Notes under the pieces: generated by a model
Database searches by the model: none
Told to the model about the DNA's origin: nothing
The model's input: only the letters and a program-made list of their open reading frames with translations
Shown here: positions 1-64,000 of the stretch, piece by piece
Numbering within the stretch: position 1 is the stretch's first letter
Layout of the letters: every line of letters starts with the position of its first letter
Program-made: the position numbers and the translations under genes
Assembly (NCBI GenBank): GCA_002325245.1
Contig: DCRR01000001.1
Span: forward strand, 8,312-72,311
From: Microbacteriaceae bacterium UBA1487
Lineage (GTDB): Bacteria; Actinomycetota; Actinomycetes; Actinomycetales; Microbacteriaceae
Direction of reading: 5' to 3'
DNA length: 64,000 nucleotides

Positions 1-16
1 CGTATGACGGATTTCA

Positions 17-1264
17 TCAGGGCCGCGACGCCAACACGTGCGACAGTGTGCCCTCCGAGACGACAGGGATCGCGAGCTGTCGCGCCCGCTCTGCCTTTCC
101 CGACTGCGTCTCTACGTCTGCAGCCGCGACGAGCTTCACCTTCTTGGAGACATTGTTGGCGACTCGGATGCCGCGGCTTTCAAGAAGGGCAACCCACTCA
201 GCCCGCGGCTTGGTCATGTCACCCGTGAGAACCACGATGTCGCCTTGGGCGAGCGAGAGTGCCGACGCGAGTGTCTCGGTAGAAGTAGTGCTCTCCTCCG
301 CTGCGAGTATCGCGCTCCCGACGAGATCGTCGAGGCTGTCGCTGATTCCGAGTGCGCGCGCCACATCGAGAATCTGGCTGTGTTCGTCCGGTGTGAGGAC
401 TCCGTCGGACCACGCGGCGGCGGCAAGCTCCTCCAGATACGCGCGATTCAGGCGCCCGACCGCCGTTCGATCAAGCCCGAGGTCTGCTGCGGCTGCGACG
501 AGATCGTCCTGCTCGAGGCCAGATAGGTAGCCATCGACGAGGGCGACGTCGAGAGTCCCCAGGTACGCACGTTCAGCGCCCTCGGCCGGGATCGCATCCA
601 CGGAAGCCGCAATGCGTTCAACGAAGTGAGGCGCGGGATTCCGTGCATTCCCGCGGGGATGCCAGTCAGCCGCGTGTGCTTCGTCGAAGCTCCAACGGCG
701 GGCGGCGGTGAGCAGACCGGGCCAGTATCGGCTCTCGCGTGAGCGACTGACGTAGTGTCCGATGAGCTGCGCCGTCGCGAGCGCATCCGACACTGCGCGA
801 TGCGAGCCAGTTTGCGGTATCCCTGCTGCTTCGCAGCATGCGGCGAGCGAACGCGCGCGCCCGGGGAAGAAATCCGACGCGAGCTGCATCGTGCAGACAG
901 CCGTGAAGTCGATTCGACCTTCCCATTCGATCGCAAGCTCGGGGTCGACTTTGGCGAGTTCAGCGAACAGGAACCTCTGATCGAACGCGAGGTTGTGTGC
1001 GGCCAGCACGCGCCCGGAAAGCAAATTCAGCACGCGCGGCGCAATGCTTTCGAACGCAGGCGCACGTGCGACGTCGGTCGCCGAGATACCGTGGATGCGC
1101 GTCGGACCGACGTCGCGGCGAGGGTTGACCAATGTCTCCCATCGGCCTTCGATCTCCCCGAGTGGGGAGACGTGCACGATTCCGATCTCGACGATGCGGT
1201 CGCCTTTCGCGGGGGAGAACCCGGTCGTTTCCACGTCGACCACGGCGAAGCCGGGGCCGCTCAT
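17..1264 (-). CDS. DEDDh 3'-5' exonuclease (DnaQ/Pol III epsilon-like) with C-terminal BRCT domain
   Basis: N-terminal FAVVDVETTGFSP, AHNLAFDQRF and HRAVSDA Exo motifs. C-terminal IVVLTGDM...KVKLVAAAD...ARQLAIPVV is BRCT-like. ATG 1264 is preceded by GGAG at 8 nt; the track ORF extends to GTG 1285. Confidence 0.85.
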   Translation of the reverse strand: MSGPGFAVVDVETTGFSPAKGDRIVEIGIVHVSPLGEIEGRWETLVNPRRDVGPTRIHGISATDVARAPAFESIAPRVLNLLSGRVLAAHNLAFDQRFLFAELAKVDPELAIEWEGRIDFTAVCTMQLASDFFPGRARSLAACCEAAGIPQTGSHRAVSDALATAQLIGHYVSRSRESRYWPGLLTAARRWSFDEAHAADWHPRGNARNPAPHFVERIAASVDAIPAEGAERAYLGTLDVALVDGYLSGLEQDDLVAAAADLGLDRTAVGRLNRAYLEELAAAAWSDGVLTPDEHSQILDVARALGISDSLDDLVGSAILAAEESTTSTETLASALSLAQGDIVVLTGDMTKPRAEWVALLESRGIRVANNVSKKVKLVAAADVETQSGKAERARQLAIPVVSEGTLSHVLASRP

Positions 1265-1316
1265 GCGTGTGTCTCCAGACGCCACTGCGGCCGCGGCGTC
1301 GATCGTTTGCTGGTCG

Positions 1317-1508
1317 TCACTCGTGCGCCCAATCTCTGCTCTTGTTGCGGTTCTTCTCGAGCCACCGGTGGTGGTCCCGTATGCCGCGCGCGACGGCGAC
1401 CCTCACGACCCCGTAGAGCAGCAGCGCCAGGGCGACGCTGACCACGACGTACGCGACCGATGTCGCCAGGAGCGCTTCCGCCGTCAGATTAAGTGAGGGA
1501 TAGTCCAT
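1317..1508 (-). CDS. small hypothetical membrane protein (63 aa)
   Basis: Internal ATG gives MDYPSLNLTAEALLATSVAYVVVSVALALLLYGVV with one clear TM helix and a basic tail. No recognisable family, and the start is uncertain. Confidence 0.4.
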   Translation of the reverse strand: MDYPSLNLTAEALLATSVAYVVVSVALALLLYGVVRVAVARGIRDHHRWLEKNRNKSRDWAHE

Positions 1509-1582
1509 GGTGACGATTGTCACACGCGTGGGCGACATTGCATGCCTCGACGGCGGAGTCTGGTGACGCAAGGCGCGCCCCG

Positions 1583-2065
1583 CTACAGCTCCCCATCCAC
1601 CGGCCGCACCCGCCGCTGCCGCACCGCCTCGACTCCGCCCGCCGCCTCCAGCAGCGCGGCGAGTGCGCGCTTGGCTGCGGCCAGGTCTCCCAGCTCGGCG
1701 GCGACCCGGGCATCCAGGTCGCTGCGGATCCGGCGGGAGGTCTCCAGCAGATCTTCTCCGCGCGCGGTGAGGGCGACGCGGCGCACGCGGCTGTCGTGGG
1801 CATCCGCCTCGCGGTGGGCGATGCCGAGCGACTCCAGCTCGGTGACGGTCTTCGAGATCGCCTGCTGTGTGACGCCGAGGCGGGCGGCGAGCTCGCCGAC
1901 GCTCGGGCGCTCGTCGACGAGGGCCTGCAGGAGGTAGCCGTGCGCCGCGCGCACTCCGGTAAAGCCTGCGGCGTGCAGCTGGTCGAGCAGGTGCGCGTTG
2001 GCGGCCTCGGCGGCGAGGGCGGCGATCGTCGGCAGGTCGAGGCCGGCGGGGTCGAGGTCGGGCAT
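1583..2065 (-). CDS. MarR family transcriptional regulator
   Basis: Winged HTH: PSVGELAARLGVTQQAISKTVTELESLGIAHREADAHDSRVRRVALTARG. Start is ATG 2065 (alternative GTG 2101). Divergent from the SnoaL-like gene. Confidence 0.85.
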   Translation of the reverse strand: MPDLDPAGLDLPTIAALAAEAANAHLLDQLHAAGFTGVRAAHGYLLQALVDERPSVGELAARLGVTQQAISKTVTELESLGIAHREADAHDSRVRRVALTARGEDLLETSRRIRSDLDARVAAELGDLAAAKRALAALLEAAGGVEAVRQRRVRPVDGEL

Positions 2066-2082
2066 CCCCACATCATCGCAGG

Positions 2083-2110
2083 TTGACAACCGCAATTGCA
2101 CAACTACAGT
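2083..2110 (+). promoter_or_regulatory. near-consensus sigma-70 type promoter (-35 TTGACA, 16-nt spacer, -10 TACAGT) for a leaderless gene; GCAATTGC palindrome in the spacer
   Basis: TTGACA at 2083-2088 and TACAGT at 2105-2110, followed by 7 nt to ATG 2118. The perfect palindrome GCAATTGC at 2092-2099 lies in the spacer and is a likely MarR operator. Confidence 0.6.
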
Positions 2111-2117
2111 TGTTGAT

Positions 2118-2519
2118 ATGACGACACCGCTTGACGCTCTGAGATCCCTTCACCGCAGTCTCGAAGCCGGTCGTTCTGGTGAGGAGCTGCGCCCGCACTG
2201 GCACCCGTCGGCGAAGATCCGCGAGTACCCCAACACGATCGCCCCGCAGGGCGCGCTGCGCGATCTCGACGACACCCTCGCCGCCTCCGAGCGGGGAGCC
2301 GGGCTGCTGGCATCGCAGACCTACGAGGAGGTCGAGTCGTTCGAGCTCGCCGACCGCGCAATCATGCGACTCACCTGGACGGGCGTCGTCGGCGCGGCGG
2401 TCGGCCCGTTCGCGGCAGGGCAGAAGCTCGTCGCGCACATTGCGCAGTTCGCGCGCGTCGAAGACGGGCAGGTCATCGAGCTCGCGACCTACGACTGCTA
2501 CGAGCCTCTGGCGGACTGA
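2118..2519 (+). CDS. SnoaL-like / NTF2-fold family protein
   Basis: 133-aa product MTTPLDALRSLHRSLEAG...AHIAQFARVEDGQVIELATYDCYEP has the length and C-terminal beta-sheet pattern of SnoaL/ketosteroid-isomerase-like proteins. The long upstream part of the track ORF is not needed. Confidence 0.65.
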   Translation: MTTPLDALRSLHRSLEAGRSGEELRPHWHPSAKIREYPNTIAPQGALRDLDDTLAASERGAGLLASQTYEEVESFELADRAIMRLTWTGVVGAAVGPFAAGQKLVAHIAQFARVEDGQVIELATYDCYEPLAD

Positions 2520-2526
2520 GCGCGAG

Positions 2527-3648
2527 TCACACGGGGGCGCGCGGTGTCGCCCCCGCACCCGACCCATCCCACACCTTCACAATCGCCCACGCCGTCGCCG
2601 CGATCGGCACCGAGAGCACCGCGCCGACGATGCCGCCGAGGATGGTGCCCGCGCTCAGCGCGAGCAGGATCACCAGCGGGTGCAGCTTGAGGGACTGCGC
2701 CATGACGACCGGCTGAAGCAGGTTTCCCTCCAGCTGGTTGACGCCGATGACGACGATGATCACGATCAGCGCCACCACCGGCCCGTTGGCGACGAGGGCG
2801 ACGAGGGCGGCCAGCGCTCCGGCGACCGTCGCACCGACGATCGGCACGAACGCGGCGACGAACACGATGACGGCGAGCGGCAGCGCGAGCGGCACCTGCA
2901 TGATCGCCAGCGCGATGCCGATGGCGATGGCGTCAACCGCGGCGATGATCGCCGTGCCGCGCACGTAGCCACCGAGAGTCGTCACCGCGGTGCGGCCGAT
3001 GCGCTCGCCGCGGTCGCGCCCGTGGCGGTCGAACGGGCGCATCAGGAAGCGCCAGATCGCATCCCCGTCCTTGAGGAAGAAGAACAGGATGACGATGAAC
3101 AGCAGGAACCCGGCGACGAACTCGCCCACGGCGACCGCGCTCGACACGGCACCGGTGCCGAACTGCGAACTCGTGACGAAGTCGATGACGTCGGTCTGGA
3201 GTCCCTCGAAGTCGAACTCGTCGAGCGGCAGCGGCAGCGTCTGAAGCCACTCGAGCAGCTGATCGAAGCCGGACTGCGCCTGCTCCCAGAGCGAATCCCA
3301 CTGGCTGCGCACGGCGAACACGATCGCGGTGATGACGCCCCCGAGCACGAGCAGCGAGCCGATGAGGGCGATCCACGCGGCGAGCATCGAGGGCACGCCG
3401 CGGCGCCGCATCCACATGACCAGCGGGCTGAACGCAGCGGCGATGATCACCGCCAGCAGCACCGGAATGACGGCGATCCGCAGCTGCACGAGCGCGTACA
3501 CGACGATCGTCGCGAGCGCGATGGCGATCAGCACCTGCAGGCTTCGGGTGCTCACCACGCCGAGACGGTCGGTCCAGAGCTTCTCGACCTTCGGAACCAC
3601 CTGTGTGGTCAACGCGGATTCGGGCGTGGCGCGGCGGCGCGAGAACAT
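2527..3648 (-). CDS. AI-2E family transporter (PerM/UPF0118)
   Basis: Multi-TM protein with the typical FFFLKDG...GGYVRG...IPIVGA...NLLQPVVM signature. ATG 3648 is preceded by GAAGGAG. The track ORF to 4149 is a non-coding extension. Confidence 0.9.
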   Translation of the reverse strand: MFSRRRATPESALTTQVVPKVEKLWTDRLGVVSTRSLQVLIAIALATIVVYALVQLRIAVIPVLLAVIIAAAFSPLVMWMRRRGVPSMLAAWIALIGSLLVLGGVITAIVFAVRSQWDSLWEQAQSGFDQLLEWLQTLPLPLDEFDFEGLQTDVIDFVTSSQFGTGAVSSAVAVGEFVAGFLLFIVILFFFLKDGDAIWRFLMRPFDRHGRDRGERIGRTAVTTLGGYVRGTAIIAAVDAIAIGIALAIMQVPLALPLAVIVFVAAFVPIVGATVAGALAALVALVANGPVVALIVIIVVIGVNQLEGNLLQPVVMAQSLKLHPLVILLALSAGTILGGIVGAVLSVPIAATAWAIVKVWDGSGAGATPRAPV

Positions 3649-3819
3649 GGCTGGCTCCTTCGAAGCGCGGAAGTGCGGGTTCGAGCATTTCACGGACTCG
3701 CGCGTGAGAACAGCGGCTCGCTCGTGCGCCGAGCCTCGCTCCGGCGGCGCCGGGCGCTTCCGGCCACGCACCGGGACGCGGCCCGCGCGCCCGCCGTGCG
3801 CACCTGGCAGACTCGCTCC

Positions 3820-4584
3820 GTGACCGCCGAACCCCCGCTGACCGAGCGCGACCGGGCCCGCGCGGCCACGCGCGCCGGAATCCGGGATGCGGCCCTGGTC
3901 ATGCTCGGATATCTCCCGTTCGGGCTGGCGGCCGGAGCCGCGATGGCGCAGACCGGGGTCGACCCGCAGTGGTCGATCCTGTCGAGCCCGATCATCCTGG
4001 CCGGGGCCTCGCAGCTGATCGCGGTGCAGCTGCTCGGCTCGGGGGCCGGAATCGCGCTCGTCGTCTTCACCGTGTTCATCATCAATGCCCGACACCTGCT
4101 CTACAGCGCCTCGCTGCAGCCGCACCTCGCCGACTGGAGCCGAGGGCAACGGCTCGCCGGTGCTTTCATGCTGGCTGACCCGGTGTACGCGCTCGCCATC
4201 TCACGCTTCGAACGGCCGGGCGGGGCGGGCGCGCGCTCCGAGCGGCTCAGCTACTACTTCGGGGCCGCCATCACCGCCGTGATCGGGTGGACATCCCTCA
4301 TCGCATTCGGGGTGCTGCTCGGCGGTCTCATCCCCGGCTGGGTGCCGCTCGAGCTGGCGATTCCGCTCACGTTCGTGCTGCTCGCGCTGCCGCTCATCAA
4401 AGACAGCGCAGGTCTCGTCGCGGCATCCGTCGGGGGCATCGCCGCCCTCATCGCGGATCCTCTTCCGTTCGGCGCGGGAATCATCGTGGGCGCGGTCGCC
4501 GGACTCATCGCCGGCGGCGTCGTCCTCGCGACGAAAGCGCCGCCCGCGTCGCCCACGACGGAGGAGGTGATCGCCGATGCTTGA
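3820..4584 (+). CDS. azlC: AzlC family branched-chain amino acid exporter subunit
   Basis: LGYLPFGLAAGAAMAQTG...ILAGASQLIAVQLL...INARHLLYSASL motifs. GTG 3820 is in frame. The stop overlaps the azlD start (ATGCTTGA). Confidence 0.85.
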   Translation: MTAEPPLTERDRARAATRAGIRDAALVMLGYLPFGLAAGAAMAQTGVDPQWSILSSPIILAGASQLIAVQLLGSGAGIALVVFTVFIINARHLLYSASLQPHLADWSRGQRLAGAFMLADPVYALAISRFERPGGAGARSERLSYYFGAAITAVIGWTSLIAFGVLLGGLIPGWVPLELAIPLTFVLLALPLIKDSAGLVAASVGGIAALIADPLPFGAGIIVGAVAGLIAGGVVLATKAPPASPTTEEVIADA

Positions 4585-4909
4585 CGGCCTCGCGATCCTG
4601 CTCTCCGGCGTCGTGACCTATCTGACCCGAGTGCTGTTCCTCGTCACCAAGAAGGTGCGCCCACCGCGCCGTGCGCTGCGCTACCTGCCGCTCGTCGGGC
4701 CCGCCGTGCTCGGTGCGATCGCCGTGCCCGGGCTGCTCGCCCCGCGCGGTGAGATCTCGATCGTCGAAACCGCTCCGGCACTCATCGCCGCCGTTGCGGC
4801 GACGCTGCTCTGGCGGTGGAAGCGCGAGATGGCCGTCGGGCTGCTCGGCGGCCTGCTGGTGTGGTGGGCGATCGTGTTCGCCCTGGTGCAGCTCGGGCTG
4901 CGCGCCTGA
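4577..4909 (+). CDS. azlD: AzlD family branched-chain amino acid transport protein
   Basis: 110-aa 4-TM protein (VVTYLTRVLFL...) overlapping the azlC stop by 8 nt, the classic azlCD pair. Confidence 0.85.
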   Translation: MLDGLAILLSGVVTYLTRVLFLVTKKVRPPRRALRYLPLVGPAVLGAIAVPGLLAPRGEISIVETAPALIAAVAATLLWRWKREMAVGLLGGLLVWWAIVFALVQLGLRA

Positions 4910-4940
4910 GAATCGCCGCGCAGTCCGAACCGTCGTCCGA

Positions 4941-5582
4941 CTAGGGGAGGCGGTTCGCCGCGGCCGTGTTGGCGAGCATCTGCTCGCGGGTCTGTCGGGT
5001 GCCGTAGCCCGGGCGGTCGCGCTCGAGGCGCCACGACTCGCTGAGCGGCCCGAGGTCGACGGTGTCGAAACCGAGCTCGTCGTACAGCTTCGCGGTGAAG
5101 GCGCTGGCCTCCGGGTGGTCGCTCGCCGTGCCGAGCGCACGGCGGTCCGGCGTCCCCGCCGGGCTGCCGTCCGTCGTGATCTGGCGCCACACGATGTTGT
5201 TGAAGGCCTTCGCCACCTTCGAGGTGGGCAGGTGCGCCTGCAGCAGGCCCGAGGTGGTGGCCTCGCCGCGATCGAGCGCGTCGATGTGGCCATCGCGCTC
5301 GAAGTAGTAGTTGTTGGTGTCGAGCACGATCTTGCCGGCCAGTGGTTCGACCGGGATGTCGGCGAGGGCCTTGAGCGGTACCGTCACGACGGCGACCTCC
5401 GCGGCTTCGGCTGCCTCGACCGGGGTCGCGGCGCGGGCGTTCGGACCGAGCTCCGCGACCAGCTCGGTGAGAGTCTCGGGGCCTCGCGAGTTCGAGATCA
5501 CCACCTGGTGGCCCTGTCCGATGAGGGCCCGGGCGACCTGGCTGCCGATGTTGCCTGCTCCGATGATTCCGAAAGTTGTCAT
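4941..5582 (-). CDS. NAD(P)-binding oxidoreductase, NADPH-dependent F420 reductase-like
   Basis: Rossmann motif FGIIGAGNIGSQVARAL, then VISNSRGPETL and PLAGKIVLDTNNYY. ATG 5582 is preferred over TTG 5594. Confidence 0.8.
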   Translation of the reverse strand: MTTFGIIGAGNIGSQVARALIGQGHQVVISNSRGPETLTELVAELGPNARAATPVEAAEAAEVAVVTVPLKALADIPVEPLAGKIVLDTNNYYFERDGHIDALDRGEATTSGLLQAHLPTSKVAKAFNNIVWRQITTDGSPAGTPDRRALGTASDHPEASAFTAKLYDELGFDTVDLGPLSESWRLERDRPGYGTRQTREQMLANTAAANRLP

Positions 5583-5660
5583 GTTCGAGGTCAACGCGTG
5601 CGCCTCGGGCGTATTCCAGATGTCCGGAAAGTGACGGATGTCTGAGCGTTCGCCGACAAT

Positions 5661-5695
5661 CTGACCGCTCGGTCAGGAACTGACCGATCGGTCAA
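5661..5695. promoter_or_regulatory. two tandem 16-bp palindromic operators (putative TetR sites)
   Basis: CTGACCGCTCGGTCAG (5661-5676, perfect 7+7 inverted repeat) and CTGACCGATCGGTCAA (5680-5695, one arm mismatch) are separated by 3 nt, directly abutting the tetR -10 TACGGT (5697-5702). Confidence 0.7.
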
Positions 5696-5709
5696 TTACG
5701 GTCGATGTC

Positions 5710-6264
5710 ATGGCGACCTCCGACGAGCTGCGACGCGTCGCGCTCGATCAGTTCTCGAGCGCCGGCTATCTCGCGACCTCGCTGCAGAACATCGCCGATG
5801 CGGCCGGGGTCTCCAAGGCGAGCGTGCTCTATCACTTCGAGAGCAAAGAGTCTCTGCTCGATGCCGCGCTTGCTCCGACGGTCGACGCGCTCGACGTCAT
5901 CGTCGCCTCGTTGGAAGGCATCGACACGTCCACGGCGGCGCGGCGCGCGTTCCTCGCCGAGTTCGTCGACTTCCTGCTCGAGCATCGACTCGGAGTGCAC
6001 ATCTTCGTCAACCAGTCCGAAGCGCTGGAGGACATCGCCATCATCGATCGCGCCAACGCGCTCGTCGAACGCGTCGCCGGACACTTCGAGCGCCAGGGCG
6101 GCTCGATGGAGGAGAAGGTGCGCTTCGGCATCGCGCTTGCCGGGGCTGCCTATCTGCTCGCGGCCGCGGGGCGCTTCAACCAGGCGTCCATGCTCGAAGC
6201 GGATGAGCTGCGCCCCGTCCTGACCCGCATCCTCGGCGAGCTCATCGCCCGACCCGCCCGCTGA
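5710..6264 (+). CDS. TetR/AcrR family transcriptional regulator
   Basis: N-terminal HTH: LRRVALDQFSSAGYLATSLQNIADAAGVSKASVLYHFESKESLL. Leaderless-type start (TACGGT, 7 nt, ATG). Confidence 0.9.
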   Translation: MATSDELRRVALDQFSSAGYLATSLQNIADAAGVSKASVLYHFESKESLLDAALAPTVDALDVIVASLEGIDTSTAARRAFLAEFVDFLLEHRLGVHIFVNQSEALEDIAIIDRANALVERVAGHFERQGGSMEEKVRFGIALAGAAYLLAAAGRFNQASMLEADELRPVLTRILGELIARPAR

Positions 6265-6279
6265 CCGGAGTTCATCACC

Positions 6280-9240
6280 GTGGCTACCCTTCTCTTCCGT
6301 CTCGGACGCTTCGCGTACCGTCGCGCGTTCCTCGTCATCGTCGCCTGGCTGATCGCGACCGCGGCCGCGCTCGGCGGCGGTCTGCTGCTCGGCGGCACGC
6401 TGCAGGACTCGTACGAGATTCCCGGCACCGAGTCGCAGGAGGCCATCGACCTCCTGGCCGCGGTGTTCCCGCAGACGGCGGGCGCGAGCGCCCAGATCGT
6501 GATTCACGACGCCGGCGGCGCCCAGCTCGAGACGGTCGCCGCGGACGAGATCGAGTCCCTCGTCGAGGAGCTGAACGACATCGACGGTGTCGCCCAGGCG
6601 GTGTCGCCGTTCAGCGAGTTCGCGAGCGACGCGGTGAGCTCCGATGGCGACACGGTGCTCGTGCAGGTGCAGTTCGACAGCTCGATGGAGGATGTCACCT
6701 CAGCCTCGCTCACCGAGCTTCGCGCCGCGACCGAGTCGCTGCAGGCGGACGGCTTCGAGATCGCGTTCGGCGGCAACGTCTTCGAGTCCTTCAGCTTCGG
6801 CCTCACCGTCGTGGAGGTCTTCGGCGTCATCTTCGCCGCGCTCGTGCTCATCGTCACCTTCGGCTCCTTCGTCGCCGCGGGCCTGCCGCTGCTCTCGGCC
6901 TTCCTCGGGCTCGGGGTGTCGCTGGGTGCCGTGCTCGTGACCGCGGCGTTCACGACGATCTCCACCACGACGCCGATGCTCGCGCTGATGATCGGGCTCG
7001 CGGTCGGCATCGACTACGCCCTGTTCATCCTCAACCGGCACCGACAGCAGCTGGCGAACGGCATGGATGCGGAGGAGTCCGCCGCGACCTCCGTCGCCAC
7101 CGCGGGCGGCTCGGTCGTGTTCGCCGCGATCACCGTCGTCATCGCGCTCGCCGGGCTGCTGGTCGTCGGCATCCCGTTCCTCGGCGTGATGGGCGTCGCC
7201 GCCGCCCTGTCGGTCATCACCGCGATGCTGGCGGCCCTCACCCTGCTGCCCGCGGTGATGGGGCTTCTGAAGAACCGCCTCGCCCCGCGTCCGCGCTCGC
7301 GGGTCGCTGCACGGGCTCGCGCGGCGCTCGCGGAGTCCTCGGGCGAGGAGGTGCCGAACCACCAGCCGACGCTGGGGGAGCGCTGGGTCGCTCTCGTGGT
7401 GAAGGCGCCGATCGTCGCGATCCTGGCGGTCGTCGGCGTGCTCGGCACGCTCGCGATCCCCGCCTTCTCGCTGCAGCTCGCCCTGCCGACCGGAGGGCAG
7501 CAGCCCGAGGGCAGCGACATGCGCGTCGCCTACGACCTCATCGCCGAGGAGTTCGGCGAGGGAAGCAACGGCCCCCTCATCGTGACCGTCGACATCACGC
7601 AGACGACCGAGATCTTCGAGCAGCTGGAAGACATCTCTGACGAGCTCGCCGAACTCGACGGCGTCGCGTCGACGAGCGACGGCGTGCCCAACGAGACCCT
7701 CGACACGGGCATCATCCAGGTGATCCCCGAGACCGGTCCCGCCGACGCGGCGACCACCGAGCTGGTGAACGCGATTCGCGAGATCGCTCCCGAACTGGAG
7801 GAGCGCTACGACACCGAGATCTCGGTCACCGGCACCACCGCGGTGCAGATCGACATCTCGCAGCGGCTCGACTCGGCGCTGCTGCCCTTCGGCATCATCG
7901 TCGTCGGGCTCTCGATCGTGCTGCTCACGGCGGTGTTCCGCTCGATCCTGGTGCCGATCAAGGCCGCGCTCGGCTATCTGCTCTCCCTGCTCGCCGGCAT
8001 GGGGGCGAGCGTCGCCGTGTTCCAGTGGGGCTGGGGCGCCGAGCTGCTGCACGCGGAGGCCGGGCCGATCCTGAGCTTCATGCCGGTGCTGCTGATGGCG
8101 ATCCTGTTCGGCCTGGCGATGGACTACGAGTTGTTCCTGGTCTCGGGCATGCGCGAGTCCTACGTGCATCAGGTCGCCGGTCGGCACCTCACGCCGCGTG
8201 AGGAGAACCGCATCGCCCGCGACTCGGTGGTGCGCGGATTCGCCGGCGCGGCGCGCGTAGTGACGGCCGCCGCGCTCATCATGTTCTTCGTCTTCGCGGC
8301 ATTCGTGCCCGAGGGCAGCGACGTCATCAAGGTGATCGCGCTCGGCCTCGCGGTGGGCATCGCCGCCGACGCGTTCCTCGTGCGCATGACGCTCGTTCCG
8401 GCGGTGATGGCGCTTGCCGGCCGCTGGGCGTGGAAGATCCCGCGCTGGCTCGACCGCATCCTGCCCGACCTCGACGTCGAAGGGGCCAGCCTCGCACAGC
8501 ACCGCGAGGCCGTCGACTGGGCCCACTCGCGCCTGGCGCAGGGCGAGGCCGTCGCCCTCGACGATCTGACGATCGGGTCGGAGCGCGAGGCCGTCGGCCC
8601 GTTCCGGCTCGCCGTGCCGCTCGGCGCGATCGCCCTGCTCGACACCGGGCGGGTGGATGCCGCCGAGCGTCGCCTGCTCGCGGCCACCATCGCGGGCCGC
8701 ATCCCGCCGGTCTCGGGGCGCGCCCACGTGCTCGGGCATCCGCTGCCCTCGGAGTCGTCCCGCGCCGCCCGCCGCGTCGCCCTGAGCGACCTCGACGGCC
8801 CCGCCCGCGCCGACGTCGCGGCCGAGCTCGGCCCGCTGCTCGTGGAGCGGATCCGCGTGACCGGCTCGCTCGCTCGGGCGATGCGCTCGCAGCAGACGGC
8901 CGATGCCCGCATCGCGCGTCTCAACGCGGCGCTGCGCGAACTCGGGCGCCGTGGCGACCTCGATGCCACGACCTCGCTCGCCGAGCTGCCGCAGCTCGAG
9001 CGCGCCCTCGCCCTGGCGGCGGTCGCGCTCGCCGAGGACGCGCCGCTGGTCATCCTCGACGCGATGGACCCCTTCGCCGAGCCCGGCGACGCGGTCGCGT
9101 TCGTGCGGGGGCTCGACCGGCTCGCGCCGGCGTCGACGACCGTGATCGTCGGCGTGCCGGGCCTCGCGGTCGGCGCCGCCGCACCGGCCCGCGTCATCAC
9201 CTCGGTTTCCCTTGCCGCGATTGAAGGAGTTGCGCGATGA
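6280..9240 (+). CDS. MMPL/RND-superfamily transporter with C-terminal degenerate ABC-ATPase-like domain
   Basis: Two 6-TM bundles with large extracytoplasmic loops (MMPL architecture, aa 1 to about 730). About 250 extra C-terminal residues have the ABC NBD fold pattern but lack Walker A, signature and catalytic Glu (see finding). Confidence 0.9.
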   Translation: MATLLFRLGRFAYRRAFLVIVAWLIATAAALGGGLLLGGTLQDSYEIPGTESQEAIDLLAAVFPQTAGASAQIVIHDAGGAQLETVAADEIESLVEELNDIDGVAQAVSPFSEFASDAVSSDGDTVLVQVQFDSSMEDVTSASLTELRAATESLQADGFEIAFGGNVFESFSFGLTVVEVFGVIFAALVLIVTFGSFVAAGLPLLSAFLGLGVSLGAVLVTAAFTTISTTTPMLALMIGLAVGIDYALFILNRHRQQLANGMDAEESAATSVATAGGSVVFAAITVVIALAGLLVVGIPFLGVMGVAAALSVITAMLAALTLLPAVMGLLKNRLAPRPRSRVAARARAALAESSGEEVPNHQPTLGERWVALVVKAPIVAILAVVGVLGTLAIPAFSLQLALPTGGQQPEGSDMRVAYDLIAEEFGEGSNGPLIVTVDITQTTEIFEQLEDISDELAELDGVASTSDGVPNETLDTGIIQVIPETGPADAATTELVNAIREIAPELEERYDTEISVTGTTAVQIDISQRLDSALLPFGIIVVGLSIVLLTAVFRSILVPIKAALGYLLSLLAGMGASVAVFQWGWGAELLHAEAGPILSFMPVLLMAILFGLAMDYELFLVSGMRESYVHQVAGRHLTPREENRIARDSVVRGFAGAARVVTAAALIMFFVFAAFVPEGSDVIKVIALGLAVGIAADAFLVRMTLVPAVMALAGRWAWKIPRWLDRILPDLDVEGASLAQHREAVDWAHSRLAQGEAVALDDLTIGSEREAVGPFRLAVPLGAIALLDTGRVDAAERRLLAATIAGRIPPVSGRAHVLGHPLPSESSRAARRVALSDLDGPARADVAAELGPLLVERIRVTGSLARAMRSQQTADARIARLNAALRELGRRGDLDATTSLAELPQLERALALAAVALAEDAPLVILDAMDPFAEPGDAVAFVRGLDRLAPASTTVIVGVPGLAVGAAAPARVITSVSLAAIEGVAR

Positions 9241-10997
9241 GCGCCCTGGTTCCCGTGTCGGCGTCTCGCCGCATCCGCTCGTGGCGCATCGCCGCCGTCG
9301 TCGCGGTCGTTCTCGTTCCGCTCGCGTTCGCGGGCCTGTTCCTGGCATCGGTCGGCGATCCGGAGGCGGGCCTCGAGCGGGTCCCCGTCGCGATCGTCAA
9401 CGACGATGAGGCGATCATCCAGACCGGTGACGACGGCGAGGAGCAGTACATCCTCGCCGGGCGGCAGCTGGTGACCGAGCTGACCGGCTCTGATTCGCCC
9501 GCCGATCTCGACTGGCAGCTCACCAACGACTCCGACGCCGCCGAGATGCTCGCGTCGGGCGAGGTCTATGCGATCCTCACCGTGCCGTCGGACTTCTCCG
9601 AGGCGATCCTGTCGACCGGCGGTGACGACCCGCAGCAGGCCTCGATCGAGATTCGCACCGACGACGCCCATTCCTACGTCTCCGGCGCCGTGGCCTCCGC
9701 GCTCGGCGACGGCATGGTGCGCGCGTTCGGCAGCGAGATCACCGAGCAGTTCATCGTCGGCGTGTTCGACGAGGTCGGCAATTCGTTGACCGAGGCAGCG
9801 GATGCGGCGCAGCAGCTCGCGGACGGTGCCGCCGACGCGGCATCCGGCGCGGTCGAGTTCGCCGACGGGGTCGGCTCGTACACGGGCGGGGTGGCGTCGC
9901 TGGCGAGCGGAGCGCGCGAGCTCGACGCGGGAGCGGAGGAGCTCGACGCTCTCGTCTCCGGCACGCAGGAGTACGCGGCCGGGGTCGCCCAGCTCTCCGA
10001 GCAGATCGCCGCGACCACGACGGCGCTGCAGTCCGATCCGACCAACCCGACGCTGCTCGGCACCCTCGCCTACCTCTCGGCACTGCTCGAGGACGCCGCC
10101 GACGGCGGCAGCGAGCTCGCCGCGGGCACGTCGAGCGCCGTCACCGGGATCCAGGGCGGCATCTCCGAGCTGGCCTCCGGGGCGACGACCCTCGCCGACA
10201 ACGGAGCGCCGCTCGCGACGGGCGCCGACGAGCTGGCCGACGGCATCGGCGAGCTGGCTGACGGCTCGGACGAATTCGCCACCGGGCTCGACGAGGGCGC
10301 CGAGGCGTTCGTGGGGGAGGATGGCTCGGCCGAGGCGCTCGCGGCGGTCGCCGCCGACCCGGTCGGCTACGAGCTCGCCACCGACAACGAGGTGGACGAC
10401 GCCCTGCAGGCGATCGCCACGCCGCTCGTGCCGCTGGCGCTGTGGATCGGTGCCATCGTCAGCTTCCTGGCGCTCGCTCCGCTCACCCGCGGCATGCTCG
10501 GCTCGTCGGCTGCCTCGGGTCGCCTGCTGGCGACGGTGCTGGCGCGTGCGAGCGCCGTCACGGCGGCACAGGCGGTGCTGCTCGTGGGGCTGCTGCACGT
10601 AGTCGCCGGAGTCTCGTGGGCGCTGCTGCCCGCGACCCTCGTGTTCTCGCTGCTCGTGGCGCTGGCGTTCACCGCGTTCCACGCGGCCCTCACGATCGCA
10701 TTCGGGCGCCCGGGACTCATCGGTTCGTTCATCGTGCTGGCCGTGCAGCTCGCCGCAATGGGCATCGTGCCGACCGAGGCACTCGCGCCGCCGTTCGCCG
10801 CGATCAGCCCCTACCTGCCGCTCACCTGGGCGACGACGGGGCTGCAGCAGATCATCACGAGCGGCTCGGCGTCGGTCGTTGTGGGGATGGCGGTGGCGCT
10901 GCTCGCGTTCGGTGCGCTGAGCGCGGCGTTCGCGGCGTTCGCGCTCGGCCGCACGCGTCGCGCCGTGGCGTTGGGGCTGCTGCCCGCGAACGCGTAG
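9237..10997 (+). CDS. YhgE/Pip domain-containing membrane protein (ABC-2 type permease-like)
   Basis: N-terminal TM, then VPVAIVNDDE, a long Ala/Gly/Glu/Leu-rich helical repeat region (LADGAADAASGAVEFADGVGSYTGGV...) and a C-terminal 5-TM bundle. The ATGA overlap with the MMPL stop indicates translational coupling. Confidence 0.85.
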   Translation: MSALVPVSASRRIRSWRIAAVVAVVLVPLAFAGLFLASVGDPEAGLERVPVAIVNDDEAIIQTGDDGEEQYILAGRQLVTELTGSDSPADLDWQLTNDSDAAEMLASGEVYAILTVPSDFSEAILSTGGDDPQQASIEIRTDDAHSYVSGAVASALGDGMVRAFGSEITEQFIVGVFDEVGNSLTEAADAAQQLADGAADAASGAVEFADGVGSYTGGVASLASGARELDAGAEELDALVSGTQEYAAGVAQLSEQIAATTTALQSDPTNPTLLGTLAYLSALLEDAADGGSELAAGTSSAVTGIQGGISELASGATTLADNGAPLATGADELADGIGELADGSDEFATGLDEGAEAFVGEDGSAEALAAVAADPVGYELATDNEVDDALQAIATPLVPLALWIGAIVSFLALAPLTRGMLGSSAASGRLLATVLARASAVTAAQAVLLVGLLHVVAGVSWALLPATLVFSLLVALAFTAFHAALTIAFGRPGLIGSFIVLAVQLAAMGIVPTEALAPPFAAISPYLPLTWATTGLQQIITSGSASVVVGMAVALLAFGALSAAFAAFALGRTRRAVALGLLPANA

Positions 10998-11005
10998 GGG
11001 AGGCG

Positions 11006-11025
11006 GCGCGCCGAGATCGGCGCGC
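11006..11025 (+). terminator. GC-rich hairpin downstream of the yhgE/pip-like gene
   Basis: GCGCGCCGA-ga-TCGGCGCGC starts 9 nt after the stop, followed by a T-rich stretch (TTGACTTTTGT). The loop is very short, so the effective stem is about 7 bp. Confidence 0.4.
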
Positions 11026-11029
11026 GGAG

Positions 11030-11058
11030 TTGACTTTTGTCGTCGCCGCACTTATTTT
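11030..11058 (+). promoter_or_regulatory. consensus-like promoter (-35 TTGACT, 17 nt, -10 TATTTT) driving the leaderless ROK regulator
   Basis: TTGACT at 11030-11035, a 17-nt spacer, TATTTT at 11053-11058, then exactly 6 nt to GTG 11065. Locally AT-rich in a 70% GC background. Confidence 0.65.
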
Positions 11059-11064
11059 CATCCT

Positions 11065-12231
11065 GTGAGCAATGAAGCCATGGCACGTGTCGACGAGGCA
11101 CGCAGCGTCCGCGGACAGGTCCTGAGCCTGCTGCGTGACCGCGGGCCTCTGGCGCGGATCGAGATCGCGAGACTGTCTGGTCTGTCGGCCACCACCATCA
11201 CCCGCGCGGTTAATCTGCTCGCCGACGAAGGTGTCGTCGAAGAGGGCGCCTCGATCTCGCTCGCCAAACTCGGCCGCCCTGCCACGGAGCTTTCGATCCA
11301 CGCCGACAGCTACTTCGTCGTCGGGGTGCAGATCGGTGTCGGTTTCGTACAGCTCGGCCTGATCGACGTCCTCGGGGGCAGCCGTGGGACGGCACACTTC
11401 TCCTACGACCTGGCGGTGCCTGCCAGCGACGTCGTTTGCCAAGCTGCGGAGTCGATTCAGTCGTTGATTGCCGACGCGGGCGTCGACCGTCGCCTCGTGC
11501 TCGGCGTCGGAGTCGCGGTGCCCGGTCCCGTCGACGCGGCGGGTCGGCGCATCCTGTTTCCGATCAACCTCGACTGGCGTGACGTTGCCGTCTCTGACCT
11601 GATGGAGCCGATTCTCGGCGTTCCGGTCACCGTCGAGCACAACGTGCGCTCCATGGCGCTCGCCGAAACCCGCTTCGGCAGCGCGCAGGGTGCTGGCAGC
11701 GTCGCATTCGTCTACCTGCGCACCGGGCTCGGCGCGGGTCTCGTCGTCGAGGGTCAGCCGTTTTCCGGCGGCGTCCACGGCGCCATCGAGCTGGGTCACC
11801 TCCAAGTGATCGACAACGGTGCGGACTGCGTGTGCGGAAGCACCGGATGCCTCGAGACGGTGGTGTCGGAGCCCGCACTTCGGGCACGGGCCGCTGAGCT
11901 CGGACTGGACGGCACCGACAACCCGATCACGGCCATCTGGGAGGCCGCCGGCACCCGCGCCGACGCGCGCGACAGCATCGCGGCGGTGATCACGCCGCTC
12001 GCCAAAGGACTGTCGGCGATCGTCAACCTGTTGAACCCCGAGGTCATCCTGCTCGGCGGCGCCCTCGCCGACGTGCCGGAGCCCTTCTTCGAGCGGGTGA
12101 CTGAGGAGACGCGCAGCGCCGTCTTCCCGCTGATCCGCTCGTCTGTCCACATCGATCCGTCGAGCCTGGGGATGGATGCCGGTGTCATCGGCGCCGGCGC
12201 CGTCGCCCTCGACCGTTACTTCTACGCGTAA
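11065..12231 (+). CDS. ROK family transcriptional regulator
   Basis: N-terminal wHTH (RGQVLSLLRDRGPLARIEIARLSGLSATTITRAVNLLADEG). ROK sugar-kinase-like body with Zn motif GHLQV...CVCGSTGCLE. Confidence 0.9.
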   Translation: MSNEAMARVDEARSVRGQVLSLLRDRGPLARIEIARLSGLSATTITRAVNLLADEGVVEEGASISLAKLGRPATELSIHADSYFVVGVQIGVGFVQLGLIDVLGGSRGTAHFSYDLAVPASDVVCQAAESIQSLIADAGVDRRLVLGVGVAVPGPVDAAGRRILFPINLDWRDVAVSDLMEPILGVPVTVEHNVRSMALAETRFGSAQGAGSVAFVYLRTGLGAGLVVEGQPFSGGVHGAIELGHLQVIDNGADCVCGSTGCLETVVSEPALRARAAELGLDGTDNPITAIWEAAGTRADARDSIAAVITPLAKGLSAIVNLLNPEVILLGGALADVPEPFFERVTEETRSAVFPLIRSSVHIDPSSLGMDAGVIGAGAVALDRYFYA

Positions 12232-12280
12232 TGCGAAAGGAACGCACCATGTCACCCACACAGCTCACGGGGTCGTCCGA

Positions 12281-13093
12281 ATGACGATCCAGGCGCCCGA
12301 AACCGTCCCCGTCGCGACGACGCGCGGCCGCGCCAAAGGTGGCTCGTCCTCGCTCGTCCCGCTCTACATCGCGACTTTCGTGATCGGCATCGGACTCTGG
12401 TGGCTCGCCGCGCTCTTCGCCGGCAACCGCCTCATCCCGACGCCGCTCGAGGTCGTGCTGAATGGGTGGGAGGGTGCTTTGGACGGCTCGCTGTGGAGCA
12501 ACACCTGGGCGAGTCTCGCCCGCGTGTTCACCGGCTTCGCGCTCGGCGTGCTGCTCGCCATTCCGGCGGGCTTCCTGATGGGCTGGTACCGCCTAGCCCG
12601 GGGCCTGTTCGAACCGTGGATCCAGTTCTTCCGCACTGTCCCGCCGCTGGCGCTCATTCCGCTCGTGATCGTGATCATCGGCATCGGCGAGGACGCCCGC
12701 GTCTTCGTGATCTTCCTGGCCTCCTTCCTGGCCTGCGTGCTCGCCACGTTCCAGGGGGTGCGCAACGCCGACGTCACGCTGATCAACGCCGCACGGGTGC
12801 TCGGGGCGAAGGACTTCACGATCTTCCTGCGCGTCGTCGTCCCGGCATCGACGCCGTTCATCTTCGTCGGCATGCGCATCGCGCTCGGCTCCGCGTGGGC
12901 GACGCTCGTGGCCTCGGAGCTGGTGGCGGCACCGACCGGGCTCGGCCGCATGATGCAGGCGGCCTCCCAGTTCCTCGACACCGAGCGGATCGTCGTCGGC
13001 ATCATCATGATCGGCCTGCTCGGGTTCGTCATGGACCGTTTGCTGTTGTTGCTCGAACGGCGGCTCACCGCCTGGCAGGAGGTGCGCGCATGA
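12281..13093 (+). CDS. ABC transporter permease, NitT/TauT (SsuC/TauC/AtsB-like) family
   Basis: 6-TM BPD-transport permease with an EAA-like loop (ARVLGAKDFTIFLRVVVPAS). The ATG 12281 overlaps the stop of an 11-codon uORF. Confidence 0.85.
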   Translation: MTIQAPETVPVATTRGRAKGGSSSLVPLYIATFVIGIGLWWLAALFAGNRLIPTPLEVVLNGWEGALDGSLWSNTWASLARVFTGFALGVLLAIPAGFLMGWYRLARGLFEPWIQFFRTVPPLALIPLVIVIIGIGEDARVFVIFLASFLACVLATFQGVRNADVTLINAARVLGAKDFTIFLRVVVPASTPFIFVGMRIALGSAWATLVASELVAAPTGLGRMMQAASQFLDTERIVVGIIMIGLLGFVMDRLLLLLERRLTAWQEVRA

Positions 13094-13851
13094 GCGCCAT
13101 GATCGAGATCCGCGACGCGACCAAGATCTACGAGACGTCTCGTGGGACCACGGTCAGCCTCGACCACGTCAGCCTCGACGTCGAGGAGGGCGAATTCATC
13201 ACCCTCGTCGGGCCGAGCGGCTGCGGCAAGAGCACCATGCTCAACCTGATTGCGGGTCTGCTGTCGCCGACCTCCGGGGACGTCGTCGTGCACGGCTCGC
13301 CGGTCAAAGGCCCCAGCCCCGACCGTGGTGTCATCTTCCAGCAGTACGCGCTGTTCCCCTGGCTCACGGCCAAGCAGAACGTCGAGTTCGGGCTGCGCCT
13401 GCAGAACCTGCCGAAGGAGGAGCGGTCGCGTCGTGCCGACCACTACCTCGAACTCGTCGGCCTCCAGGACTTCGGCCACGCACTGCCGAAGGAGCTCTCG
13501 GGCGGAATGAAGCAGCGGTGCGCGATCGCGCGCGCCTACGCGGTCAACCCGTCCCTGCTGCTCATGGACGAGCCGTTCGGGGCGCTGGACGCGCTGACGC
13601 GCGTTCAGATGCAGGACGAGCTTCTCCACACCTGGGAGCGCGATCGACGCACGATCGTGTTCATCACCCATGACGTCGACGAGGCCGTGTACCTCGCCAG
13701 TCGAGTCGTCGTCATGAGCCCGCGCCCGGGGCGCATCAGCGAGATCATCGACGTCCCACTGCCGTACCCCCGAAACGAGGAACTCCGTTTGTCGCCGGAG
13801 TTCGCCGAGATCCGCGCCCGAGTCTGGCGCGGAGTCCACCACCGCGACTGA
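13090..13851 (+). CDS. ABC transporter ATP-binding protein, NitT/TauT family
   Basis: Walker A GPSGCGKST, Q-loop FQQYALFPW, signature LSGGMKQR, Walker B LLLMDEPFGALD and H-loop ITHD. ATGA overlap with the permease stop. Confidence 0.92.
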   Translation: MSAMIEIRDATKIYETSRGTTVSLDHVSLDVEEGEFITLVGPSGCGKSTMLNLIAGLLSPTSGDVVVHGSPVKGPSPDRGVIFQQYALFPWLTAKQNVEFGLRLQNLPKEERSRRADHYLELVGLQDFGHALPKELSGGMKQRCAIARAYAVNPSLLLMDEPFGALDALTRVQMQDELLHTWERDRRTIVFITHDVDEAVYLASRVVVMSPRPGRISEIIDVPLPYPRNEELRLSPEFAEIRARVWRGVHHRD

Positions 13852-13879
13852 AACCCACATGAAGAAGGCAAGGGAGCCC

Positions 13880-14896
13880 ATGAATCACATGAAGAAGCTG
13901 GTCGCCGTCACGGCGACGCTCAGCGCCGCAGCACTGGTGCTGACCGGATGCAGCGCGACGTCGGCGGAAGGCGCCGGTGAGGACCGCGTGTCGCTCAACG
14001 TCGGCTACATCGACACGAGCGTCAACGGTGTCGGCGTCATCGCGGTCGCCAACGAGCTCGGCCTCTGGGAGGAGGCGGGCATCGACGTCACGCTGACGCC
14101 GTTCACCAACGGGCCGACCCAGATCCAGGCGATGGCGAGCGGTTCTCTCGACATCGGCTACATCGGCGGCGGTGCGACCTGGATGCCCGCCTCGGGTCAG
14201 GCCACCATCATCACGCCCAACGAGTCCACGTTCGGCGACTACCTGATCGCCTCGCCCGAATCGGGTGCGACGAGCATGAGCGACCTCAAGGGCCTCAGCG
14301 TCGGCGTTCCCGACGGCGGCTCGGGCGAGATGATCCTCTCGCTCGCGCTGGAAGAGGCGGGTCTCACCTTCGACGACATCGAGCGGGTTCCGCTCGACCC
14401 GCCGAGCGTGGTGTCGGCCTTCGTCTCGGGCCAGATCGACGTCGCGGCGATCTTCTCGCCGCTCAGCGACCAGATCTTCGAGAGCGTGCCCGACGCGGTC
14501 GTGCTCGCGAACAACCGTGACTTCCCCGAGAACGAGTTCGTGGGCGCCTGGGTGGCGTCGAACGACGCGGTCGCGGACAAGTCGGAGGCGGTCGAGCGCT
14601 TCCTCGAGGTGTGGATCCAGGTCAACGACTACCGCATCGCGAACGTCGAGGAGAGCGTCGCGCTCGCAGCTGCCGAAGCCGGTGCGCCGGTCGACCAGCT
14701 CCGGGGGCAGGCCGACAACCTCGAGTGGTACCCGTCCGAGCAGATCCTCGCCGACAACGAGAGCGGCTTGACCTACGCGCGCTTCGACGCGCTCGTGGAC
14801 CTGTTCGTCGAGCTCGGGCGCCTCGAGGAGAAAGCCGACGCCACCACGTTCGTGAACATCGACCTCTACAACCAGGCGATGGCCGCGCTGCGATGA
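13880..14896 (+). CDS. ABC transporter substrate-binding lipoprotein (NMT1/SsuA/TauA/AtsR-like)
   Basis: Signal peptide plus lipobox MKKLVAVTATLSAAALVLTGC. Type-2 periplasmic-binding fold pattern (LNVGYID...). AGGGAG lies 4 nt before ATG 13880; alternative starts are 13859 and 13889. Confidence 0.85.
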   Translation: MNHMKKLVAVTATLSAAALVLTGCSATSAEGAGEDRVSLNVGYIDTSVNGVGVIAVANELGLWEEAGIDVTLTPFTNGPTQIQAMASGSLDIGYIGGGATWMPASGQATIITPNESTFGDYLIASPESGATSMSDLKGLSVGVPDGGSGEMILSLALEEAGLTFDDIERVPLDPPSVVSAFVSGQIDVAAIFSPLSDQIFESVPDAVVLANNRDFPENEFVGAWVASNDAVADKSEAVERFLEVWIQVNDYRIANVEESVALAAAEAGAPVDQLRGQADNLEWYPSEQILADNESGLTYARFDALVDLFVELGRLEEKADATTFVNIDLYNQAMAALR

Positions 14897-15972
14897 CGAA
14901 TCGGTCACGGGCACACGCCCGCATTGGAATCGTGGGCGCTGGGTTCGTGGCCGATTTCTACCTCCGGGCGCTGCAGCATGTGCGCGGTCACGATGTGACC
15001 GTGCTGGCTGCGCGCTCGGAGGCCAAGGGCCGCGAGGTCGCCGAACGCTACGGGGTCCCGAACGTCGTTGCGTCGACCTCGGAGCTCGTGGCACGCGACG
15101 ACGTCGACCTGGTGATCGTCGCACTCCCGCACGACCTGCACGTCGCCACCGTCGAGGAGATCGCCGCCGCCGGCAAGGCCGTCATCTGCACGAAGCCGCT
15201 CGGCCGGAACTCGGCCGAGGCGCGGCGCTGCCTGGAGGCCGTGGAGGCGGCGGGAGTCTGGCACGGCTATGCCGAGACCGAGGTGTTCGCGCCCGGGCTG
15301 GTGAAGGCCAAGCAGCTCGTCGACTCCGGAGCGATCGGCGACGTGCTCTCGGTCCGGGCGCGCGAAGCGCACGGGCACCCGCACGAGCACGCGCGGGACG
15401 CGGAGCGCATGGGCGGCGGGCCGCTGCGCGGTCTCGGCTGCCACTGCATCGCGATCGGGCGATGGTTCCTCGGCTACGAGCATCGCCCCGTCGAGGTTCT
15501 GGCCTGGGGAGACCGGCTCGTGCGCACCGATGTGACCACGGAGGACTCCGCGGTCGCGCTCGTTCGATTCGACGACCGTCGCATCGTCCAGATCGAGACC
15601 GGCTGGAACCACGTCGCCGGATTGGACGTGCGCAACGAGATCCACGGCTCGAAGGGCTGGATCGGCACCGATGAGACCGGTGAGACCGGCATCCGTGCTT
15701 TCGCCGGCCAGTCGGCCGGCTACGTGCTCGAAAAAGCGGGCGCCGAGACCGGATGGGTCACCCCGGTGCCCGACGAGCCTTGGACCTACGGCTACCACGC
15801 CGAAATGGCACACTTCGTCGAGAGTTTTCTCGCCGGTCGTGCGCCGCGACAGACCCTGACCGACGGCTACATCGACAACGCCGTCATCGATGCCGCGTAC
15901 CGTGCCATCGAATCCGGAACCTGGGAATCCATTGATCTGTCGGCGCTGGACGGCGCCGCCCCGACGAAGTGA
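14893..15972 (+). CDS. Gfo/Idh/MocA family oxidoreductase
   Basis: N-terminal Rossmann RIGIVGAGFVADFY...VVIVALPHDLH...KAVICTKPL (EKP-type motif). ATGA overlap with the SBP stop. Confidence 0.9.
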   Translation: MTNRSRAHARIGIVGAGFVADFYLRALQHVRGHDVTVLAARSEAKGREVAERYGVPNVVASTSELVARDDVDLVIVALPHDLHVATVEEIAAAGKAVICTKPLGRNSAEARRCLEAVEAAGVWHGYAETEVFAPGLVKAKQLVDSGAIGDVLSVRAREAHGHPHEHARDAERMGGGPLRGLGCHCIAIGRWFLGYEHRPVEVLAWGDRLVRTDVTTEDSAVALVRFDDRRIVQIETGWNHVAGLDVRNEIHGSKGWIGTDETGETGIRAFAGQSAGYVLEKAGAETGWVTPVPDEPWTYGYHAEMAHFVESFLAGRAPRQTLTDGYIDNAVIDAAYRAIESGTWESIDLSALDGAAPTK

Positions 15973-17408
15973 AGAGAATGAGTTCGAAACGCCCCAACAT
16001 CGTCGTCGTCCTCACCGATGACCACGCATCGCATGCGATCTCCGCGTACGGCTCGGTCGTCAACCAGACGCCGCGCATCGATGAGATCGCCGAGAACGGC
16101 GTGCGATTCGAGAACTGCTTTGCGACGAATGCGCTGTGCTCGCCGAGCCGTGCGAGCATTCTGACGGGCACCTACAGCCACATCAACGGGGTCTCGACGC
16201 TCGTGACGCCGCTCGACGCCAGCCAGCCGACCTTCATCTCGCAGCTCAAGGCGGCCGGGTACCGCACCGCCATGGTCGGCAAGTGGCACATGGGCGACGG
16301 TGAGGGGCACAACCCCGAAGGCTTCGACTACTGGGATGTTCTCATCGAGCAGGGCGAGTACCACAACCCGAATCTCCTCAACGAAGACGGGCTGCGCAGC
16401 GTCCCCGGCTACGCGACGGACATCATCACCGACCTCTCGATGGAGTGGGTCGAGAGCCTCGGCGGCGACGAGCCGTGGTGTGTTCTGATCTGGCACAAGG
16501 CGCCCCACCGGCCGTGGGAGCCGGACGAGAAGCACCGCGACATGTACACCGACCCGATCCCCGTCCCGGCGACGTTCCACGACGACTACGCGACGCGCAC
16601 GGCGTCGGCGCGTCGCGCGGCGATGCGGATCGCCGAGCACTTGAACATGGACGACCTCAAGGTTCCGCCGCCCGCGGGGCTGAGCTACGAGGAGGAGGCG
16701 CTCTGGAAGTACCAGCGCTACATGGAGGACTACCTCCGTTGTGTCGCGAGCGTCGACGACAATGTGGGCCGCGTCACCGACTGGCTGCGCGAGCGCGGCG
16801 AGTTCGACGACACCCTGCTGATGTACTGCTCAGACCAGGGGTTCTTCCTCGGCGATCACGGCTGGTTCGACAAGCGCTTCATGTACGAGGAGTCGCTGCG
16901 CATGCCGCTGGTGTTGTCGTACCCTCGCGCGGTGCCCGCCGGGCAGGTGCATGACGGCATCGTCACCAACGTCGACTTCGCCCGCACGATCCTCGAGTTC
17001 GCCGGCGTCGAGACGCATGAGCGGATGCAGGGCCGCAGCTTCGCCGGCGACATCGCCACCGAGATCGAGGCGCTGCCCGCGGCGGAGGGCATGTACTACC
17101 GCTACTGGGAGCACGACGACATCTTCCACAACGCGCCCGCGCACTACGGCTACCGCAGCGACCGGTACAAGATCATCTACTACTACAACGACGGTCTAGG
17201 CATTCCGGGAACCGGTCCGTTCACGTATCCGGCGGAATGGGAGCTGTTCGACCTGCAGGAGGATCCCGACGAGCTGAACAATGTGTTCCACGATCCGGCC
17301 TACGTCTCGATCCGCGAGGACATGATCGCCCGTCTGGCGGCGGCCCAGCGCGAACTCGGCGACACGCCGCACCCCAGTCAGGAATTGGGCTCCGGCACCC
17401 GCCCGTGA
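15969..17408 (+). CDS. Cys-type (formylglycine-dependent) sulfatase, cytoplasmic
   Basis: PNIVVVLTDDH plus the sulfatase signature CSPSRASILTG, and later GKWHMG and SDQGFFLGDHGW. No signal peptide. GTGA overlap with the upstream stop (alternative ATG 15978). Confidence 0.92.
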   Translation: MKRMSSKRPNIVVVLTDDHASHAISAYGSVVNQTPRIDEIAENGVRFENCFATNALCSPSRASILTGTYSHINGVSTLVTPLDASQPTFISQLKAAGYRTAMVGKWHMGDGEGHNPEGFDYWDVLIEQGEYHNPNLLNEDGLRSVPGYATDIITDLSMEWVESLGGDEPWCVLIWHKAPHRPWEPDEKHRDMYTDPIPVPATFHDDYATRTASARRAAMRIAEHLNMDDLKVPPPAGLSYEEEALWKYQRYMEDYLRCVASVDDNVGRVTDWLRERGEFDDTLLMYCSDQGFFLGDHGWFDKRFMYEESLRMPLVLSYPRAVPAGQVHDGIVTNVDFARTILEFAGVETHERMQGRSFAGDIATEIEALPAAEGMYYRYWEHDDIFHNAPAHYGYRSDRYKIIYYYNDGLGIPGTGPFTYPAEWELFDLQEDPDELNNVFHDPAYVSIREDMIARLAAAQRELGDTPHPSQELGSGTRP

Positions 17409-18166
17409 CCGATGCCGCGTGGCTCGTGCCGACGCTCGCGGCGGTCGCCGTGTTCGTCGGTGCGGCGCTGCAGCAGCTCACCGGGGTGGGTTTCGCACTG
17501 GTCGTTGCGCCGTTCCTGGTGCTGCTGCTGGGCCCGGTTGAAGGCGTGCTGCTGGTCAACGCCGGCGGAGCGCTCACGTCGGCGGTGATTCTCGCGGGGA
17601 CTTTTCGCGAGGTCGATTGGCGGAGCTTTCTCTCGCTGGCGCCGCCGGCCCTTGTGGGCGTCGTCGTCGGCGCTCTGATCGTCGGGGTGATCCCCGCGGC
17701 GGGTCTCGACATCGGAGTGGGGGTGCTCGTTCTGCTCGCGATCGCGGTGCTCGCCGTCACGCCCGACCTCGCCTTCTCTGACCGTCGGCGGTACGCGGTG
17801 ATCGCGGGTTTCGCCAGTGGCGCGATGAACGCGACAGCGGGGCTCGCCGGCCCCGCGATCACCGTGTATGGACTGGGTCGCGGTTGGCGGCCTGGTGTCT
17901 TCCGGTCGACCGTTCAGGCGTTCTTCCTTGCGCTCGCGCTCGCGGCGATCGCCGCGAAGCTGCTCAGCGGTGTCGCTGTGCTCCCCAATCTCACGTTCGT
18001 GATGCTGCTGGGACTGGCGGCATCGTGCCTTGTGGGGCTCGCGACCGGGGTGGCGGTGTCGAAGCTCGTCAGCGCGCGATGGATCCGCGTACTCCTGCTC
18101 GTGCTCTCCGGCCTCGGGGGACTCGGCACGCTCCTGCGCGGAGCGCTGGAGTTGGCGAGCGCCTAG
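17405..18166 (+). CDS. TauE/SafE family sulfite/anion exporter
   Basis: 253-aa polytopic membrane protein with two repeats (GVGFALVVAPFLVLL... and GLAGPAITVYGL...). GTG 17405 overlaps the sulfatase stop (GTGA). Confidence 0.85.
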   Translation: MTDAAWLVPTLAAVAVFVGAALQQLTGVGFALVVAPFLVLLLGPVEGVLLVNAGGALTSAVILAGTFREVDWRSFLSLAPPALVGVVVGALIVGVIPAAGLDIGVGVLVLLAIAVLAVTPDLAFSDRRRYAVIAGFASGAMNATAGLAGPAITVYGLGRGWRPGVFRSTVQAFFLALALAAIAAKLLSGVAVLPNLTFVMLLGLAASCLVGLATGVAVSKLVSARWIRVLLLVLSGLGGLGTLLRGALELASA

Positions 18167-18202
18167 TCTGGATGGATCGAGAAGAAGGCGGGTTCTGCGC
18201 AG

Positions 18203-19114
18203 ATGACGGGCGGTGCGGCGGTTGACGCCGGTGACATGGTTCGGCTCGACGGCGGCACGTTTCGGATGGGCTCCGAGGCGTTCTACCCGGAGGAGGGGCC
18301 CGTGGTCGAGGTCACGGTGAAGCCCTTCGAGATCGATCGCTACGCGGTCACCAACCGGCAGTTCGCCGAGTTCGTCGACGAGACCGGGTATGTGACGGTC
18401 GCCGAGCGACCGCTCGACCCGGTCGAGTTCCCCGGAGCCGATCTGGCCAGCCTCGAACCGGGCTCGCTCGTCTTCACGCCGACCGAGGGCCCGGTCGACC
18501 TTCGCAACTGGCGGCAGTGGTGGCGCTGGGTTCCCGGGGCGTCGTGGCGGCATCCGCAGGGCCCCGACAGCACGATCGACGACCGGCTCGAGCATCCGGT
18601 GGTGCAGGTCGCCTACCCGGATGCCGCGAGCTACGCCGCCTGGGCGGGCAAGCGCCTGCCGACGGAGGCCGAGTGGGAGTTCGCCGCGCGCGGCGGTCTC
18701 GACGGGGCTACGTTCGCCTGGGGCGAGGAGGCGAACCAGCGCGAGGAGCCGTTCGCGAACACCTGGCAGGGGCGCTTCCCGTACCTCAACACGGGCGCGC
18801 GCGGCTGGGTTGGCACGGCGCCGGTGGGCTCGTTCCCGCCGAATGCCTTCGGACTCTACGAGATGACCGGCAACACCTGGGAGTGGACGGCGGATGCGTG
18901 GGAGGACACCCACACGACGCCGGTCACCTCGTGCGGCTGCAGCCCGAATGCCGCCGCGGTGAGCGACCGTCCCGATCCCCGCTCGCGTCGCGTCACCAAG
19001 GGCGGATCGCATCTCTGCGCCCCCGAGTACTGCCTGCGCTATCGTCCCGCTGCGCGCTCGGCGCAGACGGAGGACTCGTCCACGACGCACCTCGGGTTCC
19101 GCTGCGCGCGCTGA
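18203..19114 (+). CDS. formylglycine-generating enzyme (FGE/SUMF1 family)
   Basis: FRMGS...EGP...[15 protein letters not shown]...WRHPQGP...[15 protein letters not shown]...GNTWEWT...[20 protein letters not shown]. The catalytic Cys pair is present and there is no signal peptide. Confidence 0.92.
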
Positions 19115-19147
19115 ACCGCCATGACTCCCGTGCGGGAGACTTCGGCC

Positions 19148-19187
19148 GGTGCCCGCCGCCGTGGCCCTGATCCACGGGGCGGGCACC
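19148..19187 (+). terminator. long GC hairpin between convergent genes (FGE and anti-sigma)
   Basis: GGTGCCCGCCGCCGTGG-ccctgat-CCACGGGGCGGGCACC (about 16 bp stem with one bulge), followed by CCTTTGCTCT. Confidence 0.55.
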
Positions 19188-19238
19188 GCCTTTGCTCTGC
19201 GAAGACCGAGAACTGGGCTCGATTTCCGGCTAGATTCC

Positions 19239-19787
19239 TCACACCCCTGAGTCGGAATCCCATGCCGCGAGACCCAGGGTCCCGCAGAGTTCTTCGGGCG
19301 TCAGCCCTTCCCGGAGGGGAAAGACCAACGCGAGTCGTGTCGATTTGGCGCAGGCCACCAGCGCGGGCATCTCGCGGGTCGCGGTCGCCGTCGTGGTCGC
19401 GCTCGCGTGAGCCGAGCGGCTGAGCTCGCCCGACTCCCAGGGCTCAGCGCACAGTTCGATCGGCGACATCTCGGTGAGCCGGTCGGCGACGCCGATGAAC
19501 TGGGAGGCGCGGGTGTCGACGACCTGCACGGACCGTGACGAGAGATCGGGGGCTTCGTAGCACCACGCTGTCGTGGCGGCGTCAGAGTAGGCGTTGGCGA
19601 CGCCGATGGCCCCTGCGGTCAAGGCGACGGCCGCCGAGGCCGCGATGCCGACCGCGAGCAGGCGCCGGCGACGGCCGGGGAGCGGCAGGTCGACCATCAT
19701 GTGCTCCGCTCGCGCGGAGGCGAGCACGCGGGCGCGCACCGGGGCCAGCTGGCTCCGGATCTCGTTGTCGTTCGGGAGGCGGGTCAT
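19239..19787 (-). CDS. putative anti-sigma factor (single-pass membrane protein, no ZAS motif)
   Basis: Start overlaps the sigma stop (ATGA at 19784-19787), with GAGGAG SD 6 nt upstream. About 40-aa cytoplasmic N-terminus, TM helix LLAVGIAASAAVALTAGAIGV, and a 120-aa outer domain with 4 Cys. Function is inferred from position only. Confidence 0.55.
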   Translation of the reverse strand: MTRLPNDNEIRSQLAPVRARVLASARAEHMMVDLPLPGRRRRLLAVGIAASAAVALTAGAIGVANAYSDAATTAWCYEAPDLSSRSVQVVDTRASQFIGVADRLTEMSPIELCAEPWESGELSRSAHASATTTATATREMPALVACAKSTRLALVFPLREGLTPEELCGTLGLAAWDSDSGV

Positions 19788-20353
19788 GACACGCTCTCCT
19801 CGGCGGCGGCGGCGGCGGCGGCGCCGCGTTGGCGTCGCAGGCGCTCGCGACTGCGCTGCACGCGCTTGGTGACGCTGCTGACGCTGATCCCGAGTTCGTT
19901 CGCGGCTTCGCGGTAGGAGCGGCCCTCGTAGAGGCACAGCTCGACGACGCGCCGATCGGTGGCGCTCAGGTGGTTGATCGCCTCGAACACCCACTCGAGC
20001 TCTTCCACGTCGGCGAGATGCTCGCGGTCGAGCGACTCCGCCCCGCGGTTGGCAATGTGCTCATCGAGCGGGAGGCAGGCGTGCTTCGCCATGATGCGGC
20101 GCAGATTCTGGGCGTGGTACCGGCAGGTGACGAGGAGCCAGGGCAGCATCGAAGCGTCGATGAGTCGTATCTCGGACAGCTTCTTCCACGCCGTCACGAA
20201 CGTCTCCTGAACGAGTTCCTGAGCGCTCACCACGTCGTGGGTCTGTGCGTATGCGAATCGGTACACAGCGATGGAATGCCGGTCGAACAGTTCGCCGAAA
20301 GCCCGATCGTCGTGCGCGAGCGCGCGACGGATCAGGTCGACGTCGGGGTCCAC
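19784..20353 (-). CDS. ECF-type RNA polymerase sigma-70 family factor
   Basis: Region 2 (AFGELFDRHSIAVYRFAY...QETFVTAWKKL) and region 4 HTH (GRSYREAANELGISVSSVTKRVQRSRERL). GTG 20353 is preceded by GGAGG at 7 nt; the track ORF to 20431 is not needed. Confidence 0.85.
   Translation of the reverse strand: MDPDVDLIRRALAHDDRAFGELFDRHSIAVYRFAYAQTHDVVSAQELVQETFVTAWKKLSEIRLIDASMLPWLLVTCRYHAQNLRRIMAKHACLPLDEHIANRGAESLDREHLADVEELEWVFEAINHLSATDRRVVELCLYEGRSYREAANELGISVSSVTKRVQRSRERLRRQRGAAAAAAAEESVS
19801..19821. repeat. perfect (CGG)7 trinucleotide repeat
   Basis: cggcggcggcggcggcggcgg. It encodes the poly-Ala7 tail of the ECF sigma (minus strand) and sits immediately 5' of the anti-sigma SD. Confidence 0.95.
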
Positions 20354-20627
20354 GTCTTCACCTCCACTATGTAGTGTCCCGATCTCCGGAATCGTGACAC
20401 CTCGCGAATAGAAATCTCCGAGAAGTCTCACAGATTTCCTGATGGAACTTCATCAATTGCACAATTCGATTGACTAATTATGCCCTGTTTCACGGGAGGC
20501 CCCGGTCGCGGCGGAATTCGACCGCGCAGCGGCGGCATCGGTCGCGCAGGGCAGGCGTTCCGGCGCGCCAGCGGGCTCCGCGCCACGGACACAGTTGATC
20601 CATAGACTTCTGCGCTTGGCTGTCCTC

Positions 20628-21356
20628 ATGACACTTGCAGCACCCGCTCTGCGGCACCCCGATGGCTCCCCGGTTCGCGCCCTCGTCGTCGACGACGAGG
20701 CGAGCCTGGGCGACCTGATGCGCATGGCGCTGCGCGCCGAGGGGTGGGAGGCGCGCGCCGTCGAAGACGGCCACACCGCGCTGCGGGTCGCCCGCGAGTT
20801 CAATCCCGACGTCATCGTCCTCGACGTGATGATGCCCGGAATCGACGGGCTGCAGGTGCTGCAGCGGCTTCGAGCATCGGGAAACGACGCGCCCGTGCTG
20901 TTCCTCACCGCGAAGGACGGCGTCGACGATCGCATCGCGGGCCTCACCGCCGGAGGCGACGACTACGTGACGAAGCCGTTCAGTCTGGAAGAGGTCGTCG
21001 CCCGGCTGCGCGGCCTGGTGCGTCGCACGATGGTGGGCGCGACGGTCGACAACGGCCCCGAGATCCGCGTCGGCGACCTGGTGCTGAACGAGGAGAGCTA
21101 CGAGGTGCGTCGAGGTGACGTCTCGATCGATCTCACCGCGACCGAGTTCGAGCTGCTGCGCTTCCTGATGCGCAACCCGCGGCGTGTGCTCAGTCGCGAG
21201 CAGATCCTCGATCGAGTGTGGAGCTATGACTTCGGCGGCAAGTCGAGCGTCGTGGAGCTCTACATCTCGTACCTCCGCAAGAAGATCGATGTGCTCGGCG
21301 ATCCGATGATCCACACCGTGCGCTCGGTCGGCTACGTCCTGAAGCCGGCCTCGTGA
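20628..21356 (+). CDS. OmpR/PhoB-family response regulator
   Basis: Receiver domain (ALVVDDE...VIVLDVMMPGIDG...LFLTAKD...GGDDYVTKPF) plus winged-helix output (LTATEFELLRFLMRNPRRVLSREQILDRVW...VRSVGYVL). Confidence 0.9.
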   Translation: MTLAAPALRHPDGSPVRALVVDDEASLGDLMRMALRAEGWEARAVEDGHTALRVAREFNPDVIVLDVMMPGIDGLQVLQRLRASGNDAPVLFLTAKDGVDDRIAGLTAGGDDYVTKPFSLEEVVARLRGLVRRTMVGATVDNGPEIRVGDLVLNEESYEVRRGDVSIDLTATEFELLRFLMRNPRRVLSREQILDRVWSYDFGGKSSVVELYISYLRKKIDVLGDPMIHTVRSVGYVLKPAS

Positions 21357-22825
21357 CGTCACGTCGACCCTGGTCGCTCCGGCGACGGCTCATCGCCGGG
21401 ATCCTGGCGCTGATCGTGGCGCTCGGCGTCGCCATCGGCGGTGTCAGCACGGCTGTTCTCCAGAACAGCCTCATCGATCGTCTCGATCGCCAACTCGAGT
21501 CCTCAGTCGGGCGATCCGGCACCGCCCTGGGGCGACCGGGCGGAGTCGAGGATCGCGAGGATCCGCCCCCCGTCGGGGGCTTCGTGCTCGGCGAAGCGGC
21601 GGGCGCGATCGGCGTGCTTGTGATCGACGGCGTGCTCGTGCAGGCCGGGTATCTGACAGAGACCGGCGACGACCAGTCGCTCACCGAGGCGCAGAGCCTC
21701 GACCTGCTGTCGATCTCCGTCGACGGCGAGCCCTACACCGTGGACCTCGGCGGCGATCTCGGCCGCTACCGCGTCATCGCCGAGCCGTTGAACGCGACGA
21801 CCACCGTGATCGTCGGCCTCTCGCTCGACGACGTGGACGAGACCGTCACTCAGCTGGCGATCACGATCGCCTTCGTGACCGCGCTTGCGCTCGGCGCGGC
21901 CGCCGCCCTGGGGGCTGTCGTCGTGCGGATCGCGCTGCGCCCACTGGACCGCGTCGTCGCCACCGCGACCCGGGTCTCCGAACTTCCGCTCGACGAGGGC
22001 GAGGTGCAGCTCGCGGAGCGCGTGCCGGAGTCGGCCACGGCCCCGGGCACCGAGGTCGGCCGTGTGGGGTCCGCGCTCAACCGCCTGCTCGGCCGCGTCG
22101 AGACGGCGCTGACGGCGCGGCAGGAGAGCGAAGACAAGCTGCGTCGCTTCGTCGCGGATGCCTCCCACGAGCTGCGCACCCCGCTCGCCTCGATTCGCGG
22201 GTACTCCGAGTTCGTGCGGACGAAGGCGCCGGATCTGGATCCCGACTTCGCGCGGTCGCTCGAGCGCATCGACTCGGAGTCCCAGCGCATGACCTCGCTC
22301 GTCGAGGACATGCTGCTGCTGGCGCGGCTCGATGCCGGGCCGGAGCTGCACAGCAACCCGGTCGACCTCTCGCGCCTGCTCATCGATGCGGTCAGCGATG
22401 CGCACGCGGCGGGGCCAGAGCACCAGTGGGAGCTCGACCTGCCGGAGGAGCCGGTCACGATTCCCGGCGATGCGGGGCGGCTGCACCAGGTGGTGACCAA
22501 CCTGCTCGCGAACGCCCGCATCCACACGCCGGAGGGAACCCGGGTCACGGTTTCGGCCGACGCCGACGACGAATTCGCGCGCGTGCGCATTGCTGACGAC
22601 GGCCCCGGGATCCCGGAGGCGATTCTGCCGACCCTGTTCGAGCGCTTCGTGCGCGGGGACGACTCGCGTGCCCGCGCGCGCCAGACGACCGCGCCGGGCG
22701 GCTCCACGGGCCTCGGGCTCGCGATCGTTCGCGCGATCGTCGAGAGCCACGGCGGCAGCGTTCAGGTCACCAGTTCATCGGACGGCACCGAGTTCGTCGT
22801 CGAGCTGCCCCTCGCCTCCGCCTAG
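21353..22825 (+). CDS. sensor histidine kinase (HAMP + HisKA + HATPase_c)
   Basis: Two TM segments flank a sensor loop of about 130 aa. H-box FVADASHELRTPLASIRGY, N-box LLANARIHTP, G-boxes DDGPGI and GSTGLGLAIV. GTGA overlap with the regulator stop. Confidence 0.9.
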   Translation: MTSRRPWSLRRRLIAGILALIVALGVAIGGVSTAVLQNSLIDRLDRQLESSVGRSGTALGRPGGVEDREDPPPVGGFVLGEAAGAIGVLVIDGVLVQAGYLTETGDDQSLTEAQSLDLLSISVDGEPYTVDLGGDLGRYRVIAEPLNATTTVIVGLSLDDVDETVTQLAITIAFVTALALGAAAALGAVVVRIALRPLDRVVATATRVSELPLDEGEVQLAERVPESATAPGTEVGRVGSALNRLLGRVETALTARQESEDKLRRFVADASHELRTPLASIRGYSEFVRTKAPDLDPDFARSLERIDSESQRMTSLVEDMLLLARLDAGPELHSNPVDLSRLLIDAVSDAHAAGPEHQWELDLPEEPVTIPGDAGRLHQVVTNLLANARIHTPEGTRVTVSADADDEFARVRIADDGPGIPEAILPTLFERFVRGDDSRARARQTTAPGGSTGLGLAIVRAIVESHGGSVQVTSSSDGTEFVVELPLASA

Positions 22826-23868
22826 TCGCTGTCGGGCGAGGCGGCGGGCTTCCGTGCGCGCCGCGAGCGGGTCGCCGGCTTGGCGGGCGGCTCCGGCTCG
22901 GCGGCCGGCGCCTCGCGCTTGCGCACGCTGCGCTGGCTGCCCTCCACCTTCACCTCGGCGATCTCCTCGTGCGCGAGCACGAAGTCGGTGAAGGTCTTGA
23001 AGCCGAGCAGCTTCTCGTTGAACGACGGGTTCATCCGCTTGATCTGCGACTTCACGGCCGAGGGGTTCAGCCACTCGACGTCCTTGGCGTGGCCGAGCTC
23101 GAGCGCGCGGTCGAGCAGGCGGGCCGCGGCGGCGGCGCTCAGCTCGCGCGACTCGTTCTCGCCCTCGGAGTCACCGGTCGGCTTCTCCGCGTCGGGCTCG
23201 GCGGACTTCGTCTCGGGGCTCTCGCTCTCCGCGGCCGGCTCCGACTTGCTCGATGACTTTCCGCCGCGCCGGCGCGCCGGTGCGCTGGGGGCCGCCGGGG
23301 CCTTCTCGATGCCGGGAATCGCGTCATACATCTCGTACTCGTCGCACGCGGCGATGAGCGCCGGGCTGGTGCCGCCGGTGACGCCGATCCCGATCACGAA
23401 GCGGCCGAGGCGCTTGCATCGCTGCGCGAGGGCGATGTAGTCGGAGTCGCCCGCGACGATCACGACGTGGGTGAGGTCCGGAAGGCGGAACAGGTCTTCG
23501 AGCACATCGACCGAGAGGCGGATGTCTCCGCCATTCTTGCCGGCCTTGGTCGTCTGGAACATCTGGGTCAGATCCACCGCGCGATCGACGAGCTGGCTGC
23601 GGTAGCTCGCGTTGGCCGGAACGGACCAGTCGGCGTAGGCGCGGCTCAGCGCGACCGTGCCGAAGCTGGAGGCGTAGTCGAGAATCGCGCCGACGTCGAC
23701 CGTGGCGGTGGCGAGCTTCGCGCTCAGCTCGCCCTTCTCGCCGGGGCGCGCGTCGCGGGCGTTCTCGTTGCGCCAGGCCCCCTTGCCGTGGAGCTGGTCG
23801 AAACGCGAGATGACGATGTTGTCGAAGTCGATGTAGACGGCGACGCGTGGATCAGTGGGGGAGGCCAT
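22822..23868 (-). CDS. NYN (LabA/PIN-like RNase) domain protein with C-terminal OST-HTH/LOTUS domain
   Basis: NYN motifs VAVYIDFDN, GGDIRLSVD and VVIVAGDSDYIALAQRCKRLG. An acidic/Ser-Ala-Pro linker, then LOTUS-like VKSQIKRMNPSFNEKLLGFKTFTDFVLAH. Its stop overlaps the kinase stop through the palindrome CTAG. Confidence 0.85.
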   Translation of the reverse strand: MASPTDPRVAVYIDFDNIVISRFDQLHGKGAWRNENARDARPGEKGELSAKLATATVDVGAILDYASSFGTVALSRAYADWSVPANASYRSQLVDRAVDLTQMFQTTKAGKNGGDIRLSVDVLEDLFRLPDLTHVVIVAGDSDYIALAQRCKRLGRFVIGIGVTGGTSPALIAACDEYEMYDAIPGIEKAPAAPSAPARRRGGKSSSKSEPAAESESPETKSAEPDAEKPTGDSEGENESRELSAAAAARLLDRALELGHAKDVEWLNPSAVKSQIKRMNPSFNEKLLGFKTFTDFVLAHEEIAEVKVEGSQRSVRKREAPAAEPEPPAKPATRSRRARKPAASPDSD

Positions 23869-23895
23869 GGCCTCAGTCTTGCCGCTTCCGGGGCA

Positions 23896-26016
23896 CTATG
23901 CGACTCCGACCCACAGACCGTGTCGTGCTCGGGTCATCGCCACGTACAGTTCTCGGCGCTGGAACTCCCGCGTCTCGGCGGTTCCGTCGTCGCTGTCGGA
24001 GTCCGCGGGCTGGTCGAGCAGTTCGCCCGGCGCCTGCACGACGACGACCTCCGCGAACTCGAGCCCCTTGGCGCGCTTGATCGTGCCGACGTGGACCGCG
24101 TCGGTGCGCGCATCCGTCTCCTGGAGGTCCTGGGTGCGGATTCCCGCGGCCTCCAGCGCGACGACCGCCTCGCGGCTGCTCCATCGGGTCAGCGAGAGCA
24201 CCGCGATGTCGCTCGCGCGAAGTCCGGTCTCCGAGCCCAGCAGCCCGCGAATGTGGCCGATGAACGAGACGTCGTGATCGGCGCGCGACGGGAACACGCG
24301 GAGGACCGGCGCCGGTCCGCGCCGTGCGAGCTCCGGCAGTTCGAGCGGTGACGTCGTCAGCGCGCCGTCGATGTCGAGGTACTCGTCGCCGTCGATCAGC
24401 TCGTGCGCCGCAGCGAGGATCTCGGATGAATTGCGGTGATTGCTGGTCAGGACGACTCCGCGCCCGGCGGTGCTGACTCCCGCCTCGGCGAGGGTGTACC
24501 CGCCCGGGTAGAGCGTCTGCTGGCCGTCGCCGACGAGGTGGAGGCCGTCCGGCCGGTCGCCCACGAGAGCGTGCAGCATGCGGACCATCGCGCAGGAGAG
24601 GTCCTGGGCCTCGTCGATCAGCACCGCACCGAAGGCCGCGCTGGGCGTTGTGCGCAGCGATTGCTCGGCGTCGAGCACGAGGTCTTCGAAGTCGGCGATG
24701 CCGTGGCGCTGCAGCGCGGCCTCGTAGGCGAGCGCCAGCTGCCAGACCTCGCGGCGCAGGTCGACCCCGAGCGCGCGCCGGCGGCCCGTGCGAGCGAGCG
24801 CCGCGTACTGCTCCCAGGCGCGAAGACCGCGGCCTTTGATCACGTACACGATCTCGTCGCGCCAGTAGACGGGGTTGGCATCCGCACGGGCGAGGGCGCC
24901 GGAGGCGCCCACCTCGGCCCAGGCCTCGTGGAACGCGTCCCGCGCGAGCTTGCCGTCGAGCCGCGGCCGCTGTCCGCGTTCCACCAGAAGCCGATAGGCG
25001 AACGAGTGGACGCTGTGGAACTCGACGCGTTCGGCCACGTCGGGCGCCAGCGCGCGGAACTGCGCGGCGAGCACCTGGGGGAGCGTCTTCACGTACGTGG
25101 TGACGAGCACGCGCTGGCCGGTCGTGCGAGCCAGGTAGGCGGCCCGATGCAGGGTGACGAGCGTCTTGCCGGTGCCGGTCGCTCCGCGGATGCGACTCGG
25201 TCCGGCGAAGCTGCGTCGGATGGCACGCGCCTGCGGCGGCTCCAGAAGGCCCACCCGCGGCGCCGCGGGCGGTGAGGACACCCCGACCAGCAGATCCTCG
25301 AGCACCTGGTTGGGGGGCAGGCGCTGCTCGAGCTGCTGGCCGGGGCTGCTGGGGGAGTCGGCTCCGGGAGCCGACGATGACACGTCGCGCGTGTCGGCCT
25401 GGGGGCTGACGACGGCGATCGGTCCGGTCGTCGGCGGAGGGAAGCGCGCTTCGAGTTCGGTGCGCACGCGCGCGACCTCGTCGGCGCGAAGCGCGCGGGG
25501 GAGTCGCGCGATGGTGCGCAGCGCGAGCGCGTCGCCGCCGAGGATCCGCACCCCGAAGAGCAGGTGGTCCACGTCGCGGGTGTCCGAGCCGACGAGAAGG
25601 CCGTGCACGGAGGTCGCGGGCAGGCCGATCTCGGCCAACTGCTCCTGAAGCGAATAGACCAGGTCGCCGGTGGTGGCGACGTGCTCGGTGACCTCAGTCT
25701 CGCCCTCCCACACCGTCTCGGCGTGGCGCGTCACCCCGCGCCACGGCACGACATCGATGACGACGACGCCGCCCGGGCCGACCAGAATCGCATCCACGCT
25801 GCCGGCGGCTCGCTCGGGCCACCGGCGCTGCGTGAGAAGGGTCCAGCCGAGCGGCTCGAGCTCCAGCAGCGCGGCGATGAGACGTGCGGGGCGCGACACG
25901 GCCGCGTCGAAGGCGCGCGAGATCTGCGCCGCGACGCCGGTGCAGCGCGCGCGCTCGTCGGGGCTGACTGTGCCGCCCCGCGCCGTCTCGACGGCAGATC
26001 GATATCCCGCTGCCAC
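23896..26016 (-). CDS. NERD-domain / UvrD-like SF1 helicase fusion protein
   Basis: NERD-like VDAILVGPGGVVVIDVVPWRG, Walker A GATGTGKT, Walker B VLIDEAQD, and C-terminal GTIKRAKGLEF and YVAMTRARHGLWV. GTG 26016 is preceded by GAGGGGGAG; the track ORF runs to 26154. Confidence 0.8.
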   Translation of the reverse strand: MAAGYRSAVETARGGTVSPDERARCTGVAAQISRAFDAAVSRPARLIAALLELEPLGWTLLTQRRWPERAAGSVDAILVGPGGVVVIDVVPWRGVTRHAETVWEGETEVTEHVATTGDLVYSLQEQLAEIGLPATSVHGLLVGSDTRDVDHLLFGVRILGGDALALRTIARLPRALRADEVARVRTELEARFPPPTTGPIAVVSPQADTRDVSSSAPGADSPSSPGQQLEQRLPPNQVLEDLLVGVSSPPAAPRVGLLEPPQARAIRRSFAGPSRIRGATGTGKTLVTLHRAAYLARTTGQRVLVTTYVKTLPQVLAAQFRALAPDVAERVEFHSVHSFAYRLLVERGQRPRLDGKLARDAFHEAWAEVGASGALARADANPVYWRDEIVYVIKGRGLRAWEQYAALARTGRRRALGVDLRREVWQLALAYEAALQRHGIADFEDLVLDAEQSLRTTPSAAFGAVLIDEAQDLSCAMVRMLHALVGDRPDGLHLVGDGQQTLYPGGYTLAEAGVSTAGRGVVLTSNHRNSSEILAAAHELIDGDEYLDIDGALTTSPLELPELARRGPAPVLRVFPSRADHDVSFIGHIRGLLGSETGLRASDIAVLSLTRWSSREAVVALEAAGIRTQDLQETDARTDAVHVGTIKRAKGLEFAEVVVVQAPGELLDQPADSDSDDGTAETREFQRRELYVAMTRARHGLWVGVA

Positions 26017-26189
26017 GGTGCTCCCCCTCGTGTGCGGATGCGGGAGCCCCCCCGGCTTGCATCCGTGTCCCCAGCATGACGCGACCTGTCTACCCCCGCA
26101 ATCCGCGCGTTCGGGGGGCAACCCGTTCTCTCGGCTCGCGTCCAGCCGCTCCACGACACGCGCATAGCCGCGAACGGCTGAATGTCCTC

Positions 26190-26783
26190 ATGAGCACGAA
26201 CGACACTCGCCCCGACCAGTCCGAATCCTCCCGGACCGGAGGGCCGAGTCCCGCGGACCTCCGGTTCCACCGCGGCGTCCTTCGTCAGCTCATCGGCGCG
26301 ATTGCGACCTTGGCTCTGATCGGCGGGCTCTCCGCCGGTGGGGTCGCCGCTGCCGCAACCGCGTCGACGACATCCAGCACGGTGCAGGAGCGGGATGTCG
26401 TCGACGCGGAGCTCACGAGCACCCTCGAAGACGTGCTCGCGGAGCTCGACGCCGAGCAGCTCACGCGGCTCACCGATGCGGCCACCGGGATCCGCCTCGG
26501 CGATCTCGGGGCCAGTGAGCGCATGCAGATCCTGTCGCTGTTTCGGGCGGTGCTGAGCGCCGATGCGTACTCGCACCTGCTCGCCATGATGAATGCCGAC
26601 GACGCGCTCGACGCGGCCGCGGGTGGCGGCACCGTCTGGAGCTCCGACGAGTACACGGTGACGGTGCTCTTCGACGACGCCTCGGGCAGCGTGTTCCTCC
26701 AGCTGTCCGGAACGCAGCTCGCGATCTCGGTCGTCGTCGCGGAGGACGCCATCTTCGTCGAGCCGGAGGTGCTCGACGCCTGA
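26190..26783 (+). CDS. hypothetical membrane-anchored/secreted protein
   Basis: ATG 26190. N-terminal TM/signal-anchor LIGAIATLALIGGLSAGGVAAAA, then an acidic Ala/Leu/Asp-rich domain. No family recognised. Confidence 0.5.
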   Translation: MSTNDTRPDQSESSRTGGPSPADLRFHRGVLRQLIGAIATLALIGGLSAGGVAAAATASTTSSTVQERDVVDAELTSTLEDVLAELDAEQLTRLTDAATGIRLGDLGASERMQILSLFRAVLSADAYSHLLAMMNADDALDAAAGGGTVWSSDEYTVTVLFDDASGSVFLQLSGTQLAISVVVAEDAIFVEPEVLDA

Positions 26784-26820
26784 TTCAGGCAACTTCTGCC
26801 CCGCGCCCTAGGCTGTGCGC

Positions 26821-27315
26821 ATGGCCGCACGCATCGAGAAGATCGATCTCCCCGGGATCGGCACCCGCCACGACCTCGTGACGGAGTCGGGAAGTCGGAT
26901 CGGGGTCGTCTCGCAGCGCTCGGGAGAGCGCCAGCTCGCCATCTTCGATGGCGCCGACCCGGATGCCGCCCTCGGCACGGTGGACCTCACGGAGGCGGAG
27001 GCGGTCGGCCTCGCCGACATCCTGGGCGCCTCCGTCATGCTCGGCCAGTTGGCCGCGATCTCCACGCAGGTCGCCGGGCTGTTCACGGAGCAGCTGCTGC
27101 TTCCGCCCACCTCGCCGTTCGCGGGCGGCGTGCTCGGTGACACGCAGGCGCGCACCCGCACCAAGACCTCCATCGTCGCGATCATCCGAGGCTCCGACAT
27201 CATCGCCTCGCCGACGCCGGACACGCCGCTCAAGGGAGGCGACACGATCATCGCCGTCGGCACCCGGGCCGGACTGGAATCCCTGGCGCGACTGCTCGAC
27301 CGCGGCGCAGAGTAA
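26821..27315 (+). CDS. cation:proton antiporter regulatory subunit (KhtT/YhaT-like, TrkA-C domain)
   Basis: IEKIDLPGIGTRHDLVTESGSRIGVV N-domain plus C-terminal TrkA-C (GDTQARTRTKTSIVAIIRG...LKGGDTIIAVG). Leaderless start (TAGGCT, 6 nt, ATG). Confidence 0.8.
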   Translation: MAARIEKIDLPGIGTRHDLVTESGSRIGVVSQRSGERQLAIFDGADPDAALGTVDLTEAEAVGLADILGASVMLGQLAAISTQVAGLFTEQLLLPPTSPFAGGVLGDTQARTRTKTSIVAIIRGSDIIASPTPDTPLKGGDTIIAVGTRAGLESLARLLDRGAE

Positions 27316-27324
27316 GGCCCCACC

Positions 27325-28521
27325 GTGCACGAGTCGACCCTGCTCTTGATCGAAATCGGGGCGCTCCTGCTCGGTTTGAGTGTGCTGGCGCGCGTCGCCA
27401 ACCGCTTCGGCTTCTCGGCCATCCCGCTCTATCTGATCGTCGGGCTGCTGCTCGGCGATGGCGGAGTGCTGCCGATCCACGCCGGCGAGGACTTCCTCGA
27501 GATCGGCAGCGAGCTTGGAGTCATCCTGCTGCTGCTCATGCTGGGACTCGAGTACACGGCGCCCGAGCTCGTCGCGAGCCTCAAGCAGGCGCGCACCGCG
27601 GGCCTGCTCGACCTCGTGATGAACGCGGCGCCGGGAGCAATCCTGGCGTTCGCGCTCGGCTGGGGGCCGCTCGCGGCGCTCGCGCTCGCCGGCGCGACCT
27701 GGATCTCATCGTCCGGAGTGATCGCGAAGGTGCTGCGCGATCTGCGTCGGCTGAGCAACCGAGAGACGCCGGTCATCCTCTCGGTGCTGGTGATCGAGGA
27801 CCTCGCGATGGCGTTCTACCTTCCCGTGCTGTCGGCGCTGGTGATCGGCGCGGGCGTGCTGGCCGGGGCGACGGCGCTCGTGATCGCGGTCGTGGTCGTG
27901 CTCGTGATCCTGTTCGCGGCGCTCCGGCACGGACGCAAGATCTCGGCGGCGTTCTCGTCAACCCACTCGGAGTCGCTGCTGCTGGGGGTGCTCGGGCTGA
28001 CGATGCTCGTCGCGGGGCTCGCCCAGCAGGTCAACGTCTCGGCGGCGGTCGGGGCGTTCCTCGTCGGCATCGCCATCTCCGGCCAGGTGGCCGAGCGTGC
28101 CGAGGAGCTGCTCGCGCCGCTGCGCGACCTGTTCGCGGCGATCTTCTTCGTCTTCTTCGGTCTCTCGACTGATGCCGCCTCGATCCTCCCTCTCCTGCCG
28201 ATCGCGGCCCTGCTGGCGCTGGTGACCATGGGCACCAAGGTGTTCAGCGGCTACCGCGGCGCGGCGATGGCGGGCATCGGAAAGCTCGGACGCTGGCGCA
28301 CCGGTTTCGCGCTCGTGCCGCGCGGCGAGTTCTCGATCGTGATCGCGAGCCTGGCCGTCAGCGCGGGCATCGAGCCGCAGCTCGCGCCGCTTGTCGCCGC
28401 GTACGTCCTGATCACTGTCGTCGCCGGTCCGCTGCTCGCGCGCGTGCCGGATGCGGGCTGGTTCCGTCGCTGGGTCGCGCCGCCGCCGCCGGCTGTCGTC
28501 GCCTTCGAGTCGCGCGGCTAG
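27325..28521 (+). CDS. CPA2-family cation:proton antiporter (KhtU/YhaU-like)
   Basis: 12-13 TM Na_H_Exchanger pattern (IPLYLIVGLLLG...LLLLMLGLEYT...VPRGEFSIVIA). Lies directly downstream of the KhtT-like gene. Confidence 0.85.
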   Translation: MHESTLLLIEIGALLLGLSVLARVANRFGFSAIPLYLIVGLLLGDGGVLPIHAGEDFLEIGSELGVILLLLMLGLEYTAPELVASLKQARTAGLLDLVMNAAPGAILAFALGWGPLAALALAGATWISSSGVIAKVLRDLRRLSNRETPVILSVLVIEDLAMAFYLPVLSALVIGAGVLAGATALVIAVVVVLVILFAALRHGRKISAAFSSTHSESLLLGVLGLTMLVAGLAQQVNVSAAVGAFLVGIAISGQVAERAEELLAPLRDLFAAIFFVFFGLSTDAASILPLLPIAALLALVTMGTKVFSGYRGAAMAGIGKLGRWRTGFALVPRGEFSIVIASLAVSAGIEPQLAPLVAAYVLITVVAGPLLARVPDAGWFRRWVAPPPPAVVAFESRG

Positions 28522-28551
28522 GGACGTGCCCGAATTCGCTAGGCTGTGCCC

Positions 28552-28755
28552 ATGAAGGTCTTCTGGTTCGTGGTCTCTTTTGCGCTGTTCGTCGGCTCGT
28601 TCGCCCTGTTCGGCTACGCATTCCTGGGTCAGGAGATCTTCGCGTCGCTGGGCGCCCCGGGCTTCCCGTTCGAGGCCACGCTGTTCATCCTCGGCATCAT
28701 CGTGTCGTCGATCGCGTTCGCGATCCCGTTCCACCTGCTCGAGAAGTTCGACTGA
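28552..28755 (+). CDS. small hypothetical 2-TM membrane protein (67 aa)
   Basis: MKVFWFVVSFALFVGSFALFGYAF...LFILGIIVSSIAFAIPF. Leaderless-type start (TAGGCT, 6 nt, ATG). Confidence 0.5.
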   Translation: MKVFWFVVSFALFVGSFALFGYAFLGQEIFASLGAPGFPFEATLFILGIIVSSIAFAIPFHLLEKFD

Positions 28756-28767
28756 CCCCCGCGCCGC

Positions 28768-29262
28768 TCAGGCGGCGTCGTCGAGCACGCGCGTCGTGAA
28801 GGCGTGCAGTCGCGCCTTCAGCGTGGCGGAGCGACGCGCGATCAGCGCCTCGGGCTCGGGCTGGAGCTCGTAGGGCGGCGGCGCGATCCGAATCAGGATC
28901 GAACACGCCAGGTCGGCGCAGATGTAGGTGCCGACGGTGTTTCCCGCGCGACCGGCATCTCCGGCGCGCGCGGCCGAGAACATCGTGACCTGGCCCGAGG
29001 GCTGGGCCGTCGCGCAGAGCGAGCACATCGCCGATCCGACGCGGCCATGGTTCTCCGCGGCGCGCAGCACGAGCCCGACCGGCTCGTCGTCGCGCCAGAC
29101 CACGAGATACCCGCGCTGCGGCGCGCTGTGGTCGCGCCAGCCGAGATACTCGCGGTCGTCCCAGACGACCTCGTGCAGCCCCGGCATCGGAACACGGTCG
29201 ATCTCGCCTCGCGTGGCATTGACGAACGAGGCGCGGATCTCGGATGCGGTCAACGGCTTCAT
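28768..29262 (-). CDS. FBP domain-containing protein (treble-clef Zn-finger C-terminal domain)
   Basis: About 164 aa with CSLC...x...ICADLAC cysteine pairs and the N-terminal LTASEIRASFVN pattern typical of actinobacterial FBP_C proteins. Family assignment is from memory. Confidence 0.7.
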   Translation of the reverse strand: MKPLTASEIRASFVNATRGEIDRVPMPGLHEVVWDDREYLGWRDHSAPQRGYLVVWRDDEPVGLVLRAAENHGRVGSAMCSLCATAQPSGQVTMFSAARAGDAGRAGNTVGTYICADLACSILIRIAPPPYELQPEPEALIARRSATLKARLHAFTTRVLDDAA

Positions 29263-29405
29263 GTGCTCTCCACCCTAGGCGGCTCCTCGCGAGCGCGCGG
29301 TGTCGCGGGGTCAGCCGCCACCCAGTTGGCGCAGGGAGGATATGCATCGCTCCGCGATCGTGGCATCGTGAGCGCTGTACGCATCGATTCGGAAGGATCT
29401 GACCC

Positions 29406-29798
29406 ATGCTGACCACCACCGGCGCCTTCTCCAGCTTCTCGGTCGACGACCTCGATGAGGCGCTCCGGTTCTATCGCGATCGGCTCGGGCTCACGATCGT
29501 CGCCACCCCGATGGGGCTCGAATTGACGCTCGCCGGTGGGGGATCCGTCTTCATCTACGACAAGGGCGAGCGGCACGCCGCCGCGGGGTTCACGGTGCTG
29601 AACCTCGTGGTCGCGGACATGGACTCTGCCGTCGCCGAGCTCGCCGCCGCCGGAATCGAACTGCTGCGCTATCCGGACTTCCCCGGGCAAGGCGAGGACG
29701 GCGTCGCTCGCTCGGACTCGCCCGACGACGGTCCGACAATCGCCTGGATCTCCGATCCCGCGGGCAACGTCGTCGGGATCATCGAGGAGCGCGCGTGA
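29406..29798 (+). CDS. VOC (glyoxalase/bleomycin-resistance) family protein
   Basis: 130 aa. FSVDDLDEALRFYRDRLGL...ISDPAGNVVGIIE shows the paired beta-alpha-beta-beta-beta pattern. GAAGGA SD. Confidence 0.8.
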   Translation: MLTTTGAFSSFSVDDLDEALRFYRDRLGLTIVATPMGLELTLAGGGSVFIYDKGERHAAAGFTVLNLVVADMDSAVAELAAAGIELLRYPDFPGQGEDGVARSDSPDDGPTIAWISDPAGNVVGIIEERA

Positions 29799-31231
29799 CC
29801 GAAGGCCGGGGGGCGGAGCGTTCGCGTCGCGGGCGGCGCTCGTCGCGCGCGCCGATCCGCGCGATGCGCCCGTTTCTCGAGTCCCGCTACCGGATCCTCG
29901 CCGTGGCGCTGGTCCTGTCTCTCGCCGGGACGGGCGTGTGGCTCGTCGCGTCGGTGTTCCAGATTCGCGAACTGGGCGGCGGCCCCGTCGACCTGTCCTA
30001 TGTCGCGACGGCGAACGCGGTCGGCCTGCTGCTCGCCGTCCTGTTCGGCGGCGCGGTCGCCGATCTGATCCCGCAGCAGCGCATCCTGCTGACGATCGAA
30101 CTCACGAAGTCTCTCGTGGCGGGCGCGATCGCGGCGCTGGCGCTGACCGGCACGCTGCAGATCTGGCACCTGGCGGTGGTCGGGTTCGTGCTCGGCGTCG
30201 CGGACGGCTTCTTCTATCCGGCGTACTCGGCGCTGCTTCCCGCGATCCTTCCCGCCGATGATCTTCTCGCGGCGAACGGCGTCGAGGGCACGCTGCGGCC
30301 CACGATCATGCAGGCGGCGGGTCCGGCGCTGGCCGGTGCCGTGATCGCGGCGGCATCGCCCGCGCTCGCCTTCGTCGTGGTCGCGGCAGCGCAGTTCGCG
30401 GGCGCCCTCGTGCTGACGCGCCTGAGGCCGACGCCGCTGCGGCGCTCCGAACCGGAACCCGGCGACGAGGTGGCCCTGGCTGCCGACGCCCCCGCACCTC
30501 CGTCCGCGCGCAGCGCCGTGGGGAGCCTGCTGAGAGACATCGCCGAGGGCTTCCGCTACATGGTGCGCACCCCGTGGCTGCTGGCCACCCTCGTCTTCGC
30601 CTCGCTGCTCGTGCTCGTCATCATGGGGCCGATCGAGGTGCTGCTGCCGTTCGCCGTCACCGACCAGACCGGGGGCGGGGCCGGTGCCTTCGCGCTCGTG
30701 CTCGCCGCCTTCGGCATCGGCAGCGCGATCGCCTCGCTCGTCGTCGCCTCGCTGCCGCTGCCGCGGCGCTATCTGACGGTGATGAACCTCGCGTGGGGGC
30801 TGAGCTGTCTGCCGCTCGTCGTGGTCGGGTTCACCGACCAGCTCTGGCTCATCGTGATCGCGGTGTTCATCGTCGGCGCCGGGTTCTCGGTCGGCCAGGT
30901 CATCTGGGGCACGCTGCTGCAGCGCCGCGTCCCGCCGGAGCTGCTGGGACGGATCTCGAGCCTCGACTTCTTCGTGTCGCTGCTGTTCATGCCGGTGTCG
31001 ATGGCGATCGCGGGACCGATCGGCGAGTGGATCGGCTTCGGCCCCGCCTTCCTGATCGCGGGGCTCGTGCCGGCCGTGCTCGCCGTGCTCGTGATCGTGC
31101 TCGCGAGGCTGCCGCAGGACGAGCTGCGCCACCCCCTGGACGTGGCGGGCGATGCGCGCGACGGGGGCATGACCGGGCTCGGGGCCAGCGAGCTGCTCTC
31201 GCGCGAACCCGGTGCGCCGAGCGCGAGCTGA
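29795..31231 (+). CDS. MFS transporter (EntS/MFS_3-like)
   Basis: 12 predicted TM helices, with the basic N-terminal FLESRYRILAVALVLSLAGTGVW typical of the DUF894/EntS-type MFS. GTGA overlap with the VOC stop. Confidence 0.85.
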   Translation: MTEGRGAERSRRGRRSSRAPIRAMRPFLESRYRILAVALVLSLAGTGVWLVASVFQIRELGGGPVDLSYVATANAVGLLLAVLFGGAVADLIPQQRILLTIELTKSLVAGAIAALALTGTLQIWHLAVVGFVLGVADGFFYPAYSALLPAILPADDLLAANGVEGTLRPTIMQAAGPALAGAVIAAASPALAFVVVAAAQFAGALVLTRLRPTPLRRSEPEPGDEVALAADAPAPPSARSAVGSLLRDIAEGFRYMVRTPWLLATLVFASLLVLVIMGPIEVLLPFAVTDQTGGGAGAFALVLAAFGIGSAIASLVVASLPLPRRYLTVMNLAWGLSCLPLVVVGFTDQLWLIVIAVFIVGAGFSVGQVIWGTLLQRRVPPELLGRISSLDFFVSLLFMPVSMAIAGPIGEWIGFGPAFLIAGLVPAVLAVLVIVLARLPQDELRHPLDVAGDARDGGMTGLGASELLSREPGAPSAS

Positions 31232-31259
31232 GCCGACGAGACTCGGGTTGAATGGGAGG

Positions 31260-32789
31260 ATGCACGCGCACCTCCTCGCCGCTCTGCGGGCCGACCTCTC
31301 GACGGCATCCTTTCGTGTCGACACGCTGCGGGAGCTCTGGGGTCCGATGGCGGATGCGGCGCTCGGACGCGGCGACCGAGTTCCGGCCGCCCGTGCGCTG
31401 GAGTCGCGGGACGAACCGGCGGCGATTCTCGCGCGGTTGTTCGTGCTCGGGCTCGAGGTCGACGCCTCCGAGGTCGCCGCGGCGCTGCCGACGCTCGGTG
31501 TTGCGGGAGCCGTCGACGCGGAGCTGCTGGAGCAGCACGGCGGGCTCTGCGTCGCGACTCTCGACCTGCGCCCCTACGACGTCATCGACGCGCGCGGGGC
31601 CGCGTGGTGGTGGCTCGCGAGCGACCTCGGTGAGATGGCGACCGGGGGCGCGCTCCGGCCCGACCACGTGCTGGGCGTCGGCGGCGCCTCATCGACCCTC
31701 GCCGGGCTGCAGCTGCCGGGCCGCGTCGGCCGTGCCCTCGATCTGGGAACAGGCAGCGGCATCCAGGCGCTCCATCTGGCGCGCGAGGCCGAGGAGGTCG
31801 TCGCTACCGACATCTCGACGCGAGCCCTCGACTTCGCCGCCATGACGGCCGGGCTGAACGAGGTGTCGCTCGATCTGCGACTCGGCAGCCTGTTCGAGCC
31901 GGTCGCGGGGGAGCGGTTCGATCGGATCGTCTCGAACCCGCCGTTCGTCATCACTCCGCGTCGGCCGGGTGTGCCCGAGTACGAGTACCGCGACGGCGGA
32001 CGGGTCGGCGACGCGCTGCTCTCGGAGGTGGTGGCGGGGCTTGCGGAGCACCTTGCCCCCGGAGGAGTCGCGCAGCTGCTCGGCAACTGGGAGTACGGCG
32101 CTCGCGACGGGCTCGAGCGAGCGGTGGAGTGGGCCGAGGAGGCCGGACTCGAGTACTGGCTCATCGAACGCGAGACGCAGGATCCGGCCGCCTACGCCGA
32201 GACCTGGATCCGTGACGGCGGCACGCGACCGGGACATCCTGACTACGAGCCCCTGGTGGATGCCTGGCTGGACGATTTCGAGGCGCGGGGCGTGCGCGCG
32301 ATCGGCTTCGGCTATCTGCTGCTGCGCGCGCCGGGCCGCACGGCCTCCGCTCCGCTCGCTGCGCTGGCGCGCGCCGAGCGGCTCGACGCGGCGCTGGGGG
32401 ATGCGGCGGCGGGTCTCGGGGGGCACCTCTCCGAGGCGCTCGCCGCCCATGACGCGATCGCCGCGCTCGACGACGACGGGCTCGCCGCGCTCCACCTGGA
32501 GGTGGCGCCCGATGTGACGGAGGAGCGCCACTACTGGCCGGGCGATGAGCACCCGACGGTGATGACGCTGCGGCAGGGCGGCGGCTTTCGACGCGAGTTC
32601 CGCGTCGGCACGGCGCTCGCCGCGGTCGTCGGCGCCTGCGACGGGGAACTGTCGCTCGGCAGCATCCTTGTCGCCGTCGCGGCGCTTCTCGACGTCGACG
32701 ACGGCGCCCTGCGGGCGGAGATCCTGCCGGAGGTGCGGGAGCTGTGCCTCGGCGGGCTGCTTCGGATTCACGCCGGGGCCGCCTCGTAA
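31260..32789 (+). CDS. class I SAM-dependent methyltransferase (HemK/N5-glutamine-MTase-like core with N- and C-terminal extensions)
   Basis: Motif I ALDLGTGSGIQALHLA, ATDIS and the catalytic NPPF tetrapeptide (IVSNPPFVITP). GGGAGG SD before ATG 31260. Confidence 0.8.
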   Translation: MHAHLLAALRADLSTASFRVDTLRELWGPMADAALGRGDRVPAARALESRDEPAAILARLFVLGLEVDASEVAAALPTLGVAGAVDAELLEQHGGLCVATLDLRPYDVIDARGAAWWWLASDLGEMATGGALRPDHVLGVGGASSTLAGLQLPGRVGRALDLGTGSGIQALHLAREAEEVVATDISTRALDFAAMTAGLNEVSLDLRLGSLFEPVAGERFDRIVSNPPFVITPRRPGVPEYEYRDGGRVGDALLSEVVAGLAEHLAPGGVAQLLGNWEYGARDGLERAVEWAEEAGLEYWLIERETQDPAAYAETWIRDGGTRPGHPDYEPLVDAWLDDFEARGVRAIGFGYLLLRAPGRTASAPLAALARAERLDAALGDAAAGLGGHLSEALAAHDAIAALDDDGLAALHLEVAPDVTEERHYWPGDEHPTVMTLRQGGGFRREFRVGTALAAVVGACDGELSLGSILVAVAALLDVDDGALRAEILPEVRELCLGGLLRIHAGAAS

Positions 32790-32869
32790 CCACACCGTTA
32801 TCGTGCATACAGCGTCGTTTCAGCGGGCGCCCAGACGGGGTTCGTAGCCTTGTCCCCGAAAGGACGGAC

Positions 32870-33433
32870 ATGGGACTCTTCGAACGGCTGTTCGGCGGCG
32901 TTGAGCAGTCGGCGGGGTCTGCGTCACCCTCGCGTCGATCGTCGTCAACGGCGGATGAGCGGGCCATTGAGCGCTACCGCTACCTGATCCGCACCGCGCC
33001 CCCCGAGACGATCGAGCAGGTGCATGTCGAGGCCTTCGGCAAGCTGAGCGATGAGCAGCGGGCCGTCATCTACGAAGAGCTCAGCCGCGGCGCCGGAACC
33101 GGCGAACGACCGCTCTCCAGCGAGCCCGCGACTCTGGCGCGCGCCGCAACGCGCGCCGAGATGCGATCGCCGGGCTCGCTCGAGAGCTCGCTGACCGCGT
33201 CGCAGTCGGCGCCCAGTTTCGGCTCGATGGTGGCGAGCACGCTGCTCGGCACCGTGGCCGGCTACGTGATCGGTTCGGCGCTCGTGAGCGCCTTCTTGCC
33301 GTGGGATGCCGCATACGACGCGCAGGACGCGAGCGGCGACGAGGGCGCCGGAGCGAGCGCTGGCGAGGTCGGCTTCGACGACGGCTCGTTCGACAGCGCG
33401 TTCGGTGCCGACCTCGGAGGCTTCGACTTCTAG
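32870..33433 (+). CDS. hypothetical protein with one TM segment and an acidic Gly/Asp/Phe-rich tail
   Basis: ATG 32870 with AAAGGACGG SD. MGLFERLFGG..., a central TM helix (MVASTLLGTVAGYVIGSALVSAFL), C-terminal GFDDGSFDSAFGADLGGFDF. Confidence 0.5.
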   Translation: MGLFERLFGGVEQSAGSASPSRRSSSTADERAIERYRYLIRTAPPETIEQVHVEAFGKLSDEQRAVIYEELSRGAGTGERPLSSEPATLARAATRAEMRSPGSLESSLTASQSAPSFGSMVASTLLGTVAGYVIGSALVSAFLPWDAAYDAQDASGDEGAGASAGEVGFDDGSFDSAFGADLGGFDF

Positions 33434-33439
33434 GTTGGG

Positions 33440-33661
33440 CTACGCCCGGGCCACGCGCTCGGCCGCCGTCTCCAGGTCGAGGCACTGGGCCACCTCGACC
33501 GCGGTGTTGTAGACGGGTCCCGACAGCGCGACGTAGACGCGGCCCGCGCAGACGACGTAGCCGATGGTCGCGGTTTCGCGCTCGACGCGGTAGATGCCCT
33601 CGACCGCCTGCGTGACGAGCAGCTCCGCGCCTCGCGTGTCGTGCCCGATGGTGTCCTTCAT
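33440..33661 (-). CDS. small hypothetical protein (73 aa)
   Basis: ATG 33661 preceded by GGGAGG. MKDTIGHDTRGAELLVTQAVEGIYRVERETATIGYVV.... The longer track ORF (to 33874) is not needed. Confidence 0.45.
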   Translation of the reverse strand: MKDTIGHDTRGAELLVTQAVEGIYRVERETATIGYVVCAGRVYVALSGPVYNTAVEVAQCLDLETAAERVARA

Positions 33662-33946
33662 GGTGCCTCCCGGCTCGTCATCGTGCCGGTGCGAAGTGTG
33701 GACTCCGCGCCGATCCGGAATCACTTCCATGACACACCCGGATTCGCCGAGGAGCAAGGGTCGTACCCGAGTATTTGCCGAGACTCCACCTGTGCGTCCT
33801 CTCATGAGCCGCCCAGAGCTCGTCCAGGTTGATGTCGCAGTATCGATGTGGGCCCAGTTGGGCGCGGTGTGCATCTTCCGCCGAGTTCCCCGGTTGCCGG
33901 GCCCTCACCCCTCGTTGAACGGCCACAGTCGGCTTCTCGGCGCGTC

Positions 33947-34729
33947 ATGCGCGCAGCGCACTGGCGTGCGCCCGATCGAAAGTGCTCCTCCTTGTTCCAC
34001 TCCCACGTCCCGCCCGCAGTGCCCCTGCCCCACGACCCTGATCTGCTCCCCAACGTCGACATCGAAGAACACCACGTCTTCGGCTCTCGGCGCGCCTTTC
34101 TCGACCTCGGCCGTCGCAAGCTCGCCGTCGGCGCCGCGGCGATCTGCCTGATGAGCCTCGGCATCAACGAGCTCCCCGCCGCCGCGACCACGGTCCAGGC
34201 GGAAGAAGCGGAGGCGAGCCTGCAGTCGTTCTCCACGGGCTACGTCGCCACGCCGGAGATCGAGCGCAGCGGCTACGACGTGTCGAGCTACACCGTCGTG
34301 CAGTGGCCGATCAATCCGGGCACCGCCGTCAGCGACTACTTCGGATCCCGGGTCCCACCGTGTGCCACGTGCTCGTCGTACCACCTCGGCATCGACTGGG
34401 ATGCGGAGTCGGGCAGCGCGGTCGGCGCGATCGCCGAGGGAACCGTCGTCGGCCTCGACAGCATCTCAGGCGACCTGGGGGTGCACGTCGTGATCGAGCA
34501 CGAGATCGACGGTCAGATCGTCCGCAGCGTCTACGCGCACCTGCTGTCCGGAAGCGTGCCGGTGGCGGTCGGCCAGACCGTGTCGCCGGGCGACACCGTC
34601 GGACGAGTCGGCAACACCGGTCTCAGCACCGGTGCGCACCTCCACCTCGCGATGATCGACGTCGACGGCACCTTCTTCGACCCGCTGTCGTGGCTGCAGT
34701 CCCACGTCAACGTCGAGTGGGGTCAGTAG
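33947..34729 (+). CDS. M23 family metallopeptidase, probable Tat-exported
   Basis: HLGIDWD (HxxxD), NTGLSTGAHLHL (HxH) and a twin-arginine motif GSRRAFLDLG followed by a hydrophobic segment. The start is uncertain (ATG 33947, TTG 33992 or GTG 34019). Confidence 0.8.
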   Translation: MRAAHWRAPDRKCSSLFHSHVPPAVPLPHDPDLLPNVDIEEHHVFGSRRAFLDLGRRKLAVGAAAICLMSLGINELPAAATTVQAEEAEASLQSFSTGYVATPEIERSGYDVSSYTVVQWPINPGTAVSDYFGSRVPPCATCSSYHLGIDWDAESGSAVGAIAEGTVVGLDSISGDLGVHVVIEHEIDGQIVRSVYAHLLSGSVPVAVGQTVSPGDTVGRVGNTGLSTGAHLHLAMIDVDGTFFDPLSWLQSHVNVEWGQ

Positions 34730-34748
34730 GCGCGGGTAGCCTGTCCCG

Positions 34749-35261
34749 GTGACCTCGCCGCGCATCCGTCCCTACGCACCCGACGACCTCGACGCACTGG
34801 TCGCCATCAACGACGCCGCGTACCCGGCGGTGCCGGTCACGGGGCGCACGGAGCTTGCCGCGCTTGCCGAGCTCGCCGTGCCGCGCCTCGTGGTGGACGA
34901 CGGTGCTCCGGCCGGCTTCCTCTTCGCGCTGCCCCCGGGTCGTGACTACGACAGCGAGAACTATCGCTGGTTCAGCGAACGCGCCGAGCGCACCGGACGG
35001 GGCTTCCTCTACGTCGATCGCATCGTGCTGGCTCCTCGACTTCAGAGCCAGGGCTTCGGCCCTCGACTGTACGCGGCGGTCTTCGAGGCCGCGCGCGCCG
35101 CGGGGCACCCCGAAGTGCTCTGCGAAGTCAACGTCGAGCCGCCGAACCCGGGCTCTCTCGCCTTCCATGGCCGGCTCGGATTCCGTGAGGTCGGGCGGCA
35201 GTCGACCAAGGGCGGACGCGTCGAGGTCGCGCTGTTCGCCGCCGAGGTGCCACGGGCCTAG
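34749..35261 (+). CDS. GNAT family N-acetyltransferase
   Basis: IRPYAPDDLDALVAIN...VDRIVLAPRLQSQGFGPRLY...SLAFHGRLGF (acetyl-CoA binding Q/RxxGxG). Leaderless GTG start (TAGCCT, 6 nt, GTG). Confidence 0.8.
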   Translation: MTSPRIRPYAPDDLDALVAINDAAYPAVPVTGRTELAALAELAVPRLVVDDGAPAGFLFALPPGRDYDSENYRWFSERAERTGRGFLYVDRIVLAPRLQSQGFGPRLYAAVFEAARAAGHPEVLCEVNVEPPNPGSLAFHGRLGFREVGRQSTKGGRVEVALFAAEVPRA

Positions 35262-35270
35262 CATCAACAC

Positions 35271-36089
35271 ATGACCACCCCCGCGCCCACGGTGTCGATC
35301 GTGATTCCGGCGTACAACGAGGAGTCGACGATTCGCGCGTGCGTCGTCGCGGCGATCGAGCAGACGGTTCCCGCCGACGAGATCCTCGTGATCGACAACA
35401 AGTCGACCGACGGCACGCTCGCGCTGCTGCACTCGCTGCAGCAGGAGTTTCCCGCTGCGCCGCTGCGCGTCTTCTCGCAAGCCGCCGAGCAGGGGCTCGT
35501 CCCGACGCGGAACTTCGGCATGGACCTGGCGCTCGGCGAGGTGATCGGGAGAATCGACGCCGACTCGGTGCTCGAACCCGACTGGGTCGAGCAGGTGAAG
35601 GCGATCTTCGCCGACCCGAGCGTCGGCGCGGCGACCGGGCCGGTGATCTACTACGACATGCCGTTGCGGCGCTGGGGCCACCGAGCCGACGACACCCTGC
35701 GTCGCGGCATTCTGAAGCTCGCGCGCGACTACCATTTCGTGTTCGGCAGCAACATGGCCGTGCGCGCGAGCGCCTGGCACGACATCCGTGACGTCGTGTG
35801 CCGGGACGAAGCCGACGAGATGCACGAAGACATCGACATCAGCATCCACCTGTTCGATCGCGGGCACCGCGTGGTGTACGGCTCGAAGATGGTCGCCGGA
35901 ATGTCGGCACGACGGCTCGACGACAGCCCGCGCGACTACTTCTACTACGTGCGCCGCTTCGACCGCACCTACGATGCCCACGGGATCACGAACCCCGCGC
36001 TTCGGGCGCCGATGGTGATCTTCTCGGCGATCTACCCGCTGCTGCACGGGGTGCGCTGGTCACGAGCCCGCCGGGCCGCCCTGCGCTGA
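35271..36089 (+). CDS. family 2 glycosyltransferase
   Basis: VSIVIPAYNEESTI...ILVIDNKSTDGT...RIDADS (DxD-like). Leaderless start (TAGCAT, 6 nt, ATG); the TAG is also the GNAT stop codon. Confidence 0.85.
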   Translation: MTTPAPTVSIVIPAYNEESTIRACVVAAIEQTVPADEILVIDNKSTDGTLALLHSLQQEFPAAPLRVFSQAAEQGLVPTRNFGMDLALGEVIGRIDADSVLEPDWVEQVKAIFADPSVGAATGPVIYYDMPLRRWGHRADDTLRRGILKLARDYHFVFGSNMAVRASAWHDIRDVVCRDEADEMHEDIDISIHLFDRGHRVVYGSKMVAGMSARRLDDSPRDYFYYVRRFDRTYDAHGITNPALRAPMVIFSAIYPLLHGVRWSRARRAALR

Positions 36090-36104
36090 CGCCGCGAGGC
36101 GCAC

Positions 36105-36215
36105 GCGCTATGCTCGGGGACGAACACGGGAGTCCGGTAGGCCGGGCTGAGAGGAAGCTCATCAAGCTTCGACCGTCGAACCTGATCCGGATCATGCCGG
36201 CGCAGGGAGGCATCT
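36105..36215 (+). promoter_or_regulatory. TPP (THI-box) riboswitch
   Basis: Conserved cores GGGCUGAGAGG and GAACCUGAUCCGGAUCAUGCCGGCGCAGGGAGG, with GGGGAC P2-type pairing. Located upstream of ykoE-like ECF S-component. Confidence 0.85.
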
Positions 36216-36248
36216 CTGGTTGATCGCCCATCGCGCGATTGATCGCCC

Positions 36249-36274
36249 GTGCACTTTCCTCAACGAAAGGGCAC
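36249..36274 (+). promoter_or_regulatory. SD-sequestering hairpin (riboswitch expression platform)
   Basis: GTGCACTTTC-ctcaac-GAAAGGGCAC. The right arm contains the ykoE SD (GAAAGGG, 36265-36271), 8 nt before GTG 36280. Confidence 0.55.
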
Positions 36275-36279
36275 GATTC

Positions 36280-36903
36280 GTGACCACGCAATCCACTCTT
36301 CCCACCTCCGCGAAGCGGACGATCGTCTGGCGCTGGCGCGTCGTCGACGTCGTCGTGGCCGCCGTCATCGGCGTCGCCGCCGGAGTGGTGTTCTGGGCCT
36401 TCGGGCTCGCCTACTCGATCCCGGGCGACGCGCTCGGGGCGCTCCTCCCCGGGGCCCAGGGCCTGCTGTACGGCGTCTGGCTGTTCGCGGGCGTGCTCGG
36501 CGGCATCATCATCCGCAAGCCCGGAGCGGCGCTGTTCACCGAACTGGTCGCGGCGAGCGTCTCGGCGCTCATCGGCACCTACTGGGGGCCGCTCACGCTC
36601 GTCTCCGGCCTCGTGCAGGGCCTCGGCGCCGAACTGGTGCTGCTCGCCTTCCTCTACGCCAACTGGCGCGTCTACGTCGCGATGCTCGCCGGCGCGGGTG
36701 CCGGCCTCGCGGCGGCACTCAGCGAGTTCGTCATCTACTACGTCGGCGTCGAGCCGGCCTTCATGGTCGTCTACGCGATCTGCTTCGCGATCTCGGGTGC
36801 TGTGATCGCCGGACTCGGCTCGTGGCTGCTCATGCGGGCGCTCGCGGCGACCGGGGCGCTCAGCCGCTTCGCCGCCGGACGCGAGCGGACCGCCGAGGTC
36901 TAG
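36280..36903 (+). CDS. ykoE: ECF transporter S component, YkoE-like (HMP/thiamine-precursor specific)
   Basis: 6-TM small membrane protein (WRVVDVVVAAVIGVAAGVVFWAF...) directly behind the TPP riboswitch and ahead of the duplicated ATPase and T component, the ykoEDC arrangement. Confidence 0.8.
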   Translation: MTTQSTLPTSAKRTIVWRWRVVDVVVAAVIGVAAGVVFWAFGLAYSIPGDALGALLPGAQGLLYGVWLFAGVLGGIIIRKPGAALFTELVAASVSALIGTYWGPLTLVSGLVQGLGAELVLLAFLYANWRVYVAMLAGAGAGLAAALSEFVIYYVGVEPAFMVVYAICFAISGAVIAGLGSWLLMRALAATGALSRFAAGRERTAEV

Positions 36904-36911
36904 GCACGCTC

Positions 36912-38408
36912 ATGACCCCACCCGTGACGCACTCGGACACCGCGACGCACCTCGGTGCGCCCGCGCGTCTGAGCGCGCACGGGTGGGGCTGGCGGCACGC
37001 CGGGCGACGCGCCTGGGCGGTGCGCGCGCTCGACGTCAGCATCGAGCCGGGGGAGCGGGTGCTGCTGCTCGGTCCTTCGGGCTCCGGGAAGTCCACGCTG
37101 CTCGCGGGCCTCGCCGGGGTGCTCGGCGGTGCGGAGGAGGGTGAGACCGAGGGGACGCTGCGCGTCGACCGGGATCAGCCCGCCGCCGCGCGCGGGCGCG
37201 TCGGACTGGTGCTGCAGGATCCCGAGTCCCACGCGGTCATGGCCCGCGTCGGAGACGACGTCGCGTTCGGTCCCGAGAACCTCGGGGTGCCGCGCGACGA
37301 GATCTGGTCACGCGTGGACGCGGCGCTGGCCGCGGTCGGGCTCGACGTCGGACGCGCGCACTCCACCTCGGCGCTCTCGGGCGGGCAGAAGCAGCGCCTC
37401 GCGCTCGCCGGGGTGCTCGCCATGCGGCCGGGGGCGCTGCTGCTGGACGAGCCGACCGCGAATCTCGACCCGGCGGGTGCCCGGGAGGTTCGCGACGCGG
37501 TCGCCGAGGTGATCGATCGCACCGGGGCGACGCTCCTCGTCGTGGAGCATCGAGTCGACCTGTGGCACGACCTCGTCAATCGCGTGCTGGTGCTCGGTGC
37601 CGATGGCTCGCTCATCGCCGACGGCACGCCGGCGCGGATTCTCGAGGAGCGCGGCGCGGAGCTGGCGGCCGGCGGAGTGTGGGTGCCGGGGCGGGAGCCG
37701 CGGCTCGCATCTCGGCCAGCAGGCTCGGCCGGCCCCGAGATGGTCTCGGCCACGGCGCTGCGCGTGGCCCGGGAGCGCGGCCGCCCGCTGCCGTGGACGC
37801 TCGACGCCACGTTCTCCGCGGGCGAGACTGTCGCGCTGACCGGGCCGAACGGCGTGGGCAAGTCCACGCTCGCGCTCACCCTCGCCGGCCTCGTTCCCCC
37901 CGCCGCGGGGAGCGTCGACGCGAGCCCGGAGCTGGCGGGCGGACTGGCCGGCGCCCCGCACCGCTGGCGCTCGCGCGAGCTGCTGACCCGCTTCGGAATG
38001 GTCTTCCAGGCGCCCGAGCACCAGTTCGTCGCGGCGACCGTGCGCGAGGAGCTCGCGGTCGGTCCCCGGAGTCTGGGGCTGTCCGAGGCGGAGGTCGAGG
38101 CGCACGTCGGCGGCCTGCTCGACCGACTCGGCCTGGCCGCGCTCGCGGGCGCGAACCCGTTCACGCTGTCCGGCGGGCAGAAGCGCCGACTCTCGGTCGG
38201 CACCGCCCTCGCGACGCGTCCGCGGGTTCTGCTCCTGGACGAGCCGACTTTCGGACAGGATGCGCTGAGCTGGGCCTCCCTCGTCGAGCTCATCGACGAG
38301 GTGCGTGCCGAGGGAAGCGCGGTGATCGCGGCATCTCACGATGAGCACTTCGTGCGCGAGGCTGCCACGACGCAGCTTCGGCTGACGGCAGCCGGGGTGG
38401 GCTCATGA
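36912..38408 (+). CDS. ykoD: ECF/ABC transporter duplicated ATP-binding protein, YkoD-like
   Basis: Two NBDs: [23 protein letters not shown] and GPNGVGKST/LSGGQKRR/LLLDEP. Confidence 0.9.
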   Translation: MTPPVTHSDTATHLGAPARLSAHGWGWRHAGRRAWAVRALDVSIEPGERVLLLGPSGSGKSTLLAGLAGVLGGAEEGETEGTLRVDRDQPAAARGRVGLVLQDPESHAVMARVGDDVAFGPENLGVPRDEIWSRVDAALAAVGLDVGRAHSTSALSGGQKQRLALAGVLAMRPGALLLDEPTANLDPAGAREVRDAVAEVIDRTGATLLVVEHRVDLWHDLVNRVLVLGADGSLIADGTPARILEERGAELAAGGVWVPGREPRLASRPAGSAGPEMVSATALRVARERGRPLPWTLDATFSAGETVALTGPNGVGKSTLALTLAGLVPPAAGSVDASPELAGGLAGAPHRWRSRELLTRFGMVFQAPEHQFVAATVREELAVGPRSLGLSEAEVEAHVGGLLDRLGLAALAGANPFTLSGGQKRRLSVGTALATRPRVLLLDEPTFGQDALSWASLVELIDEVRAEGSAVIAASHDEHFVREAATTQLRLTAAGVGS

Positions 38409-39199
38409 CGGCGACGCTCGCGCCGGCGACCGGACTCGTCACGACGTCGCCGCTCGAACGGATCAACCCGGTCGCACGGCTGCTCGCGGCGTTGCTGCTC
38501 GCCGCGGTGCTCGTCATGTCGATCGACCCGGTCTCGGCGGGCGTGGCCCTCATCCTCGAGATCCCGCTCGTGCTGATGAGCGGCCTCGGCTGGCGGGGAT
38601 TCTGGGCCCGCACCTGGCCGGTCTGGATCGCGGCGCCGTTGGCGGGGCTCACGGTGGCGCTATACGGGCGCGCCGGGGGCGCGGTGCTCTTCGAGTGGGC
38701 ACTCATCCGCATCAGCGAGGGCTCGCTCCTGCTCTCGCTCGCGACCGTGCTGCGCGTGCTGGCGATCGCGCTGCCCGGCATCGTGCTGTTCGCCCGGGTC
38801 GATCCGACCGATCTCGCCGACGGGCTGGCGCAGGTGCTGCGCCTGCCCAGCCGGTTCGTCCTCGGGGCGCTCGCCGCGTTCCGCCTGCTGGGAGTGCTCC
38901 GCGACGACTGGCGAGCCCTCGAACTGGCCCGGCGCGCGCGCGGAATCGCCGACCGCGGACGGATCCGTCGGTTCGCCGGCATGGCGTTCGCGCTCCTCGT
39001 GCTGTCGATCCGACGGGGGAGCACCCTCGCCACCGCGATGGAGGCGCGCGGATTCGGCGGCGACACCCCTCGCACCTGGGCGCGCGAGTCCCGTTTCGGC
39101 GCGAATGGCTGGCTGCTGCTCGTGGCCACCGGCGTCGTGGGGGGCATCGCCGTCGCCGTCGCCGTCCTGACGGGAGCGTGGACGTTCGTTGTCCAGTGA
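38405..39199 (+). CDS. ykoC: energy-coupling factor transporter transmembrane (T) component, YkoC/CbiQ-like
   Basis: CbiQ-family pattern with coupling helices ARRARG...RRG. ATGA overlap with the ykoD stop. Confidence 0.85.
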   Translation: MTATLAPATGLVTTSPLERINPVARLLAALLLAAVLVMSIDPVSAGVALILEIPLVLMSGLGWRGFWARTWPVWIAAPLAGLTVALYGRAGGAVLFEWALIRISEGSLLLSLATVLRVLAIALPGIVLFARVDPTDLADGLAQVLRLPSRFVLGALAAFRLLGVLRDDWRALELARRARGIADRGRIRRFAGMAFALLVLSIRRGSTLATAMEARGFGGDTPRTWARESRFGANGWLLLVATGVVGGIAVAVAVLTGAWTFVVQ

Positions 39200-39749
39200 C
39201 CCCGACGCGCTGAGCGCGCACCTGCTGCGCGAGGTGGCACGCGCGTGCCTCGGCTCCGCACCTCGACCCGTCGTCCTGATCGACGGCGGCTCCGGCGCCG
39301 GCAAGACCACCTTTGCGCGACGTCTGCTGTCGCTCCTGGCGACGCCCGCCGGCGAAGCGCAGCTCGTGAGCCTCGACGACTTCTATCCGGGCTGGGATGG
39401 GCTGCGAGAGGGCAGCGAGATGGTGCACGCGGATGTGCTCCGCGACCGCGATCCGGGCTGGCGAGGCTGGGACTGGCAGGCGAACCGGTCAGCCGAGTGG
39501 CATCCGCTCGACCCGCAGCGGCCGCTTCTCATCGAGGGATGCGGGGCGCTGAGCGCCGCCAACCGGCGCGGTGCGAGCTTTGGGATCTGGCTGGAGCTGG
39601 AGGCGGAGGAGCGCAAGCGGCGGGCGCTGGGGCGCGACGGCATCCTCTATGCTCCGCACTGGGATCGCTGGGCCGCTCAGGAGTCCGTCTTCCGGCTGGA
39701 GGAGCCCCCGGCGCCGCTCGCCGATCTGGTCATCGATCTGAACTCGTAG
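39189..39749 (+). CDS. P-loop NTPase, uridine-kinase/PRK-like (paralog 1)
   Basis: Walker A DGGSGAGKTT, then SLDDFYPGWDGL, WDW and LLIEGCGAL. TTG 39189 overlaps the ykoC end by 11 nt, so it is probably co-translated with the riboswitch-controlled operon. Confidence 0.7.
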   Translation: MSSDPDALSAHLLREVARACLGSAPRPVVLIDGGSGAGKTTFARRLLSLLATPAGEAQLVSLDDFYPGWDGLREGSEMVHADVLRDRDPGWRGWDWQANRSAEWHPLDPQRPLLIEGCGALSAANRRGASFGIWLELEAEERKRRALGRDGILYAPHWDRWAAQESVFRLEEPPAPLADLVIDLNS

Positions 39750-39776
39750 CCGCGGGTTTCTCGCTACTGTGGGGCC

Positions 39777-40346
39777 ATGGCGAGGGGGAAAGAGCAGCGG
39801 CCGGCGGAGATCCTGGTGGATCGGATTCGGGCGCGCGCGACAGATCGGATCGTCGTGCTTGTCGACGGGCCAGCGTGTTCGGGCAAGACGACGTTGGCGG
39901 ACGAGATCGCGTACGCGCTCAAAGCGCAGCTCGTGCACATGGACGCCTTCTACCCCGGTTGGGGAGGCCTCGAGGTCGGCAGCTCGATCGTGTCCAGTTC
40001 TCTGCTGGCTGCCGAGTCGCCGGGCTACCACCGCTGGGATTGGGCGACGGGCAAGCAGGCCGAGTGGCACAAGGTCAACCCTCGCAAGCACCTGGTGATC
40101 GAAGGCTCCGGCGCCCTCAGTGCGGAGAACCTCGCGCTGGCGACCTATGGCGTCTGGATTCATCTTCCGCTGCTGGAGCGCCGCGAGCGCAAGCGACTCC
40201 GTGACGGCAGCCTCAACATGGAGCACTGGGACTTCTGGGCGATGCAGGAGCGCGCGTTCTACCAGCGCGAGCGCCCCGATCTCATCGCGCACACCGTTCT
40301 CGACAGCGGGAGCAACGTGCTCTCGCCCGAGAAGACGGACGACTGA
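39777..40346 (+). CDS. P-loop NTPase, uridine-kinase/PRK-like (paralog 2)
   Basis: Walker A DGPACSGKTT, then HMDAFYPGWGGL, WDW and LVIEGSGAL. Clear paralog of the preceding gene, with its own leaderless start (TACTGT, 6 nt, ATG). Confidence 0.7.
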   Translation: MARGKEQRPAEILVDRIRARATDRIVVLVDGPACSGKTTLADEIAYALKAQLVHMDAFYPGWGGLEVGSSIVSSSLLAAESPGYHRWDWATGKQAEWHKVNPRKHLVIEGSGALSAENLALATYGVWIHLPLLERRERKRLRDGSLNMEHWDFWAMQERAFYQRERPDLIAHTVLDSGSNVLSPEKTDD

Positions 40347-40347
40347 C

Positions 40348-40701
40348 TCAGGCCCAGCCGAGGCGGTGCAGCTCAGCGTCGTCGATGCCGTAGTAGTGGG
40401 CGATCTCGTGGACGAGCGTCACGTGGATCTCGTGGCGCAGCGCCTCCAGGTCGTCGCAGATCGCGAGAAGCGGCTCGCGGAACAGCACGATCCGGTCGGG
40501 GAGCTCCCCGAAGCCGTACTGGTCGCGGTCGGTGAGCGCGACGCCCTCGTAGACGCCCAGCAGATCGAGTGAGCCGTCCTCGGGCCGCGCCTCGGTGACG
40601 AACACCAGGTTCTCGAGCCCCTCGACCATCTCGTCGGGGAGCGCATCGAGTTCGTCGACGACGATCGACTCGAACTCGTCTTCGCTCAGCTCGAGGCTCA
40701 T
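40348..40701 (-). CDS. minimal zincin metallopeptidase family protein (DUF1025/Zincin_1-like)
   Basis: 117 aa with the HEIAHYYG (HExxH) motif. ATGA overlap with the upstream DUF2017-like gene. The track ORF to 40866 is not needed. Confidence 0.8.
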   Translation of the reverse strand: MSLELSEDEFESIVVDELDALPDEMVEGLENLVFVTEARPEDGSLDLLGVYEGVALTDRDQYGFGELPDRIVLFREPLLAICDDLEALRHEIHVTLVHEIAHYYGIDDAELHRLGWA

Positions 40702-41180
40702 CGCGGGCCCTCCGTCGTCGCGTCGAGTGCCTCCACCAGATTCCACTGCAGTGCGCCCACCCAGTCGTACACCTCCGCCATCAGCCCCTCGCCATGGTCT
40801 CCATCGTGGTGGATGCCGAGACGCTCGGCGAGCACCATTCGGAGGTCGGTGAGCACCGGCAGCCACCGCTCGACGCTGTCCGTCGCCGCGCGCACCGCGC
40901 TGCCGGCGTCGAGGGCGAGCAGCAGCGATGCCGCGGCCGAGGACTTGCGTTCCACGAGTCCGTCGCGGGTGTAGCGGGCGAACTCGGCGGCGGCCTCGGG
41001 GTCGCCGCGATAGCCGTCCGGGAAGATCCGCTGAACGGCGGGATCGTTCCCGCTCTCGTCGAGCACGAGGCTCATGTACTGCTCGACCAGGCTGCGCAGC
41101 AGCGCGAGCTCGGGCTCGCTGAGTCGCAGTTCCAGCTCGGCGCTCTCGCCGGTGCGGATCACGTGCACCTCGACGCTCAT
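40698..41180 (-). CDS. DUF2017-like protein (ClpS-associated)
   Basis: 160-aa acidic helical protein with a 4-nt overlap with clpS, the conserved actinobacterial clpS neighbour. Family is named from memory. Confidence 0.7.
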   Translation of the reverse strand: MSVEVHVIRTGESAELELRLSEPELALLRSLVEQYMSLVLDESGNDPAVQRIFPDGYRGDPEAAAEFARYTRDGLVERKSSAAASLLLALDAGSAVRAATDSVERWLPVLTDLRMVLAERLGIHHDGDHGEGLMAEVYDWVGALQWNLVEALDATTEGPR

Positions 41181-41446
41181 GCGTCCGCCTTCTGCACGCT
41201 CGCCCAGAGGCCGTACTCGTGCATGGCCTCGGTGTGCCGCTCCATCTCCTCGCGCGGTCCGGTGGCGACGACGGCGCGACCCTCGTGATGCACGAGCAGC
41301 ATGAGACGCTCCGCCTCGGGCCGGGAGTAGCCGAAATATGTCATGAAGACACGGGTGACGTACGGCATCAGGTTCACCGGGTCATTCCAGACCACGGTGC
41401 ACCAGGGCACATCCAGGGTGACGTCCGGGGCGAACTCTTCGACCAG
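41177..41446 (-). CDS. clpS: ATP-dependent Clp protease adaptor ClpS (start codon ambiguous)
   Basis: Core WCTVVWNDPVNLMPYVTRVFMTYFGYSRPEAERLMLLVHHEGRAVV. The ORF upstream of 41455 is the tRNA-His gene, so only CTG 41446 or GTG 41410 are possible starts. Confidence 0.8.
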   Translation of the reverse strand: MVEEFAPDVTLDVPWCTVVWNDPVNLMPYVTRVFMTYFGYSRPEAERLMLLVHHEGRAVVATGPREEMERHTEAMHEYGLWASVQKADA

Positions 41447-41455
41447 GACGGAATC

Positions 41456-41531
41456 GGGGCGACCGACGGGACTCGAACCCGCGACATCCGGCACCACAAG
41501 CCAGCGCTCTACCAACTGAGCTACGACCGCC
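41456..41531 (-). tRNA. tRNA-His (anticodon GTG), with encoded G-1
   Basis: Manual fold: G-1, acceptor GCGGUCG/CGGUCGC (2 G-U pairs), D-arm GCUC-AGUUGGUA-GAGC, anticodon arm CUGGC-UUGUGGU-GCCGG, T-arm GCGGG-UUCGAGU-CCCGU, discriminator C pairing with G-1. Confidence 0.9.
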
Positions 41532-41558
41532 ATATGCTGCTTACGCAACTCAACGATT

Positions 41559-42182
41559 CTAGGGCATCCGAGACGCCCACTCGTCCACGACTCTCGTCGA
41601 GGCGGTGAGAGCCTGTTCGCTCGTCGGTCCGGGAGCGGGAACGAAGACCGCGCGGCGGTAGTAATCGAGCTCGCGGATCGACTCCAGAATGTCGGCGAGA
41701 GCCCGGTGTCCGCCGTTCTTGGCGGGCGACTGGAAGTAGACCCGCGGGTACCAATGGCGCGAGAGCTCCTTGATCGACGACACGTCGACGTTGCGGTAGT
41801 GCAGGTGCGAATCGACGCGGGGCATGTACTTTGCCAGGAACATGCGGTCGGTGCCGATCGTGTTTCCGGCGAGAGGTGCGCTCTGGTGGTCGGGGACGTA
41901 CTTCAGGATGTACTCGAGCACCTGGTATTCGGCATCGGCGAGCGTGACGCCGTTCGGGATCTCCTCGATCAGCCCGCTCTCGCGGTGCATGTTCGTCACG
42001 AACTCGTTCATGTTGTCGAGCGCCGACTGGTCGGGCTTGATCACGATCGTGAACCCCGGATCGACCAGATTCAGGTCGTAGTCGGTGATGACGACGGCGA
42101 CCTCGACGAGTTCGTCGACGTCGACATCGAGTCCCGTCATTTCGCAATCGATCCAGACGAGCAGATCTGATCCAGCAGCCAC
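41559..42182 (-). CDS. orn: oligoribonuclease
   Basis: DEDDh motifs LVWIDCEMTGLD, AGNTIGTDRMFL and HRALADI. Leaderless GTG start (TAGACT, 6 nt, GTG). Confidence 0.92.
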   Translation of the reverse strand: MAAGSDLLVWIDCEMTGLDVDVDELVEVAVVITDYDLNLVDPGFTIVIKPDQSALDNMNEFVTNMHRESGLIEEIPNGVTLADAEYQVLEYILKYVPDHQSAPLAGNTIGTDRMFLAKYMPRVDSHLHYRNVDVSSIKELSRHWYPRVYFQSPAKNGGHRALADILESIRELDYYRRAVFVPAPGPTSEQALTASTRVVDEWASRMP

Positions 42183-42228
42183 GCGCCGAGTCTAGTCGGC
42201 CCGACCGACGGGCTCCCGAGCCGGAAGA

Positions 42229-43014
42229 CTATGGACGGGCGTCGATCGGCCGCGGCTCGGGCAGCTTCGGCCCCATCCCGTCGCCGCTGGACACGCGGCG
42301 GAGGCGTCGGCCGAGCCACGGCAGGCCGTGCCGGCGAACCCAGTCGAGCGTCGAGATCGGCACGCCCGCGGTGCGTCCCGCATCCGGGTGGCTCGGCATC
42401 GCGTCGACGCCGAGCTGCGTCGCGGCGGTGCGTGCGATGGCGAGATGCCCGAGGGTGGAGGGGTGGATGCGGTCCTCCGACCAGGCGGAGCGCTCGCGGA
42501 GCGCCTCGAGCCCCCACAGGTCGAGGAGCACGCAGCCGTGGCGCGCGGCGATCGAGCCGAGGTGCGCGTTGAAGAGCGCGGTGCGCTGGCGCAGCACGCG
42601 CAGCATGCGTGCGCGGCCCGGGTCGAACACGGTGGCGAGCAGCACCGTGGCGCCGCCGCGCCGCAGCTCGGCGATGCACGGCTCGAGGCTCGCGGCGAGC
42701 TCATCCGGGTCGATGCGGAACGACATGAGGTCGTTGCCGCCCACCTGGATCGAGACCAGGTCGCCTCCCATCGCGCGCGCCGCCGGTGCCTGCTCGTCGA
42801 CGACGTGACGCACCCTCCGCCCGCGCACGGCCAGATTCGCGAACTCGAGGCGGGGCCCGCCCGCGGCCCGGCTGTCCGCGTCGAGCGAGAGCGCCAAGCG
42901 GTCGGCCCAGCCGAACCATGGTGCTCCGTCGCCCACGACCGGATCGCACCAGCCCTCGGTCACGGAGTCACCGAGGGCGATGAAGCGGGTCCAGGTCCGG
43001 GCTGCCACGATCAC
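42229..43014 (-). CDS. SGNH/GDSL hydrolase family protein
   Basis: Block I FIALGDSVTEG, block III GGND and block V DRIHP. Confidence 0.85.
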   Translation of the reverse strand: MIVAARTWTRFIALGDSVTEGWCDPVVGDGAPWFGWADRLALSLDADSRAAGGPRLEFANLAVRGRRVRHVVDEQAPAARAMGGDLVSIQVGGNDLMSFRIDPDELAASLEPCIAELRRGGATVLLATVFDPGRARMLRVLRQRTALFNAHLGSIAARHGCVLLDLWGLEALRERSAWSEDRIHPSTLGHLAIARTAATQLGVDAMPSHPDAGRTAGVPISTLDWVRRHGLPWLGRRLRRVSSGDGMGPKLPEPRPIDARP

Positions 43015-43153
43015 AGTGTCGCGAGGAGCAGGCCTGGTCGCCAGAGCGTCGAGTCAGGGTTTCTCGGAACGTCGACGAGAGTTCACGAAGCGGGCCGATT
43101 GTTCGAGAACGCGTCACCATGGCGTGGGCGTGTTCGGTCGATAGCATGACGGA

Positions 43154-43558
43154 ATGACGACGCGACCCCGGCTCGGGCGGTATGGCGCAGCGGGTGCGAT
43201 TGCGCTCGCGCTCGCTCTCGCGGGATGCGCGCCGGGCGATGCATCGAACCCCGTGGCCACCTTTCAGGTCGCCGGTGGGGAGACCTACCGAATCGAACTC
43301 GCTACTCCGGAACTCGTCGACCACGCCGAGCGGCTTCTCGCGGGCGAGCAGATCGCGGCCATTCCGCTCGGCACCGTCGTCCGCGACGAGGCGGGGGTCA
43401 ACGAGCCGTGGTCGTGGCACATCGACCCGGCGACGCTCGAGTTCGCTGAGATCACGATCGAGGTCTGCGACGGCCTGCCGAGCTACGTCGAGGACATGAC
43501 GATCACGAGCGACCAGTTCTGCCCGTGGTCGGCACAGGTGATCGCGGTCGAGCGATGA
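43154..43558 (+). CDS. hypothetical lipoprotein
   Basis: Signal peptide plus lipobox AIALALALAGC. 134 aa with 2 further Cys. Leaderless start (TAGCAT, 6 nt, ATG). Confidence 0.6.
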   Translation: MTTRPRLGRYGAAGAIALALALAGCAPGDASNPVATFQVAGGETYRIELATPELVDHAERLLAGEQIAAIPLGTVVRDEAGVNEPWSWHIDPATLEFAEITIEVCDGLPSYVEDMTITSDQFCPWSAQVIAVER

Positions 43559-43594
43559 GGAAATGCGCAGCGGGCCGCGCACGTTGAGAGTGCT

Positions 43595-43855
43595 GTGATC
43601 GTCGACCTCTACACCTCCGCCTTCTGCGGCTCGTGTCATGCGGCGCGCGCGACGCTCGCCGAGGCGGCGCGGCTGGTGCCGGGCGCCTCCGTCGTCGAGC
43701 GCGACGTCGTCGCGTTCGCGGACGACGCGGAGCGGGAGGGCATCGTCGCGACGCCGACCGTGATCGTGCGCCGCGATGACGGAACCGAGGTGTTCCGCGC
43801 CGCGGGAGCGCCGCCCCTCGACGCGGTGCTGCGCGCGCTCGCGCTCGCGGTGTGA
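43595..43855 (+). CDS. thioredoxin-fold protein (glutaredoxin-like, CxxC)
   Basis: 86 aa. IVDLYTSAFCGSCHAA (CGSC active site) and VATPTVIV (cis-Pro loop). Confidence 0.7.
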   Translation: MIVDLYTSAFCGSCHAARATLAEAARLVPGASVVERDVVAFADDAEREGIVATPTVIVRRDDGTEVFRAAGAPPLDAVLRALALAV

Positions 43856-43901
43856 GCGATCCGGGTCACCGGATGCTCGGGCGATAGGGCACGCTGTCGG
43901 G

Positions 43902-44963
43902 ATGACGAGCTTCGAGGATCGACTGACGGCGATGTGCGCTCGCGTCAACGCGCGTGCCGATGTCAGCGAGCTGTCGCTGCGGGTGACCGACCGTTCCGGC
44001 GAGATCGACGCCGCGTGGAGCGCTCCCGGGGCGCGGGCCACCCACTGCATCGCCAGCAGCACGAAGCCGTTCGCGGCCGCACTGATCCTGCGGCGGGTCG
44101 CGTCGGGCGAGCTCGGCCTCGACCAGCCGCTCGTGAGCATCGTTCCCCGCGATGAGCTCACGGGTCTCAACCGCGTCGGAGGAACCGACCGTGCCGATGA
44201 GCTGACGGTGCGCGACGTGCTGGCCCACACCTCGGGCATCCCGAACTACTATGCCGCGAAGGCGCTCGATCCGAACAGCGACATCGCCGCCGTGACCGCG
44301 GCGGATCCCGGGTGGAGCTACTCCGACGCCCTCGAGATCGCCCGCGGCATGGAGGCGAAGTTCGCTCCGCACAGCGGGCGAGCCGAATACAGCTTCACGA
44401 ACTACCAGCTGGTCACGCGCGTGATCGAGGTGGTGACCGGGGTCCCGCTCGCCGAGGCGCTGACACGCGAGATCATCGAGCCGATGGGGCTTCGCGACAC
44501 CGCGCTGCTGACGCCGGCCTCGCTGGAGCTGTTCGATCGCGCATCGCCGGTTCTCCATGGTCGGCAGTCATATCGCGGCGCGCGTCGGCTCGCCTCGCTC
44601 GGAGCCGAAGGCGCCCTGGTGTCGAGCACGGCCGACACGATGCGGTTCCTGCGCGCGATGCTCGACGGCGAGGCCCTCGGCGACGGCATGCTGCAGCGTG
44701 CGCTCTCCGACCGGCTCCCGATCTTCCCCGGCGCGAGCTACGGCCTCGGCGTGATGGCGCTGACGCTGCCGCGACTGCTGACCGGCCTTCCGCGTCCCGG
44801 GCTGCTCATCGGCCACGCGGGAATGACCGGGCACTTCATGTTCGGCGACCCGGTCAGCGGGCTGGCCGCCGTCGGCACGACCAACCAGCTCGCCGACCCG
44901 CGGCGTTCGATTCGGGTGCTGATCGGCGCGCTGCGCGCGGCCCGGTCGGTCAGTCGAGGCTGA
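43902..44963 (+). CDS. serine hydrolase (beta-lactamase/PBP-like, class C fold)
   Basis: SxxK motif IASSTKPF, a Tyr-x-Asn-region analogue and HAGMTGH (KTG-like). ATG 43902. The 3' end overlaps the convergent AMP-ligase gene by 14 nt. Confidence 0.85.
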   Translation: MTSFEDRLTAMCARVNARADVSELSLRVTDRSGEIDAAWSAPGARATHCIASSTKPFAAALILRRVASGELGLDQPLVSIVPRDELTGLNRVGGTDRADELTVRDVLAHTSGIPNYYAAKALDPNSDIAAVTAADPGWSYSDALEIARGMEAKFAPHSGRAEYSFTNYQLVTRVIEVVTGVPLAEALTREIIEPMGLRDTALLTPASLELFDRASPVLHGRQSYRGARRLASLGAEGALVSSTADTMRFLRAMLDGEALGDGMLQRALSDRLPIFPGASYGLGVMALTLPRLLTGLPRPGLLIGHAGMTGHFMFGDPVSGLAAVGTTNQLADPRRSIRVLIGALRAARSVSRG

Positions 44964-46398
44964 GTCGCCGCCGGAACTCGTCGGTGAGCCGCCTGCGCTC
45001 CACCTTGCCCATGCGATTGCGGGGGATCGTGGCGACCCGCCCGAACACGGTCGGATGCTTGCCCGGCATTCGTTGGCGCAGCATGCGGTCGAGTGCGCGC
45101 AGGTCGCCGTTCGCCTCGGCGACGACCGCGAGTCCCAGCTCCGGAACGCCGGCCCGTCGTTCGATGACGAAGGCTGCCGCGTCGGTCACGCCCGGGAAGC
45201 CCTCGATCACGGCGTCCACGCTCGCCGGGTCGATCTTCACCCCGCCCAGATTGATGAGCTCGGAGTCGCGGCCGTCGAGAACGAGGTGGCCGGATGCGTT
45301 CAGCATCCCGCGGTCGCCGGGGTGGAACCACCCCGCCCGGAAGGAGCTGCCGGATCCCTCGTTCAGATACCCCGACGCGAGACCCGGGCCGCGATAGCGG
45401 ACCTCTCCCGAGTTGCCCGTGGCAACGCCGATGCCATCCGCGTCGACGATCTCGAGATCGATGCCCGGCAGAAGCGCCCCGGTGTCGGACGGATCGTCTC
45501 CCTCGGCCAGGAGCGTCATCGAGATCCCGCCGCCCTCGGTCGACCCGTAGACGCTCTTGATGGGCACCCCGTGCTCCCGGGTGGCGGCCGCCACGAATCC
45601 GGGCGTCGGGGCGGCGCCCGCCGTGCGGATCTCCCTCAACGTGGGCAGCGTGATCGCGTGTTCGCGCAGCAGCCCGAGCGCGTGGCCGACCTGGACGGGA
45701 GACCCGGCGAGCACGGCGATGCTCATCGCGGCGGCGGCGCGCAGCGTGCGCAGGTCGATCTGGTTCATCGCCAGGTAGGGGACGCCGTGGCGCAGCGCCG
45801 CGAGGGCCGTGTGGAAGCCGCCCGTCGTCGAGAGCGTCATGAGGTTCAGCTCGACCCGGCCATCGGTCCAGTAGCTGTCGAGGTTGCTGAGCCGGTGCTC
45901 GACGGCCGCGACCGAGAGCATCGCGGCGCGCGGCTCACCGGTGGTGCCGCTGGTCAGGATCAGTCGGCACGTCGAGTCGGGGCGCGGGAAGTGCACCGCG
46001 GGCGGTCCGGGCTCTCCCCGGTCGTGGTACTCGGACACGGCGTCGTCCAGCCAGAGCCGGTCGATCGTCACGGTGAGCGCGGCGGTGGCCAGCATCCGCG
46101 CGGGGTCGGTGATCAGCACGTCCGCGCCCAGGGCGATCGGCTCCACGAGTCCGCTCAGCGACAGCGAACGCGCGGCGAGCCGGAAGAGAGCGAGGGTGAC
46201 GATCCAGTCGAGCGCGGGCTCGAGGTCGATGGCGACGAGCTGGCGCGGGCGGATGCCCTCCTCGCGAAGCCGGGTCGCGACGGCGGAAACGGCGACGTCC
46301 AGTTCGGCGAAGGTCCACTGCCGGTCGATCGCCGCGAGCGCCACGCCTTCGCTGTCGTCTTCGGCGTGGGCTCGCAGCTGATGCACGGAAGAAAACAT
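44950..46398 (-). CDS. AMP-dependent synthetase/ligase (adenylate-forming enzyme)
   Basis: A3 motif LTSGTTGEPRA, A5 YGSTEGG, A7 FHPGDRG, A8 GRDSELINLGGVKI and A10 PRNRMGKV. ATG 46398. Confidence 0.85.
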   Translation of the reverse strand: MFSSVHQLRAHAEDDSEGVALAAIDRQWTFAELDVAVSAVATRLREEGIRPRQLVAIDLEPALDWIVTLALFRLAARSLSLSGLVEPIALGADVLITDPARMLATAALTVTIDRLWLDDAVSEYHDRGEPGPPAVHFPRPDSTCRLILTSGTTGEPRAAMLSVAAVEHRLSNLDSYWTDGRVELNLMTLSTTGGFHTALAALRHGVPYLAMNQIDLRTLRAAAAMSIAVLAGSPVQVGHALGLLREHAITLPTLREIRTAGAAPTPGFVAAATREHGVPIKSVYGSTEGGGISMTLLAEGDDPSDTGALLPGIDLEIVDADGIGVATGNSGEVRYRGPGLASGYLNEGSGSSFRAGWFHPGDRGMLNASGHLVLDGRDSELINLGGVKIDPASVDAVIEGFPGVTDAAAFVIERRAGVPELGLAVVAEANGDLRALDRMLRQRMPGKHPTVFGRVATIPRNRMGKVERRRLTDEFRRRLSLD

Positions 46399-46514
46399 GA
46401 CGCTCCGGTCCTCGGGTGTCGCTGGTGTCCGCCCCCACTGTAGGGTGAACCGACTTGCCCGTGACTTGTCCCCCCGATTCACGGGTTCACCCCGACGCTC
46501 TGTGAGGAGCCCCC

Positions 46515-48161
46515 GTGGCCGAGGCTGTGCCCCCGACGACCGCTTTCGGACCTCTGGCGCGACGCCGCATATCACGGACGGCCGCCGCCGTCGCCTCCAG
46601 CGGGCTGCTGGTCGGCATCGGCGCCAGCCCGGCCTGGGCGGCGCCCGCGGATGACTGCGACGTCGCGAACACAGTGACGGCTCCCGGGGAGGGGGCGGCC
46701 GAGATCCAGGCGCTGCTGGACGCGGACACCGCGACGGTCTGCCTGTCGGGAACGTTCACCCTGACGGCACCGCTGACCTTCGACCACGACCTGGTCATCT
46801 TCGGCCTCGACTCTGCGGTTCTCGACGGCGACGGGGTCACGAACATCCTGGAAGGCACGTCGGGCGCACGCCTCTCGGCGGGGTACCTGTCCTTCGTCAA
46901 CGGGGTCGGCACCTCGGGCGGTGCTATCACCGTCGACGGCGACCTGACCGTCGGCTCCTCGTCGTTCACCGGCAACCTGGCGACCGCGGGCGGCGGCGCG
47001 ATCTTCGCGGATGGCGACGGCAGCCTTGAGGTTGAGATCTTCGACTCGACCTTCACGAACAACTCGACGGGGTTGAGCGGCGCTCCCGGCGGCGCGGTCT
47101 TCGCCGACGGGGAGAGCACGGTCTACATCTTCGATTCGACCTTCGACGGCAATCAGGCGGGCGAGTTCGGCGGCGCGGTCGCCGGCTACGTGGTGCTGGC
47201 CGAGACCTCGACGTTCATCGACAACGAGGCGGAGTTCGGCGGCGCGCTCTACGGCTTCGCCACCCTCACCGTCGAGTCGACGTTCGCCGAGAACGCCGCG
47301 GTGCAGGGAGGGGCGAACGCCTCCGTGTACTACGCCGCCGTGGTGGACTCGACCTTCGTCGGCAACACGGCCGAAGAAATCGGTGGCGCGCTCGTCGCCG
47401 CTGACTTCGCCGTGATCCAGAACTCCACCTTCGTCGACAACGATGGGGGCGAGGTCGGCGGCGCGCTCGCAACGGCGGGCGGCTCGATCACGTTCACCAC
47501 ATTCCTCGGCAACGAGGCCGACGAGGCCGACGCCGTGATGATCTTCGAGGAGGGCTTCGGCTCCGGCGAGTTCGACGATCTGGAGCTCGGCGGCAACATC
47601 TTCGCCGGGACCAGCGGCAACTCCCAGCTCCGCCTCGACAGCCCCGGCGACGACTCTGCATCGTTCACCGATCTGGGAGGCAACGTCTTCAGCACGTCCC
47701 GCGCGGCGGAGTCGGATCTCGAGCCGGCGCACGAGAGCTCGCTGTTCTCGCGTTCGGTGGAGGACATCTTCGGACCGAATCCCGCGCCGACCGACAACGG
47801 CGGTGCCACCGAGACCGTGGCGCTCGTCGCGGGAAGCCCGGCGATCGACGCGGTCCCCGACATCGACGTCGAGTGGATCTTCACCGCCGACGAGGTGTTC
47901 TTGGAGGACTTCGCGGCGTCCAGCGATAGCTTCGCCGCGGTCGATGACTACTTCGCGGTGGCTGATGACGAAGAGACCTTCGATCAGCGCGGAGTGAAGC
48001 GAACGGCTCTCGCCGATGCCGGGTCCTTCGAATACGGTGTCGCGGAGCTGGCGTCGACAGGACCGGAGAACGCGTCGCAGGCGACCTGGTTCGCTGCGGT
48101 GCTGGTGGCGCTCGGCTCGCTGGTGCTCCTCGTGTCGCGCCGCAGTCGGCGCCTTTCCTAA
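46515..48161 (+). CDS. sortase-anchored (LAxTG) surface protein with Pmp-like FxxN/GGA[ILV] beta-helix repeats
   Basis: Signal peptide ending ASPAWA|AP. Eight alternating FxxN and GGA(I/V/L/N) motifs (aa 125-335). C-terminal LASTG, a hydrophobic helix and SRRSRRLS. GAGGAG SD before GTG 46515. Confidence 0.8.
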   Translation: MAEAVPPTTAFGPLARRRISRTAAAVASSGLLVGIGASPAWAAPADDCDVANTVTAPGEGAAEIQALLDADTATVCLSGTFTLTAPLTFDHDLVIFGLDSAVLDGDGVTNILEGTSGARLSAGYLSFVNGVGTSGGAITVDGDLTVGSSSFTGNLATAGGGAIFADGDGSLEVEIFDSTFTNNSTGLSGAPGGAVFADGESTVYIFDSTFDGNQAGEFGGAVAGYVVLAETSTFIDNEAEFGGALYGFATLTVESTFAENAAVQGGANASVYYAAVVDSTFVGNTAEEIGGALVAADFAVIQNSTFVDNDGGEVGGALATAGGSITFTTFLGNEADEADAVMIFEEGFGSGEFDDLELGGNIFAGTSGNSQLRLDSPGDDSASFTDLGGNVFSTSRAAESDLEPAHESSLFSRSVEDIFGPNPAPTDNGGATETVALVAGSPAIDAVPDIDVEWIFTADEVFLEDFAASSDSFAAVDDYFAVADDEETFDQRGVKRTALADAGSFEYGVAELASTGPENASQATWFAAVLVALGSLVLLVSRRSRRLS

Positions 48162-48244
48162 CCGCCCGAGTCCGGCTCTTCTCGGACGCGCGCGCGTCGG
48201 GGCGTGCGGGCCGAGCGGGGAGCCCTGCGATACCCTGGCGAGGC

Positions 48245-48317
48245 GCCCTCGTAGCTCAGCGGATAGAGCAGGAGCCTTCTAATCTCTTGGTCGCAGGTTC
48301 GATTCCTGCCGAGGGCA
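48245..48317 (+). tRNA. tRNA-Arg (anticodon TCT)
   Basis: Manual fold: acceptor GCCCUCG/CGAGGGC, D-arm GCUC-AGCGGAUA-GAGC, anticodon loop CUUCUAA, T-arm GCAGG-UUCGAUU-CCUGC, discriminator A. No encoded CCA. Confidence 0.9.
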
Positions 48318-48328
48318 CATCCCGAACG
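48293..48328 (+). repeat. direct repeat copy 1 (T-arm + 3' acceptor of tRNA-Arg + 11 nt downstream)
   Basis: gcaGGTTCGATTCCTGCCGAGGGCACATCCCGAACG. 35/36 identical to copy 2, which lies 81 nt downstream. Confidence 0.95.
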
Positions 48329-48373
48329 CTCGCCCAGTTGCGGACCGTGCCACGCCGCGCACCGCGATGCGGT

Positions 48374-48409
48374 GCGGGTTCGATTCCTGCCGAGGGCACA
48401 TCCCGAACG
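48374..48409 (+). repeat. direct repeat copy 2 (orphan tRNA-Arg 3' half, att-like)
   Basis: gcgGGTTCGATTCCTGCCGAGGGCACATCCCGAACG. No matching tRNA 5' half upstream. Preceded by a 7-bp hairpin GCACCGC-gat-GCGGTGC (48359-48375). Confidence 0.95.
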
Positions 48410-48415
48410 GGCGCC

Positions 48416-49039
48416 TCAGCGTGCCGCGGTCTCCGGCTCGATCTCGCCTTCGAGCACGATGTCGCCGTGCTCGTCGCGCGAGGAGGCAGCCGTCTGCTCG
48501 GCGGCCCAGCGCTGCTGATCGGCGACGACCGGGTCGACCGGATCCGTTTCGTACTTCCAGCGCTCGAGGTCGAGCCCGAACAGCTTCTTGGCGCGGCGCG
48601 GGTGCGCAACCCAGTCGACGAGACGCTCGCGGTACTCGCGCAGGCTCTGCTCGGCTTGGAAGCTGAAGCTCACCGAGTTGACGCGCATGTCGGCGAGCTC
48701 GTGCGCGGCCCAGTCGGCTGCCATCGCGGCGCCTGAGATCGGGAGGAGTCGCACCTGGATGTCGGCGGCGGCGGCCAGCTGCTGGGAGTGATCCTTGGCG
48801 GCGGCGGACTGACTGTGCCAGGTGGCGGCGTGCGTCGCCGCGGCGACGAGGGCGGCGACGGCCGCGGCACGTGTCTCCCGGTCGCGCTGGTCCACGAGTC
48901 GTCGGGTCGCCGAGCGGCCGATGGCCGCTCCCATGAACCCCGCGATCAGGACGGCGAAGAACGGCAGGACCGTTCCCGTCACGAATTGCTGGCCGTTCGC
49001 CGACCAGAACCATTCCACGAAGCTGTTCCACCACTGCAT
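48416..49039 (-). CDS. hypothetical membrane-anchored protein
   Basis: MQWWNSFVEWFW... with one N-terminal TM helix (VLPFFAVLIAGFMGAAIG) followed by an Ala-rich helical domain. Leaderless start (TAGTGT, 6 nt, ATG). Confidence 0.5.
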   Translation of the reverse strand: MQWWNSFVEWFWSANGQQFVTGTVLPFFAVLIAGFMGAAIGRSATRRLVDQRDRETRAAAVAALVAAATHAATWHSQSAAAKDHSQQLAAAADIQVRLLPISGAAMAADWAAHELADMRVNSVSFSFQAEQSLREYRERLVDWVAHPRRAKKLFGLDLERWKYETDPVDPVVADQQRWAAEQTAASSRDEHGDIVLEGEIEPETAAR

Positions 49040-49142
49040 AGCCGCACACTATCCCCGGAATGCGCCGCATCCCGGTTGATTCGTGCGAGCGCGTCGAACT
49101 CTCGGGGGGCGCTCAGCCACGCCTCATCGCGCGCGGGCGTCG

Positions 49143-49412
49143 TCAGCCGTAGCGCAGGGCGTCGATCGCCTCGTCGACGTCGTCGAACTCCCCGAGCTCG
49201 GTCAGCTGCGACGCCCCGCGCGCGAGGCGCTTGCTGACCCACCGCGCGCCCGGCTCCGACGGCTCCCGGGGGTCGAGGTAGCCGAGGACCTCGCCCGAGC
49301 CGAGCACGACGCGGTGAAGCCCGCTCGCGAGCGCGACCACGCGGATCCCGTGGCGGAGGTGCCGGGGCGCGAGCTCGCCGAGTGCCGGCATTCGTTCCCG
49401 CAGCAGGTTCAT
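49143..49412 (-). CDS. small hypothetical protein (89 aa)
   Basis: Leaderless-type start (TAGTCT, 6 nt, ATG). No family recognised. Codon usage is consistent with coding (GC3-rich). Confidence 0.4.
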   Translation of the reverse strand: MNLLRERMPALGELAPRHLRHGIRVVALASGLHRVVLGSGEVLGYLDPREPSEPGARWVSKRLARGASQLTELGEFDDVDEAIDALRYG

Positions 49413-49421
49413 GGGCTCAGA

Positions 49422-50390
49422 CTAGGTCGAACCACCGACGATGGGGATGCTGGCGGTCGATGGCGGAAGTGCGAGATCCGCCGCCACCACCGTCTTGGCC
49501 GCGCGTGCCGTCTGCGCGAGCACGATGGCGATCAGCACGATCGCTGCGCCGAGCAGCTGGACGGCGTCGAGCGTCTCGCCGAGCCAGATCCAGGCGAAGA
49601 GGAACGCGAACAGCACCTCGCTGGAGGCGACCACGCCGGCGGCGGTCGCGGGGAGGTACTTGAGCGCCGTGAACGAGAGCAGGAATGTCACGAACGAGCC
49701 GCCGATCGCGGTGACGATCAGCGGGATCCACAACGGCAGCTCGAAGCTGCCGTGGGAGCCTCCGAGCTCGGTCGGCTGCGCGAAGATCGATGGCTCGAGC
49801 TCCCACCAGCCGCTGAAGATCGCCCAGAAGAGCGTCGCGAAGGCGCCCGTCCAGAAGGCGACCGCGAGCGGCGAGGTCCGCGTGACCTGCCGCTCTCCGA
49901 TCACGAAGTAGATCGTGAGGGATGCCGCCGCGCCGAGGCCGAAGAGCACCCCGAGCGGGTTGAGACTGCTCGCCCAGATCTGGGCGACGAGGGCGAGCCC
50001 CGCGAGCACGAGGCCGATCGCGATCCACAGCCGTCGCCTGACCTTCTCGCGGAAGACGAAGAAGGCGACCAGGGCGACGAACAGCACCGCGAGGTACTCC
50101 AGCAGCAGCGTGATGCCGACCGGCAGCAGCGCGAGCGCCGCGGCGTAGCTTGCCTGCAGCAGGGCGAGGCCGAACACGCCGAGCACGGCCATGATCGCGA
50201 GGCCGCGCCAGCCGACGCGGAACCCGCGGGGGTTCAGGATCAGCAGGGCGATGCCCGCGCTGAGGGCGATGCCGAGGGTGCGCAGCAGGGTCAGCTGGGG
50301 TGCGCTGAGATCCGTCTCCAGGATCAGCTTCGTCAGGCTGCCGTTGGCGCCGAACAGGATGGCCGCGAGCAGCGCGTAGACATAGCCCAT
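49422..50390 (-). CDS. EamA/DMT family transporter
   Basis: 10-TM protein with two EamA repeats (LLAAILFGANGSLTK... and LFWAIFSGWW...). The ATG immediately follows the TAG of the upstream AKR gene (TAGATG). Confidence 0.85.
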   Translation of the reverse strand: MGYVYALLAAILFGANGSLTKLILETDLSAPQLTLLRTLGIALSAGIALLILNPRGFRVGWRGLAIMAVLGVFGLALLQASYAAALALLPVGITLLLEYLAVLFVALVAFFVFREKVRRRLWIAIGLVLAGLALVAQIWASSLNPLGVLFGLGAAASLTIYFVIGERQVTRTSPLAVAFWTGAFATLFWAIFSGWWELEPSIFAQPTELGGSHGSFELPLWIPLIVTAIGGSFVTFLLSFTALKYLPATAAGVVASSEVLFAFLFAWIWLGETLDAVQLLGAAIVLIAIVLAQTARAAKTVVAADLALPPSTASIPIVGGST

Positions 50391-51413
50391 CTAGACCCGG
50401 CCCGTGCCCTGCACGGCGAGCGGCTCGATCACGGCGAGCTCGTCGGCGCTCAGCTCGAGGTTGTCGAGGGCGCCGAGGCTCGACTCGAGCTGCGCGACGC
50501 TGGAGGCGCCGATGAGCGCGCTCGTCACCTGCGGATGCCGCAGCACCCAGGCCAGCGCCAGCTGCGCGAGCGACTGTCCGCGCGCCTCGGCGATGCGGTG
50601 CAGGCCGCGCACTCGCTCCAGGTACTCCGGCGTGAGGTTCCTCTCCGTCAGCCAGCGGCCTTCGGCGGCGCGCGAGTCGGCCGGCACTCCGTTCAGGTAG
50701 CGGTCGGTGAGCAGGCCCTGGGCGAGCGGCGAGAACACGATGCTTCCGGCGCCGACCTCGTCGAGCACCGGCAGCAGCCCCTCTTCGACGGGGGCGCGAT
50801 CGAACATGTTGTAGCGCGGCTGGTGGATGAGCAGCGGGATGCCCTCAGCGGCGAGCGCTGCGGCGGCTGCGCGCGTCTGGTCCGGAGCGTAGTTGGAGAT
50901 GCCCGCGTAGAGCGCCTTGCCGCTGCGCACCGCGTGCGCGAGCGCGCCCATCGTCTCCTCGATCGGCGTCTCGGGGTCGGGGCGGTGGTGGTAGAAGACG
51001 TCGACGTAGTCGAGGCCCATGCGACCGAGCGAGGCGTCGAGCGAGCTCAGCAGGTACTTGCGCGACCCCCACTCGCCGTAGGGCCCGGGATGCATGTAGT
51101 ACCCGGCCTTGGTCGAGATGACGAGCTCGTCGCGGTACGGCGCGAAGTCCTCGGCGAAGATGCGCCCGAAATTGGCCTCGGCGCTGCCCGCGGGCGGACC
51201 GTAGTTGTTGGCGAGGTCGAAGTGCGTGACCCCGAGGTCGAAGGCGCGGCGCAGAATCGCGCGCTGCGTCTCGATCGGGCGGTCGTCGCCGAAGTTGTTC
51301 CAGAGCCCGAGCGAGATGCGGGGCAGCAGCAGCCCGCTGCGCCCGGAGCGGGCGTAGTTCATCGAGTCGTAGCGGGTGTCGTCGGCGACATAGGGCGGAG
51401 GCATCCTGAGCAT
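50391..51413 (-). CDS. aldo/keto reductase (YghZ/Gpr-like, L-glyceraldehyde-3-phosphate reductase family)
   Basis: LGLWNNFG...THFDLANNYGPPAGSAE...ELVISTKAGY...DVFYHHRPD...YAGISNY...IHQPRYN...SPLAQGLL. Leaderless ATG 51413 (TACGCT, 6 nt). The track ORF to 52433 is spurious. Confidence 0.9.
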   Translation of the reverse strand: MLRMPPPYVADDTRYDSMNYARSGRSGLLLPRISLGLWNNFGDDRPIETQRAILRRAFDLGVTHFDLANNYGPPAGSAEANFGRIFAEDFAPYRDELVISTKAGYYMHPGPYGEWGSRKYLLSSLDASLGRMGLDYVDVFYHHRPDPETPIEETMGALAHAVRSGKALYAGISNYAPDQTRAAAAALAAEGIPLLIHQPRYNMFDRAPVEEGLLPVLDEVGAGSIVFSPLAQGLLTDRYLNGVPADSRAAEGRWLTERNLTPEYLERVRGLHRIAEARGQSLAQLALAWVLRHPQVTSALIGASSVAQLESSLGALDNLELSADELAVIEPLAVQGTGRV

Positions 51414-51506
51414 GGTCTCAGCGTAGAACCAGCGGGGCGGAACGAATCGTGCGTCGTCGTTGTTGTTTCTGGATGTTCCACCATGTTCGGAAAGTAAGGT
51501 CACTTC

Positions 51507-52034
51507 ATGCGCACATTCGTTCTCGCCGGTGGTTGCTTCTGGTGCCTCGACGCGGTCTACCGCACGCTCAAGGGCGTGCACGACGTCGTCTCCGGCTACA
51601 CCGGCGGCGACCTGGCGAATCCCAGCTACGAGGCCGTCTGCACGGGTCAGACGGGGCACGCCGAGGCCGTGAAAGTGGTGTTCGACGAGGCCGTGATTCC
51701 GGCGGAGGTCATTCTCGACGTGTTCTTCACGCTGCACGACCCGCGGCAACTGAACCGCCAGGGCAACGATGTCGGCACGCAGTACCGCTCGGCGATGTTC
51801 TACGCCGACGCGGCGCAGAAGGCCGAGTTCGAGGCGGCGCTCGCGCGGGCAGCCGAGTACTGGGATGGCGGCATCGTGACCCAGCTCGAGCCGCTCGGCA
51901 TCTGGTTCGACGCGGAGGAGTACCACCAGGACTTCTTCGCCAAGAACCCGACCCAGGGCTACTGCCTCGCGGTCGCCCAGCCGAAGGTCAACAAGGTGCG
52001 CCGTTCCTATGCGGAGTTCGTGCGGGCGTCCTAG
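51507..52034 (+). CDS. msrA: peptide-methionine (S)-S-oxide reductase
   Basis: Active-site GGCFWC, then GYTGG...NPSYEAVCTGQTGHAEAV and YHQDF. Leaderless start (TAAGGT, 6 nt, ATG). Confidence 0.95.
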   Translation: MRTFVLAGGCFWCLDAVYRTLKGVHDVVSGYTGGDLANPSYEAVCTGQTGHAEAVKVVFDEAVIPAEVILDVFFTLHDPRQLNRQGNDVGTQYRSAMFYADAAQKAEFEAALARAAEYWDGGIVTQLEPLGIWFDAEEYHQDFFAKNPTQGYCLAVAQPKVNKVRRSYAEFVRAS

Positions 52035-52165
52035 TCGCGGCGCCGTATTCGCCGGGATCTGCCTGAGCGAGACCTCCGTATCGACGGGCAGTCGAGGGGC
52101 GCCTCTGGCGCGGCGCGACGGTTCGGCGTAGCGTGCGAAGTGCACCGGAAAGGAGCTCTTCAACG

Positions 52166-52378
52166 ATGAATGACAAGATGATGACCGGTCAGCGCTGGGT
52201 TGCCTTCGGGCCCGCGGGAGCGGTCGGTTCGATCGAGCACACCGAGGACGGCTACACGGTCCGGATCTTGGAGGATGAGGAGCCGCGGGGCACCTACCCG
52301 ACGCTTCAGGTCGCCAAGAGCGCGCTGCACGCCAGCATGACTCCCGGTTCCGACTGGCCGGAGTTCCACGAGCATTGA
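52166..52378 (+). CDS. small hypothetical protein (70 aa)
   Basis: ATG 52166 preceded by GAAAGGAG (8 nt). MNDKMMTGQRWVAFGPAGAVGSIEHTEDGYTVRILEDEE.... Confidence 0.45.
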   Translation: MNDKMMTGQRWVAFGPAGAVGSIEHTEDGYTVRILEDEEPRGTYPTLQVAKSALHASMTPGSDWPEFHEH

Positions 52379-52576
52379 GCACCCATCCCGCGGGCGTTTC
52401 GTTCCCCGGGAGCACAGGCCCCGGTCCCTCCACATCGTGAGGGGGCCGGGGCCTGTGTCATGTGCGACAGAGCCAGCATGGGCGCACGGATGCCGGGGTT
52501 CCCTCCGGCACGAACGGCGCCCCGGCATCCGGTCGCTCTCGCACTCGCGAGGCGAACCGCGTCGAAGGAGCCGAAC

Positions 52577-53059
52577 ATGTCCGACCAGATCACCGTCACC
52601 GGCCTCGTGGCCACCATCCCGCGCCACCTCGTCACCGGCGAAGGGCTGCCGATCACCTCGTTCCGTCTGGCGAGCACGCAGCGTCGCTACGACCGCAGCC
52701 AGCAGCGCTGGGTCGACGGCGAGACCAACTGGTTCACGATCACGTCGTTCCGCCAGATCGCCCTCAATGTGAACGCGTCCGTGCAGAAGGGGCAGCGGGT
52801 CGTGGTGACGGGCCGGCTGCGCGTGCGCGACTGGGAGAGCGGCGAGAAGGTCGGCACCACGGTCGACATCGACGTCGACGCGATCGGCCACGACCTCGCG
52901 TGGGGCACCGCCAGTTTCACCCGCTCGGTGGCGAGCAGCGTGACTGCCGAGGCCGCCGCCGACCCGCGGCCCGAGCCCGAGTCGGGCGACGAGGAAGGCG
53001 CGGCGGCGGGGGCGGCGGAGGAGGAGGCGACACGCGAGCCCGTCGCGACACCGTTCTAG
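52577..53059 (+). CDS. ssb: single-stranded DNA-binding protein (paralog outside an rpsF-rpsR context)
   Basis: OB-fold ITVTGLVATIPRHL...TSFRLAS...NWFTITSFRQIALNVNASVQKGQRVVVTGRLRVRDWE, then an acidic Gly/Ala/Glu tail ending in PF. GAAGGAG SD. Confidence 0.9.
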   Translation: MSDQITVTGLVATIPRHLVTGEGLPITSFRLASTQRRYDRSQQRWVDGETNWFTITSFRQIALNVNASVQKGQRVVVTGRLRVRDWESGEKVGTTVDIDVDAIGHDLAWGTASFTRSVASSVTAEAAADPRPEPESGDEEGAAAGAAEEEATREPVATPF

Positions 53060-53079
53060 GCGTCGCGACGGACGCGGGC

Positions 53080-53442
53080 TCAGGAGTAGTAGGTGCCGGA
53101 GCCGGCGCCCGTGATCGCGATCGCCACGATCCACCACACGGTCGTCAGAACGATCAGGGCGATCGTGACGTAGCCGAGGATGAACCCGGTGACGGCCATG
53201 CCCTTGCCGGTGCCGTCCATCGACTTCGACTTGGCGACGCCGATGTGCCCGAAGATCGCGGCCAGGACGGCAGGCAGGAAGGCCAGGAACGCCGCGACGA
53301 GTCCGACGAGCGGGATGAGCGCCCAGATTCCGATCACGATCGCCGCGATCCCGAGCGCGAGCGCCGCGATGGCCATGCCGTTCGAGGGCTTGGCGGGAAG
53401 GGGAGCGTAGGCGGGCGGTGTCGGGGGCGTCGGAGTCGTCAT
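53080..53442 (-). CDS. DUF4190-like small membrane protein
   Basis: Pro/Thr-rich N-terminus, then MAIAALALGIAAIVIGI...AAIFGHIGVAKSK...AVTGFILGYV. ATG 53442 (TACGCT, 7 nt). Confidence 0.7.
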   Translation of the reverse strand: MTTPTPPTPPAYAPLPAKPSNGMAIAALALGIAAIVIGIWALIPLVGLVAAFLAFLPAVLAAIFGHIGVAKSKSMDGTGKGMAVTGFILGYVTIALIVLTTVWWIVAIAITGAGSGTYYS

Positions 53443-53525
53443 GACCGAGAGCGTAGGGAAAATCGCCACGGAGGCCAAGCGTCGCCGCGGTGCGCCGGAG
53501 GCGAGCGTCGCTCTAGGCTGTGAGC

Positions 53526-53996
53526 ATGACTTCGGCTGCTCGTACTCGTGTCACGGCCGTGGCGGTGGCCGTGGGCCTCGCGTTCACCGTTGCCGCATGC
53601 GCTGCTGACGAGCCCGCGCCGATCCCCACGGTGACGGCGAGCGCGCCGCCGACGGCGATCCCGAACCCCGATCCGACGCTGCGACCGGACGGGTCGGCGC
53701 TGCAGAACCTCGACTACTTCGAGTTCGTGCTGACGGCCGCGGTCGACGACGGAGCCGAGTCGGGCGGAGCGTTCGTGGACGCGCTCGTCGAGGCCGGTTT
53801 CGAGCGCTCGGCGATGGAGGTCACGGCCGATCGCACGACCGTCAACCTCGACGCCGACAGCGTCCAGTTCTCGGTGCTGATCAACGACACCTGCCTCGTC
53901 GGCCAGTACGGCGACGACATGGGGCTGCACGTTGCGGCGTTCACGGTGCTCGCGACCGGCACCTGCCTGGTCGGGGAGACCGAACCCGTCGGCTGA
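53526..53996 (+). CDS. hypothetical lipoprotein
   Basis: Signal peptide plus lipobox VAVAVGLAFTVAAC. Leaderless start (TAGGCT, 6 nt, ATG). Confidence 0.6.
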   Translation: MTSAARTRVTAVAVAVGLAFTVAACAADEPAPIPTVTASAPPTAIPNPDPTLRPDGSALQNLDYFEFVLTAAVDDGAESGGAFVDALVEAGFERSAMEVTADRTTVNLDADSVQFSVLINDTCLVGQYGDDMGLHVAAFTVLATGTCLVGETEPVG

Positions 53997-54047
53997 CCTC
54001 GCGCCCGGGCGTCAGGAGCAGGGCCTCGGCTTCCGTAGACTCGAGGC

Positions 54048-55730
<1,683 letters not shown>

Positions 55731-55736
55731 TCGCTC

Positions 55737-55788
55737 GCGCACGCAGAAGCGCCGGCCACCTTCGGGTGACCGGCGCTTCTGCGTGCGC
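55737..55788 (+). terminator. 24-bp stem hairpin with TTCG tetraloop downstream of ettA
   Basis: GCGCACGCAGAAGCGCCGGCCACC-TTCG-GGTGACCGGCGCTTCTGCGTGCGC (one mismatch). No U-tract, which is common in high-GC actinobacteria. Confidence 0.7.
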
Positions 55789-55815
55789 GGCGTGTTCGCG
55801 GTCGACGCGACCGCA

Positions 55816-55853
55816 CGAAAAAGGCCGCCCCGGGTTTCCCCGGAGCGGCCTTT
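55816..55853 (-). terminator. intrinsic terminator of the opuA operon
   Basis: On the minus strand: GAAAGGCCGCUCCGGGG-aaa-CCCGGGGCGGCCUUUUUCG, a GC hairpin followed by a U5 tract, 46 nt after the opuAC stop. Confidence 0.75.
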
Positions 55854-55898
55854 CTCAGTTCATCGCGCGGCGTGAGCCGCGGTCACGAACGAACTGCG

Positions 55899-56816
55899 TC
55901 AGTTGGCGAGAAGGCCCTCGAACGCGTCGGGGTACTCCTCGAGCCACGCGTCGATCGCCTCGGCGTACTGGCCCTCGCCGTACTCGTTGACGACGAGGTT
56001 CTCGAGCGCGCCGTACTGGGCGTCATCGAGCTGGATGTTCGCGATCAGCTCGGCGGCCTCGGGGTGCTCCTCCGAGAAGCCGGCGGTGCCGAGGAAGTGC
56101 AGGCCCTCGGAGCCGCCCATGGCGCCTTCCGGGTCCTCGAGCGTCTTGATGTCGAAGGCCGCGTTGGCCCAGAACGGACGCCACAGCGTGACGACGATGT
56201 CCTCCTGCGCGTCGATCGCGTTGCCGAGCTCGGTGAGCATGGCGGCGGTCGACGAGGTGACGAGCTCGTACTCGCCCTCCAGTCCGTAGGTCGGGATCAT
56301 CGTGTCCTGCGTGAGGGCGGTGAGGCCCGCGCCCGGCTCGATGCCGGTGATCTTGCCGTCGAACAGGTCGCCGTTGCCGGCGAGGTCCGCGATCGAGTCG
56401 ATCTCGGTGTAGGTCGGGACCGCGATCGTCAGGCTGGCGCCCGCGTAGTAGGTGCCGAGGTCCTCGATGTCGTCCCCGTACTCCTCCATGTAGGCGGCGT
56501 GGGTGACCTCGGACCATGCCGAGGGGTAGATGTCGACGTCGCCGCCGGCGAGGCCGATGTAGAGCGGAGCCGCCTCGGTGAGGGTCTCCATCTCGACGGT
56601 GTAGCCGAGCTTCTCGAGCTGGTCCTCCAGGAGGTACGCGGTGCTCAGGCCGTCGGTCCATCCGGGGATGAAGCCGAGCGTGATGGTGCCCTTCGAGTCG
56701 CCGTTGTCGGATCCGGCGTCACCGGTCTCGGCGGTCGCGCAGCCGGCGAGGCCGACCGTGAGGGCGAGCGCACCTCCGATGACGGCGCTGCGGCGCACAG
56801 TGTGTCCATTCAGCAT
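55899..56816 (-). CDS. opuAC: glycine betaine ABC transporter substrate-binding lipoprotein
   Basis: Lipobox LTVGLAGC, then ITLGFIPGWTDG...YPSAW...WRPFWANA (OpuAC/ProX aromatic box residues). AGAAAGGA SD before ATG 56816. Confidence 0.9.
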   Translation of the reverse strand: MLNGHTVRRSAVIGGALALTVGLAGCATAETGDAGSDNGDSKGTITLGFIPGWTDGLSTAYLLEDQLEKLGYTVEMETLTEAAPLYIGLAGGDVDIYPSAWSEVTHAAYMEEYGDDIEDLGTYYAGASLTIAVPTYTEIDSIADLAGNGDLFDGKITGIEPGAGLTALTQDTMIPTYGLEGEYELVTSSTAAMLTELGNAIDAQEDIVVTLWRPFWANAAFDIKTLEDPEGAMGGSEGLHFLGTAGFSEEHPEAAELIANIQLDDAQYGALENLVVNEYGEGQYAEAIDAWLEEYPDAFEGLLAN

Positions 56817-56906
56817 GTGAATGTCCTTTCTCTGGTTGTTCCCGGCGATGCGGGCTTGGCAGCGCTCCACGGAAGTTCCGTCGAGCGCGGATTGGGGGAG
56901 CGGCGC

Positions 56907-57812
56907 CTAGCCGGCGCTGCGTGCCACGAGCTCGGCGCGCGCGCTGCGACGGCGCGCGACGATGGCTCGCAGCGAGTGCGGGTGCTCCGCGGGGGTTCCC
57001 AGGGCCGAGGTGACGCGGTCGAGGAAGATCGCGAGGATCACCACGCCGAGTCCGGCTTCGACGCCCATCGGGACGTTCAGGGTCGAGATCGCCGCGACGA
57101 CGTCCTTTCCGAGGCCGTCGGCTCCCGCGATTCCGGCGATGACCGCCATCGAGAGCGACAGCATGATCACCTGGTTGATGCCGCCCATGATGGTGGGCGC
57201 CGCGAGGGGCAGCTGGATGCCGCGCAGGATCTGTCCCGGCGTCGCACCGAAGGCCTGGCCGGCTTCGACGCGCTCGGCGTCGACCCCGCGGATGCCGAGC
57301 TCGGTGAAGCGCACTCCGGGCGGGAGCGAGAAGATGATCGTCGCCACGACACCGGGAACCACGCCGATGCCGAAGAAGATGATCGCGGGGATCAGATACA
57401 CGTAGGCCGGCATCGTCTGCATGAAGTCGAGCACCGGGCGCAGCACGGCGCGGGCCGCGGAGTTGCGCGCCATGAGGATGCCGAGGGGCACCGCGATCAC
57501 GATGGCGATGAGCGCCGCCACGAGAACCAGCGCGAACGTCTGCATGGCAGAGACCCAGACGTCCATGCCGAGAATCAGCAGGAACGAGATGACCGTGCCG
57601 ACGGCGAGCTGCCACGAGCGTAGCGCCCAGCCGATCAGGGCGAAGACCGCGATCAGAACGAGCGCCGGAATCCAGAGCAGCACGTCGGTCAGCGAGGTGA
57701 CCATCCAGTCGAAGCCGGTGTCGAGACCGTCGAACACGATCGCGAGGTTGTCCTTCGCCCAGTCCAGGCCGGTGTCGAACCATTCGCCGACGGGAATGCG
57801 GAACCAATCCAT
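56907..57812 (-). CDS. opuAB: glycine betaine/proline betaine ABC transporter permease
   Basis: IPVGEWFDTGLDWAKDN N-terminus typical of OpuAB/ProW. EAA loop EAGQAFGATPGQILRGIQLPLA. Confidence 0.9.
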   Translation of the reverse strand: MDWFRIPVGEWFDTGLDWAKDNLAIVFDGLDTGFDWMVTSLTDVLLWIPALVLIAVFALIGWALRSWQLAVGTVISFLLILGMDVWVSAMQTFALVLVAALIAIVIAVPLGILMARNSAARAVLRPVLDFMQTMPAYVYLIPAIIFFGIGVVPGVVATIIFSLPPGVRFTELGIRGVDAERVEAGQAFGATPGQILRGIQLPLAAPTIMGGINQVIMLSLSMAVIAGIAGADGLGKDVVAAISTLNVPMGVEAGLGVVILAIFLDRVTSALGTPAEHPHSLRAIVARRRSARAELVARSAG

Positions 57813-59110
57813 CAGCGGGTCTCCTTCGCTTCGGTTGCGGAGGCTTCGTCGGCGACTCCCGGGGCAGTGGCGAGCAGCTCATCGATCTCCGCGGCGGGCA
57901 CGGGGATCACGATCTCGCCGGTCGCGGCGTCGCCGGGGCCGAGAGCGGCCAGCAGCGTCACGCGCGGGATGACGCCGACGAGGCGTCCGTCAGAGTTGAC
58001 GACCGCCAGCGGGAGCGGCGACTCCACCGAGGGAACGAAGAGATCCATCAGGACCGCATCGACCTCGACGGACTGCGGCACCGGGCGGATCACGCTGGCG
58101 AGCGAGCGCTCGCCCTTCTGGACGAGCTTCATGGCGTCGCGGTCGCGCACCATGCCGAGCAGCTTGTGATCGCGGCCGGTCACGTAGACGGCGGAGGAGT
58201 ACCCCTCGCGCATCGCCTTGAGCGCGGTGCGCGGGCCCGCGGACTCCGAGACGGCGAGCCGCGGCTTCTCCATCACGTTGCCGGCGGTGAGCACGCGCGC
58301 ACGGTCGACGTCCTGCACAAACTGCTCGACGTAGTCGTTGGCGGGGTCGGTGAGGATGTCCTCCGGCGTGCCGATCTGCACGACGCGACCGTCGTGCATG
58401 ACGGCGATGCGGTCGCCGAGGAACATCGCCTCGTTGAGGTCGTGGGTGATGAAGATGATGGTCTTCTGCAGGGTCTCCTGCAGTTCGAGGAGCTGCTCCT
58501 GCATCTCGCGGCGGATCAGCGGGTCGAGGGCGCTGAACGCCTCGTCCATCAGCAGAACGTCGGTGTCGGCGGCGAGGGCGCGGCCGAGGCCCACGCGCTG
58601 CTGCATTCCACCGGAGAGCTCGGAGGGATACTTGTCCTCCCAGCCGGCGAGACCGACCAGTGCGGTGGTCTTGCGGGCGCGCTCCAGGCGCTCCTCGCGC
58701 GGCATGCCCTGGATCTCGAGGCCGTAGGCCACGTTGTCGAGCACCGTGCGGTGGGGGAGCAGGGCGAAGTGCTGGAACACCATGGAGATCCGCTTGCGGC
58801 GGATCTGGCGCAGCTGCTCGGCCGAGATGCCGGTGATCGGGTCGCCGCCGATCGTCACGGTTCCGGCGGTGGCGTCGAGCAGGCCGTTCAGCATCCGGAT
58901 CAGGGTCGACTTGCCGGAGCCGGAGAGGCCCATGACGACGAAGATCTCGCCGCGCTTGACCTCGAAGCTCGCATCGATCACGGCGGCGGTGGTGCCGAGC
59001 GAGACCTCGTCGCGGTGCGCGCCGGTGCGGAGTCGTTCAACAGTTTCGGTTGTTCGGCGGCCGAAGACTTTGAAAAGTCCGTCCGCCTTCAGTGCAACAG
59101 TGTCGGTCAC
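57812..59110 (-). CDS. opuAA: glycine betaine/L-proline ABC transporter ATP-binding protein with tandem CBS domains
   Basis: Walker [10 protein letters not shown], signature LSGGMQQR, Walker [12 protein letters not shown] and the C-terminal CBS pair. GTG 59110 with AGGA SD. 1-nt overlap (TGATG) with the permease start. Confidence 0.92.
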
Positions 59111-59427
59111 GTCATCCTGTGCCTGCGCGCGTCAGCGCCAGGTCTCGGGTTGCGGTCCGGGCACGCCGTGCGGACGCCTGCGATCATCTGCAAGCGAGGG
59201 ACGTCACATCGAGTGACGTCGCGCATCGACATGCCATACGCTCGCCGCCACGGGGGCGGCGATCGCGGCCTGGGTGTCAGGGCTCACTCCACGGTCGTGT
59301 CGGACGCGTCGCCGGGAGGCCGTCAACTAACGTAACAGAGCCAGGCAAGCCCTGACCAACCGTGGGCGCCATCGAGTCCGGATCGAGACCTGGCGTTCAC
59401 TTCACGTTTCGAACGGAGCCGTCCACC

Positions 59428-59913
59428 ATGACCCGACTTCACGTGCCGATCGCCTTGCGCTGGGCGGACCTCGATGCCTACGGGCACGTCAACAACGCGG
59501 TCATGCTGCGGCTGCTCGAGGAGGCCCGCATCCAGGTGTTCTGGGCGGACAGCGCCGCAGGCCACGAGGCCGGCGACGCCCCCGCGACGGCGCTCATCGA
59601 CAACGGCGATGGCGCGCAGACGCTCTCGCTGATCGCGCGGCAGGAGATCGAATACCTTGCCCCGGTCCCGTACTTGCGCAAGCCCATCGATGTGCAGCTG
59701 TGGATCGGGCGACTCGGCGGATCCAGCCTCGAGGTCTGCTACGAGGTGTGCTCGCCGGTCGGCGCGGAACCGCAGATCGTGTTCGCGCGGGCGAGCACGA
59801 CGATTGTGCTCGTCGACGCGACCACGATGCGACCGCGCCGCCTCACCGAGGCTGAGCGCGAGACGTGGTCCGCACACGCGGAGGACCCGATCGAGTTCGT
59901 GAACCGCCGCTGA
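59428..59913 (+). CDS. hotdog-fold acyl-CoA thioesterase (4HBT/YbgC-like)
   Basis: LRWADLDAYGHVNNAVMLRLLEEARIQ is the characteristic 4HBT N-terminal motif. ATG 59428 with GGAG SD. Confidence 0.8.
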   Translation: MTRLHVPIALRWADLDAYGHVNNAVMLRLLEEARIQVFWADSAAGHEAGDAPATALIDNGDGAQTLSLIARQEIEYLAPVPYLRKPIDVQLWIGRLGGSSLEVCYEVCSPVGAEPQIVFARASTTIVLVDATTMRPRRLTEAERETWSAHAEDPIEFVNRR

Positions 59914-59954
59914 ACCGCCGACCGGCCGCGTGAACAGGGCCTGGCCGCACCGGG

Positions 59955-60830
59955 TCAGTCCAGGAACTCGGGCACGCGGATCATGCCCTCCTGCGCCACG
60001 CTCGCGGCGAGGACGCCGTCGCGGGAGTAGATCCGGCCCTGGGCGAGTCCGCGCCCGCCGATCGCGGTGGGCGACTCCTGCACGTACAGCAGCCACTCGT
60101 CGGCGCGCGCGAAGCGGTGCCACCACATGGCGTGGTCGAGGCTCGCGACCTTGAGTCCGGGGTTCGACCAGGCGACTCCGTGCTTGCGGAGCACCGGTTC
60201 GAGGATGGCGTAGTCGCTCGCGTAGGCGAGGGCGGCGCGGTGGATGTTCGGGTCGTCGGGCAGTGGATCCTGCGCGCGCATCCAGATGACCTGGTGCGCC
60301 GACTTCCTGCCGTCGGGCGCCAGGTAGATCGGCTCTTCGACGTGACGGATGTCGAAGGCGCGCCGGTTCGCCCACGCGCGGGCGAGCGGGTGGTCGACGT
60401 CTTTGAGAAGCTCGGCGACCGTCGGCAGGCTTTCGGGATCGGGGATGTCGGCGGGCATCTCGATCTGGTGGTCGAAGCCGGGGTCGACGTCCTGGAAGGA
60501 GGCGATCATCGACAGGATCGGCTCACCCGACTGGTAGGCCTGCGTGCGCCGAGTCGAGAACGAGCGGCCGTCGTGGATGCGATCCACCGAGAACGTGATC
60601 GGCTGCGTCACATCGCCGGGTCGGAGGAAGTAGCCGTGCATCGAGTGCACGAAACGGTCTTCGGGCGTCGTGCGAATCGCGGCCATGAGCGACTGGGCGA
60701 GCACCTGCCCGCCGAACACGCGCCCGTTGGGCATCCACTCGCTCGGTCCGGTGAAGATGTCTTCGCGGGTGCGGGCACCCGTGTCGGAAAGGTCGAGGGC
60801 GGCCAGGAGTCCCGACACAGCATCGCTCAT
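59955..60830 (-). CDS. tesB: acyl-CoA thioesterase II
   Basis: Double hotdog: VFGGQVLAQSLMAA...HSMHGYFLRPGD...DGRSFSTRR...ASLDHAMWWHR...GGRGLAQGRIY. Confidence 0.9.
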   Translation of the reverse strand: MSDAVSGLLAALDLSDTGARTREDIFTGPSEWMPNGRVFGGQVLAQSLMAAIRTTPEDRFVHSMHGYFLRPGDVTQPITFSVDRIHDGRSFSTRRTQAYQSGEPILSMIASFQDVDPGFDHQIEMPADIPDPESLPTVAELLKDVDHPLARAWANRRAFDIRHVEEPIYLAPDGRKSAHQVIWMRAQDPLPDDPNIHRAALAYASDYAILEPVLRKHGVAWSNPGLKVASLDHAMWWHRFARADEWLLYVQESPTAIGGRGLAQGRIYSRDGVLAASVAQEGMIRVPEFLD

Positions 60831-60836
60831 GGGTTG

Positions 60837-60843
60837 TAGTTTA
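60837..60843. promoter_or_regulatory. overlapping divergent -10 elements in a 20-bp intergenic gap
   Basis: TAGTTT (+, 60837-60842, 8 nt to ATG 60851) and TAAACT (-, 60838-60843, 7 nt to ATG 60830) share 5 bp. Confidence 0.5.
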
Positions 60844-60850
60844 GGAGCAG

Positions 60851-61555
60851 ATGAGCCGTTCCTTCACGCTGACAGACCTCCCCGCCCTCGACGATCTGCA
60901 GACCTTCCTGGCGCGCGCCGCGCGCATCGAGGACGGTTCCGTGCGCCTGGTCGCCGCCAACGGCGTGCTCGCGGTGTATGTCGCGATCTTCTACCCCGTC
61001 GGACTGACCGATGATGCGCCCACGGTGCTGGGGCTGCGCGTCGCCCGGATCTCGAGCGACGACACCTTCGACGCAGTCGTTCCGCTGGCCGCGCTGCGCC
61101 AGCGGCTGGAGAATGTGCAGGCGGACGCCGCGCGCGCCGCCAACCCCGAACTGTTCACCGCGACGCTGACGCTGCCGATGGAGGCGCCGAGCGTCACCTG
61201 GGCCGCGATCTCGCCGCCGCGCGGAGGGTGGGCGCCGATCGGATCCATCGACGCGCGCGTCCTCGACGCCGCCGCGCGTGCCGGGATCGATCAGGTCGCC
61301 GAGGCGCTTCCCGATGGGGCCGGTGAGCAGATCGTGCGCACGGTGCGCACCGAGGTCTGGGGGCGCGAGATCCCGGGCGCCGAGCACATTCCGGCGGGCG
61401 CCGCCTTCGCTGCGCTCAGTCTCGGGTTCCTCGGCGGCGCGAGCCTTGACGGGGCCGCGCCGGTCGAGGTGTTCGAGACGGGGACGTGGACGCGCCTCAG
61501 CTCGCCGCGCGGCCACGTGCTCGTGAAGCGTCGCGCCTGGACGCTGTCGCGGTAG
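60851..61555 (+). CDS. conserved-looking hypothetical protein
   Basis: 234 aa, soluble, Ala/Leu/Arg-rich, with GC3-biased codon usage consistent with coding. No motif recognised. Confidence 0.55.
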   Translation: MSRSFTLTDLPALDDLQTFLARAARIEDGSVRLVAANGVLAVYVAIFYPVGLTDDAPTVLGLRVARISSDDTFDAVVPLAALRQRLENVQADAARAANPELFTATLTLPMEAPSVTWAAISPPRGGWAPIGSIDARVLDAAARAGIDQVAEALPDGAGEQIVRTVRTEVWGREIPGAEHIPAGAAFAALSLGFLGGASLDGAAPVEVFETGTWTRLSSPRGHVLVKRRAWTLSR

Positions 61556-61564
61556 CCCGACTGC

Positions 61565-62095
61565 TCAGCCGTAGTAGCGGATGAATTCGAACACGGTCGA
61601 GAAGACGATCGACATGATCACGATTCCGACGACCAGCGACACCGCGTGCACCGCGATCGTCGCCCAGAGGGGCGCGAGCCCGCCGCCGGTGCGACGGCGC
61701 ACCACGACCGAGCGCCCGATCACGTAGACGAGGTTGCCGCCCGCGACGAACACGAACAGCATCCACGGCCAGGCGAACGGCTGCGGTACGCCGCGGGCCT
61801 TCAACTGTTTGTGGTCGAAGTAGGCGCCCAGGACCAGGATCGCGGTTGCGACGATGCCGAGTAGCACGGTGGACAGGTAGCCCGGGTCGGTGAAGAGGGC
61901 GAACTGCGCCGCTGGATCGCTGGGGTAGAGCAGAGAGATCGTCAGGATGCCTCGCCAGTCGATGAACATCGCAGGAATGACGCTCAGCAGCGGTACGAGC
62001 GCGATCACCCAGATCCACGGTGTGCTCGTGCTGGTGCCGGCGGGGGCGCGAAGCGCGGTGGTGGCGTCGACGGTGTACGGAGTCTGATCGGTCAC
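61565..62095 (-). CDS. hypothetical integral membrane protein (4 TM)
   Basis: WIWVIALVPLLSVIPAMF..., LLGIVATAILVLGAYF..., WPWMLFVFVAGGNLVYVIG... and AVSLVVGIVIMSIVF. Leaderless GTG (TAGGCT, 6 nt). Confidence 0.55.
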   Translation of the reverse strand: MTDQTPYTVDATTALRAPAGTSTSTPWIWVIALVPLLSVIPAMFIDWRGILTISLLYPSDPAAQFALFTDPGYLSTVLLGIVATAILVLGAYFDHKQLKARGVPQPFAWPWMLFVFVAGGNLVYVIGRSVVVRRRTGGGLAPLWATIAVHAVSLVVGIVIMSIVFSTVFEFIRYYG

Positions 62096-62148
62096 GGGCC
62101 GAGCCTAGAGGTCACCGCGCGGAACCTGAGAGAGCACACGCGACGAGA

Positions 62149-63804
62149 TCAGAGCCGCTCGGCAACTGTGCGGCCGGCGGTGCGGCCGGTGAACAGGCAG
62201 CCCCCGAGGAAGGTCCCTTCGAGCGAGCGGTAGCCGTGCATGCCGCCGCCGCCGAAACCGGCGGCCTCGCCCGCGGCGAACAGGCCCGGAATGGGCGTGC
62301 CGTCGGCGGTGAGCGCCTGACCGGTGAGGTCGGTCTGGATCCCGCCCAGGCTCTTGCGTGTCAGCACGTGGAGCTTCACGGCGATGAGCGGCCGGTGCCG
62401 GGCGTCGAGGATCTTGTGAGGCTTCGCGACGCGAATGAGGCGGTCGCCGCGGTAGCGCCGCGCACCGCGGGCGGCGGTCACCTGTGCATCTTTGCTGAAC
62501 GCGTTGTCGAGCTCTCGATCGCGCGCCTCGATCTCGCGTCGGATCGTCTTCGTGTCGAGCTCGATCCCGGGTGAGAGCCGCTTCATCCCGGCGAACAGCT
62601 CGTCAAGAGTGTCGGCGACGATGAAGTCCTCGCCGTGCTCCTTGAACGCCTCGACGGGGCCGGTGGCGCCCTTCGCGAGGCGCTGCCGAAGCAGTTCGAG
62701 GATGCTCTTGCCCGTGAGGTCGGGGTTCTGCTCGCTGCCGGAGAGTGCGAACTCCTTCTCGATGATCGACTGCGTCAGCACGAACCAGGAGTGGTCGTGC
62801 CCGGTCTGGCGCAGGTGCTCGAGCGTCCCGAGGGTATCGAAGCCCGGGAACAGCGGCACCGGCAGCCGGTTGCCGGCGGCGTCGAACCAGAGGCTCGACG
62901 GGCCGGGCAGGATCCGGATGCCGTGGTCGGCCCACACCGGATCGAAGTTGGTGATGCCCTCGACGTAGTGCCACATGCGGTCGCCGTTGATCAGCCGCGC
63001 GCCGGCGCTCTCGGAGATCCCGAGCATGCGTCCGTCGACGTGGGCGGGGACCCCGCTGAGCATCTGCTTCGGGGGAGCGCCGAGCCACTCGGGCCACTGC
63101 GCGCGGACCAGGTCGTGGTTGCCGCCGATTCCGCCGCTGGAGACGATCACGGCGCTGGCTTCGAACTCGAACGGGTCGATCTCGTCGCGATTGCTCGCCG
63201 CGCCTCGTGCCGCGTCATCGTCGGCGAGGATCTGCCCGCGCGCGCCCACCACTGCGCCGTCGCGCGTGATCAGCTCGTCGACGCGGTGACGGAAGCGCAG
63301 CTCGACGAGCCCCGCCTCGACGCCCTCGCGCACGGCGCGGATGAACGGCTCCAAGATGGCGGGGCCGGTTCCCCACGTGACGTGGAAGCGGGGCACGGAG
63401 TTGCCGTGCGCCGTGGCGGTGTAGCCGCCGCGCTCGGCCCATCCGACGACGGGGAAGAACGAGACGCCTTTCTCGCGCAGCCAGGCGCGCTTCTCGCCGG
63501 CGGCGAAGGCGAGGTACGCCTCTGCCCAGCGACGGCCGTGCTCGTCCTCGTCGCGGTCGAATTCGGCGCTGGCGAACCAGTCCTGGCGGGCGAGCTCGTG
63601 GCTGTCGCGGATCCCCATCCGGCGCTGCTCGGGGCTGTCGATCAGGAAGAGGCCGCCGAAGGACCACCACGCCTGACCACCCAGGCTGGCTTCGGGCTCC
63701 TGCTCGAGCACGATCACCTTCTTGCCGGCGGCGACCAGTTCGCCGGCGGCGACGAGTCCCGCGAGTCCGGCTCCGACAACGATCGCGTCTGCCTGATCGG
63801 TCAC
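62149..63804 (-). CDS. FAD-binding dehydrogenase (fumarate-reductase/KsdD-like flavoprotein, COG3573-type)
   Basis: Dinucleotide motif DAIVVGAGLAGLVAAGELVAAGKKVIVLEQE and C-terminal GLFAAGEAAGFGGGGMHGY. GTG 63804 is preceded by a G-rich SD. Confidence 0.85.
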   Translation of the reverse strand: MTDQADAIVVGAGLAGLVAAGELVAAGKKVIVLEQEPEASLGGQAWWSFGGLFLIDSPEQRRMGIRDSHELARQDWFASAEFDRDEDEHGRRWAEAYLAFAAGEKRAWLREKGVSFFPVVGWAERGGYTATAHGNSVPRFHVTWGTGPAILEPFIRAVREGVEAGLVELRFRHRVDELITRDGAVVGARGQILADDDAARGAASNRDEIDPFEFEASAVIVSSGGIGGNHDLVRAQWPEWLGAPPKQMLSGVPAHVDGRMLGISESAGARLINGDRMWHYVEGITNFDPVWADHGIRILPGPSSLWFDAAGNRLPVPLFPGFDTLGTLEHLRQTGHDHSWFVLTQSIIEKEFALSGSEQNPDLTGKSILELLRQRLAKGATGPVEAFKEHGEDFIVADTLDELFAGMKRLSPGIELDTKTIRREIEARDRELDNAFSKDAQVTAARGARRYRGDRLIRVAKPHKILDARHRPLIAVKLHVLTRKSLGGIQTDLTGQALTADGTPIPGLFAAGEAAGFGGGGMHGYRSLEGTFLGGCLFTGRTAGRTVAERL

Positions 63805-63882
63805 TCGCGAACCCCCCACTTCCTCGATGCGCGTTGGCGTTCCGAGACTACCGGGGCGAGACGCGGGGGAAGCTGGGCGCGC

Positions 63883-64000
63883 CTAGTCGGCGGCGATTGA
63901 GAGGTGGAGCGTGTCACCTTCGACCCGATCGAGTTCGGCCGGCGTGACGAAGAGATCGTGATGCAGGAGTCGGTGGACCCGGACGAAGCCGGCGCGGAGA
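63883..64000 (-). CDS. 3' end of an unidentified CDS truncated by the window edge
   Basis: Open frame from the window edge ending ...FVRVHRLLHHDLFVTPAELDRVEGDTLHLSIAAD-TAG (stop at 63883-63885). Only 38 codons are visible. Confidence 0.3.
   Translation of the reverse strand, partial: LRAGFVRVHRLLHHDLFVTPAELDRVEGDTLHLSIAAD

What the first reader, a model, noticed from the sequence alone, without database searches (positions are those of the whole stretch)
39189..40346. Tandem paralogous P-loop kinase-like genes appended to the TPP-riboswitch-controlled ykoEDC operon
Two adjacent genes encode 186-aa and 189-aa proteins that align along their full length:
- Walker A: DGGSGAGKTT versus DGPACSGKTT.
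- D(D/A)FYPGW(D/G)GL.
- W(R/H)xWDW.
- L(L/V)IEG(C/S)GALSA.
- ERK(R)R and HWDxWA.

This is a uridine-kinase/PRK-like nucleoside/nucleotide kinase pattern. Paralog 1 starts 11 nt inside the end of ykoC with no room for a promoter, so it should be transcribed and translated under the TPP riboswitch at 36105-36215. Paralog 2 has its own leaderless promoter (TACTGT, 6 nt, ATG).

The known thiamine salvage kinases (ThiD, ThiM, ThiK, ThiN) are not P-loop uridine-kinase-fold enzymes. A riboswitch-linked P-loop kinase is therefore a candidate non-orthologous kinase for an imported thiamine precursor (HMP, thiazole or a related pyrimidine). This functional link is inference from operon structure only.
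Basis: partly seen in the sequence, partly recalled or inferred. Interest (0 to 1): 0.6.

Follow-up and report, generated by a model that had tools for sequence, protein, structure and literature searches.

The report
Candidate missing thiamine kinase, duplicated
Two small uridine-kinase-like genes at the end of this bacterium's only vitamin-B1-controlled operon belong to an uncharacterised family that follows three unrelated kinds of thiamine importer in many actinobacteria, so they are probably the unknown enzyme that phosphorylates imported thiamine in bacteria that cannot make it.

Summary
K1 (39189-39749) and K2 (39777-40346) are 45% identical P-loop proteins. They lie directly behind a TPP riboswitch and ykoE-ykoD-ykoC, and K1 overlaps ykoC by 11 nt.

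Both belong to NCBIfam NF005115 (PRK06547, "hypothetical protein"). A confident model (pLDDT 96) is closest to uridine-cytidine kinases, phosphoribulokinase and pantothenate kinase.

This genome has one TPP riboswitch and no ThiE, ThiD, thiamine pyrophosphokinase or ThiK. It keeps ThiL, the kinase that converts thiamine monophosphate (TMP) to TPP. HMP or thiazole would therefore be useless here, and the missing step is thiamine to TMP.

Family members sit behind three non-homologous thiamine importers, each preceded by a THI element:
- ykoEDC, in 14 genera of the window's family and in Corynebacterium.
- thiBPQ-like, in three genera.
- PnuT-like, in acI/Nanopelagicales and Bifidobacterium.

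In 41 relatives, all 28 genomes that lack ThiE and the pyrophosphokinase carry the family. The three genomes without it do not need it.

Best reading: a non-orthologous thiamine kinase that feeds ThiL (confidence about 0.68).

The parts
36120..36221 (+). TPP riboswitch aptamer (THI element). It is the only one in this genome.
   Evidence: RF00059 at 54.3 bits, E 6.9e-10. It is the single hit in the whole genome. A homologous element precedes ykoE in 13 related genera.
36280..36903 (+). ykoE, the substrate-binding (S) component of the ECF importer. Start GTG 36280, preceded by GAAAGGG.
   Evidence: PF09819 ABC_cobalt at 129.5 bits. Start read from the sequence.
36912..38408 (+). ykoD, the duplicated ECF ATPase.
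   Evidence: Two ABC_tran domains; TIGR04520/TIGR04521 about 300 bits. ATG at 36912, 8 nt after the ykoE stop.
38405..39199 (+). ykoC, the ECF T component.
   Evidence: PF02361 CbiQ at 78.3 bits. ATGA overlap with ykoD.
39189..39749 (+). K1, a PRK06547-family P-loop kinase and the candidate thiamine kinase. It is the ortholog of the single ykoEDC-linked copy in relatives.
   Evidence: NF005115 at 181.6 bits, above the 173 cut-off. AF2 pLDDT 96. Nearest folds are uridine-cytidine kinases, TM 0.65. Overlaps ykoC by 11 nt.
39765..39770 (+). TACTGT hexamer 6 nt before the K2 ATG. It is a possible -10 box for a leaderless K2 transcript; function not shown.
   Evidence: Read from the sequence. Conserved in the congener G002. 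No sigma-70-type site was called.
39777..40346 (+). K2, a diverged paralog of K1. It keeps all family-invariant residues. It is sister to the thiBPQ-linked kinase of relative G022.
   Evidence: NF005115 at 167.3 bits, just under the cut-off. Residue check. Tree with SH-aLRT 99.

Best explanation
K1, and probably K2, are ATP-dependent small-molecule kinases of the uncharacterised PRK06547 (NF005115) family. Their likely job is to phosphorylate imported thiamine on its hydroxyethyl group, giving thiamine monophosphate (TMP). ThiL then converts TMP to the cofactor TPP.

Proposed working order:
1. When TPP is low, the riboswitch lets the operon be expressed.
2. YkoEDC imports thiamine.
3. The kinase, translationally coupled to ykoC, traps and activates the thiamine.
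4. ThiL, encoded elsewhere in the genome, finishes the job.

What is shown and what is inferred:
- Shown: gene order and overlaps; the riboswitch; family and fold; absence of ThiE, ThiD, TPK and ThiK and presence of ThiL; recurrence of the kinase behind three unrelated thiamine importers.
- Inferred: co-transcription, the substrate, and the product.

K2 looks like a second, faster-evolving copy of the same enzyme. It is related to the copy that travels with thiBPQ. It is probably redundant or specialised for another thiamine vitamer.
For: 1. Pathway hole.
- The genome has one TPP riboswitch.
- It has no ThiE, no ThiD, no TPK, no ThiK and no ThiB-like or PnuT-like gene.
- It does have ThiL at 225 bits.

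2. Phyletic fit in 41 relatives.
- All 28 genomes without ThiE and without TPK carry the family.
- The three genomes without it have TPK (G014, G029) or de novo synthesis (G033).
- The hypergeometric chance of this is 0.027, with phylogeny ignored.

3. Gene context, three importer types.
- TPP-ykoEDC-K occurs in this genome and 13 other genera of its family, in G163 and in Corynebacterium lubricantis, Pseudoclavibacter, Cryobacterium, Aurantimicrobium and Agromyces.
- TPP-thiB-thiP-(thiQ)-K occurs in G022, G007 and Leucobacter luti.
- THI-like element, then a PnuC-family transporter, then K occurs in five acI/Nanopelagicales, Actinomycetales and Bifidobacterium genomes.

4. All 18 further K-bearing genomes tested lack TPK, and 16 have ThiL. 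These include all five PnuT-K genomes.

5. Literature.
- Pnu transporters are facilitators that need a trapping kinase, and PnuT does not accept TMP or TPP (PMC5749112).
- acI strains are thiamine auxotrophs with a THI element before a pnuC-like gene and no known salvage enzyme (PMC5301498).

6. Fold and catalytic residues.
- The fold is that of small-molecule hydroxyl kinases.
- Walker A, the Asp aligned with the uridine-kinase catalytic Asp, and two lid Arg are invariant or nearly so.
Against:
- All ykoEDC-linked and thiBPQ-linked copies fall in one clade centred on the window's own family (f1, probably Microbacteriaceae). Much of that linkage is therefore inherited synteny plus operon transfer, not many independent events.
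- Many members are unlinked to any thiamine gene. Examples are Microbacterium, most other families of the order, and the distant Streptomyces-type copies.
- In a phylum-wide sample, 20 of 24 genomes with the family also have ThiE, so it is not confined to auxotrophs.
- G149 has ykoEDC-K without a riboswitch.
- G016 and G038 count as 'have the family' only through distant homologs.
- The THI elements before the PnuT-K pairs score below Rfam's threshold, at 26.5 and 38.6 bits.
- One genome fuses the kinase to a PabB-like enzyme.
Confidence: 0.68

Rival explanations
1. One reading: the kinase phosphorylates an imported thiamine precursor (HMP, HMP-P or hydroxyethylthiazole), replacing ThiD or ThiM.
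For: - YkoEDC was originally predicted to be an HMP importer. Rodionov's group lists YkoEDC for HMP and a YkoEDC2 variant for thiamine (PMC6593275).
- Four relatives with the operon or the kinase do have ThiE and ThiD.
Against: - This genome and 20 of 25 genomes of its family lack ThiE, and ThiD is absent too. HMP-P or thiazole-P therefore has nowhere to go.
- The same kinase follows thiBPQ-like and PnuT-like importers, whose known substrates are thiamine (PMC5749112).
Confidence: 0.05
2. The kinase has a housekeeping role unrelated to thiamine, for example nucleoside or another small-molecule salvage. It sits next to the importer because of an old gene order near orn-clpS kept by descent.
For: - The kinase keeps its place next to the zincin-DUF2017-clpS-orn block even where no importer is present: G005, G017, G242 and eight Microbacterium genomes.
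- Most members outside the window's family are unlinked and have no recurrent neighbour.
- The nearest folds are nucleoside kinases.
Against: - Three non-homologous thiamine importers precede it, including in distant orders.
- A thiBPQ cassette replaces ykoEDC at the same site while the riboswitch and kinase stay.
- The ykoEDC-K unit was transferred as a block into two other families.
- Fit to the uridine kinase model is 18 bits against a cut-off of 220.
- The start overlap with ykoC is conserved.
Confidence: 0.12
3. The protein acts in thiamine uptake but is not a thiamine-to-TMP kinase. Options are a one-step maker of TPP, a kinase for another vitamer or antivitamin, or an ATPase accessory to the importer.
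For: - The context evidence is the same as for the best explanation, and context alone cannot name the product.
- PnuT partners elsewhere are pyrophosphokinases (PMC5749112).
Against: - P-loop kinases of this fold transfer one phosphate.
- ThiL is kept in ThiE-less genomes, which makes sense only if TMP is an intermediate.
- An accessory role specific to ECF modules does not fit the thiBPQ and PnuT contexts.
Confidence: 0.12

Closest known systems
ThiK (YcfN), thiamine kinase of E. coli and Salmonella, EC 2.7.1.89
   Same: It has the proposed reaction (thiamine + ATP gives TMP) and the same place in salvage, upstream of ThiL.
   Different: ThiK has the aminoglycoside-phosphotransferase/choline-kinase fold, not a P-loop. 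There is no sequence relation. No ThiK over cut-off was found in 41 relatives, and there is no hit at all in this genome.
Thiamine pyrophosphokinase (TPK/ThiN/Tnr3) in pnuT-tnr3 operons behind TPP riboswitches
   Same: It is a kinase gene placed directly after a thiamine importer under a THI element, and it traps imported vitamin.
   Different: It has an unrelated fold and makes TPP in one step. It is absent from this genome and from all 18 further kinase-bearing genomes tested.
Uridine-cytidine kinase / phosphoribulokinase / pantothenate kinase superfamily (PF00485-like P-loop kinases)
   Same: These are the nearest solved structures (3asy, 6n55, 1rz3, 5b3f; TM 0.60-0.67). Walker A, the catalytic Asp after strand 2 and the lid arginines are shared.
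   Different: Identity is only 15-22%. The udk model scores 18 bits against a cut-off of 220. The family has its own Trp-rich motifs (YPGW, WDW, HWDRWA). Its gene context is thiamine, not pyrimidine.
NadR ribosylnicotinamide kinase domain with PnuC
   Same: It is a P-loop kinase paired with a Pnu-family facilitator to trap a positively charged vitamin.
   Different: It is a different P-loop family (AAA_28) with a different vitamin and no THI element. This is an analogy of logic, not membership.
NCBIfam NF005115 (PRK06547), 'hypothetical protein'
   Same: K1 passes the curated cut-off, and K2 and the linked relatives match end to end.
   Different: The family has no assigned function. Sources call the members 'ATP-binding protein', 'uridine kinase' or 'gluconate kinase'.

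Membership tests
NCBIfam NF005115 (PRK06547) | Whole-protein score at or above the curated cut-off of 173 bits | tested here: met
   K1 scores 181.6 bits over profile positions 14-169 of 172. K2 scores 167.3 bits, just under the cut-off but end to end.
Uridine kinase (Udk, TIGR00235 / NF004018) | Score above the curated cut-off (220 / 180 bits) | tested here: not met
   17.9 and 21.3 bits, covering the P-loop region only. The PDB sequence search gives E 0.006 over residues 23-68.
Uridine kinase / PRK / PanK fold superfamily | Structural similarity of a confident model | tested here: met
   pLDDT 96 and pTM 0.91. Foldseek top hits 3asy, 3w8r, 6n55, 1rz3 and 5b3f at E 1e-7 to 1e-6, TM 0.60-0.67.
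P-loop kinase catalytic apparatus | Walker A GxxxxGK[TS], the Asp after strand 2, and lid arginines conserved | tested here: met
   G33, G38, K39, R145 and R149 are invariant in 70 sequences, and D63 is present in 62 of 70. K1 and K2 both keep them.
ThiK thiamine kinase (TIGR02721) | Homology to YcfN/ThiK | tested here: not met
   No match in the genome at E 1e-3. None over cut-off in 41 relatives. K1 and K2 do not match APH-type families.
Thiamine kinase activity (EC 2.7.1.89), function not family | ATP-dependent formation of TMP from thiamine | not testable with these tools
   Inferred from the pathway hole and gene context only.
TPP riboswitch (RF00059) | Score at or above the gathering score of 54.3 bits | tested here: met
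   54.3 bits, full length 1-105. This is borderline, and the element was missed in the whole-window scan. Homologous elements score 55-69 bits in relatives.
YkoEDC ECF importer | YkoE-type S component, duplicated ATPase and CbiQ-type T component, in that order | tested here: met
   PF09819 at 129.5 bits, two ABC_tran domains, PF02361 at 78.3 bits.
Riboswitch-controlled operon membership of K1 and K2 | Co-transcription with ykoEDC and repression by thiamine | not testable with these tools
   An 11-nt overlap and no predicted terminator.

The most novel reading that the evidence does not exclude
The PRK06547 family is the long-missing thiamine kinase of actinobacteria that retain ThiL but lack ThiE (thiamine-phosphate synthase) and thiamine pyrophosphokinase. 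These include the window's family (probably Microbacteriaceae), the very abundant freshwater acI/Nanopelagicales, some Bifidobacterium and Corynebacterium. It would be a P-loop, uridine-kinase-fold enzyme that replaces both ThiK and thiamine pyrophosphokinase. It would serve as the trapping partner of three different importer classes (ECF-YkoE, ThiBPQ, PnuT).
Probability: 0.6. Interest if true: 0.8.

Novelty: new variant of a known kind. Interest (0 to 1): 0.7.

Why it matters
- Genome-based calls of vitamin B1 auxotrophy and cross-feeding treat "ThiL only" genomes as able to use thiamine (PMC6593275). No enzyme is known in them that makes the TMP which ThiL needs.
- acI genomes have been described as lacking nearly all salvage enzymes (PMC5301498).
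- A defined candidate gene closes that gap for several abundant lineages.
- It gives about 740 sequence clusters a testable function.
- It would add a third, structurally unrelated solution to thiamine activation, alongside ThiK and TPK.
- It also corrects the likely substrate of this YkoEDC importer from HMP to thiamine.

Tried and rejected
- Rfam gathering scan of the whole window missed the riboswitch. It had to be repeated on a short stretch. Large 'gathering' scans of loci may therefore have missed weak elements.
- My first THI-box regular expression was too strict. It was replaced by a looser one and by nhmmer profiles built from confirmed elements.
- Search for a recurrent neighbour in 29 unlinked loci found nothing beyond generic ABC exporters and family synteny.
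- The PabB fusion seen in G032 was tested as a general link and occurs in that genome only.
- Canonical ThiK, TPK, ThiE and ThiD were sought as simpler explanations and are absent.
- The phylum-wide sample shows the family is not confined to ThiE-less genomes, so a simple 'auxotroph marker' reading was dropped.
- Literature searches for a described P-loop thiamine kinase, for ykoEDC plus kinase, and for locus tags recalled from memory found nothing relevant.
Full report
**What is there.**

The window is G000:C18:8312-72311, from a 2.49-Mb high-GC actinobacterium. The closest named homolog of K1 comes from an uncultured Schumannella sp., and further hits are from Pseudolysinimonas, Salinibacterium and Glaciihabitans. 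The organism is therefore probably a member of Microbacteriaceae.

Five genes follow each other on the + strand:
- A TPP riboswitch lies at 36120-36221 (RF00059, 54.3 bits, E 6.9e-10).
- ykoE runs from 36280 to 36903 (PF09819).
- ykoD runs from 36912 to 38408 (two ABC domains).
- ykoC runs from 38405 to 39199 (CbiQ).
- K1 runs from 39189 to 39749.
- K2 runs from 39777 to 40346.

The junctions are an 8-nt gap, a 4-nt overlap, an 11-nt overlap and a 27-nt gap. No terminator-like site is predicted on this strand. The K1-K2 spacer has no unusual structure. K2 ends one base from the stop of a convergent zincin-like gene.

**The two proteins.**

K1 and K2 are 45% identical (E 2e-43). Pfam gives only weak AAA_18 hits. 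NCBIfam places both in NF005115 (PRK06547, "hypothetical protein") at 181.6 and 167.3 bits against a cut-off of 173. Uridine kinase models score about 18-21 bits.

An AlphaFold model of K1, built on a 70-sequence alignment, is confident (pLDDT 96, pTM 0.91). Its nearest solved structures are uridine-cytidine kinases, a Bacillus "possible uridine kinase", phosphoribulokinases and pantothenate kinases, at TM 0.60-0.67 and 15-22% identity.

The family alignment shows these conserved features:
- An invariant Walker A motif.
- An Asp (D63) that aligns with the catalytic Asp of uridine kinase.
- E116-G117, and two lid arginines (R145, R149).
- Five nearly invariant tryptophans.

K2 keeps all of these. 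Its ortholog in the congener G002 has lost D63, Y66, W69, W96 and W161, and so is probably decaying. The family has 737 clusters at E <= 1e-10 among 1.84 billion representatives. Sources name its members "ATP-binding protein", "hypothetical protein" or assorted kinases.

**The thiamine inventory changes the reading.**

The genome holds exactly one TPP riboswitch, the one described here. Six-frame HMM searches found:
- No thiamine-phosphate synthase ThiE.
- No HMP-P kinase ThiD.
- No thiamine pyrophosphokinase.
- No ThiK.
- A clear ThiL at 225 bits.

tblastn with a relative's ThiE and with ThiB-like and PnuT-like proteins also found nothing. The organism must therefore live on imported thiamine. 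It keeps the TMP kinase ThiL, and it has no known enzyme that makes TMP from thiamine.

**Phyletic pattern.**

The comparison covers 41 genomes of the same order:
- The family is present in 38.
- ThiE is present in 11, and true TPK in 2.
- All 28 genomes that lack both ThiE and TPK carry the family, and nearly all have ThiL.
- The three genomes without the family are the two TPK-bearing reduced genomes (G014, G029; these also lack a good ThiL) and a prototroph (G033).

The chance of that placement is 286/10660 = 0.027, if phylogeny is ignored. There are two caveats. In G016 and G038 the only homolog is distant. In a phylum-wide sample the family occurs in 24 of 301 genomes, and 20 of those 24 have ThiE, so it is not limited to auxotrophs.

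**Gene context.**

*ECF type.* The kinase directly follows ykoC in this genome and in 13 other genera of its family. Each of those 13 has a THI element in front of ykoE. The same unit is found in:
- G163, of another family, with a 61-bit riboswitch.
- G149, of a third family, where no riboswitch is present.
- Corynebacterium lubricantis, Pseudoclavibacter, Cryobacterium, Aurantimicrobium and Agromyces.

*ABC type.* In G022 the order is a TPP riboswitch (55 bits), a thiamine-binding protein (TIGR01254, 200.8 bits against a cut-off of 93.4), a fused double permease resembling ThiP, a ThiQ-like ATPase, and then the kinase. This lies at the same chromosomal site, next to orn-clpS-DUF2017-zincin, where relatives carry ykoEDC. 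G007 has the same order with a 59-bit riboswitch. Leucobacter luti has riboswitch-thiB-thiP-kinase.

*Pnu type.* In two Ca. Planktophila genomes, a Nanopelagicales genome, an Actinomycetales MAG and a Bifidobacterium MAG, a THI-like element is followed by a PnuC-family transporter (PF04973, 121-134 bits) and then, within a few bases, by a distant member of the family. That member's best NCBIfam hit is NF005115 at 95-111 bits end to end, and it is 32% identical to K1. These THI elements score below Rfam's threshold (38.6 and 26.5 bits) because the P4/P5 half is altered. An independent paper reports a THI element before the pnuC-like gene of acI strains and calls the strains thiamine auxotrophs without known salvage enzymes (PMC5301498).

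Published work shows that PnuT is a facilitator. It does not bind TMP or TPP, and pnu genes usually sit next to the kinase that traps the vitamin (PMC5749112). In Kocuria marina the riboswitch-ykoEDC unit lies convergent, 1.1 kb from the kinase. All 18 additional kinase-bearing genomes tested lack TPK, and 16 have ThiL, including all five PnuT-K genomes.

**Limits of the context evidence.**

A maximum-likelihood tree places all ykoEDC-linked and thiBPQ-linked copies in one clade with the window's family. The copies from the two other families are nested inside it, which suggests transfer of the whole operon. Much of the ykoEDC linkage is therefore inherited.

Orthologs in several genera of the same family, including G005, G009, G017 and G242 and eight Microbacterium species, stay next to the clpS block without any importer or riboswitch. 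Other families of the order and Streptomyces-type homologs show no recurrent neighbour. One genome fuses the kinase to a PabB-like enzyme.

Several observations are hard to explain by chance synteny:
- A cassette swap at a fixed site.
- Block transfer of the ykoEDC-K unit.
- A third importer type in distant orders.
- The fit to the pathway hole.

**K1 and K2.**

K1 groups with the ykoEDC-linked copies. K2 groups with the G002 copy and, with 99% SH-aLRT support, with the thiBPQ-linked kinase of G022. K2 evolves faster: it is 59% identical between the two congeners, against 79% for K1. A third congener has one copy only. K2 is thus a second copy of the same kind of enzyme. It may be a remnant of a thiBPQ-type cassette, and it is dispensable in at least some relatives.

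The TACTGT hexamer before K2 is conserved in G002. Read-through from K1 would serve K2 equally well.

**Comparison with what is known.**

The proposed reaction is that of ThiK (EC 2.7.1.89). The operon logic is that of pnuT-tnr3 and PnuC-NadR. The fold is that of uridine kinase, PRK and PanK. The family fails the membership tests for Udk, ThiK and TPK and passes that of NF005115, which has no function assigned.

I found no paper that describes this family or a P-loop thiamine kinase. An earlier agent of this scan reached a similar reading for a ykoEDC-linked member in another genome. That is not independent evidence.

**Verdict.**

- The best explanation is a thiamine kinase feeding ThiL, with confidence about 0.68. 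The substrate and co-transcription are still inferred.

Noticed in passing
L128:5203-5321, L135:5272-5373 (also L125, L132, L133): The THI elements before the PnuT-like + kinase pairs keep the CUGAGA pyrimidine-sensor half. The P4/P5 half is changed (ACCAGUCCGGUAAUGCGGAUUG). They score only 26.5-38.6 bits against RF00059. They may be a variant riboswitch class with altered ligand recognition.
   Followed up: partly
L063:6381-8570 (-), genome G032: Here the kinase is fused in frame to a PabB-like chorismate-binding enzyme. This was seen in one genome only, and its meaning is unknown.
   Followed up: partly
L056:7950-12150 (-), genome G022: A thiB-thiP-thiQ cassette lies between a nearly identical TPP riboswitch and the kinase. 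It is at the same orn-clpS-DUF2017-zincin site where relatives have ykoEDC, so this is an importer cassette swap.
   Followed up: yes
L080:6486-7052 (+), genome G002: The ortholog of K2 has lost the presumed catalytic Asp and four conserved aromatic residues. The second copy is decaying in a sister species.
   Followed up: yes
window 36120-36221: The TPP riboswitch scores exactly Rfam's gathering score. It was missed by the whole-window scan and found only in a short-stretch scan, so borderline actinobacterial THI elements are easy to overlook.
   Followed up: yes
L033:11374-11505 (-), genome G149: This ykoEDC-kinase operon has no riboswitch. A 130-nt spacer follows a glyoxalase-like gene. Only 1 of 8 sampled genomes of that family (f20) carries the operon.
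   Followed up: partly
relatives G025-G040, about 400-460-aa ORFs: Weak matches (38-40 bits) of the N-terminal 50 residues of the thiamine pyrophosphokinase model occur in long ORFs of most non-f1 families. From memory, these resemble the SteA cell-division protein. They are not TPK.
   Followed up: no
window 41458-41530 (-): A tRNA gene lies inside the long clpS reading frame listed by the ORF finder, so the clpS start must lie downstream of it.
   Followed up: no
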